Shown piece by piece: positions 1-64,000 of a DNA stretch of 64,000 nucleotides. How positions within the stretch are numbered: the first letter of the stretch is position 1; every line of letters begins with the position of its first letter. The DNA lies in NCBI GenBank assembly GCA_023213395.1, contig CM041465.1, positions 145,831,741 to 145,895,740 on the forward strand, in the 5' to 3' direction. The notes under the pieces were generated by a model. That model made no database searches. It had not been told where the DNA came from and worked only from the letters and a program-made list of their open reading frames with translations. The DNA comes from Cycas panzhihuaensis. Lineage: Eukaryota > Plantae > Cycadophyta. The translations under genes and the position numbers were made by a program.

Positions 1-3000
1 AGTATCCCAACAATTTTGCTGAACCTCCTTTTGGATACACCAATTTCATATTTATGGTACCCTTAAGATATCTCAGAATTCCTTTTATGGCCTTCCAGTG
101 TCTTAATTTTGGATTCTGCATATATCTGGACACAAGTCCAACTAAGTAAGATATGTCGTCCGTTGTCAGGTAGATTAGACTTCTGATCATTTGTCTGTAC
201 AGAGTGATATTTGCTCCTTCTTCCATTTCATCTGCTATTAATTCACAATTTGTCTCCATGGGTGTGGCGCAGGGATTGCAGTTTTCCATTTGGAATCTGA
301 TAAGTAGACTTTTGATGTATTTACTCTGGGATAGAGTTATATAATTCTGTTGTTGTCCTATCTCCAGACCCAGGTAGTAATTCAAAAGACCTAGGTCTGT
401 CATCTCAAACTTTTGTTGAAGTTGTTCTTTTATGTCTTCAGAGCCTTCGTTATCACTACCAGTGACTAGCATATCATCAACATAAACAACAATTATTGTG
501 ACTTTGCCCTCCTTTTTCCTTATGTACAGACCGGGGTCTGAATCACAATGTTCAAAGTTGTTTTCTTTCAGAAAACGATCCAGTTTGGCATATCTGGCTC
601 GAGGAGCTTGTTTCAGTCTGTATAGTGCCTTTTTCAGTTTGCACACTAGATTCTCTTGTTCTTCTTTAACGTATCTCTCAGGCTGTTTCATGTAGACCTC
701 TTCTTCCAGTTCTCCATTAAAAAAAAAACACTCTTTACATCTAGTTGAAAGATTTTCCAGTTTTGAGTTGCAGTTAGAGCAATCACTGTTCTTACTGTAT
801 TCATTTTGGCAACAGGAGAGAAAGTTTCATCAAAGTCTACTCCGACTGTTTGGGTGTATCCTTTTGCAACCAATCTAGCCTTATATTTTTCTATTTTGCC
901 ATTTAGCACTTCTTTAGTCTTGTAGACCCATTTACAACCGACATGATTTATTGACCGTAATTCTACCAATTCCCATGTCTCGATTTCTTTTGATTGAGTC
1001 CATTTCATTATCCATGGTCGCTTTTCCATACCGTTTCTTCTTGGGCTTCGAAATGTTCGAGGTTCAACCTTGGTTAACAAGGCTCTAGCTTTTTGACTTC
1101 TTGTTTTGTGTTCCATTACATTACCTTGTCCTTCCTCAATTGTTTTAATGTACCATCCGGCGCTTCTTTTGTTTTTGTGCGGCCTCTTCAAGCACCAAGT
1201 TCTTCCTGATTGACAGCTTTCATCCGCCGATTGATTTATTATCACTGCTTGGCTTTGGATGTAGGAAGAGAAATTGAAACTTCCTCTGTTGTTGCCTCAG
1301 CAGCAGGTTCTTCCTCAATTTCTTGATTGATCTCTGTAATTTCCTGTTCGGCAACCTTTTCTCCTTCGTCAACTGTTCTATTTTGTCCAGGTTCACTATC
1401 TCCTTCATTAAAAACTACATCTCTACTCACATAGATTTTGTTGGTTCTAGGATCTATGCATTTGTAGGCCTTTGAATTTTTATTATATCCTATCATAATA
1501 CATTCTATGCTTTTTGCATCTAATTTAGACCTTTTTTTATTTGGTATATGAACAAAGGCTTGACTCCCAAAAACTTTGAGTGAACTTACATCAGGTTTTC
1601 TGCCCGTCCAAGCTTCTTCTAGAGTGATATTTTTTAAGGTCTTTGTTGGACACTGATTTATGAGATAAGATGCTGTACTCACTGCTTCCGCCCAATAGTT
1701 TTTTGGTACACCTTTTTCATAGACCATGCTTCTTGCCATTTCCATTAAGGTTTTGTTTTTTCTTTCTGCTACGCCATTTGATTGTGGTGTGTATGGAGTT
1801 GTAACCTGTTTGCGGATTCCGTGAATTTTGCAGTAGTTCTGGAACTCTTTTGATATATATTCACCTCCTCCATCTGACCGAATGCATTTAATTTTTGCTT
1901 CTGCCTCTATTTCTGCTTCTGCTTTGAACTCTTTAAATATTTCAAAAACTTTTGATTTGTAGTGGAGAAAGTAGACCCATACCTTTCGAGTAAAATCGTC
2001 AATGAAGGTCTAAAAATATTTGCATCCATTAATAGTAAGTGGCGAGATGGGACCATAGAGGTCTGTATGAATTAGCTCCAACCTTGATTCTGCTCTGCAG
2101 GTGCTTTCCTTGAAAGGGAGCCGGTGTTGTTTCCCAAACTGACAGCTTTTACAAACAAAGTTATCAGAGGAGATACAAGGTAATCCATTCACCATTTAAG
2201 AATTTTTCATCAATTTCAATGTCTCAGTTGGAAGATGCCCATACTTCAAATGCCAAATTTTATTACTAGACTTGATGACAGTACAAGCTTTTTCTTCCAG
2301 ATCTGGAAGTACAGGATTCGACAGAAGTTTGTATAAGTCATTACATCTCACGCCTCTTGCAACAGTTTCACCATTTTTTTCCATGTCCAGAATACAACAG
2401 TATCCATCTTCATCAAAGATGGTTCTCAATCCCTTTTTACTAAGTTGGGAAACAGAAAGAAGATTCATTTTTAAATCAGGAACCAATAAAACGTTTCCGA
2501 TTTTTTTGACATTTCCTTGCAAGTTGACAGCAATGGTCCCTATTACTTTTATATCAAGAGCATATTTATCACCCAATTCAACTGATTTATCAAGGTTATA
2601 GGGTTTCAATGTCTCAAACCAATCTTTACGACTAGTCATGTGTTTTGAAGCTCCTGAATCAACGTACCATGTGTCATTGTCTTTTTGGCTGGAAGCCAAG
2701 GCAACAATGAAGGCAATCTCTTCTTCATCTTCATCTGCTTTCTCTTTGCTATAGCCACCAACAGGTCTTTTTCCTTTCTGAATCTCACTTCTTCGCTGAG
2801 GGCATTGTTAAGGGTAATGTCCACCTTGTCCGCAGTGGTAACATATGTCAAAGATTCTACATGCACTGGAGATGTGCCCGGTCCTTCCGCAATTGAAACA
2901 AATCCTTGTGTCTCTGCTTCATCCAAGTCCCCTAGAGTCTTGCCACCGGCCTCGTCCTCTGAAGTCAGGTGTTATGCTTCGTCCACGGGTTTGGTTTCTG

Positions 3001-3191
3001 TTGCGTGAGCCCAGGTTCAATCTGGACATAAAGGCATCTTCAAATTTTGAGGAGTCTTCATATCTCTTATTTCTTTGTTCCTATCTCAACAGTAATCTCG
3101 TCAATTCATCAAGTGTTATTTTATTTATTTTTTCAGTATTTATAATGGTGTTGATGGTTGTATTGAAAGACTTTGGGAGCTTGGCTGTTAT

Positions 3192-3559
3192 TGTTGGAAT
3201 GAGAGGATATAAGTTGGAGACATGTCATAAAGCACATGTGAGAAAGTGCACAAGAGATGACAATACGACAATGACTCACAACTCTCCAAATCTCATTAAG
3301 AAAATATGTAAGGTACAAATACATATTTATAGTTTTACACTATGTCTAAACATAGGAGTTGGTTTAACAAACTCCATGATTTTTGGTGTGCTCAAACTAC
3401 CTCATTAATAGTTGAGCATCTTTGACTTCTAGAACCTTTGACCAGGAATCTTCTCTCACTAGAATATTCTCATCTAGAATATTCCATGTGAGGAATTATT
3501 CTAATGAAATGAAATGAACTTAAATGAACATGTAAATGGGAATGTACATTATTCCAACA
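3192..3559 (-). repeat. 3' LTR of the 3192-6907 element
   Basis: TGTTGGAAT..ATTCCAACA with 9-bp inverted termini; direct repeat of 6540-6907. Confidence 0.97.
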
Positions 3560-3900
3560 CCCCTCCATAATGTTAAGTTCATTTCTTTACATAAACATCA
3601 GTGTCCTAAGTCTCTCAATAATTTTCTCACAACTTAAAGTCTAAGTGAGAATACAACTTGAGGGACAATACATCAACTTAACTATGCCATGCTCCATATC
3701 TTTGTCGAGCAGAATCTTGGTAATCTTCCACAAGCTTGAACTCGCATGGAACTCCAATTCTTCGATAGTTGGAAGGCATATTGTTGTAGTAGAACAACTG
3801 AAGAAGTCAAAAGAAGTCGATTAAGCCCACAATGGCTTTTCTAATGTTGTAATTGCTGCTTTGCATACCGTCTTGGTGGAATAAGCTATCCACATCAAGT

Positions 3901-4145
3901 GATCAACCAGAATTAGGTGCTATGCACATTCTGTCGTTGATTTGGCCTTCAACTGCTACAAGAGATCAACCAGAATCCAGTGGTCTTATGCACATCCTGT
4001 CGTTGATTTGGATCAACCAGAACCAAGTGTCATCCACATCCTGTCGTTGAATTGACTCAACCAGAACTTAAGTGGTCAAATGCACATCCTGTCGTTGATT
4101 ATGATCAACCAGAATTTAGTGACATCCACATCCTGTCGTTGATTT
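3901..4145. repeat. Five-unit tandem array (ATCAACCAGAA-variable-CACATCCTGTCGTTGAT)
   Basis: Read directly. Units are ~44-50 bp, and each has ATCAAC/GTTGAT inverted ends. Confidence 0.9.
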
Positions 4146-5039
4146 GCCTTTGCAGTTGCCATTACAAAGCTCCCAAAGAGGATTTCATCGTCCTCATGCA
4201 GTACATACTAGTTGTGATCATCAATGCGTGAAAACACGCTCATTGTCCTGCTTCTCCAAATGTCATAATCTTGGTATACAATATCGTGCTCCATTTTATG
4301 CACTATTGTCATTTTCAAGACATTGTTGTTTCATAGAATTGTTAGGTGTTTTCAATAACACCACAACACTGCAATTATCATCACCATTACAATAAGCTGC
4401 AATAGTAAGCTACCTAACTCATAAATAAAGAGGTTAAGGTAGTCTACAAAGGTATGATAAATATCATGCATGTTGTTACACTACAATTCAACAACATAAG
4501 TTACTTGTCTCTTTCAGTTTCTGCACATAGAGACTTGACATTTTCCAAGAGTAAGCAAGTATTAAGACTCTAATATATCATTAAGAGTCATTCTGCATCA
4601 TATGCAAGCAAATAAGATGAGCAATCTTCTCATCAACCACTAGCAAATTGATGAACGCTAGTGTTCCAGGTTCCCGTTTTGCCAAGTCATGTCGTGTCAT
4701 ATCATGTCGTATGACACCATGTTGTGATATATTGTGCCGCACTATGTTGCCTTTAATTGGGTCTGATTAAGCTTCCTGTCTTCTCCTTCAACAACTCCCA
4801 TAGGTCTTTGTAAGACTGGAAAGTGTTTCATTGCATAGGACTTACATTTTGTCTTAGTGAATCTAGCAAATTTTAGCTAGTTATTCACAGACATTTTATG
4901 AAGTCTGTAATTAAGAAATTAAGGAGAAAGTGTTTTAAATCACCGCGAGTATGAGTGCCACATCACTCAGTGACCGCAAGGTGAATTACACTTAATGAGA
5001 GTACAAATAAAGGTTGAAAACACCTTTTAAATACATCAA

Positions 5040-5715
5040 TAAAGAGGAATAAGTACATTAAAAGGTCCTCTCAAAGTGCTTTAAAGGAGGACTAAGTACA
5101 TTAAAAACTCCCCTTAAAATTTTTCTCCTAGTACATTGAAAAATCCCTCTAAAATTAGAGTCAAAGTATAACTCTGAAGAGGATAAAGTACTTGAGAAAA
5201 TATTCATAAAGTACTCCTTACATTGAAGCCAAAAATTACCTTTAAAAGAAGACAAACTTCTTAAGGTATTATGCCCTTGAACATGTCGCCAAAGGTGCAC
5301 TATCTTGTCACCAAAAGATGCTTTAAAAAACAAGAGGATAAACCGCCTTTATAATCCTCTTAAAGCATCTGTATGCCACCAATAACAGCCTTTTAAAGAG
5401 GATAAATTACATTAAGATCCTCTTATATGCTTGCCACAAGTACTCTTTTGAGCCTCCAATATGTACCTTAAAAAAGAGGATTTAATGTGTCAACAAAACC
5501 TCTTAAGGTACTTTTCATGTCCGCCAAAAAATATCTCTTTAAAAGAGATAAAATACATATCAAAAAGGTCCTCTTAAAATGCCCTTTATGTTACCAAAGG
5601 ATATACCTTAATGAAGAGGATAAATTATATAAAAAAAAATCCTCTTAAGGATCCTTTACACTGCCATAAAATACCCTTAAAGAAGATTAATACATAGTAC
5701 ACATTAATCTCCTTA
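5040..5715. repeat. Degenerate AT-rich array of AAGAGGAT..ATCCTCTT stem-loop units
   Basis: The motif recurs, e.g. AAGAGGATAAACCGCCTTTATAATCCTCTT, AAGAGGATAAATTACATTAAGATCCTCTT and AAGAGGATAAATTATATAAAAAAAAATCCTCTT. Confidence 0.75.
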
Positions 5716-6115
5716 ATATATCTCCTTAATGAATTGTTAAAATCTTAACTTATAAGGAAATATTTGATATTAAAAAAAGTATATTCCTTAGAATATACTA
5801 ATGTTCATATTCTAAGGTTGTAAACATCAATTAAAAGGAATAAAAATTGATGATTTCTTGGCCGGCGATTATTTTTCCGTAGATGGCACTTTAGGCGACT
5901 TCTGGTTGACGGTCGGCGGCGGCTCCAACCGGACGGTCGGGCGGCGGCGGCGGCTCGGCGACCGACAACGGGCGGCGGCGTTCTCCGGCGGCTGGCGTTT
6001 GGGCGGCGGCGGGCCGAAGCTTCTCGGCGGTGACGACGGCGACTAGCGGGAGGCGGCAGGTCTGCACGGCGGGCCGAAGCTTCTCGGCGGCTCCTCGTCG
6101 GGCTACGGCGGCGCA

Positions 6116-6199
6116 GAACGTCCCTTTGCGGGGGCTTTCCCTAGGTGGCGAACAATCGACTCAGAACTGGTATAGACTAAGGGAATCCGACTGTTTAAT
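6116..6199 (+). rRNA. Short non-functional fragment of nuclear 25S/26S rRNA embedded in an LTR element
   Basis: GAACAATCGACTCAGAACTGGTATAGACTAAGGGAATCCGACTGTTTAAT matches, with a few substitutions, the conserved plant LSU motif GAACAGTCGACTCAGAACTGGTACGGACAAGGGGAATCCGACTGTTTAATT (recognised from memory). It is preceded by GAACGTCCCTTTGCGGGGGCTTTCCC, which resembles the end of the D8/ES27L segment. Confidence 0.88.
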
Positions 6200-6539
6200 G
6201 GTGCATACAAGAGTGAATAGGTGCAGTGAACAATTCTATTCACTGAGAATTTCTCATTTACACACAGCTGTATCACATAAAGAGGCCAGTTCAGGACAGA
6301 ACCTAGTACTCAAGTATGGACAGGAATTAAATGTCAAGAACCTGGGAAATATGCATGGACATCAGTGTAGGACAGAACCTAGCACTAAGATATGGACAAA
6401 ATTTGTCATTAGATTTCAGCATAGAGCTGTTAGAAATCTAGGACAGCCATCTTAAAACAGAATCTAGCACACATACATGGCAGAAATCAGAGACACACAT
6501 GGTAGAACTCAAGTGTCAAAAACCTAAGCTCTGATACCA

Positions 6540-6907
6540 TGTTGGAATGAGAGGATATAAGTTGGAGACATGTCATAAAGCACATGTGAGAAAGTGCACA
6601 AGAGATGACAATACGACAATGACTCACAACTCTCCAAATCTCATTAAGAAAATATGTAAGGTACAAATACATATTTATAGTTTTACACTATGTCTAAACA
6701 TAGGAGTTGGTTCAACAAACTCCATGATTTTTGGTGTGCTCAAACTACCTCATTAATAGTTGAGCATCTTTGACTTCTAGAACCTTTGACCAGGAATCTT
6801 CTCTCACTAGAATATTCTCATCTAGAATATTCCATGTGAGGAATTATTCTAATGAAATGAAATGAACTTAAATGAACATGTAAATGGGAATGTACATTAT
6901 TCCAACA
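6540..6907 (-). repeat. 5' LTR of the 3192-6907 element
   Basis: Direct repeat of 3192-3559, adjacent to the PBS. Confidence 0.97.
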
Positions 6908-8043
6908 GTTATTAGTTCTACCAGCGCTTGTTCAGAAATCAAACCTCCTGCACTTGACAAATTATTCCCTATTGAAACAACCTTGTGCATAAAATCTGTT
7001 ACATTTTCATTTTCCTTCATATGCAGCCTATACAGTTCTTCCTTGAGAGCAATTATTCTTGCTTTATTTTTACATCCATACAGTTCTCAAGACATTTCCA
7101 AATGTCGGGAGGACAAATTCAGCTTTTCAACATATATCAGAATTGAGTCAGAAATCGACATTTTCAAAATGTGCACACCTATATTGTTTCTTTCTTCCTA
7201 GTTGGCCAGCTTAGCATCTGAGTCCTTTGGACAAGTCTCAGTCCCAATTGTAATATTCCAAGCATTTTTTATTTTTAAGACAGTTTCTACCTTAATTTTC
7301 CAAACATGATAATTTGAATTAGTCAATTTTTCTGATTCTGGCAGAGAAAAAAGACTTGAAGCCATTTTGACAACTGAGATATTGAGAGAGAGTGCAGACC
7401 GTACACGGTACGGATTTTCGTACGGAATTGAATTTGTACAGAATTGTACGAAATGTACCTCGAAAGAGAGGTTATGAGATGAGGATCCCGGATCTGGTAT
7501 TACTTTTCCAAAACAGTTTACGGATGAGGAGAAAATCGACCTGAAAGACTGGAAAACGTAGTTAGGGTAAAACATGTTTTTGTTTGTAATTTGAAAAATA
7601 CTTCATAGAATTCCTCAAAGTCTGTCACAAAACTTTTGTAGTACCCAGACACTGAGTTTACAACAGATTTGATTCAGGAATTTTGAAAAATTTGGAAGAA
7701 ATTTACTAAAGTACCTCCAAACCCACGCGACTGATAAAGGGGCAAAACTCACATCAAAACTTCTTCAAATGACTTCGATCCTGAAGGAAAAGTTGAAGAG
7801 GAGGTCAAGATCTACTTGCTGGCCAAATTTCAGCTCAATCTAAGAAGGTTGAATTTTCTGGTCCGTACAACGACCGTACGGTACTTCATGTTGTCTTCAG
7901 GTCTACTTCTGGACGTGCTGGATCCTTCACCTCACTTTCAATTTGTCTCCTGTGTTGCAGGCTTCCTTGTCTCTCTTAGAACAGACTCTATTACACACAA
8001 AGGACCCTCTCTCAAGCAAGTAGGATGCTCTGCTCTCATACCA

Positions 8044-8261
8044 TGTTAGAAAACTGACTTGGACAAAAAAGAAGATCAGAACTTGTTATTACATGGAGTC
8101 TCATTCCTCTTAAATACACATCACTGAGATGACCGTTACAAAATAGAAATGTAATTGACCTACATGAGGCTGCCAAGTGTCACAATTCCTATTTGGAGTT
8201 ACATTTAAGGGGTGAGTCAACATGACCCCTCTTTGTCTAGATAAAACATTACATTTTAACA
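8044..8261 (-). repeat. 5' LTR of Copia family A (218 bp)
   Basis: TG..CA ends next to the PBS. It shares AAGTGTCACAA and ACATTACATT.TAACA with the LTRs at 45758-45988 and 50676-50908. Confidence 0.9.
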
Positions 8262-8367
8262 TTGACTTTCGTCTAAACTGTTGGAATCGTTGTTCAGAGA
8301 CCTTTGATTTGAATGGTCATATGCTATACTTTTAACCATATTTTGGAATGCTACAATTCCCCGCCCC

Positions 8368-10649
8368 TTAGAATAATACTTTGCCCTCGAAGTAATTGCT
8401 TGTAGCTCTGTCAAATCTTCGACCACCTCCTGCTAGATCTTGTAGGTCATGAAAATTTGGCTCGATCTTGCATCTTCTTTGGAGCTTTGCTAGCAGACAT
8501 TTGGCATTTGTCAATGTTTGTTCCTGTAGCCAGGTACATGCTATATCTACATCAGGGGGATCTTGGGACCTGCGAGGTGTCTCAGTTGCTGTGCCCTGGT
8601 CTTGCCTTGTGTTTGCACATTTTGTTTTCAAATGAAATGGTTTATGGAAGGAGAAGAATTGATCATAAGGGTCATAGATTGGCGATTGCTTATTGTGAAA
8701 AGGAAAAGAAAAGGTGGAATTATTGTTGACTTAGGGGGTATCTTATTACACTTACAAGATACCTCTTTCACTTGTCAAGGTTACACAGTGCTATAGTCTA
8801 GTTCAGGATACTGTCAACATGGTTATTCACATACATTCCACATATATTTTACAGAATTACACCACAATGGTATACAGCAGTACAGAAATCAATACATACT
8901 CAGCAATTCATCAGCACAACACAAGGAATACACCACTTTCCACGTAACTCTTCATTTTATTAAGTAATCAAGTCAATTTACACAGAGGCTGGAATGCATT
9001 CCTGAGCATTCCAAAGTGACATACATTCATACATTACATATGCGTGCCGGATGGTACTTATCATACAATCTGCTCCAACGGGTGTCATACGTCTTTGGCT
9101 CCTGCACCTTTGCGTACCTTTGATAGTCGGCTCTCACCCTCGAGAGTATACAATAGGATTGAATCACTCGGCTCTCACACTGGAATGGTCCTCAAAGCAC
9201 CATTAAATATGTCCCTTTGATGCCTTTTGGATGAAAGGTTATGACCCAAAGTCATAACTATACCTTTTTGTCACCAAGGTACCCTTTCACTTTAACACTT
9301 GATTAAGTCTCCTTAATGGTGTCTTTTCTGATCCGTACATCCGTACTTATGTCCTTTTGGGCTGACGTCATCATTTCTGGGTGCCTTTGGGTCAGATCTG
9401 TCCATATGTACCTTACTGTCTGCATGCATTCCGAAAAGGTACGTATCTGGTACACATCTGTCATATGTACCAAGATTACATATTTTTCACCTTTTCCCAT
9501 TATGCGTACCTCCGTACAGTCCGTACTTGCATTCCTTTGGTCAATACAAGCCTGTATTCTGTCTTCCTCAAGGCCTATGTGTCACAATATGTCCCAACAA
9601 TTATGAGCTAAGATTAAGCATAGCTTTGAAGGTACAGGAAGAAGGGATAAATTTTGAAATCTACCTTGGATGGAGATGAAAATTTGTGCAAGTTTTGTTA
9701 GACCACAACACTTTTTGGGGGAGAGAGAGAGATAGGGAATCAACGATATATGTTCTTTATGAAAGAAATATTTTAACAGGTTTTTAGGAATGGTATTTAA
9801 ACAAAAGGAAATATTTAACGAGAAAATATAATATTGATGATATGAAACTAAAGGACTTTGGGAAAAGTTGAATAGGGTTTTGTAAAGGGTAATACTAAGA
9901 GGCGAAACCTGACGAAGAGATTGAAGTTGAAGGGTGTCCTGTTGAGGATTGTTTATAGGGGTTGAAGGAGTAGGTGAGTAAAGAGATGGACTAGGGTTAC
10001 AGAGAGGAATTAGAATTTGACCTACGAAAAAACTAAGGTTAGAAAAATTAGGAGCATGGCTAACTATGGGTTGAGGAGAGAAGGGATTTTGTATTGCTAT
10101 TGAACTAGGGAAAGAGAGAGCACATACAGAACTACTGAACAAAATGTGCATGTGTAATGCAGGATCATTGGGTACCTTGCATGAGATTTGTCGAGAAAAA
10201 TCTGCTTGTTCTTCATTGTCTTTGTATTGCTCCTGTGTAACTTTACCTTGGATTTCTTCTCTGATATTGAAATGAGACTCTTCTGTGGCTTGTGCATGCT
10301 CCAAGTCTTCTATGTCGTCATATTGTTTTCTTTGGGCTACATCTCGTTCTAGTACTTGCAAAACCTCTATGATCTCCTCATCAATAATGTCTTCTTCTTG
10401 CCCTTCCTCATCTACTTGAAGCTCACCTTGCTTATGTTCTTTAAAAGCTATGGTAGCTGCCTCTAAAAATTGGTACCATAGAAAAGGTTCTTTAGCCCAA
10501 TTAATGAACCACTCATAAGCTTGTCCATTTAGTATCATTTCTAATAATGGTCCATATTCTTCCATTTCTGTGTCGGACGTAAACTCAAAATCTTCTATAC
10601 ATTTTTTCATGCTCCCATAATCCTCCAAATTAAAAAAATCTGTCTCCAT
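8368..10649 (-). pseudogene. Family B ORF (Gag-like N-terminus + acidic + Pro/Ser/Phe-rich + Pol-tail), disrupted only by a solo LTR
   Basis: ORFs 9582-10649 and 8368-8631 join in frame (..LAHN|STFSFPFHNKQ..PFHLKTKCANT..FEGKVLF*) once 8724-9604 is removed. ILNGQAYEWF..PFLWYQF resembles the Gypsy Gag L.G.A..W..W..F motif. Confidence 0.8.
8724..9599. mobile_element. Solo LTR (876 bp)
   Basis: TGTTG..CAACA termini and TSD ATTAT (8719-8723, 9600-9604). The empty site is visible in the second family B copy near 59610. Confidence 0.92.
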
Positions 10650-11315
10650 TTTTTCTCAGGCTTTATACGTTCCAAGTGTTCTTCCCATATTTTGCTATGC
10701 ACTTTCCCTTCGAAATGAAGCTCTGATACCACTTGTAGCGATCTAGTTCTACTTTTATAGCAATTTTCCTCAAGAATACAGGTAATAATTCACAAAAACA
10801 ATAACTAGATGCTATTCAATAGTAAAATGAATAGGGAATAAGAATTACAGAATCCACAAAAGTAAATAATAGTCTTTATTGGCAAATAATACCAAAATAG
10901 AGCGAAATTATAACAAAATACCAGTCTTTGCTAAAGAAGTGAGCTTTCCTCTTTGAGGCGAGGAACCCTCCAAACTACAACCCCCAAATGGGCGAGCTAA
11001 TTGCAGCCCTAGAACCGAAAATGCGTGACCAAAGAACCTTCGACGATGATGAAATGAAGCCGCAAATCCTCCTTAAATAGGGGACCAAAGGATAGTAATA
11101 GAAGTCGGCCAGAAAATGTGATATTCTTCTTAATACTGCTCAAACAGAAGTCGGCCAGAACTTCTCCAAAAACTGGCAGGTTGACTTTAAATGAAAATAA
11201 CTTTTGATAGAGATCTCAGAATTGACTTTTGTTTGAACTGTTGGAATTGTCGTTCAAAGACCTTTGATTTGAATGGTCATATGCTATACTTTTAACCATA
11301 TTTTGGAATGCTACA

Positions 11316-11660
11316 CTATCCCTCACACATTCCACGATTGTTTTTCTTTCACAATCACTAATGATAGCCTTCCGTCTTTAAAGAGAACATTCATCCCATT
11401 GTCCACAATTTGATTGACAGAAATCAAGTTCATCTTCAATCCGAGCATGTTTAACACGCCCTCCATATAGTAATCATCACAATCAAGGGTTATAATTGGG
11501 ACCTTTCTTATGCCCTTGATAGTTAACACCTTATTAACTCCCAAAATAACAGTATATTCAATGGCTTCTCACATGTGCCTGAGGCAGTCAAGCCTTTCTG
11601 TCATGCGCTTGGAAGCACCTAATTTGATGTACCAGACATCATTGGACTTCCTCATATTAG
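11316..11660 (-). mobile_element. Copia protease-region fragment
   Basis: WYIKLGASKRMT and IKGIRKV..LGLKMNLISVNQI on the - strand. Confidence 0.75.
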
Positions 11661-13088
11661 TTCTATGCTGTTGACTAGCCTACAAGAGTCTCCTAATGTG
11701 TCCTGACTGTTTGTTGTTATGGCAAGTCTTCTGAGGTAGCTCATTTGAATAGGAAAACAAGCATATTCCACCCCTTTTAATGTTAAAATGCAACAAAATA
11801 ATGCACTAACAAAAAACACAATGGGTGTTAAATAGCCTTGAGACAACATACACACTTTTTATTAAGAAATTAACAACCGTGGAGTCCTTAGTCACTACAC
11901 AGAGCGCCGACGAAGTAATAAAAATCACAGTCACCATGCAAGGAGCCAAAAACTCATCATACGACCATGCTTATCATGAAGAGCACGAAAAGGTACAAAA
12001 GAGAAGTGGTTTCTGTTTTTATTATAGGCTCCTCTACAAGCCAGAAAACAACCTAGCACCTATCACCCAATGTGATTGGGTGCTCACTTCAAAAGGGGCT
12101 AATGGATCTCAAACAAATATTAAAACCAATTTAATGTATATCAAACATTACAAACAAATAAATTTTATTTTATGCTGAGTATATCGTTGGTGAAATTTGT
12201 GTGTATAGAATGTTGTGTTACCAAATTTTTGTGTGCCCATTCGTCAATTTGAATTGCTTCATCTCTGCATAGGTGTCTTCTCTCCGTCCTTCATTATATT
12301 TGATCTCTACAATGCTTTGAGTTAATGCGGGCTGTGTTCTTCCATGGCGACTGGCATCTTGTTCGAGCTACTTCCGAGCATTATTTCTCGTTGATATGAG
12401 CTGTGCAGGTCCGTAAACGTGTGATGTCTGTGTTAACTCCTGGGCATTCTTCAACATTACTCTCGTCCAACATTTGCATATCGCTTTAATCACTACATTT
12501 GACTGCCATTGTGAGCTGTGGAGGTGGATTTGTGTATCCATGGGAGATGCCCTCCCGTAATGTATTAATACACAGAGATGCCGCTCAATCTGCCTATGCC
12601 AGCCTTTGATGGCTGCCCATACCATTCTGTGTCGGCGATGCTCTTACTTTGTTTTGGCATCTGGACCCAGGTCCGTACTTCATCTGCAAGAGTGCTCTCT
12701 TCACTGCGGGCTGCATGCTTAGTGGCATCTTTACCAATCTTACACCATGTATTTAATCACCATTTCTGCAACGTGAAAAAACCTTCACAAAACTACTGCC
12801 CACAAGCACTGATCCCTTTTTTTATTTTAACACAACTCTACACACTGTGCTAATGATTCATATTGACATTTAATGCTGTCACGATTGTAGTTGATGCTAA
12901 CTCAAAAACTCAATGAAAACCAAGAAATGAACATCCCCACTAATAACCTCACAGCCTAACAACTAATTCCACAGCAAAACTGGGAAAAATTTGGACTAAA
13001 ATCACCTACCAATGTTGACAACACAAAACTCTGCTTGGTTCCACAGTTACTGGCTGCAAAATTAATCCACAATGTGTAACTAGAACCC

Positions 13089-13373
13089 ACTCTGATACCA
13101 GATGAGAGTTAGATCGTCAAATGAAACCAAATAAACACAGGTTTTTCCGGTAGAGCTGGTCTGCCTTCAAACTAACTTGCCATTCATTAAGAACCCATTA
13201 CAAACTCTTGATCCAAAATATAATACTGCACAGATATAAGTACAAGCGGGATCAGTAACGGTCCACGCACGAACTCATAACCACCCTCACACATGTTACA
13301 AGCCCATTTAGGATTCCGTAACTCCTAATGACCCACCTGCCCAATTTTGCCCTATATGAGCATTAATCTAACA
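13089..13373 (-). mobile_element. PBS plus probable 5' LTR of another nested LTR element
   Basis: ACTCTGATACCA at 13089-13100 followed by TGAGAG..CTAACA. The partner LTR is not in the window. Confidence 0.55.
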
Positions 13374-14030
13374 CTGCTTTTGGCTTGCCCTTCGTAGGTT
13401 TGATTTTAGCAGATAGCATCTGTAGCCCAATGATTAGGAAAATTACCTTCCAAGCAATAGACCCGAGTTTGGCCCTTGCAAGTCGAATGGATGATGAGCA
13501 ATGGTGATTAATAATAGCAGGTCTTTTGATGTGTGATGAATGATGAAGATTTGTCAAAAAAAATCTCATGGTCTGGGAAAATGTGTCTGATCCCTAACTT
13601 CACCCTGGGCTTGCCCGAGCAATTAAGAATTTTGAAAAAATTGCCCACATGAAGGTCCCATCTGTTATGTCTCCAATGTTGCTGATTTCTGATGTCAAAC
13701 GAGATTTAAAAGGTTAAGTTCCCTTTGGTTCATGTTTGTCGAATCTCCAACAGTCAATCAAGTTAGCAGACATGGCAATAGACGAGTGCTGGAGATTCAA
13801 AGACTTTCAGCAACCTTGCACTTATTCCATCATTCAAAAATTGACCCACAATGGTTGCTCTCTCCTTTGATGAATCTGAACGCAGTCCCTAGGATTGGAA
13901 CGAGCCCGTCCCAGCCAATGGCGATCTCACAGGAATTTCATTAACTGAGAACCACGTGCCTTTCTTGAAGCCTCCAATTTTTTTGGTCCGTTCAAGAAGT
14001 TTTGTGCTCACACTCTAGCTCAAAAAATGG

Positions 14031-14553
14031 GCTGTAATACCATGTAGGGTTTTAGAGACATAAAACCTGAGAACACAGTACCTTTAGTGGAACGATCACT
14101 TGTTTTGAATACCATACAATAGAGGGTGCATGCTCATAAATACATGATGAGCTTTCTTGCATGCAAGACTTACTAAGAATGATGACTACAGTTCAAAGGA
14201 GTGAAATGAAAAAAATGCTTAAAAGTACAAGGAATAAAACCTGTAGTACAAAAGCAAAATAAGAAGTATAAATAGAATGGACATTATTTCACAAAATGGA
14301 TGTAAAGCATGGAAAATATCAACAAAGCAACCCATTGATGGAAAACTAATTTATTACCTAACCATGATCTAATTGTCTATGAAAAATGAAACTGTTCATG
14401 CATTGATGTAAACCCAGCCAAAGTTCAAAGTAAACAATGAAGACTGAACATGCATTCCAAATAAGCTTCTCTATTTATAACACAACCACCACTAGACATT
14501 CTTCTCTTTGAAGCTACAAAACATGTCCCAAGGCAATTCTACCTTGCCCTACA
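14031..14553 (-). mobile_element. Degenerate PBS plus probable 5' LTR (14043-14553)
   Basis: GCTGTAATACCA followed by TGTAGGG..CCCTACA 7-bp inverted termini. Confidence 0.6.
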
Positions 14554-17378
14554 TGCTGTGACATGGATCCCTGGATATCGTGCGCACCAATCTCCCTGGA
14601 TATTACAAAATATGAGCATGTGACATTTCATTACAACAGATGTCATCAAACATATATCATCATCATACACAACATCATATTGTCTCCTTAATATAGGTCC
14701 CAATTTACATCAACTGTGGATAATACAATGTTAGGGCTTACACCAAATTTAGGGAATGGGATCCAATTATAGGTCCTTAAAGTGCTGATTGGTTGCAAGT
14801 GAAGGAATTGTTTTATTTTGAAGATTTTGAGCTTGTTGAAGATGTCTATCGTGTGCACCATAATTGACTGGGATAGATCAGGAATTTTCAGTGTGCAATT
14901 GTAATTGTGGCTATTCACTTAGGTGTGGTGATTATCGTTGTATGAAGTTATACTTGTCTGGAGCAAAGAAGTGTGTCAGACAGTTTGTGCAGGCGTAGGA
15001 AAAAAGCCCATAAAGGCTAGGGAACTGCACACTGACTTGAGCAGGGATCATACGTCAGTGAGAGGGAAATTGTATGTGCAGAGGACAGAGAGACGAGCTT
15101 GTGTGGGATGTACTTAGAGAGGACAGGGGAACATAGAATTCTTGGGTGGGAGATGCAAGAGGATAGGGATGAACAAGAGAAGGAAAGGCAGAGAGGAAGG
15201 AATGCTGAGGAGAAATATACAGGTAGTGGGATGTGACAAGTACAAAAAAGGAGATGAAAATGACAACAAAGAGTGAAGAATGATAATACCGCTGACCTTT
15301 TCAGAAAGATGACAGATTTGGAAGAGTCACATCTATACATCTCCTTCAGATTTCCTTAAATTGTCACTCTTCTTCACATCCTTACTTTGGTTTCAAATTC
15401 TCCAGGGTACCAATGTGAACATTAGAAGTTCAAAGCTTTGGTGGAATTTTTACATGCAAGCTTTTGGTGACTTGGAATTTGTAGCAGCAGCAAGCCAGAC
15501 TTGAATAGCAAATGCTGAAGAAATGCTCAGGCATGCTTCAATGTTTCTTGAAAATTGATGTCGTGGAAGCAGCATAACTCTCTAGATCCACATGGATTCT
15601 TTAATAAATCACAGGGCAGGAAATCACTTGCCAAATGTGGCATACTTTCTGGAACTTTTATGGAGTCAATGGACCTAAAATTTGAAATTTCTAGGCCTAT
15701 TTTGGGAAAAAAGGTTCCAATGTAGTGGCATGAGCATGCTGCAACAGTAGTAGAGATGGTAAGGATCCTATGGCTCTGATATTTCAGCAATTGCAGCAGC
15801 ATTGACTATGAGGTTCTATAATCATGAATGCATCAATAGTTGTAGCGGAAGCTCAAGAAGTTAGGAGGAATGCCTCAACAACAGCAATAGTTAATCTTGA
15901 GTCCTTTCAGACCAGACGCAGTACTGAAGTGTAGCTCACAGTAGGAGTATACATTTATCCTTAAAAAGAATGATAGTCAGGATGCTGTAGAAAACACAAC
16001 ACAACAATAATGACAATGGTTCAATGACAATAATAAAATACACGCTAAGTGACAAGAACAATGTACAAAAGATGTTCAAATCCCAAATGAGCCAACCTCT
16101 GAATTTTATGAGGAAGCTGGCAAAATTTGTTGAAAGTCAGCCAATCCTTGGAGGGAGACAGTCTCCAACAGGATGCTAATATTCAATGTCTGTCTCAACC
16201 AGTCTTCTGAGTCTACATAGAGAAAGGTATAAATCTTTGGTTGTATTCATGGTTCTACCATGTGCTGCCTTTATTGTTAATGCATCCTGGTTGGCCCATC
16301 CTTTGAGTCTCCTTTGGTGGAGTAACAAAATACTCCAGAAGTTTGCCCCTCTACCAGCTTGCACATCTTTGGCTAAGTTATGAGACACACGGGAGTGGTA
16401 GTGGATATGGCAGTTTTGAAATTTTGGGACAGGGACATATGGTTAACCTAGGCTATTAGCCAAAGGCTATTAAAAAGTACATATAAAATTAAATTTAGAT
16501 ATGTAATATATGTCATATTAAATTCAATAATCTTGCATAAGCAATCCACAAATCATTCATACCCCATTGTATAGTAGATCTTATGATATATTCATGATTC
16601 ATGTTGTATCCTTGAATTCATCTTCAAGCTCTACATTTGTGGCAATACCATGCATATCATAAAAATCTTTTCAAAGCTGTGAGAAGTAGAAGCAGAAGCA
16701 AAATGTTTTCGGGATTGACATTGTTAGTATCAGTATAATGTATAAAGGGGGGCTTAAGGATGAATGTCCCGATTGGGGTCTAGGTGCAGTGCCTTTGCTG
16801 GGTTCCAGTGGTGGTGCCCCAGAAAATTGGCCAGATATGGCCATTTGAGGCCCCACCATATCCAGATACGGCACTGCATGCATCTTCTTATCTGGCCTGT
16901 ACGGGGATATGGATTCTGCCCTTTCTGGCAAGGGTCTGGTATGGGTACAGGGAAGGATACAGCTGTGCCGAGTGTTTTCTATCTTTTACTGTTCTGATGC
17001 CTCATTGGGTTAGACAACGGGCTTAGGGAGAGGAATAAATCTCATTGATTCCATAGGACAGTATCCTCACACAAGAATGCACATTCTTAACAGGGCCAAG
17101 TCTTGCAGAACCGGGGCCTATCCTTACCTTTGTAAGTCCTAACTGGTAGATCCATGCCCTAGCCCTAACCAATTGATTACTCTATCCGATATATTCTTAA
17201 CCACCAGATTCCCTTATCAAGCTGGGTGGTAGAAAATGTGGGCTTCTTTACAATTCAAACCACTATGCTGACATCGCAGATAGACTTACAAAAAATATTT
17301 GCTACATACTGCTGTTTATTTTTGTGTCTGAAATATTCCATTTTGTGTTGTTTTGATGTTACAATCATAACATTGCAG

Positions 17379-17546
17379 GTGGGTCAAGCTGTGCATATTG
17401 GGGGATTAATGAGGCTTGACGTGAATGAAGCTTCAGTAGAAACAATTTATGTCACAGTTTGGGCTTCAGTTCATATTCCCCTGCATTTGGGAAAGGTAGA
17501 GAATGCAAATGATATAAAAGAAAAACATTTTGGAGTTCGATTGCAG
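17379..17546 (+). CDS. BPG2: Penultimate coding exon of a YqeH-family chloroplast GTP-binding protein (BPG2-like)
   Basis: AG acceptor at 17377-78 and GT donor at 17547, 168 bp in phase 0. Encodes VGQAVHIGGLMRLDVNEASVETIYVTVWASVHIPLHLGKVENANDIKEKHFGVRLQ. Confidence 0.9.
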
Positions 17547-18828
17547 GTAGATAACGTGCTTCCCTCCTTGCTATTGAATTTTATTAATTTGCACAACTCA
17601 AGCCTTTCAATGGAAATGCTACCATTGCTTTGTAGCTTTTGGAGTCATTTTTGGCTTGTTTGATTTTCTCCTGTTTCACAGCTAAATTGCAGGTAGTACT
17701 TAGCATTATCAACAAGGTTGTATGTCACAAGCAGTTCTCATAGAGTCAGTAATGATGGTCATGATTAGGAGGTTTTGTGAAGAGTTCACTGGCACTTTTG
17801 TTGGCTTATTTGACATACATGGATTTTTTAGCATGGCTCGTTTCCTTGTCATGCATTGTCAGTCGATAATTTGCTTGATTTGGCTTTAATTTGCATTTGT
17901 GTCCTCTCTTTTTATAAATGTTTCTTAGTCACTGGGTGTTTACTGCGACACATTCATTTTTGAGCATAGCTCTCTTCTTTGCCTTGCATGATAAGCTGAT
18001 AATTTGTTGGATTTGGGTTCAACTTGCCTTTGATCCTCTTTCTTTCTCTCATTGTTTTATGTTGGGTGTTTTTTGGTACACTCAGTGGTGTGAATGTTTT
18101 CTTTTACCCCCTAGTTGTACACACAAACAAGTGTTGCCCTGTGTTTTGTCCAAGCATCCAAAACAAAATGTTTTGGGACTTGAAACATTCTCACAATGCT
18201 TATTGAACAAGAGCAACTGCTGATCAACCCTCTATCAGCACTTGGTTAACTGGCACCAACAGTTGAATATGAATACCTGCAAGCTGCGACTTCAGATTTC
18301 GTAATATTAAGGTCTGCACTTGAACATTTGTTTCCTGGCCTGATTTTAGAACAGCTATAATGAATCAAATTCTGATTTTATATTATCTATACCCAACTTT
18401 CAAAATTTCCCTGTGAGTCACGACAAAATCATTTGCAAAATGTAACCAAGAAACCTTGTCATGTCAAATTCTGATTTGATTTTAAATCCTCTGTCATCTC
18501 TTTTGAATTTATGATGTTGTCACTTTGTTTGGTATCTGCTGTGTGAATGAACTTCACTTCAGGCATTTCATTCAAAATGAAATTTCAACATTTTGTGAAA
18601 CACATGCAACACTGGTTGCGCCTCTTGTTTAGTCTTTTTTTTTTCCCCTTTTTTGCTCGAGTCTTGTTCATTGCCCCTCTTTTCTATACCCACATACACA
18701 AGGACAATCTCATGTCAAAGATTTCCTTGCAAAATTTGGACTTTCCTTGAGTCAGTGATTTATTGTTTTATGTTTGTATAGTCACGCCATATACATTTGA
18801 ATGGTAAATCTTTGTTTGGTCTGTGCAG

Positions 18829-19206
18829 CCTCCTATTGGGGAGGAAAGAGCCTCAGAGCTTGGTGAGTGGAAGCAAAGGGAAATAAAAGTATCAGGAAAC
18901 AGCTGGGATGTCAATGCTACAGATGTTGCTGCTGCAGGGCTTGGCTGGTTTTCTCTCTGCCTCAAAGGTGATGCAACTTTGTCTGTGTGGACTTATGATG
19001 GAGTAGATATTACTGTACGAGAAGCATTGGTCCTTGACAGGGCACGCTTCTTGGAGAGGACTGGATTTTTACTTTCTAAAGTAGTGTCTGAGGCAATCAG
19101 CAACAAAGCAAAGTTAAAGTCAAATGATTCGCTTGAAAGGAAAAGTGCAGAATCAAAGGAAAAGAACCATGATGATTCAAGAATGTTGACAGAAGTAATT
19201 AGTTAA
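18829..19206 (+). CDS. BPG2: Last coding exon of the BPG2-like GTPase
   Basis: TGTGCAG acceptor. Encodes PPIGEERASELGEW..GNSWDVNATDVAAAGLGWFSLCLKG..WTYDGVDITVREALVLDRARFLERTGF, ends in TAA, and splices in frame to the previous exon. Confidence 0.92.
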   Translation, partial: PPIGEERASELGEWKQREIKVSGNSWDVNATDVAAAGLGWFSLCLKGDATLSVWTYDGVDITVREALVLDRARFLERTGFLLSKVVSEAISNKAKLKSNDSLERKSAESKEKNHDDSRMLTEVIS

Positions 19207-20324
19207 ATGCAGGGACTTTGTGTGTGCAACCATTGGTGATCTTTGATACACATCTCATGTATAAGGTTATTATTATTATTTTTTTAATCTTTTGGTGGAG
19301 GGAGTAGAAACATAAGCTTCCAAGTTATGACATTGCATGCTCGATACATTCTGTCTTTTTGGGGTTCCTATAAATGGAACTCCAAATAGATATCCCCTTT
19401 TCATTTGAGTGGTATCCAGAGCAAGCTTTTGTTAAGTTTGTCAGAACACCCTCTTGTACTCCAATGGCATATAACATGTTTTGCAGCCGGATTGTTGAAC
19501 TACCTTTGGCCTGTTGAAAATTATGTAATTGGGACCACCACTATGTGCTATAAAGTGAAGTGATTTATTGACAAGCCGCTTTTTGGTGTTTTGTGGCAGC
19601 TACAGATTACACACTGCATGTGACTGTTTCTGCCTTTGAGATTGAATTTACAGACAGATTAATTATGAATTACATTTTGATTTGTCATACGCATGATCTA
19701 CATAGATCTATGGATCTTCAGGAGTATAACTATTTCAGATATTCTGAATGGGAGGAATCATAATTAACAACTTTTGCCCAAAATTTGCAAGAATGCACAG
19801 GTATTTGCATTTTCAATTGGTGGGTGTATATAAACGCTAAAAATGGTTCACCAGTCAACTTGATCAACAATCTAACATAGGGCGTGTGGAACATACATAA
19901 ACATTTGTAATGTTTAAAGTGCATGAAGTCAGGGCATAGAAAAAATCAACAATTTTCAAGTGCCTAAATTACATGTTCTTTTTCTGGTATTCTATGCATC
20001 TTTTATCAATTTCCAAGTAACTATTCAAGAATGAGCCTGATGTACAAGCAATCATTGAAGAACAAGCATCTATCTTTTGGCCAAGGGGTGAATATTTGGG
20101 TGATAAGCAACAACACTGGTCAGCAACTATATATTTGGATGGGCAGCAAGGCTTGAGCAGTGATCAGTGAGCAAGGATGAGTGGTGAACAGTGAATGCTA
20201 TTTACCTCTTTGGGTGATTGTTCTATCTTTTGGGAGATTCCATAGTCTTAACCAATTTGGACTTTGGGTTTTGAAGAGTTTAGTCATTTGAAAGACATTG
20301 ATGATCTCTTAGAGCATTGTTGAA

Positions 20325-21495
20325 TTTAAGTTACTGAAAATGTCCCCTAAGGGGTCGTTTCCCATTTTGGAACCATCGAAATGGCCCAAAAATGCAAAAT
20401 TGGTATGGAGATGTTTTTAGGGCATTTTCAGTGGAATGAGGCATTCTCAACAACTCCCAAGTGTTATGCATGCCTCTTGTGGGGCCCACATGGTAGGTCA
20501 GCTCCACCCAACATAGCTTAACATCATATATATATCTATATAATTGTTTTATTTGAGTTTTTATGTGTTTTTGAACGAGTTGGAAATTGAAAATTCAAAA
20601 ACATAAATAACAAAGTAAAAACCAAAAAAACACAAAAACCACTCACTAAAACAAAAACCAAAAAGTTCAAGCCCAAAACCATGTGCCAATCCCATGGTTT
20701 TCTAAATTCAATTGTTATTTAATCACAAATTTGGACATGGTTTTTAGTTTTCAACACATTCATTGATTGATTGAAGTGAGTTTGTAGGTGATTCTTCTCT
20801 ATTGCAAGTGATTCTAATGGCTTCACAATAATTTGTTGCTAATGGCCACAATGAAGTAGTAGAAATCAACGATTCTCCTATTCGGAAGTGTGTGATGAAG
20901 ATTAAGATCTCAACATGTGTTGGAAGAGACCTCATTTACAGGAGTGCTAACGTTTGTGATGGAGGTCCACATCGAGGCTCATATTTTAGAGTGAAGGTCC
21001 ATTTACTCTATGAACCTAACAAAGGAATTGCTTGATGCCCATGATTGTTCCCCTCAACTATTCAGAAATACCAAAAAGGGATAGATGATGTATTGTCTAC
21101 AGAAATGTTAAGAAGACAAGCAATGCAAGGTGGGGGATTGTTATGAGTGACTGTAGTTGGAGTGGAGAGAGTAGTGGAGGAATTCAAAAAGAGGGCACAC
21201 ACTCAAATTGGCCCAATCACATTGATGTTTAATGTGCATGGCAAGGAGAAAGTGGACGTTAGAGTTGCATGTTGCATTTTTGCGTGTGGATTTCCCTTTA
21301 GTGTGATTTGTTTACCATATTTGCAAGATATGATGCGAGCCATTAACACATCATAGGGCTATGTGAGCCCAAAAGATGATAGAATTTGCACCTCGTTTCT
21401 TCACAAGTAACAAAGTTTGGTGGAATCCATGTTGGAGCCCCTTAAAGCTTCTTGGATTAATTCTAGCATTTCCATAATTGCAAATCAATGGATTC
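20325..21495 (+). mobile_element. Decayed hAT DNA transposon, 5' part
   Basis: BED-finger remnant (CNVC..RVKVHLL..KGIA*C) at ~20945-21040 and a DUF659-type segment MFNVHGKEKVDVRVACCIFACGFPFSVI..YLQDMMRAIN..GYVSP..LEPLKASW. Boundaries are approximate. Confidence 0.75.
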
Positions 21496-23624
21496 TATAT
21501 CTATGCCATTAGATAGAACTATCTCAACTACCAAGGGCTGTTTAGGATTGGAGACATTGAGATGTAGATCTTAAATTAGATTATTTTTCTAGGTAGATGG
21601 GATACATATCAGATATCATGGCACTTCAGATGATTGCAACTAATACTATTAAACTATTTGGTAGTGATAATTTCTTGGCTTGGAAGAAACAAGTCAATGA
21701 CATATTCATAATTAATAAATTTGACTTTATGTTTTTAAAAAAATTCTTAAACTAGTTCTTATTGAAGATCTTAATGATCCTGGTAACCTTATTCTTCCTG
21801 GTCTTGATGTTGTAGTTGCCTTTCAAGAGTTTGATGAAGTTGCTTTTTCTTTTTTATGCTTGTCCTGTGAGGATAATGTCGACCAGAATATTGATCTTGT
21901 CCCTACTTCTATGGATGCTTGGAATATCATACGTGCACTCTATGAGAGGAAAGACAATGTCAGGGTAGTGATGTTCAAAGCCCAACTTTACTCCATTTTG
22001 TTTGCAAGATCTATAATAGATCATTTGTCTCAAATTAAGGTGATGATTAAGAACCAATTGATAATGATTGGTCAGTTGCTAGAGAACAATGATCTTGTAT
22101 CTAGTATTGTCAATGTTTTGCCAATTGGTTATAACTCCCTTATATCCAATCTGTTACATATAGATCGACTTGCTATTATTGATTTCGATACATTTGAGGG
22201 TCTGATGCTTCTAGAAGAATGTATTGTGAACCGTTTAGGGAATCTAGTTACTTCCTCTTCTACATTAGCATTTGCAACCTGACATAACAGTTGACACATC
22301 AATTTGGTTCAATAAATTTGAACCAACAACCTAATCAACAACTATATTAGCCACGTTAGCCTCGACCATCTTATAATCTTCAGATTGTTTGTTACTATTG
22401 TGGCAAACCTGGACATATAACATCTGACTGTAGGAAAAAGAGAGTTGACCTTTAGCAACAACAGTTTCAGAATTGCCCTGCTATGAGGGGTGATTGAAAT
22501 CGTGGACGTGGAAATTATCATAGACTATAGAGACAGAACAAGCCAAATTATTAGGGGCTGAGGAGACAAAATCAAAATGCTTCTAAGAGGAACCTATTAG
22601 AATATTAATGTACATTTGATTTATCCCACATGCAAGAGGGTCCTACTCTTCCAATATGGCTTGTATTATAAATACACAATATTGTGTATCATATGTAACG
22701 TGGTTGTAATGATATTCTCTTAATACAATGGAGGTACCTTAAGGGTACCGTTCGATCCTGTGGAGGCGTTATGTTCTGTTTGCGAAGATTGTTTGTGCAG
22801 GTTGATTTCCAACATGGTATCAGAGCGACTCAGGTCTTTGAAAAGCCGTGCCCCTTTTAGAGTCAAATCTAAGGAGGCATTGTTGTTACTCAAGGAGCGA
22901 TATCTTCAGTCTGGTTGAAACCCTTGTTGGAGTTTCTGACTTCGTTCGTCTTCGTTTTATCTCTATTTGATATTGTCGTTCTTCTTCGCTTCCGCCCAAA
23001 GAAGGTATTTTTTTCATTATTCCTTTTTGTTAATATCTTTTGTTTATTGCTTTGTTCTTGTACTTTATATTGTGAAATGTTTTATGTGATTTCTATTTTC
23101 ACCACCTTTGTTTACTGAATCTGCGTAATATCTTTCTGCTCATATGTTGATAAATCTATATGGATGTATATATTAGTCTTCTGTGATGTTTTACTCTGCA
23201 ACTGCATGTGTTTAACCACCTTTACATCGCTGCGCTCTGCATGATATTGAAATCACCCATTCAGTCTTCTTGATGCACTGTGATAATTTCGTTTGATCAT
23301 TATTTTTACGTTTGTGCTGGCCCTCCTTCTGATTTCATCATTCGTGTGCACTGTTAAATCTCCATCTTTGATTTTGCTCTCGCGTGGTTAGCTGCCGTTT
23401 CATCTTCTCCTCTGGTGTCTCTGTCTTGCCGCCGCCTAGCTGTCGTATTCATTTTATTAGCCACTGTCACTTTCTATAGATTAATTAAGGTTCAAACTAC
23501 ATATTTGTTGATTATTATTACGATCCAAACTTTCGTGAACAACCAACCGAAAATATTCTTCATTATAATTCAAGACGCCGTAATATCCTATCTGTCTACC
23601 TATATTACGCTATGTATGAGGAGG

Positions 23625-23984
23625 GGATTAAATGAGAATTACTACCAAAACCTGTGTTCGCATACAGAAGAGACTGTCAAGGAACCAGTCTGTCATTTTG
23701 TGGATTTGGACCCTCTTAAACGACTGCATGGTTGAGTCATGTGAGATGTCTATTATGTTGAATAGCATTTCAGAGTTTGTATCAGAGAGAGAAAAGATCA
23801 GAGGGAAACTTTGGAATGTGCAATTCGAATATATCTACACCTGTAAGAGCGCGTAGGAGGAGTGCCCTAGAATCGTCTTCTACATTGACATCTTGGCCTT
23901 TGCTACCAAAGAGTGAATTGTCATGCTCGTGGGCCACTTATTGATCTGAAACTGGGATGGAAAAACTACCGTAAGAGTAGTGCG
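23625..23984 (+). pseudogene. Captured intronless class III (secretory) peroxidase fragment, PRX42/PRX21-like
   Basis: Across frameshifts it reads GLNENYYQNLCSHTEETVKEPVCHFVDLDP / DCMVESCEMSIMLNSISEFVSERE / FEYIYTCKSA*EECPRIVFYIDILAFATKE*IVMLVGPLIDLKLGWKNYRKSSA. This is collinear with the class III peroxidase consensus L..NYY..SCP.AE.IV / HDC.V.SCDAS..L / ECPG.VSCADIL.LAAR..I...GGP.I.LKTGRRD. Confidence 0.88.
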
Positions 23985-26196
23985 GCGCTCTACCAATGCA
24001 ACTGGTCACCGGCATGGATTCAGCGATAGAAAATTTTAACATAAGACTGCATCGGCAAAGCCTAAGCGATGCTAAAAATTTGTGGGTTTTTGTCTGTCCT
24101 TTAGTGGTAGTATCATAACAGTATAACAGTATAAAAAGGAGGAAAGGTCTGAAAAACTGAAGAAAACGAGTATTGTATTGTTGCAGTGGTCATGCGTTGA
24201 CACACGTTATTGATCATACATCGTTTTTACTGCTGCGTGATGAAGACCTGCAGAGATATCTGATGGGGAGATCCATCCACGGTGGAGTATGCATTGTTTA
24301 GAATAGGTGAGTAGCAGGCACGGGGAGTAGAATCGTTGCTTTAGCGCTGAAAATATGGAAACATATCGATAAAGAAACTCCAAGAATCTAATAGCATACA
24401 TCTCTAGACCCGCTTTGAATTGTTTGACCTCTTCTTAGACAACGTCAAAGGTTGAACGTGAATGGTACGTCACCGGAGAGTATGGAGACGAAGACTCAAA
24501 TATTTCAAATGCAATCAGAGGAGAGCTACATGGTTTGGTTTTATGTATTTTAAGCTTCACGCTCATGCAGTTAATACATAATTATGCAGCCCTCACAAAG
24601 TTATGGGAGACGGAAAGATTAGTGCGGAGCCTTTTGCGTATTGGCATCCTATTTATTTCCATTGTCCCAGGATTCGCTTTGGTAATTTATGCTATCTTGT
24701 CCCAGTTTGCCCTCCGTTGATATTTGCGTCGCCCTTGATGTTGTCACTGGATTGCATATAAAGTTCCCAGTTGTTAGTTTTCTGTTCGCCCTGCGTGATT
24801 GCTCTAGCGTCTGTTTCGTTATATCTGTGTGACGATATTCTTCGTTGCCAAGTGATTGTTGCGCTGTGGTTTATCTATAATCTTATCATTGCCTGTGTTT
24901 TGTTAATGGTTGCACCGCCCGTTGAACAGTTCGCCCATATATATGTGCTGTCATTCGTTTTGTCGTTGTATCTCTTTTCCTTTATAAAATCACTTATTGC
25001 GTGACATTTGATTTAATCAAATGTAGTTTTGAATTCGCCCATGTCAATATTTAATCATTACCCTTTTTGCTTTGCGCCTTTCGAAGATCGTTTTGATATA
25101 TATCAACATCCATCCTTTATAAAGTGATATGAGTGTCCATTTTATATTTGAAATATTGGTGGCATAAGGCGAAATGAGACATCTATCAATTCTCTTGTAT
25201 GCATATGGTACTCTTTAACATGATAAGGATATATGTTGTACTTGAGGCATACTAGTGGTGAGCAAGATTAGGCATGTGTTTGTTGGGCTATGTTGGCGAT
25301 AATTCACCTCTTTGTTTATCAAATACATAAGAGAAGATGATGGGTGAGTTTGGGTAATAAGAGGGCATTGTGATCAAGGTAATGATTGATTTGCAAGCAA
25401 TCTATTGTTACAAGGGAGCAATCTTTGGTATTGAATTAATGGCGATATGAGTGAGTAGTTTTTGAAGTAAGTTCTTGGTTGATGTGTTGACATGATGACA
25501 TGAGACGAAGTTTGAGCTTTTCATTGTTCATTTGTATGCGATTGCATGAGGATACTTTGATATTGGTGAGGTGACTGTTGAGGCTTTCTTGTATGTATTT
25601 CACATGGGAGAATACCTTGGTAATATGAGACGACATTAATTCATATTTCACACTCTATTGACTTGAGACTTATTGTGGATATATGATGAGGTGAGTATGG
25701 TCCTTATAAGAGGCATGCATAAGATGATTTAATAGTGAGAAGAGACGTCTATTGTTTCTGTTGTATGTATTTGTATGAGAGAGTTGATGAAGTAATGACT
25801 TGGCAATTATGAACCTTGTAACATGTGAGGTTACAAGACACGGTTGGACACTTTGTTGGGTGAGTTAAGGAAGAAATTAGGCATGTTTCATGATGTGAAC
25901 AGGCAAAGAAGGTTGCGTTTTTGTTGAAGTTAAATGATTTGCAAGTGTAATGGCATGAGTTGTGTGTTTTGGGCAATCAAGTGAAGTGCGTGTTTTGATA
26001 GCAACATATGACATGTATGATCATCGTGAGATTTATGACGCATTGATTTGGTGAAGTCAGTGTTTGGATTCTACGTGACTAGTTGGTGATATGTGAAATG
26101 GATAAGGCAATGATATGATGATAAAGTCAACGATGTAAGTTATGAAACATGAGGAAATTTGTTGAGAGTGATCAATAAGTAAGTTACCAATGATAA

Positions 26197-27225
26197 GTGA
26201 GTGTATTGATTGAAAAAGGGACGTGGCATGTGGAAATGGCATTGACAATCATGGAGGATAATGATGTGGTTATATATGCTCATGAGACAAATGAATATTA
26301 CTTAAGGGATTCATTTCTTCCAGTACCTAAATGTAATGGTGAAGACTATTTCTTTTGGACAATTAAAATGAGATGTCTATTCATAGCTAGAGGTTTGTGG
26401 AAGATTGTTACTGACGAATATGATATCCCTAATGATGATGAAGAAAAAGAAATGCTTGAGAAGAAAGATAGAATGACATTCATTATGATTCGTGCTGCAT
26501 TCAATAAGATTGATCTTCCCTCCAAATTTCATTTTGTTATTCCTATGATTCTACATGCAAGTAATGCTAAAGATGCTTGGGATTTTCTAAGCAAGTATTT
26601 GAACAAACTCCTGAAGAAACACAACGAATGATTGAAAAGACAATTAAAGCTAGTTATGGTACAAGTACAACGAATGAAGAAAGTATCATCAGCACTGATG
26701 AAACTTCTACTGTTGAATGCATTGATGAGGTTACAGATGAAGACATTGAAAGTGATGAATTGATTTTAAGAGAAATTGAAGCTAATGATTCCATAAAAGA
26801 TGAGTCTTATATTGATGATGTTCCTTCTTTAAGCATTGATTCAAGTTCAAAAAGTATGCTAATTGATCAAGATTCTGCTCCAAAGATCAAAGAAGTCACT
26901 ATTGTACATGATGATCAAGAGTTATACAGAATAATGATGAAAAGCAAGTTGTGATTGAAGATGGTTACTTACAGGATCTTCATCAGACTAGACCTGCCAC
27001 AATAAAGAAACATGATTTATACTTACTAGAGCAACTACATCAACATCGACATCAATCAGAAGATATCATTCTACAAGGATAACAGTACATAATTGAAGAC
27101 ACAAATCAAGATAAAGACATCATTCTACAGCAAAGACATCACTACAAGATTGAAGACAAGGAGCAGGTTGAAGACATTATTCTCAAGACATTTCCAAAGA
27201 CAAAGCGTTGTAAATACAAATGACC
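26197..27225 (+). pseudogene. Copia Gag N-terminus + acidic linker + RNase H-tail-like repeats (frameshifted)
   Basis: VPKCNGEDYFFWTIKMRCLFIARGLWKIV..NAKDAWDFL, then the Asp/Glu-rich ORF 26577-26954, then EQVEDIILKTFPKTK next to the PPT. Confidence 0.8.
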
Positions 27226-28185
27226 CAAATGTACATTAAGGGGGAGTGTTAGAATATTAATGTACATTTGATTTATCCCACATGCAAGAGGGTCCTACTC
27301 TTCCAATATGGCTTGTATTATAAATACACAATATTGTGTATCATATGTAACGTGGTTGTAATGATATTCTCTTAATACAATGGAGGTACCTTAAGGGTAC
27401 CGTTCGATCCTGTGGAGGCGTTATGTTCTGTTTGCGAAGATTGTTTGTGCAGGTTGATTTCCAACAGAACCAACAGAATAAGAATTGCAACTAGCAACAG
27501 AACTAGGGAGGCCACATGGCAGACTCTCAAAATCTTTTCTTTGTTGCTTTGTCATCTCGTCGTTTTGACATCTCCTTAGCAATGTCTCTATCTCATTGAA
27601 GAATTGTGACACTCCTCATCATCTCAATAATGTTTTTTATGTACCTAGCATGACATGCAACATACTTTTAGTTAGTTAGATAAATAAACAAAACTTTGAT
27701 GTTTTGTTTAGCCATCTTGGAAAATGCTTTATTACAGATCTGAATGGCAACTTAATTGTTTCAGGATACGAAGATCAGGGATTGTACAAGCTTAATGCTG
27801 TGACCAGACCATTGATCCACACACATGAATTCAATTTCAACTTCTAATCCTTTTGCTTTAACATTAAATTTAGATAAGCAATTTGCTTCTCAGACATATG
27901 TTTCTCCTAAAATTTTGAAAGAAGTTATCGCATCAATACCTAGGTCACTTGAATATGGATAGCCTTCATCTTCTCTACAGATTGAATATGGTGCATGGAA
28001 TACCAAAAATAACAAAGACTAAGTGTATTTGTGAGACCTATGTTATGGGCAAATACCATCTAGCTTCTTTTAGAGTAAATGGGAGAGCTTGGTGTGCCAA
28101 GGAACCTTTAGGCCTGGTACATTTAGACATTTGTGGGCTCATGTCTCAAGCATCCTTTGGAGGTTGTCACTTCTTTATTATATTT

Positions 28186-28559
28186 ATTGATGACTATTCC
28201 AAAAAAGTCTAGGTATATTTTATGAAGTAGAAATCAGAAGCCTTTAACAAATTCAAAGAGTTTAAGCATGGTGCAGAAATTGAATCTAGAAGGCCACTAA
28301 AAATCCTTTGTTGTGATAATAGAATTGAATACACATCTAATGAGATCATCTAATTCTGTAAGGATAGTGGCCATTGATGACTATTCTAGAAAAGTCAGGG
28401 TATATTTCATGAAGTAGAAATTAGAAGTCTTTGACAAATTCAAAGAGTTTAAGCATGGCACAAAAATTGAATCTGAAAGGCCATTAAAAATCCTTTGTTG
28501 TGATAATGGAATTGAATACACATTTAATGAGTTCACTAAATTTTATAAGGATAATAGCA
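28186..28559 (+). repeat. 187-bp tandem duplication within Copia integrase
   Basis: ATTGATGACTATTC.. begins at both 28186 and 28373, and the two copies are diverged. Confidence 0.9.
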
Positions 28560-30233
28560 TTAAAAAACAATTTTTTGCTCCATACACCCCTCAACAAAAT
28601 GGAGTTGCTGAGCGAATGAATTGGACCTTGGTCAACAAAGGCAAAGCCATGTATGTCACCAAGAGTTTAGGACTTCAATTTTGAGTTAAAGCCCTTCATA
28701 CAATGACATATCTTATAAACAGAAGTTCGACTAAGGCTATATTAAACATTATTCTTGATGAGGCCTAGTCAGGTAAAAAACTTACAATTTCACACTTGCG
28801 TACTTTTAGTTGTACAACATATATGCTCATACTAAAAGAGCAGAGGAAAAAGTTAAATGATAAGAGCAATAAATGTATTTTTATAGGTTATCAACCTGGC
28901 TGCAATGTGTATAAATTGTATGATCCTGCCACCAACCAAATACATATATCTTAGGATGTCATACTCATAGAAAAAAACCAAGATTTGGATATCAATCAGA
29001 TTTCACTCTTTGATGATCGATCAGATAAAGCATTAATTACTCCTTCTGCTTTACAAAATGTTCCTTCAGAACAAATGCCTCCTCTAACATCAACATTTGC
29101 TCTTGGTTTCACATTTGCACCATTTACCTCTACATCTACAGCTACACATATTAATCCTTTAAAGGATATTCAGGATAAGGCTACTTCGAAACACTTGCCC
29201 AAATAGTACATGCAAATGATCTCTTCTACTCTTTGACCACCATAACAAGCGAAGAGACAGTCAAAATACATGTCATCCACTAACTTTGCTTTAATAACAT
29301 AAGTATTGTCAGCTCTTAAACTCTCTACTTTTGAGGAAGTTATTGCAAATCCAAAATGGCAAGTAGCAATGACTGAAGAAATATGGATTCTATCATACAA
29401 AATGATACTTGGGAGCTTGTTGAGCTACTTGAAGGGAAGAAACTAATTTCATGTAGATGGATTTATAAAACAAAATTTCATGTAGATGGTTCCATTCAAC
29501 GACATAAAGCCCTATTGGTTGTCAAAGGTTTTAAACAGGTTGAAGGCATTGATTATGATGACATATTTGCACTAATTGCCAACATAACCATTGTTATGCT
29601 TGTTTTGGCACTTGTAGCTCAACTTAATTGGCCTATTTACTAGATGGATGTAAAGAGCCCCTTCTTGAGTGGCAATTTACAGGAGAAAATATACATAAAT
29701 AAGACTTCGGCTTTGTTGTTCGTAGAAAATACCACTTAGTTTGCAAACTGAAAAAGGCATTGTATGGCTTTAAGCAATCACTTCACACTCGGTACACGAA
29801 GATTAATGAATACTTTTAAAAGCATGGACCTATTCGCTCATCTTTAGATCTAAATCTATATATCAGAATACATAATGGTTTGATAACTCTGGTCATACTT
29901 TATATTGATGATTTATTGATAATTAGTAATGACATAGAGTGGATTACACATCTCCAAGGAAAACTGAGCAACGACTTTGAGATCACTGTTGTTCCACTAT
30001 TTTCTTGGCATGAAAGTCTAGCAAGAGTTAGGCCATATTTTCTTTTCACAGTTAAAATATGTAAAGAAAATTATTCAAAAATTCAAGATGGATAAATGTA
30101 AACCATCGCTAACTCCTATGGAGACAAGTTTGAAATTGGATATTGATGAGCGTAGAAAACCTATGGATTCAACGTTTTATAGATAACTTGTGGGGAAATT
30201 AATTTACTTCACCCATACTTGACCAGGCATTAC

Positions 30234-33200
30234 CTACTTCTTTAAGAAGTTGGCCATAACACCAAAGAAGTTAGCCAAAATAAAAGATTAAGTTCGACCA
30301 GAGTAATCTTAATAATGAGATTGACCAGATTCTTGCTGGAAGTCGGCAAGACCATCTAATCTTTTAAAGTGGTAACACTATAAGTCCCTCTCTCTAAAAG
30401 TATACTTTGCCCTCAAAGCATGGGAAGTTTCAGATGTTGTTGATACCATTCCTCAGATTCCCAAATCACCTTTCTATGATTTGGTGTTTTCCATTTTATC
30501 AGGTACTCCTGTATTTCTCTGAAGAGTAGCCTTTTGGTCTGAATCTATAGATGCCTTCTAGTTCCATAATTATTTTGCTTTTTTCATCGAGTATTGGCAA
30601 CTCTATTTGAGGAGTGATAATTTATTCTAGCTTTTGTTTGAGCCAAGAAACATGGAAGACATTACATATGCAACTACTTGGTGATAAGTTTAATGAGTAT
30701 GCAACTTCTTCCACTTTATTAATTATTTGGTATGGTCCAAAGAATCTTGGTTGTAACTTGTGTTTACCCAATTGTTTCATTGTGACTTGCTTATAAAGTT
30801 GGAGTCTTAAGAAGACCCAATCTCTCGTTGAAAAGGACCTCTTTGTTTTGTGCGGATCTATTTGTTGTTTCATCAAATTCTTAGCTAGATTATCTTTCAA
30901 TATTTGTAATGTTCTTTGCATTTGTTCTTTGTTGTTGTTGAATAGATTAGACCTGTGTAATCTTTGTCCATGCAAGAAGGGATCTGTTCGAAGCTGTATA
31001 ATGCTTGGAAAGGGGACATTTTTGCAGAGGCATGGTATGTGGTGTTGTACCACCACTTGGCTAGGTGAAGCCATTTGTGCTATTGTTGTTGTTTGTCCAA
31101 TGTGAAATTTCATAAGTATCATTCTAGACATTTATTTATTGTTTCTGTTTGACCATTTATTTGGGGGTGGTAAGATATACTCATGGATAATTTTGTGCCC
31201 ACCAGCTCGAATAACTCCTGCTAAAAATTGCTTATGAATTTCAAATTGCGGTCGCTAATTATGACCTTTGGAAATCCATGGAGACGATAGATCTTCTTGA
31301 TGAAGAGTTCGACGATTTGATTTGTTTTGGTTGTCACCTAAAATTCTCGAAAATAGGCATATTTGGTAAGGCATTCAACAACAACGAAGATTGCATCCTT
31401 GCCTTTTGATTTGGGTGTCTTATCTTTGCTTGGGTATATGTAGTGGTTGGAATAATCTAGGGTTCTTTACATTTTTGTTTATGTTTCTTTGATAGATATA
31501 ACATTTTGAGACAAATTTCTGGATGTTTGCTTTTATTTTTTTTTTCCAAAAGAAAGTATTTTGAATTTGGCAATACATCTTGTCAATCCCTATGTGTCCG
31601 TCTATTAGGGAGGATTGGGCTTTGTCGAGAATCTTAGTTTTTATTGCCAACATAGTATCAAGATCTTCCCATTTCGTAGGATTAGGCATCCTCTAAGTTG
31701 ATATTTTGTTGTCTTCTCTGTGTGAATCTCTTGTAATGCTTTTTGGCGCAACTGATCGCCTTGGCATTCTTGAATTAATTCTCTAATCCAAGTTGGAGTA
31801 AGGACATAAATGGATTGTAAGGATATATCCTCCCGCTTGATGCTATCTTCGGGTATTTGAGATAGTGCATATGTAATGACATTTTCTTTTCCATTTTTGT
31901 AAATAATATTGAAATCAAATGTTTGAAGTTTACTTACCTATTTATGTTACTCGTCTAATAATGTATTTTGGTTTAAAACATATTTGGGACTGTCAAGATT
32001 GGTTTTGACCACAAATTTATTTCCTAGTAAGTATTGATGCCATTGATGTATGATGTGCATGATTTCCAACATTTCCTTGTTGTAGATGGATTTTAATTGC
32101 TCAATTGTATTTAACTTGCAACTTTCATATGCTATTGGACGATTGTTTTGGAGGAGTATCGTTCATATTCCCACTCCTGATGCGTCACATTCTAATATGA
32201 ATGGGTTGTTGAAGTTCGGAGTTGCGAGTATTGGTGTTGTAACCATTGTTGTCTTTAACTCTTGGAATGCATCCTTTGTTGGTTGACTCTACATAAATGC
32301 ATCCTTCTTGGTTAGATCGGTCAATGGTGCTATGATGTAGGCATATCCCTTAATAAATCATCACAAGAACCTATCAACCCCTTAAAAAGTTCTTGTTACA
32401 TTTTTTGGGGTGGGCCATTTTATGATTCCTTGGACCTTTTTTTGGATTCATCTTCACACATTTTTGCATGATAATATGCCCTAAATATTCTAACTCTATT
32501 TGCTCGAAAGTTCATTTGCTTTTGTTTACAAAGAATTGATTGTCCTTTTAACACTTGTTGCATGACTTTAAGATGCTCTATGTGTTCTTTTCATGTCGAA
32601 TTATAAATCAAAATATCGTTGGAAAAAATTAATACTAATTTGTATAAGAATGGTTGGAGTACCTTATTCACTATGCTCTGGAAGATGACTAGGGCATTGG
32701 TTAACTTGAATGGCATACCATGAAATTTAAATAACCTTTTGTGGGTGTGAAAAGTTGTTTTATATATGTCTTCAACTTTAATGCATATTTAATAATATCT
32801 TGAATGCAGATCAATTTTTGAAAAATATTTTGGTTGGTGTAATTCGTCCAAGAGGTCATCAATTCGAGGAATTGAATACTTGTTCTTGACTATGAGTTTG
32901 TTGAGTTCTTGGTAGTCTACCCACATTCGATATGATCCATCTTTCTTCTGGATTAATATTGATTGGTGAGGCGGAAGGGCTAGTGATGGGAGTGATGTGC
33001 CCTTGTTGCAAGAGTTCTTGCATAATCTGTTTAATCTCCTTTTTGACATCATATAGATGCTAATATGATCAGATGTTTACAAGTGCTTCCTTAAGTGTTA
33101 ACTTAATGCAATGTTTGCATCCACGACTTGGAGGTAACCCTTGGGGTGGTTCCTCAAAGACTTTGTTGTATTGGTCAATGAAGGCTTGGACTTCTGTTGG

Positions 33201-35460
33201 AACATCCTTAATCACTATTTTGTACCATGTTATCATGTATGACGTGGGACTTTTCTTCAATAGTTTCTCCATGTAATGCAATGTCACTAGTTGAGTTCAC
33301 AGTGTTGATAGTGTTTGGAACTTGTATTTGTGCCCTTTTTGGAAAAAACTCATAAAACAAGTCTTGTAGTTGGTGATAATATTTCCTAGGTTTTGCAACT
33401 ATTGTATTATGAGGACCATGCCCACTTCTTCAATCGACATGGCAAACATGCATGTAGCGGTGGAGTGGACGACTATTTGTAGATTCACTTTTGGGAAATA
33501 TACTTTGTATGGCATAGTCTTGCTGATAATGGCCTGAAATATGCTGAGTGGTTGAATTACTAGGCCAAATTTTTGTGCGTTTGGATTATTTATGAAATTA
33601 CGAGTGCTCCTGCTATCTACTAGGATTGCTATTTTTTTGTTTTTTAATCACACTTTGGAATTGTAGTGTTTGAGGGGTGTTGACTTCACCTGTGATTGCT
33701 TGTAATATCTACACATTTTCAATATTTGTATTAAGTAATTCTTCGATCTCGGCTCCATCACCTTCAACATGTGGTTCTTTTTCAAATTCTTCTAGGATGT
33801 CTAACTCCTCATTGTTGATGATGGATACCTTTTTGGCTAGATGTTTGTGGTCATAATTCCATTCCACCCTGCACTTAAAGCAAGTTCATTTCTTAAAATG
33901 CTCTGCTTTGGAAGTTTTGCTTCCAGCTGTTCCCTTTTCATTTTCTTCTATAAGGGAAGGTTCAACTTTTGTACTTAAGTGGTTCCAATTGGGTTGAAAA
34001 CTCTAGCCCCGATATCTAAGAGGTTCATTTCAATAAACATAAGTTTGTCTTACTTCTCGATATTCAACCTCCACATTCTTTGCATGGTGAATTACGTCGC
34101 TTAAGGTTATTATGCCTATTGTCTTTAAGTAAAATTTAATATTTACTTTGCATTCGATAATATATGCTTCTATGAGTAGTTCGTCTTCAATTTTCTTATT
34201 GCCTAGGCTGTGTAGAGTTTGGAATTGCTCTGTATAGGTCTATACTGATTCAGTTTATTGGAGACACATAAGTTGGGTGAAATAGTCTGTGTTCCATGTG
34301 TCATTGTATTGTTCTATGAGGCTTGTTTTTAAGAAGATAAGTTGTAATATCATGTCTCCTTGTAAACTCTATTATACTAATGGAACTATTTAAGGGATTT
34401 TCCATATAAATAAAAGGATGCCACCAGAATTTCATCTTTTGTTAATAACGTGCTTGCCTGAAAATAGATCTCCATTTGGATTATCCAACTGCAAATGTCT
34501 CTTGACTTCTCCAGGTCAAATTTCTCTAGAAGAAATTTAGTGCTCTTAAGTCTGCGGCTTGGCCGGTCTTAGCTTAGCCTATCTTGCCATTCTTTTGGAT
34601 CCCATTCCTAGTGATTGTTTCTCCCATTTCTAGATGTTACCATTTCATCCTTGAGTGACTCTTTTCTTTTAAAGGGTCCTTGTATAACTTTTCTGAGTAT
34701 TTCTTTGGGATCTTTCATATCCCTTGCTATGTGGGCTATGTCATTGCTCATGGTATCCACCTTGGAGTATACATCATCTATGGTTACTGATGACTAATTC
34801 ACCATTTTGCCTGATTCAAGTCTTTCCTTGCATCTAAACTTTGTTGTATGAAAAAATTTTGGTCCCTTTTTCCTTCTAGGATGCCCTAATCTTCTCTACT
34901 GGGCTTTTAATATATATTGTTCTTTAAAAAACAAAAAAGGACCTTGATAATAAAGCTCTGAAACCATTTGTGGCAATTTTCTAGGGAATTTACATCTTAA
35001 ACACAAATAATATTTACACACAAAACTACCTTCTAGAGTTTCATACAAGTACACAACCACTAAAGGCAAATATTGGAGTAAAAAGTATAATATCCATAAA
35101 TTCTCAGATCAAATAGATTGAATATTATAGAGATACAACACCAATAATATATGTGTAAAAGATACCAAACTTACAATGAGTAAAATTGAGCTTTTTGCTT
35201 TCTCTTTGAGGCGAGTTGCCCTCCAAAAAATGGCTCCTTAAGGTAAAAAATATGGTAGATTCGAAAGATCAAGTGATGATCCTAAACTAAGGCTGCATGC
35301 ACCTATAAATAGGCAGCCAAACTACTTCTTTAAGAAGTTGGCCAAAACACTAAAGATGTCGGATAGAATAATACATAGAAATCAACGAGAATAATCTTAA
35401 TAATGTGGTTGGCTTAGAATTTGGCCAAACCATCCAAACTTTTGAAGTGGGAACGATAAT
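30234..35460 (-). mobile_element. Decayed Ty3/Gypsy chromovirus (Reina-like)
   Basis: 5' LTR ~34969-35460 with PBS GCTCTGAAACCA, and a partial 3' LTR 30234-30382 with PPT. Protease ILVDSRSTRNF, RT KKDGSYRMWVDY..PRIDDLLDEL..FSKIDL, integrase LQPRFFGPY..VFHVSWLK and a chromodomain-like EYLIKWK..VIWES. Confidence 0.9.
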
Positions 35461-35569
35461 AATGTGTGCTCATAGAAACTCTTATAGACTTAAAGCGATG
35501 CCATTTTGAACTCAAACATGTTGTGTGTAATTGCTAGGTAGCAGGTGGTCGAGGTTAGTATTCCTACCT

Positions 35570-36250
35570 TATTCTTACCTTACTTTCATTATCTCATTTA
35601 AATTTATTTCGTTCCTTTCATTTTTATTTTTGGAGTTTCATTTTACCCTTCATTTTATTTCATGCTTTCCATTTTATTTTATTTTCATTTTAATCCAATT
35701 CATTTAATTTACTTTAATTCTACTTCATTTCTGGTAAATTTCATTTCACTTATTTTATTTTATTTTGGTTATTTCAATTAGTTTATTGGTCATTTCCTTT
35801 AGTTTATTTCCTTTTTATTTGTCACTAATTACCCTAATAACTCTCTTATCTTATTATCATTCTTTTTTTTTTAATATATATTTTTCTAGTGTTTATTTAG
35901 TTTTCCATTTTTCTTTGTTTTAAAATTTTATTTCTTTCATTCTTGGATATTTTGAATTTCTTTTCTTTCCCCATTTTAGTTAGTATTATATTGCTATAAC
36001 TAGTACTTCTTTTGTATTATTTCTTATTGCTCTATTATTTATTTATTTATTCTTTTGCAATCAATTCTTTTTCTCTAGATAAAATGGTTCTATTCAATCA
36101 TTAAATTACCCAAACTTGTCCCAAGTAAATTGCTTGTAGTTATTTAGTTAATCACTTTTGTTTCATTTTCATTTTAGCTAGCTACTTATTTTATTAATCA
36201 TTTCATTCTGTTTTAGTTATTCATCCATCTAGTTAGCTAGTTGACCTTGT
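35570..36250. repeat. T-rich low-complexity tract, probably part of an old LTR
   Basis: Runs of TTTCATT/TTTTATT. The LTR interpretation is tentative. Confidence 0.5.
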
Positions 36251-37392
36251 TTCCTATACATTTCAAAATTCTATTTAAGTTTGAATTCAACCCTTGTGGA
36301 GCTTAGGCACTCCATAGACATCTGTTACTCAATACGAAGGGATGACCACTCCCAAACAAATGTAACCAATTGCGTGTCTTAAACGCATTAGTGTTGCAAC
36401 TAGGGTCTAACCTTCCAACATGAAGAGAGTAGCAAGTGATGTACAAGAAGTATGAGAAATTATATAATTTAATAACCATTTAAAAGAAATCATTTTTGAA
36501 ATAGTGGCATATACCATTATGTTGGGTAATGTGACAACAATGGTTGGAGGCTTAAAGTTTGGCATGTTGACAGCGCGATTTCCCCCCCAAACCTTTCTCG
36601 GAGGGTTCCAAGGGGGGCAAGAGCCCCCCTTGGCCAGGGGGGTGCGGGGGGTGTGGAATGCCCCTTGCTAAGAGGGGTTTCGAGGGCGATAGCCCCCAAC
36701 CTGAAAAATTAGCATTGTAAACTATATTAAATTGTAAAGAGAATCAGGGTCATTCGATAAAAATACCCTAGATTCTACGGTCAAGATTTGTGCTATGTAT
36801 GACCCACTCATGTAGCCCGATTTAGGGCATATTTTTTTATGTTGAGGTTGTTCAATATACTGTGAGTAGGGCGTCGTGAGCTTCTCTGGGCCTTCGCTAA
36901 TGGGGGCTAAAGCTCTGGAACAACCTTTAATTTTTATTTTCAATGCTTGCAACCCCCTCAGGTACATTAAAAAAAAATTGAGAAGCTAGTTGTACAACGG
37001 TTCAATAAGGAACAAGGTTCTCTTAGACCCAGAGTTTGGATTCAACAAATGGAATAATACTTCTAGCTAGTAGAAATTAAGGATAGTAAAAAGGTCTCGT
37101 TTGCCACCTTACACTTGGATGACATCACTTGTGAATGGTAGTTGTATGCAGTATGTTTTGATCCAAGATTCTTGCAATGCTTGAGAGATGCCTTTAGGTA
37201 CGGTGAATGGTTGAAATCTCAAAAGAAATGAAGCATTTTAATGAAATTTAACAAAGGGATGGTTCTAGGACACAAGGGATGGTTGTAGGTCATGATATCA
37301 ACTCTTGAGGAATGGTTCTGAAGCACCTCAAGGATGGTTTAGACTATAGTAGAATGATGGATGGTTCTTGGGACGGTTCTATGCCTAACAAC

Positions 37393-40300
37393 TATTATAA
37401 GTAATGTTCATTCTTATTTCATATTCATTTAAAGTTATTTTCATGTGGTTAGAATATTTCCTCATATAGAATATTCTTAGTCAGGCTATTAATTATGGGC
37501 TTAGATGAAGTCAAAATTGGTGGTTAGATCCCACCATAAAATAAGGTAGACTATTAATTATCCACTATGGAAGTAGAAGATATGTAGTTCTATATATGTC
37601 TATTGTAATTAACTGTTTTGATCAATGAGAATTTTGAGACTTGTGATTCATTAGTGTTTTCTCATTTTTTACTTCTTATGCATATAACTAATGCTATTAA
37701 TTTTACTCCCATTCTTTTTCTCTGACATGGTATTAGAGCCATGTTTGATTGTCTTGTGTTTCATGTAAAGAGGGTTTATAATTTTCATGTGACTATCTAA
37801 GTTGTTGCTAGGCATTGTTATTAATGAGACTCTGTGCAGGTATATTGTTTGGTGAGACTCCTCGTGTGGTCTGTTATGGCTCCTTCCGTGGGCATGTTAC
37901 GCCTCTTATGGGCATTGAATTCCTTGTCTTTCTTATGTATAGTGGCAAAGATCAACTCCTGGTGGCATATTCATAGTGTAAGGTAATTAGTATTTATCCT
38001 CTATGTTATTTAGTGTAGGATTTACTTGAAGTATTTTCTTATCGACTGCCTCTTCTCTACCTACCTTGTTGTCCATGTGAATATTGGAGGAATGGTAGTA
38101 AATTCTTGCTTGAAACCCTTGAGAAATGGTGGTTGTTTTGATCCTCATTACACCACAAATCTACACCGAAATTTTCATCCGGATCTAATGATTCAGATGA
38201 GAGAAAACTCGATCTAAAGCTTTGTGAGTTTGTTGCTTGAGTTGTGCAAAATTTTTTATAAGTTGCAAACAAATTTGTTCTCAAGTGTATAACTCTAGGT
38301 TATACATATTAAAATATTTCAAGAATATTCTATTTCTAATTTACCCTTTATGCTAAAGTTTGTCTTTTTAAAAGACTTTTATTTTTTGTTTTCTAATTTT
38401 GTCTTGTTAAGAAGGTTTTTTACTTGTTATTTTTGTCTTTTTGTGGTCATAAGACCTTGCAGTCACTGAGTCATTTATTTTTTTAGTCATACTAATGGTT
38501 TAACATCAACTCACAAGCTTATTTTCTTATTAAAAAAAATATTGTGTTTTTTGTAAATATTGTTAGCTATACTTTGTTAGAATCATATAAATTAGATAGA
38601 AAAAATTATGTAATTTAGAAATTTAAAAATTTCAATCTCTTGGCATTGCATAGGCTAAAAGAGGTTGTTGAAAGTAAGGATACGAATCCTAAAACTAAAC
38701 CACTTGGTGACCTTAAATTAGTAACTTTGGAAAATAGAAAGGTTAAAGCACTGACAATCGTTAATTTATTGGCACAAGATTAGTTAATTACTCATCTTTA
38801 AGGCAAAGATTCTATAGTCGAAGCATGGAAGATTCTTAAGGAGCTGTTCGAAACAAAGATGAGACAAAGGTCTTATATCTTCAAAATTTTCTTTACTTCT
38901 GTTAAATGTCCATTAATGATTTTATCTCTTATTGCTTACAAAAATTGAAAGAGATAAAAGAGAAACTAGTTGTTATAGGAGAAATTGTAGAAGATAAAGA
39001 GTTGGTCAACATCATTTTGAATAGCTTGCATGAAGGCTATAACATCTTTGTAACAAGCTTGTGTCTTATAAGCCGACCTGAACCTCTCTCATTTGATGAG
39101 TTGGGGGTTTATTATTACATAAAGAGCAGTCAATTGGCTTTTATAGTAGTGAAAGTAGCAATACTATGGTTCTTTTATTAAAAAAAACCACTAAATAATC
39201 ATCCCAAGCAACGACTACAAAGTTGCAACAACAATAACAATACATGCAAATCAAAATGCAATATTGTCTGCAAGTATTATGGTAAAAAAGGACATTTGGA
39301 GAAGCAATGTTGGAAGAAGAAAGTAGATAAAAAGAAAAACATTTTAACTTTCTTTGCAAATGATGATGACAAAGTGTTTTCTTTCAATGCTATAAATCCA
39401 TATTAATGCGAGTGGTATGTAAACTTTGGTGCATTTAAACATATCATTTGATAACAAAGTGTTTGTTTTTAATGCTATAAATCTATATTTATGCGAGTGA
39501 TATTTAGACTCTGACATCTAAACATATCACTTATCACAATGATTGAATTAAAGATTTGAAAAATTGCCAACTTCTTCCTGTTATATTTGGTGACAACAAT
39601 CAATATCAAGTAATGGGATATGGCACTATCAGTATTTATCAACCTGAATATGGGGCATTCAAGGTTTCAAATGTTTTGCTTGTACCCTCTGTCAAGCACA
39701 ATTTGCTTTATGTTAGTTGTATCACTAAATAAAAAGTTAGAGTTGAGTTCAATGAGTTAAAATGTCTAATAAAGAAAGAAGATATTGTAATAACTCAAGG
39801 TGTTCAAGAGAATAGAGTTCATAAATTCTACGAAATATATGAGCACGATCTTATTGCATATAATTTTGTTGACACTTTATGGCATGGTTGCTATGGTTAT
39901 TTGGACTACTCTAGTCTTCAATTAATGAATAGATTAAGAATGGTAGATGATTTACCATTAGTTCAAAAAACTAATAAAGTTTGTGAGGCATGTGCACTTA
40001 GGAAGCAGTATTAGAAACCTTTTTAAAAGTCTAAGTGGTAAACTAAGGAAATATTAGAGTTGATTCAGTCTGATTTATGTGGGCCCATTTCGCCACCTTC
40101 GTATGGAGGAGGACAATATCTCATCACTTTTATTGATGACTATATCAAAAAATGTTGGGCATATCTTCTTAAGCATAAATTAGATACTTTTGTAAGCAAG
40201 GCTAAAGCTAAAAATCTTTCTAATAAAAGGATCGAGATTTTAAGGAGCGATAATGCAGGCGAATATCTATCTATTGAATTCACCAAATTATGCAGAAGTC

Positions 40301-41720
40301 ATAGAATCTAATATTAGTTTATAACATCATATACTCTACAACAGAATGGCATAATAGAGCAAAAGAATTATATTATTTTTGAAATGGTGCAATGTATGAT
40401 GAAGACAAAAGATGTTACTAAAGGTCTTTGGGGAGAAGCAGTTAATATGACTATCTATTTGCTAAATATAAGGCATACCGAGACAATTTGAAATGTAACT
40501 CTTGAAGAAGCCTAGACTACTCTAAAATGATTTGTAGCTCATCTTTGCATCTTTTGATGCACAACCTATGCAGATTGACTTAATAAAAAGAGGCACAAGC
40601 TTATGACAAGAGTAAAACTATATTATTATTGGGTATAGTTTGATATAAAAAACATATAGGCTTTAGAGTTTTATTGAGAAGAAAATTATTTTTAGTAGAT
40701 ATGCCTTGTCTAAAAACACTGATAAAAATCTTATTATACCTATTGCAAGTGATGAAAAACTAAAAGATAAAAAAAATAGAGTGAGTGAGGAAAGTGAAAT
40801 TGAAAGAACTTATGATGAAGTTTCTAATTCCGTTTTTTCTCCCTCTTTTATTGATCATTCGTTTTCACAAAGGAAATTACCTAAATGGTATCTGCAAACC
40901 ATTAAAGATTTTTGAACTATAAATCGTGACTTAGGCATACAAACTAAGAGTAAAACCAACTTTGCCTTAACGTAAAAAATCTTAAGTATCGATGAACCAT
41001 AGTCGCTTTACGAAGCCAAGGATTTGGTTTAATGGCAAGTAGCCTTGAAGGAAGAATATGACTCCATTATTAAAAATGACACTTGGGATCTTTTTGTGTT
41101 ACCTTCTAGAAAGAAAGTAATTGGTTGTAGATGGGTATATTAAGTTAAGTATTGATCTGATGGTGCTGTAGAGTGATACAAAGTTTGACTTGTTACAAAA
41201 AATTATGCTCAAACAATGGTAATTGATTGTGAAGAGACTTTTGCGTTACTAGCAAAGATGATTACTATTAGGATGCTAGTGTCTTTGTAAATCAATTTGG
41301 TTAGGAACTTCATTAGATGGACATAAAAAATGCCTTTTTGAATGCCATTCTTGATGAGGAGGTCCATATGGAGTAACCTGAAGAATTTGAAAAAGTGGGA
41401 TATGAGTAGTTTGCTTGCAGATTGAAGAAAGCTCTAATAGGCATCAAGGGCATGGTATTCATGCATCGATGATCACTTTATCTCTTTTGGATTTACCAGA
41501 TGTGAATTAAATCATAACTTGTATGTATTATATGAGGATGATAAAATTCTAAGTATAGCTTTGTATGTTGATGATCTTATTATAACTAGTAGTAACACTA
41601 AAATGATCAATTTTGTCAAAAAGTAATAGTCTGAAGTTTTTGAGATGATTGATTTTGAACTTTATGTTTTTATCTTGGGATGAAAATTTGACAAAAGAGT
41701 GAGAACAAGAGCCAAAGTAT
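37393..41720 (+). mobile_element. 3'-truncated Ty1/Copia element inserted in the Gypsy 5' LTR
   Basis: LTR ~37393-37727 and PBS TGGTATTAGAGC. Gag 38906-39181, integrase IQSDLCGP..FIDDY..LRSDNAGEY and RT up to LYVDDLII. RNase H and the 3' LTR are missing. Confidence 0.88.
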
Positions 41721-44700
41721 TATGATTGTATAGATGTACCCAATAATATTCATTATTGTTAATTAGGATTTTTGTGTTATAAATGATCAAGAGTCATGTT
41801 GTAAAAATTATACTTTTTTGGGTTTTGGCCATGTAAAAGTGTATAAAAGAGTCATTTCTATTGTTGGTTCAATGGTGAGAGTTGAACAATTGAGTTTTGT
41901 GATATGTTTTCAAGGGTGAAAGTTGGGTAATCACAATGATGCAATCTTCTATTAAGTGATGATAATAAAATATACTAGTTATGTGGGAATGCTTGTGCAT
42001 CTATGTGATTATTGGTTGCTACTAGTGTGATGATTGCTATGTTGCATGTGTGAGAATGTTGTAAGTTGACATTTATCTTATAAGTATTTGGAAGTGTAGT
42101 TGATGTAAAAAATGTGAAGAGAACACAAGATAGATACATTATCAGACAGTTTTAAGATGTCGGTGGGTTGAATGTCTGTCAACATTGGTTTTGTTGTTAA
42201 ATACCGTTGAGTAGAAAAGAACCTGGGGCTTTGAGGTAGGTGACAATGAACATAAAGATCAAAAGACCCTAGTTGTTGTCGTGATGGTAATTTCTAACTA
42301 AACCACAACAATTGGGGGACCTTTTAAGGCCACTTAAGAAGATTTTGAAAAATAAAGTACCAAAATCTAGTTTTAACAGGGCAATACATTGGGAAAAAGA
42401 GAGGAAATTGAGGCAAGTGCACAAAAGGGATACACTGCCAAGAGGAAAAATTAAAGAACCATCTAATGAGAGTGGATGGACAACACCGCAAGCAACTACA
42501 AGTGAAAGAGGCAGTGCGGTAGAAGACACTATGTCCAACTTATTTGACCTAGAGGGAGTTTTGATAGTAGGTGAAGAGTTTGATCTAGAAGGAAGCTTAA
42601 AGAGCATAAGCGGAGAAGAAGAATGTGAAGAAGAAGGTCCTAAGTCAAATTGGGAAAATTACTTCACTAGAAAATTATTTCATACATCACTAAAATCTAG
42701 AGAAGGTTTGTCTATAATCCAAATAACTTTGGCAATACAAATATCAAGAGTAGGAGTAATACAAGTAAAGACCTCCAGTATTAACCCATTATTTAGGGAG
42801 AAGGAAGAGACAACACTAGAGGGGGTTTATTACCTAAACTTGATAAAGGAAAAATGAAAGTATCAACACCTAGGACATCTCCCAAGATGGTGTCCCTTAG
42901 GTACCATGATGAGAGTGTATTCAATCATTTGAAGTTTAATGGATCTACCAATGTAGAGGAGCATGTGTATCTTTCCAAGAATCTAATTGAGATACAAAAT
43001 ATTGCAAATGAAAAAGACATCAAAGGAAGGTTCATAAGTACACTAAGAGGAGTATTGCTAGTATGGTACAAGGAGATAGATGGAACTAGCAAGACTTGGC
43101 AAGAAATTTATGATGCCTTTAAGGAAAGATTACAAAAGTTGAAAAGTAATGAGATCATACTCCAAGTACTTGGAAAATTAAAACAACAGTTAGGAGAATC
43201 GGTGTTGGACTATTCTAGTCAAATGTCTAAGATAGCAATCAACATTATAAGTAAGGAATGGGCTACAATCACAATTGAGAAATATTTTAAAACAAAGGCC
43301 AGATAAGTTATTTTCCAAAACAAAGGAGATTGCTTTAAAATTTGAAAAGGAGTTATATGTAGAAGATTTTGGTATCTAAGATAATGTTTTAAAAATGCTA
43401 CATGATAAAATCAAGGAATTGAGGGGTGAAAGAGCATGCAAAGCAATAACAAAATAGGAATCCTTAGAAATTGAAAGATTGAGGGAAGAAGTTGTAAGGT
43501 TAAAACTAAGAGAGATGAAGAAGGAACCTATGGATGAGTAACCAAGCAACACTAGGAGATCAACACAAGGACTTGATCCAAGATATTGTTATGTTTGTGA
43601 GGAGGGTACTCACAACACTAAGGAATGTTGCCTTAGCCCAAAGAATTATGTTATAAAAGAAAAGAAATGGTGTCACATCTATGGTACAGATACTCGCATC
43701 ACCAAAGTTTGTTTCCATAACCCAAGAAATGTGAAAAAGGAGCAAAAGTGGTGTCATATATGTGATATAGACATCCATATGACAAAGGAATGTTATCGTA
43801 ACCCTAGGGGCAAAAATGCGTAAGGTAGAGGTTGAGGAAGAGGAGGTGACTCCCAACCAATGTATAACACAAAACAACACAAGAAAGGAAGGAGAAGCTT
43901 AAGAAGAAAGGGCTAGTAGTAAGATGCTTATTTTGTTTACAATTTAGACATTGGAGGTTGGATTGTCTGTACGAGAAATCAGAGGACAAAAGCACACACA
44001 TTTTCCCTAAATGTGGCCCATGTAACCATGCACCCACATATTGCTCATTCAATATAATAAGTGACAATCTAACAATAATGGTGCTAGATATACCAAAATC
44101 CTTAAATCTCCAAATGAAAAGTGGGTTGTAATTGAAAGGGAAAGAGGTAGAAATAGGCTATTCAAAACCTAAGGTGGAGATTAATCATTTTATGAAAGCC
44201 AAATAAGCATTGGAGCAAGTGATGAAAGAAGTAGAAACAACCCATCACTACCTTAACTGGAAATTAAGAATGGATATCAAAGGAGAGGAACATGGAAAGA
44301 AAAAGAAGCAATAATGACAAACCAACCACCATTAATTGAATGTGATTAATTATTTCAAAACATACCAGTGAAGGACATCCCAAAGATGTTAGTTTTGATG
44401 GAAAAATTAGCAAAGCAATTACAATTGACAATTCCACTAACACAAGTAATAGCGTGGATTAAACTGGGATTATTGTAAGTGAAGAAATTTGAGAGAGGAG
44501 CATAAAATATTAACAAGGTATTACCATCTAAATAACGAAGATCCAAAAGTAATAATGTTTGCTTTGGGAGAAACATTTGACAATGTCATTGTAGATGGAG
44601 CTGTAACAGTTAACTTGTTACATGTTCAAACTTGGAAACACTTGGCAAGTCCAAGCATGCAACTTGTGGCCTATTCATTAAAACTAACCAATGAACTTCA

Positions 44701-45757
44701 AATCAGGTAATTAGGAAAGGTCACTGATGTAAAAGTGAATGTAGTAGGAATTACGGTATCAATGGAGTTCATGGTATTTAAAGCGATAGAAGGAATGCTC
44801 TCATATCTAGCCCTACTTAGAAGACCATGGCTGTACATGATAGATTGTTTGCAAAATTGGAAGCGATGGACATTCACTCTTTGTAAATATGAGGAAGAAG
44901 TGACCCTCCCTATGTTGGAAAAGTTAAAGAGCATGATTGAAGTAAACCTAAACAACACATCCAACATAACCATTGCTAGCAAAAGCACTATCTCTTCCAT
45001 CAAGGAAACAAAAATATAAAGCACAATGGAAGAGCCCACAACTATGAATAATTCCTATGAAGAAGACCCAGATGGATTTGGAGAACTCCATCCATAATTG
45101 AACTCAAATAGTAAAGAGACCAATAATTACCTTGAAAATTGGCTACAAGGGATATGTGAAGTATCTTGCCTCTCTTTCTGTTCTTCATCGTAAAAAACCT
45201 ATGACTTCAATAAGATAAATAACAATATTGATTAGTTGGTTGTGGGTGGTACTGATAATGATAGTATTAACTTGGATAGTATAATTGGTGGTGTAGATAG
45301 TGGCTCTCTGAGTAAGAACCTAGAAATGATATTAGAACTAGAAAATCAATAAATGAACCCCTAACAATTGAACAAAGTGATGATTTAATTAGGATAGATG
45401 ATGTATTTTCTGATCATATCCCCAACACTACCCTAACCCTTAATTCCTCTTGGAAGGATGGAAATAACAGTGAATCCATCTTGAACCCTAACCCTATACT
45501 CTTCCTTGAACTAGGTGCAAGGGAATGTCCATTCCCACCCTAATCCTCTCTACCTTGTTTTATGGCCTCTAACCCTAATGCCCTCAAACCTCCTTATAGG
45601 ACCTCTAGCCTTAACACTCCCCAATCCTCCCCTAGGGTTAATAACCCTAGTTCCCTTCTTGTTAGACCGACTTATTTTATTACATGTTAGGAGCAACATG
45701 ATAGAATTAGCTATTATGGAAGGAACGTACTAAAGAAGTTTCTTGAGATGAGTTAAA

Positions 45758-48700
45758 TGTTAAAATTAGGCAGAGTGACCTCTTTAACAATTCAAAAAAG
45801 ATGACTTTAGATTTATTTGGAGACTATGTCTCTATAAATACAAGATGGTACCATGACCATTAGAAAGAGTGAAGTAACTGATAATTCTAGAGATGACAAG
45901 TGTCACAAGTTGTGATATCGGTTACTTTGGTAAGGGTGTGGACATTACCCCTTTAATTATCCTAGAGATAACACATTACATTCTAACACCTTCTCTTAAT
46001 GCGTTATCTCTTTTAGTCCTAGTTTATTTTTTAAGAACTGGAGTCTATCTTTTCCCAGAGGCTTTGTCATTAGATCTACTACTTGTTCGGTAGTGGGATA
46101 GTATTCAAGCTTAATTTCTTTGTTATGAACTTTCTCTCTTATGAAGTGATGATATACTTATATATGTTTTGTCCTAGCATGTAGGATTAGATTTTTGGTT
46201 AGCTTGATGGTGCTTTGATTGCCACAATACAGAGTTGTTGCTTGATCTTGTTGTTGTTTTATTTTAGCTAAAAGTTGACATAACTAAATTTCTTTATAGG
46301 TTGTTGTTACTGTTGCCTTATATTTAGCTTCAGTTGATGATAATGCAACTGTAGATTACTTCTTACTACTCTATGAGATTGTAGTGATCTTTAAAAGAAA
46401 ATAGTATCCACTTGTGGATTTTCTTTGTTCATTGTCTCCTGCCCAATCAGAGTCACAAAATCCGGTAAGGGTTGCTGAACCTTTTGAGTAGATTAGACTC
46501 AAGTCTTTCGTCCCTTGTAAGTATCTTAATATTCTTCAAGATGCTTTCCAATGTCTTATTTTGGGTTCTTGCATGTATCTAGAAATTATCCTACTGAATA
46601 TGATATATCTGGTTGAGTGGCTGCGAGATATATTAGGCTCCCAACCTGTTGTCTATACAATGTGGCATGTGCTGCTTGTTCCTCAACGGTTACTACTAGA
46701 CCACAATTGACTTCCATTGGAGTTGCACAAGGATTGCAATCCTCCATTTGAAATTTTATTAGCAGATCTCTTATATATTTCCTTTGCAAAATTGAAATGT
46801 AGTTCTGTTCTTGCGTTACCTCTAGTCCTAAATAATAGTTTAAGAGACCCAGATCTATCATTTCAAACCTTTTTTGAAGTTCTTCTTTTATGTTTTTTAA
46901 TGATTCTTTGTTGTTTCCATCAAGAATCATGTCATCTACATAGACAATAATTAATGTGAGTAGCCTATCTCTTTTCTTTGTGTACAAACTTGAGTCTAAA
47001 TCATTTCTTTGAAACCCATTTTGGCACAAGTGTTAATATAATTTTGCATACCAAGCTTGAGAAGCTTACTTTAGTCCATATAAAACCTTCTTTATCTTAC
47101 ATACTAGATGCTCTTATCATTCTTTTACGTATCCTTTAGGTTGTGCCATGTAAACATCCTCTTCAAGTTCTCCATTCAAAAAAGCACTTTTTACATCAAG
47201 CTAAAATTTTTTCCATTTAGTTATGGCTGCTAAGGCAATGATTGTCCTTACCATGTTCATCTTGGCCACTGGTGAGAAGATTTCTTCAAAATCTATGCTA
47301 GGTATTTGTGTATACCCTTTTGATATAAGTCGAGCTTTGTATTTTTTGACTTCACTATTTGCTCCTTCATTGACTTTGTAGATCCACTTGCAGTTGACCG
47401 TAGGCTTGTTTAGAGGCAGATTTACTAAATCCCATGTTGATTTTCAACTATTGAGTCCATTTTACAATCTATTGTAGATATCCATTCTGACATATGCCTG
47501 TCTTCTTAAAAAGATTGTGGTTCTATTCTGCTTAAAAGTGCCTTTGGTTTTTGGCTTCTAGTTTTATGTTCGAATACTTCTCCTTTCGCTTCTTCAATTG
47601 TTCTGATGACCTATTTTGGTAATTTCTTCTCTTCTTTTAAGTTCTACCACTTCTTCTGGTTGATTTGTAGATGTATCTTCTCCCTCATTTGTGTGAGAGA
47701 CTAGTTATTCTGATGTATCGTCTTCAGTGATGGCTTTTGGACTTTCTTTCAATGTGTCCTCAAGTTCTGCCTTCTTGGTTTCTGCTTTGATTATTTGAAT
47801 ATGAGACTTTGTCTTTTGATTATCTTCTTCATTAAAGATAACATCTCTACTTACATAAATCCTATTTATTTTGGAATCTATGCATTTGTAAGCCTTTGAA
47901 TTTTTACTATATGCTATCATAATACATTCTATACATTTTACATCAAGTTTTGATATTTTTTGATCAGGCACATGAATAAAAGCTTGACTACTAAAGATTT
48001 TAAGAGCACAGACATTGGGTTTTGTACTTGACTATGCTTCTTTAGGAGTGATATCTTCAAAGGCTTTTGTTGGATTGTAATTTATCAAGTAGCAAGTGGT
48101 GTTAATGGCTTCAGCCCAATATGATTTTGGAAGTTGTTTTCCGTGCATCATGCTGCATGCTATCTCCATTAGAGTTCTATTTTTTTTTTCTGCAACCCCA
48201 TTGGATTGGGGAGTGTAGGGCGTTATAAATTATTTACATATCTAATTCTGTTTACAAAAGCTCAAGAATTCTTTTGAGATGTATTCACCACCCCCATATG
48301 ACCTGATGCATTTTATCTTTGATTCTGATTCTAGTTCTACTTTTGCTTTGAATTACTTAAAAGCTTCAAATACTTCTAACTTATTGTGAAGAAAGTAAAA
48401 TCATACCTTTCGTGTATAATCATCAATGAAGGTAAGAAAACATATATAACCATTAATTGACAGTGGTATAAGAGGACCATAGAGATCAGTATGGATTAAT
48501 TCCAATCTAGATTGAGTTTGCCATTCACTTTCTTTGAAGGGAAGTCGATGCTGTTTCCCAAATTGACAACTATTGTAGAAAAACTCATCAAATGAGAAGT
48601 GAGGCAAACCATTCACAATTTTTAATTTTTCCATCAATTTCAAAGTGTTCATTGGAAGATGTCCATACTGCAAATGCCACATTTTATTATCAGATTTTAC

Positions 48701-50908
48701 AATAGTACACACTTTCAAGTTTGGGGATACAGGATCTGTAATGAGTTTGTATAAGTCTTCACTTCTTACTTCTTTGGCTATTAGGTTCCCATTGTTTTTT
48801 ATATCTAAATATGACAAAAACCTTCTTCATCAAATACAGTTCTAAGTTTCTTTTTATCGAGTTGTGATACTGATAGAAGATTTATTTTCAAGTCAGGAAC
48901 TGGTAACACATTTCTAATTTTTTTTTACATTTCGATGTAGATTGATTGTAATGGTACCTACCCCTTTTATTGTAAGTGGGTACTTGTCTCCCAGCTCAAC
49001 TGTTTTGTCTGAGTTATATGGTGTCAATATTTTAAACCAATCTTCATGATTGGTCATGTTCCTTGATACTCTTGAATTTATGTACCACGTGTCTTCTTCT
49101 TTAAATCTGGCTAACAATTCTACTACAAAGGCTGTTTCTTCTTCTTTTTCTTCTTTAGTTTTTTCTTTGCTGTAGTTGCCAACGGGTTGCTTCCCTCTCT
49201 GGATGTCTACCCTTTTTTTGTGGACATTGATATCGGTAATGTCCTGACTGACCATAATGACAACATATATCGAAGGCTCTACATGTACTAGCAAAGTGTC
49301 TAGGCTTACCGCATTTGAAACAAAATCTGTTATCTCTGTTACATCCATGTCCTCTGTAATCCTGCCAATGACCACAATTTGGGCTTCTGGATTCTAGAGT
49401 ACGTCCCCTTCTTTGCATTTGATTATGTCCTCAAGATCCAAAAGAGAGTCTAGAGGCGAATGCTTCCTCCAGTTCTGATGATTCTTCATATCATCTATTT
49501 CTCTGTTCCTGTCTTAACAGTAAACCAATTAAATCATTAAGAGTTATGGAGTCAATTTGATTATCGTTTATTATAGAATTGATGGTGACATCAAAGGACT
49601 TTAGAAATTTGTTGGCCACTATTTCAACCAAGGCATTTTTTTGTAATATCATCACTTGCACTTAAGAGATTATTTCTGAGTGAAATAACTCTGTGCATAA
49701 ACTCATTCATTGTATCATTTTCTTTCATATGTAATATGTACAATTCTTCCTTTAGAGTTATTATCCTAGCTTTATTTTTCTACCAAAAAAGATTTTAAAA
49801 ATATTTCCAAATTACTGATGTAGAATTCAACCTTTCCACATAAACAAGAAGTGGATATGAAATTGAGAGCTTTAAGGTGATTACTCCTAAGTTGTCCCTT
49901 TCCAGCTAGTCAGCTAATTTAGTGCTTATATCAGCGGGTTTGATTTCAAACCCATTTGTAATTTTTTAGGTATTTTTAGCCCTTAAGAGAAAGACACCAT
50001 GAAAAACATAATTGAGTGTATTAAATGCTGCTTGTCTATATAACGGTATGAAATTTTGCATGGTACTAAAATTGTACAGAATAGAAAAAGAATGGTCTCA
50101 AAATCAAGAACTCAAAAATGGGTATTCAGATTTATAAGTATTTTCTCGAGATTTGATCTCAATTGAAAGTTATGGCAGAAATTAGGCAAGAACTTGTGTG
50201 GCTAGGGTTTTCATGATTTAGGGAAAAATTCCACAAAAAACAGTGATAATTCTTGCAAGATTGGCCTCAACACTTTCAAAATCAACTAAAGAAGGATTTC
50301 AGATAGATAAATACCAGATTTTTGATCAGATTTCTCAGAAAAATGAGAGGAAAACCTCTAACCGTCACCGAGAAAAGAGGTTGAAAGACCCTCAAAACAA
50401 CCTTAGATCGAGATGATGTTAAAGTGAAAAATGATGAGGATCCTAAGATGTACAATATGGGAAAGTTTGAAGTGATTATGAGAACTCTAAATTTTGAGGT
50501 CTGTACGACTGTATGAATCCGTATAGACTGATCTGCCTTATCTTCAGTGAGTCTGGAACTTGTATTTTCCTTTGTCTTGCTGTAAAGCCTTTTCCTTTAT
50601 TCTATAAAAGATCACACTCTCCAGAATCTAAAAGAACCCTTTCTCAGTCAGGTAGGGTGACCTGCTCTGATACCATGTTAAAATCAGGCAGAGCGATCTC
50701 TTTAACAATTCAGAAAAGATGACTTTAGATTCATTTGGAGACTATGTATCTATAAATACAAGATGGTACCATGACTGTTACAAAGAGTGAGAAGTAACTG
50801 ACAATTTTGGAGATGACAAGTGTCACAAGTTGTGATGTCAATTGCTTTAGTAAGGGTGTGCACATTACCCTTTTAATTGTCCTAGAGATAATACATTACA
50901 TTCTAGCA
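45758..50908 (-). mobile_element. Full-length decayed Ty1/Copia element (related to family A)
   Basis: LTRs 45758-45988 and 50676-50908, TSD TTAAA/TTGAA and PBS GCTCTGATACCA 50664-50675. Gag with CFKCGKPRHFASTC and CCHYGQSGHYRYQC, then PR, INT, RT YVDDMIL and RNase H GFCDSDWAGD..RKSTSGY. Confidence 0.95.
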
Positions 50909-53900
50909 TTGAAAATTTCATTTCTAAGAACTTTCTCATATAAATCTTGCAACACAACTACTAGCAAAATCTTATGGTACATAAAATACCTAAGTATAGA
51001 ATTGGAAAACTGAAACAATAGCATAATATCAATAGTAACAAGCAAACAGAAAGAGGAGGTTGAGGAGGAAGAAGAAGAAGTTCATAACTTCCCTCCTGAA
51101 TATTCAGAGGTAACTTATAAAAATTGGGAGATAGAAGACATACTTGCATACAAAATAGACAAGGGAAAGAAGGTACAATTTAAGGATTTAAAAATAAAAA
51201 AAAAAGCGAGGGAGGTAGGGGGGAGGGATGAAGAGAACCTAAGGAATATAACAATCAAAGGCTATTGGGACGAGCAAATAATAGATCAAACACAAGCATT
51301 ATTTGAAGAATTCAATGATGTATTGTCATAGTCTTACGAAGGCCTAAAGGACATTCCTCTTGAGACAAGGATGCACCACATAGATCTCATTAAGGTTGCT
51401 AAATTGTTCAAACAAAGACCTTATCGGATGAACCCAAGGTATAAGCAGAAAGTAAAGGTAGAAATCGATAAGATTTTGGAAGCCAAGTATATTTACGAAA
51501 TTGAGTATAATGATTGGGTCAATCCAATGGTGGTAGTCTAAAAAAAGAATGGAAAGATTCGAGTTTTGTGTTGACTATTGCCAACTCAACAAAGTGACTA
51601 AGAAAGATCCCTTTTCCATCCCTTTTATAGAGGATGTGTTGGCAATGGTAGGAGGTAATGAGATGTACTCCTTTACAGATGGGTTCAACTGCTATGATTA
51701 TGTGCAAATTGTACCGCAAGATTAATCAAAGACTACATTCGAAACTGAATGGGGTACTTACGCATACAAAATAATGCCACTTAGATTTACAAATGCCCTA
51801 ACCACTTTCCAACATATAGTCCTTAACATCTTTCTAAAAATGATTGGTGAAAAGGTAGTGGTCTTTCTTGATAATTGGACATTATATATAAACTAAGAAC
51901 CATTTGGAGAATCTTCAAGAAATGTTATACAGATGTTGAGAAAATAAGTTATGACTTAATCTAAAGAAGTGTACTTTTATGGTACCATTCAAAAGTTTAT
52001 TAGGACATATCTTTAGCAAGGAAGACTTGCTAATCGATCTTGCCAAAATGTTGACAATATTAAACTTTCCTATTCCATTCACCATGAAACAATAATTTTT
52101 TTTTTTTTGGATTGACAAGATAGTATCGAAGATTTATCAAGGAACATACCTTTATTTTTGGACCTTTGGAAGAGTTTCTTAAAAAATATATTGATTAGGA
52201 AAGGAAAATGGAGCAACAAAAAGCATTTGAAGCTTTGAAAAGAGCAATTGCGATAACACCAATCCAAAGGTTTCTCAATTGGAATAAAATGTTTTATGTC
52301 TACATCAACGCCTCATAATTTGTAATTGAATGTGTGTTGGCCCAACTTGGTGAGAAAAATATTGATCATTCGATAACATTTTCTAGTAGGAAACTGACTT
52401 GAGTAGAGTAGAATTACACAGTAATATAGAGGGTAGGATTTGGGGGATGGTTTACTCATTACAAAAGTTTTGACACTATCTTCTATCAAATTTGTTTATA
52501 TTTTACGTTGACTATCAAACAGTCCTATATTTGATTAATAAACCACTTCTACAAGGGAGGATTAACATATGGCTTATGTTGTTTCAAGACATTTAAGATT
52601 ATAGTAAAACTTGGAAAAGCTCATGTAATATAAGATCAACTATCTAGAGTTAATAATGGAGAAAAAGCAACGAGAGTTGCTAATGACTTCTTACATACCT
52701 ACTTGTTTAGAATTGATGTAATTGTGGTAAAATGGTATGAGGGAATACCAAAAATACTTATCAACTGAAGAGTTACCACGAGGATTGGAAAATGCAGAAA
52801 AAAGACATAGTGAAAAATGCAGAGCCCACCAACTCATACAAGGAGAACTCTACAAACTTGGGGCCAATGATGTATTAGGGCATTGTATAGCCCCCCATGA
52901 AGTTGAACAAGTGATTTCACAAGCACATTTAGGGGTGGTAGATGGACATGTGAGTTGAGAAGCAACTTGCAAAAAATTACTACACAAGATTATGGTGGCT
53001 AACATTGTTTGAGGATAGAAGAAATTGGGTTAAGAAATGTGACTATCATCAGTGGATTGAGAAACCGTGCTACCAAGATTTCTAGCCTCTTAATCCTATT
53101 CTACCCTTGGCTCCATTTGAGAAATGGGGTATACATTTTATTAGCCCCATACATCTTGCTACTCGGAGATCATAAGCAAGATATATATTGGTTACTACAG
53201 ATTACACAACAAAGTGGGTGAAAGCAAGGCCATTCAAAAATGTTGATGCTAAGAGTAAATCATGATTCTTATTCGAAGCAATTATAAAAAGATTTGGGTG
53301 TCTATTGAAACTAGTGAGTGATTAAGGTTCCCATTTCCTTAATAATGTCATTTAGGAACTCACAATATACTACCCACATGTGAATGGCCAAGTAGAAAGT
53401 TCCAATAAGATTATTAAGAATTTCTTACAAAATATTTGTGATGTCGGACGATTTAACTGGGTAGGAAAATTACTTTTAGTATTATGGGCCTTCTGAACAA
53501 CATACAAGAGGCCTACTAGTCAAACTCCTTTTGATTAGTTTATAGATTGGAGGCAATAGTTCCTTATGAATTCAAGCTCCCCAACCTTTGTGTAGTCCTT
53601 GAATGTTGTTCGGAAGATGTGGATTCACTTTGTGAAAGATTACTTCAGTTGGAAGAAATGAGGCAAATGTCAGATTGGGCATAGACTATCGAGAAAAAAT
53701 GATAGAAGACATGGCATAATTGCCACCTACATTCACTTCAATTCATAGAAGGCAATCAAGTGTAGTTGTATGATGGGAAATTCAAAACATATCCAAGCAA
53801 ACTAAAGATGTGCTAGTTAGGACTTTACATTATCCAACAAATATTCTAAAATGGTTAAGTTTAACTAAAGGAACCAAACAAACAAACACTGCAAAAAATA

Positions 53901-56900
53901 GTCAATGGTAGTACGTTGAAACCCTACTACCATTAGGCTTTATCAACAGTACTAGAGGAATCAATGGTTGTACCATATATATACTATATGAACTTGAGGA
54001 CAATCAAAGTTGTTCCAGTATCAAGAAAATGATTCCATCTTGATATGTAAAAAGAAAAATACAAAAATAAAAAATAATTAAAAAAAGTAGAAAAAACAAC
54101 CCATAATTCATCATTAGAGATTTATTAACATTGAAAAATCGAAACAAATTGCATACGTAGGTAATAAAGACCCCCAAAAGATTAAAAAAAGATAGATAAT
54201 AGTGAAAAAAACCACAATTTAAGCAAAAAATGATCAATTGTTAGGCATTCCAGTTGCATCCCACTTGTGTTCCAGGAAGTGTCCCCAAAGGCGTTCACAA
54301 GCACCTAAGGTGCAGGCATAGAAGCATCTCATTAAGGAATGCTTCTGCGATAAAAATACCATAAAAACTAAAAACTCAATGAAAATTTATCATTTAGTGT
54401 TCTAGAGGAAAGAGTCTAGAGTACATGTGTTCCATAATAAACAAAAAATCAGAAGCATTCAACCATGGGCACAAAAGCATCCCACATCAGAAGTGTTCCA
54501 TGCAAAAGTGTCCAGATAAGCTTCCCATCATTGGTAAGTAGTTAGCATTAAAAATTTTCCAAAAATGAAGTTGAAATTATAAGAACTCTATTTGGCACAA
54601 TTATCCAATGATTCTGCCATAATGAAGAAAGAGTTTAAGGAAACAATAATTGGTGCTAGATGGAAGTGTTATGAGTTGTTACCACCCCTCTATTGGGACA
54701 ACACAGTCATGCAAAGCATCATTTTATTACTAAAAGAAAACTTAGACAAAATTGAGATATCTATCAACCTAATTGGGAGAATCATAAAATTGCCTAATAA
54801 TAGAAGAATTCCACTAGGAGAAAAGAGCACAAAAGTAGATAGGGAAGAAGTTTATGCATTGTGTAAAAAGAATGTTAGAACATACACAAGGGGGAATAAA
54901 AATTGATGACCTAGTGGACCTAGAGTTAAAGTGGCTAGCCAAAGTCTCTGTCACCTGATTTTTGGGAAAGAAAAATATACTTATTGCCTAACTAGCATCC
55001 TTACTACCCTTTAGTAGGTGCAAGAGGGTCTAAAGTTAAATTGGAGTATATGCTTGGCAACTTCACTTCAAAGCGAATTTTAAAAAATGATAAGAGTAGA
55101 GGCAACCTTTAGACACCCTTTGTTGTTGCTAAGGGTATTATTTACCTAAACTCCTATAACATGACCAACTCAAGCAAAGATTAAAGATGGGTGTGCACTA
55201 ATGCAACAATGGAAAAGTTCATTTCTGATGAATATTGACTCAATAGAGACCAAACAACTTCTTGTTGCCTTAATTAGGCACATTATGTTATGGTTTTAGG
55301 GTGCTACACACACTATACATCCTCATCAGCTAAAGAAGAAGGCAAGCAAACAAACGTGATAAATGATTGTATCTGACACAAAATCCGTAGAGGAGACCAC
55401 CCCACCATAGACAAACACAGGTGAGGGCATTTCCCAAGGTATGAGAAGCATGGAAGATGAAATCCAATAGATAAAATAATGGTTGGATGAGTTTTTGGAA
55501 ACCTAACAATAATAAAAACAACAAATAACATAACTTTAACAGGAATTGAAGGATAAGACAACTAAAGTAGAAAATTTGATAAAGATAAATGAAGATATGA
55601 TTGAGTTGGCACGATGAAGAGATACTCAAATTGGTGAGCTATATGAGCAACTTGTGAGAAAAGGTGGGAAAAGGTTACCCACTAGAAAATAAAAGATTTT
55701 GGCCAAGGAAATTTTTGGTGATGTTGAGAAAGATGCTCAAAACATTTGTTGACCTTTGAATAGATGTATGCAGTAGATTTTGATCTAGGATTCTTGGAAT
55801 CATTGAGGGGCAACTCCAAGGATAGTGGACGGTTGAAATCTCAAAAGAAATGAAACATTCCAATGAAATTCAATAAAGGGGCAGTTAGTAGATGGTTTTA
55901 GGATGATTTTGATATATAAGGGATGGTTTCAGGTTGTGGGGAACGGTTTTGAAGGACTTTAGGGACAATTAAGACTATAGTGGAATGGTTGTGGAATGGT
56001 GGATGGTTTTATGCCTAAAAGCCATGAGCTATGATTGTGCATACATATCTAACAATATTAATTATTGCTAATTAGGGTTTTTGTGTTATGAATGGTTAAG
56101 AGTGATGTTGTAAAAGTTGTACCCTTTTAAATTTTGGCCATGTAAAAGTATATAAAAGGGTCATTTCTCCTATTAGTTCAATGGAGAGAGTCGAACAATT
56201 GAATTTTATGATATGTTCTCAAGGGTGAGAGTTAAGCAATCAAAGTGATGTAATCTTCTATATAGTGATGATAATAAAATATATGAGTTACAAGGAAACA
56301 CTTATGCAACTATATTATTGGTATTGGTTGCTTCTAGTGTGATGATTGCTATGTTGTAAATTACTACATATGTTACAGGTGTTTTGAAGTGTAATTGATG
56401 CCAAGAAGGTGAAGAGGACACAAGATGGATATGTTATAGAGTAGTTTGGAATGTTGGTGGGCTGAGTATTTGTCAAAAGTAGCAAAGCTTGGAACAAATT
56501 AGAACCCCCCTTGAATGATTTGTTAGGTTGTTTATAGAGCAATTTGAGACTATAACAGATATTGACTACTACTAGGAGCTAAGAATAAGGTAAATATGCC
56601 TAGTAGAGGAGTATAATGAGGATTTCTCTACATTAGTATATGTAGTGAACGATATTTTTGAGGACATGGAAATTCAATTATACATAGATGGATTCTCCAT
56701 AGACATTTAGGTAGATGTTTAAATTGTCGCCCCACAAAACCTAAATAAAGTTATGAGTTTAAATTGCAACATTGAAAAGAAAGCCAACACCCCATGTAAC
56801 TCAAAACAAAGCATCTATGTTCTCCCATTTACATGAGAAAGCAAAAGTAGAACTTGGGACACTGAGGGACCTAGTAAACAAATAACTAGGGACATCAATC

Positions 56901-58334
56901 TTAGGATACCAATACTATGATCCAAGACATAACAAAAACTTAGAAGGAAGGGATTATGTTTTAGATGTGGGGAGAAGTGGGTTCCAACACATAAATAAAA
57001 TAGAAATAAACTCTTTATAATAGAATTAGTAGTAGTAGAGGATAATGAGGGTGATGAAATCAAATTAGAGTCCTTATAAGAAACCTTAAATGTAGAAGAA
57101 GAAGCTTCTTAAATGTCCTTCTTAACGATGCCAAGGTTGATAAGGCCCAAAACACTTAAGTTATGAGGTTACATTAAGAAGGATCTGGCAATAATCCTAG
57201 TTGATCTTGGGAGCACTCATAATTTTATGGATCAATTTGCAACCCAATGCTTAGAGTTATTTCCAACTAGGATACCCAAGTTTCAAATTAGTGTTGGTGG
57301 GTGGATTGAAACATTAGGTTGACGTAAGCTCAAAAAGCTTAAGTTAGAGGTTGGAGACATAACCTTGAATGATAATTTCTACATCATAGATGTAGGTGAA
57401 GTAAATATAATGCTAGGATACCAGTGGTTGCAAACACTTTAAATTGTTAAAATAAACTTCGGTAAGCTCTTCATGTGATATAACTGAGGAGGAAAACAAA
57501 TTGCATTGCAAGGGCATTATTCAATAGAAACAAAGGTAGTGTTATTATATCAAATGGAAAAACTCATTTATAAGGGACACACATGTCTAATAACCCAATT
57601 GCTCTTTCTATAAATAGAAGTTGAGGAGCAAATTAAGGATGAATTATAGGTGTAAGAAATAATAAATAAATGTGAGGAAGCTTTTCAAGACCTTGCCATA
57701 GGATTGCCTCCAGATTGTGGAATGGAACATATAATCGAATTAGAGCATGGCATAAACCCTATCATAGTTAAACCTTACAAACATCCACATCATTATAGGA
57801 ACAAGATTAAAAATTTAGGACAAGATTGACCAAACTATGAGGCAATAGTATCGAGTAAATGCCTGTTTGTAGCACTAGTTGTTCTGATTAGGGAAAAAAA
57901 GATGGGTCATTGAGTCGATTATCACACCCTTAACAAAGGTATCATAAAAAGTTACTTTCCAATCCTAAGAATTGACAAATTACTAGATGAGCTCCATGGA
58001 GTAAAATATTTAATAAAAATTGACCTTCGTTCAAGATATCACTATATTAGAAGAGGACACTCCAAAGATAATATTTTGTACTTATCATGGCCATTATTAG
58101 TTCAAAGTGGTACCTTCCAACTTCACCAATGCTCTAGCCATATTCCAAGCAATGATGAATAGGGTTCTAGCATCACTATTGTGAAAATTTACATTTGTCT
58201 TTTTTAATGACATTATAATATATAGTAGAAAGGAGCACCTGATTCACATTGAGAAGGTCCTAAACCTACTATGAGAAGATCACTTATTCATAAAATGTTT
58301 GACTTGAAGTTTCAATGGAAAGAGGTTGAGTACC

Positions 58335-58657
58335 TGTAATGAACCGTTACACCAAAACCTCGAGGTGTTAGTGAAGAGGGCCCCCCACCAAGTAGACCAT
58401 TACCTCCGCCCCAGTTCAAACGGGCTAGCCCCACTTAGCCCCACTTTCATCGGTGTTCATGCGCCCCACAGGCCCCGGCTACGACGATGTTTTGTGCATC
58501 AACGACGTTTGGCGCGTCACCCCATCGCCCCCATAAGCGGTGTTGCCCCCACGGGATTTGAACTTGGGTCTTGGCTCTGATACCACTTGTAACGAACCGT
58601 TACACCAAAACCTCAAGGTGTTAGTGAAGAGGCCCCCCCACCAAGTAGACCATTACC
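58335..58657 (-). mobile_element. TRIM (terminal-repeat retrotransposon in miniature) with a truncated 5' LTR
   Basis: Complete 136-bp LTR 58335-58470 (TGTAA..CCACA) and a 117-bp GC-rich internal region with PBS GCTCTGATACCA 58574-58585. The second LTR, 58588-58657, stops after 70 bp. Confidence 0.9.
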
Positions 58658-58662
58658 AATCT

Positions 58663-61291
58663 TGTAGCAACCTTACAAAATTCTTCTAATAGATTTTATA
58701 GAAATAGACAAAATATCCACCAAATGCACTTGCAAAATATCCAATCAAGAGAGCAATAATACAAATCCACTTGAATACAAATATAAAATGGTATGAAATG
58801 AATATAAAGTAAATAGATATAACGTTACCAAAAGATCCCACAAATTACTGATGATAAAGAATCCCTCTTCAAGGCGAGGTTCCCTCCACAAAGCTCCTCA
58901 AAAGGGCCGAAAATACTGTAGTCCAAGACCTCTTCTTCGATGATCCAAAATGATTCTGCAAATCCTCCTTAAATAGACAGCCGAAAGATAGTAATAGAAG
59001 TTGGCGAGAAAAGGAGAATAAACCTGCCCAAAACTAATACTAGAAGTCGGCCATAACTCCTCCAAAAATTAATAGGCTGAAAACTTTAAATAGTCATAAG
59101 TTTTGATATGGACGTCAGAATTAAGTTTCGTCTAGACCGTTGGAATCGTCGTTGAGAGAGCTTTGATTTGAATGGTCACATGATATACTTTTGACCATAT
59201 TTTGGAATGCTACAATTCCCCTCCCCTTAAAATAATACTTTGCCCTCGAAGTATTGAGAAATGCTTGTAGCTCGGTCTAATCTTTCAACCACCTCCTGCT
59301 AGATCCTGTAGGTCATGAAGATTTGCCTCGATCTTGTGTCTTCTTTAGGGCTACACTGGCAAGCATCTTGAATTTGTTGATGTTTGTTCTTGGGACCAGG
59401 TACCTGCGACGCCTTATTCTGAATTGAAAAGATCCTGGGACTTGTGAGGTATCTCAAATGTCTTGTCTTGGTTTTGCCTTGCATTTGCACCTTTTATTTC
59501 CAAATGGGATGGATTTTGGAAAAAGACATAAAGGCTTTGGGAACAAAATTGATTATGAGGGTCAAGGATTGATGATTGCCTATTGTAGGAAAAAGAAATG
59601 GAGGACTTGTGAACTAAGATCAAGCATAGCTTTGAAGGTATAGAAAGAAAGGATAAAATTTGGAATATGTCTTGGACGGAGATGTAAGTTCGTATAAGTT
59701 TTGTTGAACCATAACTCTTTTTAGGAGAGAAAGATGGATGGGGGATTAGTGATAGAGGTTCTTTATGAAAAAAAGATTTTAATAGGGTTGTAGAATTGGT
59801 ATTCAAGTAAAAGAAAAGATTTAATGGAAAAAGACAATATTGATAATATGGAATTGAAGAGGCATGAAAAAAATTAGACTGGGTTTTATAAGAGATAATA
59901 TTAAGAGGTGAAACCTGACAAACAGATTGAAGTTGAAGGGTGTCTTGTTGATGATTGTTTATAGGGGTTGAAGGAGTAGGTGAGTAAAGAGATGGACTAG
60001 GGTTACCGAGAGGAATTATAATTTGACTTATGAAAAAACTAAGGTTAGGAAAATTAGGAGCATGGCTAACTATAGGTTGAGGAGAGAAGGGCTCTTGTAT
60101 TACTATTGAACTAGGAAAAGAGTGAGGATATACAAAACTACCGAACAAAATGTGCATGTGCAATGCAGGATCACTGGGTACCTTACATGAGATTTGTTGA
60201 GAAAAATCTGCTTGTTCTTCATTATCTTTATACTGCTCTTGTGTAACTTCACCTTGGATTTCCTCTTTGATATTGAAATTAGACTCTTCTGTTGCTTGTG
60301 CATGCTCCAAGTCTTCTACGTCGTTATATTATTTTCTCTGGGCTAGATCTCATTCTAGCACTTAAAAAACCTCTAGGATCTCCTCATCAATAATGTCTTC
60401 TTCTTGCCCTTCCTCATTTGCTTGAACCTCACCCTGCTTATGTTCTTTAAATGCTGTGGTAGCCGCCTCTAAAAATTGGTACCATAGAAAAGGTTCTTTA
60501 GCCCAATTAATGAACCACTCATAAGCTCGTCCATTTAATATCATTTCTAATAATGGTCCATATTCTTCCATTTTTGTATCAGACGTAAACTCAAAATCTT
60601 CTATCCATATTTTCATGCCCTCATAATCCTCCAAATTAAAAAAATCTGTCTCCATTTTTTTCTCAAGCTTTATATGTTCCACGTGTTCATTTCATGTTCT
60701 ACTTTGCCCTTTCCCTTCGAAACGAAGCTCTGATACCACTTGTAGTAACCTTACAAAATTCTTCTAATAGATTTTATAGAAATAGACAAAATATCCACCA
60801 AATGCACTTGCAAAATATCCAATCAAGAGAGCAATAACATAAATCCACTTGAATACAAATATAAAATGGTATGAAATGAATATAAAGCAAATAGATACAA
60901 CGTTACCAAAAGATCCCACAAATTACTGACGATAAAGAATCCCTCTTCGAGGCGAGGTTCCTCCACAAAGCTCCTTAAAAGGGCCGAAAATACTGCAGTC
61001 CAAGACCTCTTCTTCGATGATCCAAAATGATTCCGTAAATCCTCCTTAAATAGATGGCCGAAAGATAGTAATAGAAGTCAGCCAGAAAAGGGAAATAAAC
61101 CTGCCCAAAACTAATACTAGAAGTCGGCCAGAACTCCTCCAAAAACTAATAGACTGAAAACTTTAAATAGTCACAATTTTTGATATAGACGTCGGAATTA
61201 AGTTTCATCTAGACCGTTGGAATCGTCGTTCAGAGAGCTTTGATTTGAATGGTCATATGCTATACTTTTGACCATATTTTGGAATGCTATA
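58663..61291 (-). mobile_element. Non-autonomous Gypsy-derived gag-only element, family B copy 2
   Basis: LTRs 58663-59214 and 60741-61291, PBS 60727-60738 and PPT (ATTCCCCTCCCC on +). The internal region is collinear with 8356-10733 minus the solo LTR. Confidence 0.95.
59227..60682 (-). pseudogene. Family B ORF, copy 2 (nonsense mutations)
   Basis: ORFs 60362-60682 and 59414-60310 are in the same frame, separated by CAA>TAA and CGA>TGA stops. The protein aligns by eye to 9582-10649. Confidence 0.85.
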
Positions 61292-62039
61292 GTACCCTAG
61301 GATAAATCATCTCTCATGATGGGGTCAAGATAAATCCTATAAAGACGAAGCCAACCTAGAATGGCCTACACCCAAGAATATCAGCGTACTAAGGGGATTC
61401 TTAGGGCCTCATAGGTTATTATTGATGCTTTGTAAAAAGCTATACATAATAGACAATACTCCATATAGACCTCCTAAAGGATTCCTTCTAGTGGAGCACA
61501 AAAGTTGAAGAATGCTTCCAACTATTAAAGGAAACAATGGTAATAGAATCCATACTAACATCCCCATATTTTCACAAACCCTCTGTTCTAAAGTATAATG
61601 CTTCAGGAATAGGTATTAGGGTTGTGCTTATGTAAGAAGAGAAACCCATAACTTTTGAAAGTAGGAAACTTAGTGCAAGAGAGCAACTTTGATGAATGTA
61701 TGATAAGAAAATGCTAGCAATAATACACACCTTACACAAATGGTGATAATACCTCTTATGAAGTAAATTTTGAGTTAAATAAATCATAATAATCTCTAAT
61801 GCTTTTTAAAATAGAAAAACTTGTCCCTAGAACATCATAAATGGGTTAGCAAAATAAATGTTATTCTAGATGTACTATGTTGAAGAGATTAAGGAAATGA
61901 AGACTCTCAACCTTCTAAGGTTGCTATGCTTAACCTTAGTTGGGTAACTGATTTCTACGTCGAATATGTAAAGAGCATTAAAAACCCAAGAATTGATTAC
62001 TAGAAAGAATATTAACAATCCTAACAGAATATTTAACTA

Positions 62040-64000
62040 TAACACAAAACATAATGAAAACATTAAACTTGTTGGAGTATAATGTTTTATCTTGGGATTA
62101 TTAAAGGGGGGCGCTGATGTAATTAAACTCTCATTATATTTAATATAAATACAATACTCATGATTGGTCATAAGAAACCATATAACAGTTACAAACCCTG
62201 ATGTATAAAGAGAGGGATTCCTCACATAATAGATCATTCATTTTTTCCCTCTATTAATTTGAGAACTCTAATAATAGAGTGGGTTTGTTAGATAAAGTCT
62301 CAACTATAAGAAATCAAATGAAGACATTTTCTCATATCAAATTAACATGGATGTGCATTAATCAAATAAAGCCAGAGGAGATCAAATCGCTCTAAAGAAG
62401 CATACAAAATAAGCGCACAAAACTATATGGTCATAAGGGTGTCAAAAAATCAAAGTGCTCAAAACCAGACTAAATGTATCTAGATAGTAGATCTCGATCT
62501 CCACATCATTTCTTCCTTCTGCATCGAGTCTATTCGAGTCCATTTCGAAGGGGTTTCAACCACTTTTTTAGGCACACAGGTTTGGAGGCAAGATCTTCAT
62601 TTTTTTTTGGGAAAAATTCACTTAATTTTTAGGTAATAATTATTGTAATCTCTCCTCTCCATAATTACAATGAGATTAGGTACTATTTTGCAAAAAAAAT
62701 TTTCATTTTTTTGAAGATTTGAGCATTTAAAAAAAATTTCCTAGCCCCACATTTCTACTCTTTGAGGCCCTTTTTTCTCTCAATTCAAAAGGGATATTCA
62801 AAAGATAATTATAGATTTGGATACCTATTTAGACGATCTACATTGTAAGATATTTTTAAAATTAAATCTGTACAACTTTAACTTTGTATAGAAATATGTA
62901 CAGTTAGACAACCTTGGCTTCTTAGACCTATTTTGAAACATTATCTATATTTTTCATCTGTGTAAGCATGGAATACTCCATTTTGGACCTTAATAATGTA
63001 GATAAGTTGATTGGAAACAATTATCAAGCTTGGATAATTAAAATGGAAGCCCTTTTGTATGCCAAAAATGCTTGGGAATTAACCATTAGAGAAGAAAAGA
63101 TACTAAAAACTGAAGGAGGTGCCCAGAAAAATTGGAAAGAAAGAAATAATTTATGACTAATAACTCTAAAAATGTTGATTTCTGATCATCTTTTAATATA
63201 CAATGATAAATCAAATTCCTGCTCTCAAATTTGGAATACTCTTGAAAATCTTTATGTCCAAAAGAATAAAGCAAGGATTATAACTTTGAAAGAGGAGTTT
63301 TTAAAATTATTTATGAAAGAAACAGAAATAATAGCTGACTTCATTCATAAAGTCACTACAATTTGGAACGACCTCTTAAGCACTGGGCAATAATATCTGA
63401 AAAGGAAGTAGTGGAAATAGTAGCAGGAAACTTCCAAAGGAATTTGATGCGATCATCAATACAATAACCAATATTGGCTTAATTGAAGAAATAACTCTTG
63501 ATGAACTAACTAATATATTGTTGAGATAGGAACGGAGAAATAAAAAGTATGAAGATATCACTGAAATGGAAAATGCCTTTACGATAAAATTAAACCAATG
63601 AGGTTTTAGAGGATGAAGTCAATTCAAAGGCAAAGGATGTACTCCAGAACCTAAACCTTTATCACAAGGAAGGTGGTTAGATAGTAAGAGACACGATTGC
63701 ATGTATCCACTAAGGCATGCTCAAGTATGTTTTAACTATGGTAAACCTAGACACTTCTCAAGCCAATGTCGAGCATTTAACATTTGTCACCATGATGGAC
63801 ATCTGGGACATTACCCATACCAGTGTCCTCAACAAAGTGTAGAGATTTAGAGAGGGAAGAGACTAGTTGAAAACTATACTAAGGAGTAACTAGACAAAGA
63901 GGATGAAGAAATGACTTTTATTATTGCTTTGTCAGCTAGTCTTCAAGACAAGGATGTGTGCTACATTGATTCTAGAGCATCATGACATATGACAAATATG
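62040..64000 (+). mobile_element. Decayed Ty1/Copia element (related to family A), 5' part; runs off the right edge
   Basis: Probable LTR ending ATTAACA at 62347. Gag MEYSILDLNNVDKLIGNNYQAWIIKMEALLYAKNAW, KNKARIITLKEE, two degenerate knuckles at ~63728-63826 and protease YIDSRAS*HMT. The left boundary is approximate. Confidence 0.85.

What the first reader, a model, noticed from the sequence alone, without database searches (positions are those of the whole stretch)
6116..6199. A 25S/26S rRNA segment carried, antisense, in the leader of a recently transposed LTR element
Seen: ~84 bp matching the LSU rRNA region from the end of D8/ES27L into the conserved GACTCAGAACTGG..GGGAATCCGACTGTTTAAT core. 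It lies ~330 bp inside the PBS and is antisense to the element's transcript. Against the remembered plant consensus it has several substitutions (TATAGACTAAGGG vs TACGGACAAGGGG), while the LTRs differ at about one site. The capture therefore probably predates this insertion and was propagated with the element. Established: Cassandra TRIMs carry 5S rRNA in their LTRs. I do not know of a described plant LTR family with internal LSU rRNA cargo. Inference: it is either a neutral relic of capture or a retained module. A retained module might pair the element RNA with 60S rRNA next to the solvent-exposed ES27L, for example to reach ribosomes making helper Gag/Pol, or interact with rRNA-derived small RNAs.
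Basis: partly seen in the sequence, partly recalled or inferred. Interest (0 to 1): 0.8.

Follow-up and report, generated by a model that had tools for sequence, protein, structure and literature searches.

The report
Dead rDNA scrap inside one retrotransposon
A 90-base piece of the plant large-subunit ribosomal RNA gene really sits backwards inside a young, non-coding jumping element, but related elements in other organisms carry different sequence at that spot and the piece bears decay-type mutations, so it is likely a one-off DNA-repair patch copied from a dead ribosomal gene copy rather than a working module.

Summary
Observation confirmed and extended: window 6110-6199 (90 bp) is 26S rDNA (71/84 to real plant LSU loci, E 6e-19). 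It lies antisense, 329 bp inside the PBS of a 3,716-bp non-coding LTR element (LTRs 367/368 identical, TSD GTTAT) nested in a copia gag.

The functional reading is not supported. In contigs of related organisms, the right flank aligns from 6197 and runs on upstream as non-rRNA sequence (X7, X9; X2 by depth), sharing only AAT with the rRNA. The left flank runs on past 6100 as GC-rich non-rRNA sequence (X2). The fragment differs from host-lineage rDNA at 6 of 90 sites, 5 of them C>T/G>A. These genomes hold many decayed rDNA copies with that spectrum, while the adjoining GC block keeps 44 CpGs. So the changes likely arose in the donor and do not date the capture.

Best reading: filler DNA at a deletion or fusion junction, neutral (0.6). 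The window's own genome was not available, so a species-specific passenger subfamily is not excluded. The scan's earlier notes hold no look-alike of this stretch. Low interest.

The parts
6110..6199 (+). 90-bp fragment of 25S/26S rDNA (end of D8/ES27L hairpin plus conserved core, about Rfam RF02543 positions 2090-2146 for the 3' part), rRNA-sense on +, antisense to the element RNA; 6 differences from host-lineage rDNA (6146, 6155, 6173, 6174, 6178, 6180)
6197..6199 (+). 3-nt microhomology (AAT) shared by the rRNA and by the native flank at the PBS-side junction
   Evidence: X7 record 20 and X9 record 28 align from 6197 with 43 and 40 unaligned letters upstream; one search shows the rRNA ends ...TTTAAT then continues differently
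6101..6109 (+). 9 nt at the other junction that match neither the rDNA-like contigs (start 6110) nor the flank contigs (end 6096-6100)
6540..6907 (-). 5' LTR (368 bp, TG...CA)
6528..6539 (-). primer-binding site TGGTATCAGAGC (initiator-Met type; label recalled)
6200..6527 (-). native leader with three 76-85-bp subrepeats, no CpG
5860..6109 (.). GC-rich block (72% GC, 44 CpG, o/e 1.38) with an internal 24-bp duplication; pieces occur in related organisms
4900..5859 (.). AT-rich block with degenerate subrepeats; origin unknown
3900..4151 (.). 44/92-bp tandem repeat array
3560..3570 (-). polypurine tract (..ATGGAGGGG) next to the 3' LTR; a possible decayed RNase H end lies beside it (by eye only, not confirmed)
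   Evidence: searches gave no significant hit
3192..3559 (-). 3' LTR (368 bp)
3187..3191 (.). target-site duplication GTTAT (other copy 6908-6912), interrupting gag of an older copia element (gag pieces 6910-7602, protease 2199-2807, integrase 1245-2009)

Best explanation
The 90-bp piece is 26S rDNA sequence lying antisense in the leader of a non-coding LTR retrotransposon, and it was likely copied once, at the DNA level, from an already decayed rDNA copy as filler during repair of a break, leaving a likely functionless scar. SHOWN: identity, orientation and boundaries; non-rRNA sequence at both junction positions in related elements; a 3-nt AAT overlap at one junction; 5 of 6 changes are C>T or G>A; decayed rDNA with the same changes is abundant in related genomes. 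[quoted passage not shown] Also inferred: the changes predate capture, and the piece does nothing. NOT SETTLED: whether this happened in this copy or in a recent parent, so whether a few sister copies exist in the same genome.
For: (1) Empty state: X7 record 20 (aligned 6197-6247, 43 loose non-rRNA letters upstream) and X9 record 28 (aligned 6197-6273, 40 unaligned letters upstream) start at the same base in two organisms. X2's depth step (5.41 = 3/10 of 18) implies the same start. X2 record 2 aligns to 6100 and runs on for 73 GC-rich non-rRNA letters. The fragment therefore replaces native sequence rather than sitting between preserved flanks; no joint skipping it cleanly is among the 15 of 28 joints listed. 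(2) Spectrum: 5 of 6 differences are C>T/G>A (p 0.0013 against a uniform model, which overstates it because transitions are favoured anyway), 4 of 6 at CG/CHG. (3) Donor pool: rDNA-like contigs over 6141-6169 in X1, X2 and X4 carry frequent C>T/G>A variants at CG and CHG sites (for example 6149 C>T 5,147 of 20,034 and 6158 G>A 3,290 of 8,063 in X1), and the window's own T6146 and A6155 states leave about 25% and 14% of X1 depth unchanged. (4) The adjoining GC block keeps 44 CpGs (o/e 1.38), so it has not shared the fragment's decay (3 of 17 CG-context sites hit). (5) Antisense orientation does not fit the usual minus-strand template switch onto a co-packaged RNA, which gives sense inserts (established retroviral knowledge, recalled). 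(6) Filler DNA primed on short homology at deletions is a known plant repair outcome (PMC7156093, passages).
Against: CG/CHG enrichment alone is not significant (p 0.12). A 3-nt overlap arises by chance a few percent of the time, and the other junction has 9 unexplained nt. The two empty-state contigs have depth 4.76 and 3, under the tool's error caution of 5, although they agree on the base. It is not shown that the GC block and the right flank are neighbours in relatives, so they may be different elements. Filler templates are more often in cis (PMC7156093) and no rDNA lies elsewhere in the 64 kb. The donor copy itself was not found. No listed run holds half of the element's words (best 0.46), so the window's own species is probably untested.
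Confidence: 0.6

Rival explanations
1. Older neutral capture in an ancestral element, by reverse-transcriptase template switching (during plus-strand synthesis onto rRNA, or onto an antisense or read-through transcript of an rDNA copy) or by DNA repair, with the six changes accumulating while a minor sublineage carried it as a passenger.
For: rRNA is the most abundant cellular RNA (established knowledge); template switching uses short microsimilarity (PMC5131818, search listing and passages on strand only). The changes cannot postdate this insertion. Methylated elements decay with the same C>T/G>A spectrum.
Against: Antisense orientation needs the rarer route. The neighbouring GC block shows no CpG loss. 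Related elements in 3 organisms carry non-rRNA sequence at the PBS-side junction.
Confidence: 0.3
2. Retained functional module: the antisense piece pairs the element RNA with 25S/26S rRNA or pre-rRNA, or yields or absorbs rRNA-type small RNAs, to the element's benefit.
For: The element-strand RNA can still pair with naked LSU rRNA in silico (-132.9 kcal/mol against L004, perfect complement -219.6). It sits in the leader near the PBS of a recently mobile element. Cassandra shows that rDNA modules can be selected (PMC10946416 section 11).
Against: Not fixed in related elements. Three of six changes give true mismatches and three give G-U wobbles, so there is no bias to keep pairing (from the sites). 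The 3' half maps on paired core helices of the Rfam structure, which are buried in mature 60S (established knowledge). The element encodes nothing to translate. The review itself expects most rDNA modules not to benefit the TE.
Confidence: 0.04
3. Assembly artefact (chimeric join of an rDNA-like read into the element).
For: No read-level confirmation of either junction was obtainable.
Against: The piece is short, carries six private changes, and overlaps the native flank by a microhomology; both LTRs and the TSD are intact.
Confidence: 0.04

Closest known systems
Filler DNA at plant double-strand-break junctions (NHEJ / SD-MMEJ; summarised in PMC7156093, passages read)
   Same: Short ectopic insert at a junction where native sequence is lost, with a few nt of microhomology.
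   Different: The template here would be in trans (an rDNA copy); the break and the donor are inferred, not observed.
TE-captured host fragments in large plant genomes (PMC13477047, abstract and passages: about 400,000 captured coding fragments per gymnosperm genome)
   Same: A host sequence fragment inside a TE, mostly one fragment per element, by DNA- or RNA-mediated capture.
   Different: That survey counts exons; here the cargo is rDNA.
Pseudogenised rDNA (Cycas revoluta about 50% of 45S copies; C>T from methylcytosine deamination; PMC10462631 passages)
   Same: Same mutation spectrum, and a large decayed rDNA pool in the related organisms laid here.
   Different: Host lineage was not determined; the Cycas paper itself was not held.
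Cassandra TRIM / Ajax (5S rDNA in LTRs; PMC10946416 section 11)
   Same: Non-autonomous LTR element holding rRNA-gene sequence.
   Different: Cassandra carries 5S in both LTRs, family-wide, keeps a Pol III promoter and co-evolves with host 5S. This is LSU, internal, antisense, promoter-less, decayed and absent from related elements.
SINE28 (28S-derived SINE) and Pokey (IGS-derived internal repeats) (listed in PMC10946416 Table 2); 28S rRNA/LINE-1 chimeras (PMC13174262, search listing only)
   Same: TEs that contain LSU-unit sequence.
   Different: Animal non-LTR or DNA elements. SINE28 and Pokey are family-level features; this one is not shown to be.

Membership tests
Eukaryotic LSU rRNA (RF02543) fragment | Significant similarity to bona fide LSU rDNA beyond chance | tested here: met
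   the direct Rfam score is below gathering because of length
Non-autonomous LTR retrotransposon | Paired TG..CA LTRs, 5-bp TSD, PBS, PPT | tested here: met
Non-autonomous LTR retrotransposon | No intact gag/pol inside | tested here: met
   (0 families for the 4 internal frames given)
Ty1/copia derivation of the element | RNase H remnant next to the PPT (copia domain order) | tested here: inconclusive
   resembles a decayed RNase H end by eye (motif recalled); Pfam, tblastn and phmmer gave no significant hit
Cassandra TRIM | 5S rRNA / Pol III promoter sequence within both LTRs | tested here: not met
   no Rfam match in 4000-10000 or the window; the rRNA piece is LSU and internal
Cassandra TRIM | rDNA module fixed across the family and across species | tested here: not met
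   related elements carry non-rRNA sequence at the site; own genome untested
TRIM (miniature) | Total length under about 1.5 kb (threshold recalled) | tested here: not met
   3,716 bp
Filler DNA (SD-MMEJ) | Microhomology at the junction | tested here: met
   3 nt AAT at the PBS-side junction; none established at the other junction
Filler DNA (SD-MMEJ) | Loss of native sequence at the junction | tested here: inconclusive
   both flanks continue with other sequence in relatives, but no contig joins the two flanks
Filler DNA (SD-MMEJ) | Identifiable donor template in the same genome | not testable with these tools
   no genome held

The most novel reading that the evidence does not exclude
A young subfamily confined to this host species carries the antisense 26S segment in every copy and uses it: the first plant LTR lineage with a selected large-subunit rRNA module, pairing element RNA with ES27L or pre-rRNA, or feeding rDNA-directed small RNAs. 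The evidence does not exclude it because the host's own genome could not be searched. A weaker version (a multi-copy neutral passenger subfamily) is perhaps 0.3 likely and worth about 0.3.
Probability: 0.04. Interest if true: 0.7.

Novelty: new member of a known kind. Interest (0 to 1): 0.15.

Why it matters
As found, it is a small example of how rDNA debris spreads into transposons in large plant genomes. It also warns that substitutions in a captured piece do not date the capture when decayed donors abound. No plant LTR family with LSU cargo is listed in the 2024 review (PMC10946416 Table 2) or turned up in searches, so a family-level case would be new; a single scar is not. If a selected antisense-rRNA module existed, it would be a new way for a non-coding element to engage ribosomes or rDNA silencing.

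Tried and rejected
Own-genome search: no genome held, so family copies in the host could not be collected.

Rfam: no hit on 6 kb or the window; snoTBR5, mir-204 and Guanidine-III matches at E 0.6-2.7 rejected as chance.

Pattern scan of viral contigs: 0. Metagenome and genome scans returned only true rDNA (1 and 8 loci), no element-borne copy.

Sequencing runs: 22 listed, 20 hold part of the element, none half of its words; no RNA holder listed, which is no evidence on expression. I laid 5 of 22 runs (X1, X2, X4, X7 at 80% likeness; X2, X4, X7, X9 at 95%). No listed piece bridges either junction. At 95%, depth is 0 at 6180-6189 in 4 of 4 runs and no piece passes 6101-6109. These holes prove nothing by themselves: only 32 of 4,927 and 28 of 740 pieces are shown, about half of the large runs was read, human-like records are filtered, and a diverged bridging piece under 90 nt could be hidden at 80%. 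Depth differences between the flank (5-52) and the PBS-near leader (hundreds to thousands) are not copy numbers and were not used as such. Flank identity to other organisms (9 differences in 439 nt over 9 pieces) is biased by the 95% filter and was not used as a conservation test.

Host lineage: integrase of the host copia gave only 41-59% identity hits among the 120 listed, with named ones from a fern, gymnosperm-type ids, orchids and Rosaceae; undetermined.

ORF readings across the fragment (181 aa and 111 aa stop-to-stop frames): no Pfam family; rejected as GC-rich chance frames.

GC and AT blocks as rDNA spacer: considered; they lack the rDNA-level depth in relatives and do not hit the rDNA loci; not supported, not excluded.

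RNase H remnant not confirmed. PMC2206039 passages were irrelevant; PMC5023732 not held; PMC5131818 passages did not state insert orientation. Earlier-finding look-ups by sequence, by place and by the full word set returned nothing.

Full report
1. Observation. The stretch is real LSU rDNA. With no host genome available, I fetched true rDNA with a pattern from the fragment's 3' half: 1 metagenome locus and 8 eukaryotic rDNA contigs lying in prokaryote assemblies, all 9 scoring as Rfam RF02543. BLASTN of the whole window against them hits only 6116-6199 or sub-ranges, best 71/84, E 5.6e-19. The 5' part that was not in the pattern also matches (0 of 5000 shuffles). Direct Rfam scans are weak or blank because the piece is short. 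Contigs from related organisms align from 6110 to 6199 and continue on both sides as rRNA, so the piece is 90 bp.

2. Setting. The host element spans 3192-6907 on the minus strand: 368-bp LTRs with one mismatch, TSD GTTAT, PBS at 6539-6528 and a PPT. It interrupts gag of an older copia element. Its 2,980-bp interior has no recognisable coding sequence and is a mosaic: a CpG-free native leader (6200-6527), the rRNA piece, a 72% GC block with 44 CpGs (5860-6109), an AT-rich subrepeat block and a 44/92-bp tandem array. The piece is antisense to the element RNA, as reported.

3. Is it a family feature? Twenty public runs from 13 coded organisms hold part of the element, none half of its words. I laid 5 runs of 5 organisms. 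At 95% likeness, flank contigs in X7 and X9 align from exactly 6197 and carry 43 and 40 other letters upstream; the 30 letters shown for X7 are not rRNA. X2's depth implies the same start, and X4's two pieces begin at 6200 at their own ends, which is uninformative. On the other side an X2 contig aligns to 6100 and runs on for 73 GC-rich letters. So related elements have a fragment-free state at both junction positions. The three bases 6197-6199 (AAT) belong equally to the rRNA and to the native flank. No listed piece bridges a junction, but the listings are cut and filtered, so that absence is not used as evidence. The two empty-state contigs are of low depth (4.76 and 3). The window's own species is probably not among the runs.

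4. Mutation pattern. Against the majority of host-lineage contigs (table 3 for 6141-6169, loose ends for 6173-6180, confirmed by L004) the piece differs at six sites: 6146, 6155, 6173, 6174, 6178 and 6180. Positions 6142-6143 and 6148 differ from L004 but lie in the range where variants are listed and none is, so they are host-lineage states. The stretch 6110-6140 is taken as unchanged from deep cover at 95%. Five of six changes are C>T or G>A; four are at CG/CHG (not significant alone, p 0.12). Six in 90 against one in 368 between LTRs (p 3e-4) shows the changes predate this insertion. But X1, X2 and X4 hold very many rDNA-like contigs with C>T/G>A variants at the same kinds of site, including the window's states at 6146 and 6155, and the GC block next door has lost no CpGs. 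The simplest reading is that the donor was already decayed. Large pseudogene fractions of rDNA with this spectrum are known in plants (PMC10462631, passages).

5. Mechanism. Best (0.6): filler DNA. A break in the leader likely primed on a dead rDNA copy through AAT, copied about 90 nt, and was joined to the GC block with loss of native sequence, as described for plant end joining (PMC7156093, passages). The antisense orientation fits DNA-level capture better than the usual reverse-transcriptase switch onto co-packaged RNA, which gives sense inserts (recalled). Rival (0.3): older neutral capture with decay in a minor sublineage. Rival (0.04): selected module. Pairing with naked rRNA is still possible in silico (-132.9 kcal/mol), but the 3' half lies on paired core helices, the changes do not favour wobble pairs, and relatives lack it. 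Rival (0.04): mis-assembly.

6. Known context. The 2024 review of rDNA-TE interplay (PMC10946416; outline, passages and all of section 11 read) lists only 5S/Cassandra for plant TEs, SINE28 and Pokey IGS repeats for the large unit, and expects most rDNA modules not to benefit the element. TE capture of host fragments is very common in large plant genomes (PMC13477047, abstract and passages). Searches found no plant LTR family with LSU cargo; the library lacks most subscription papers and no supplements were read. It fails the Cassandra tests. The scan's earlier notes on rRNA pieces with retroelements concern animal LINE, R2 and Tx1 cases (8 of 20 shown, unchecked) and none resembles this stretch.

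7. Verdict. Real observation, likely a neutral scar; a new member of a known kind; interest 0.15. The open door is a host-specific carrier subfamily, which a search of the host assembly would settle at once.

Noticed in passing
runs X1, X2, X4 laid on window:6110-6199; X9: These related organisms hold a very large and diverse pool of decayed 26S rDNA copies with C>T/G>A changes at CG and CHG sites (dozens to over 100 distinct contigs per site), recalling the pseudogene-rich rDNA reported for Cycas.
   Followed up: partly
window:22595-27466: A second very young LTR element on the + strand: about 220-bp LTRs identical over 218 bp, TSD GAACC, Met-type PBS and PPT, with the 5' LTR starting TA instead of TG; no stop-to-stop frame of 200 aa inside.
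   Followed up: no
window:5860-6109: GC-rich block (72% GC, CpG o/e 1.38) inside an otherwise CpG-depleted element, with an exact 24-bp duplication (6007, 6067); pieces occur in other organisms in varied arrangement. Either protected from methylation or recently acquired.
   Followed up: partly
window:5030-5690: AT-rich block with a purine-rich 8-mer and its reverse complement recurring at about 40-90-bp spacing (7 of 13 window occurrences lie here), able to form small hairpins; origin unknown.
   Followed up: no
window:5767-5810: A 20-bp-arm hairpin with a 4-nt loop that has much higher depth in related organisms (up to about 560) than its surroundings, possibly the end of another repeat.
   Followed up: no
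window:9582-10655 and 59414-60328: Two related stop-to-stop frames of 357 and 304 aa (87% DNA identity over 1.1 kb) just inside the PBS of two related LTR elements; not scanned against families.
   Followed up: no
L002-L009: Eight GTDB prokaryote assemblies contain short contigs of eukaryotic (plant-like) LSU rDNA, i.e. contamination.
   Followed up: no
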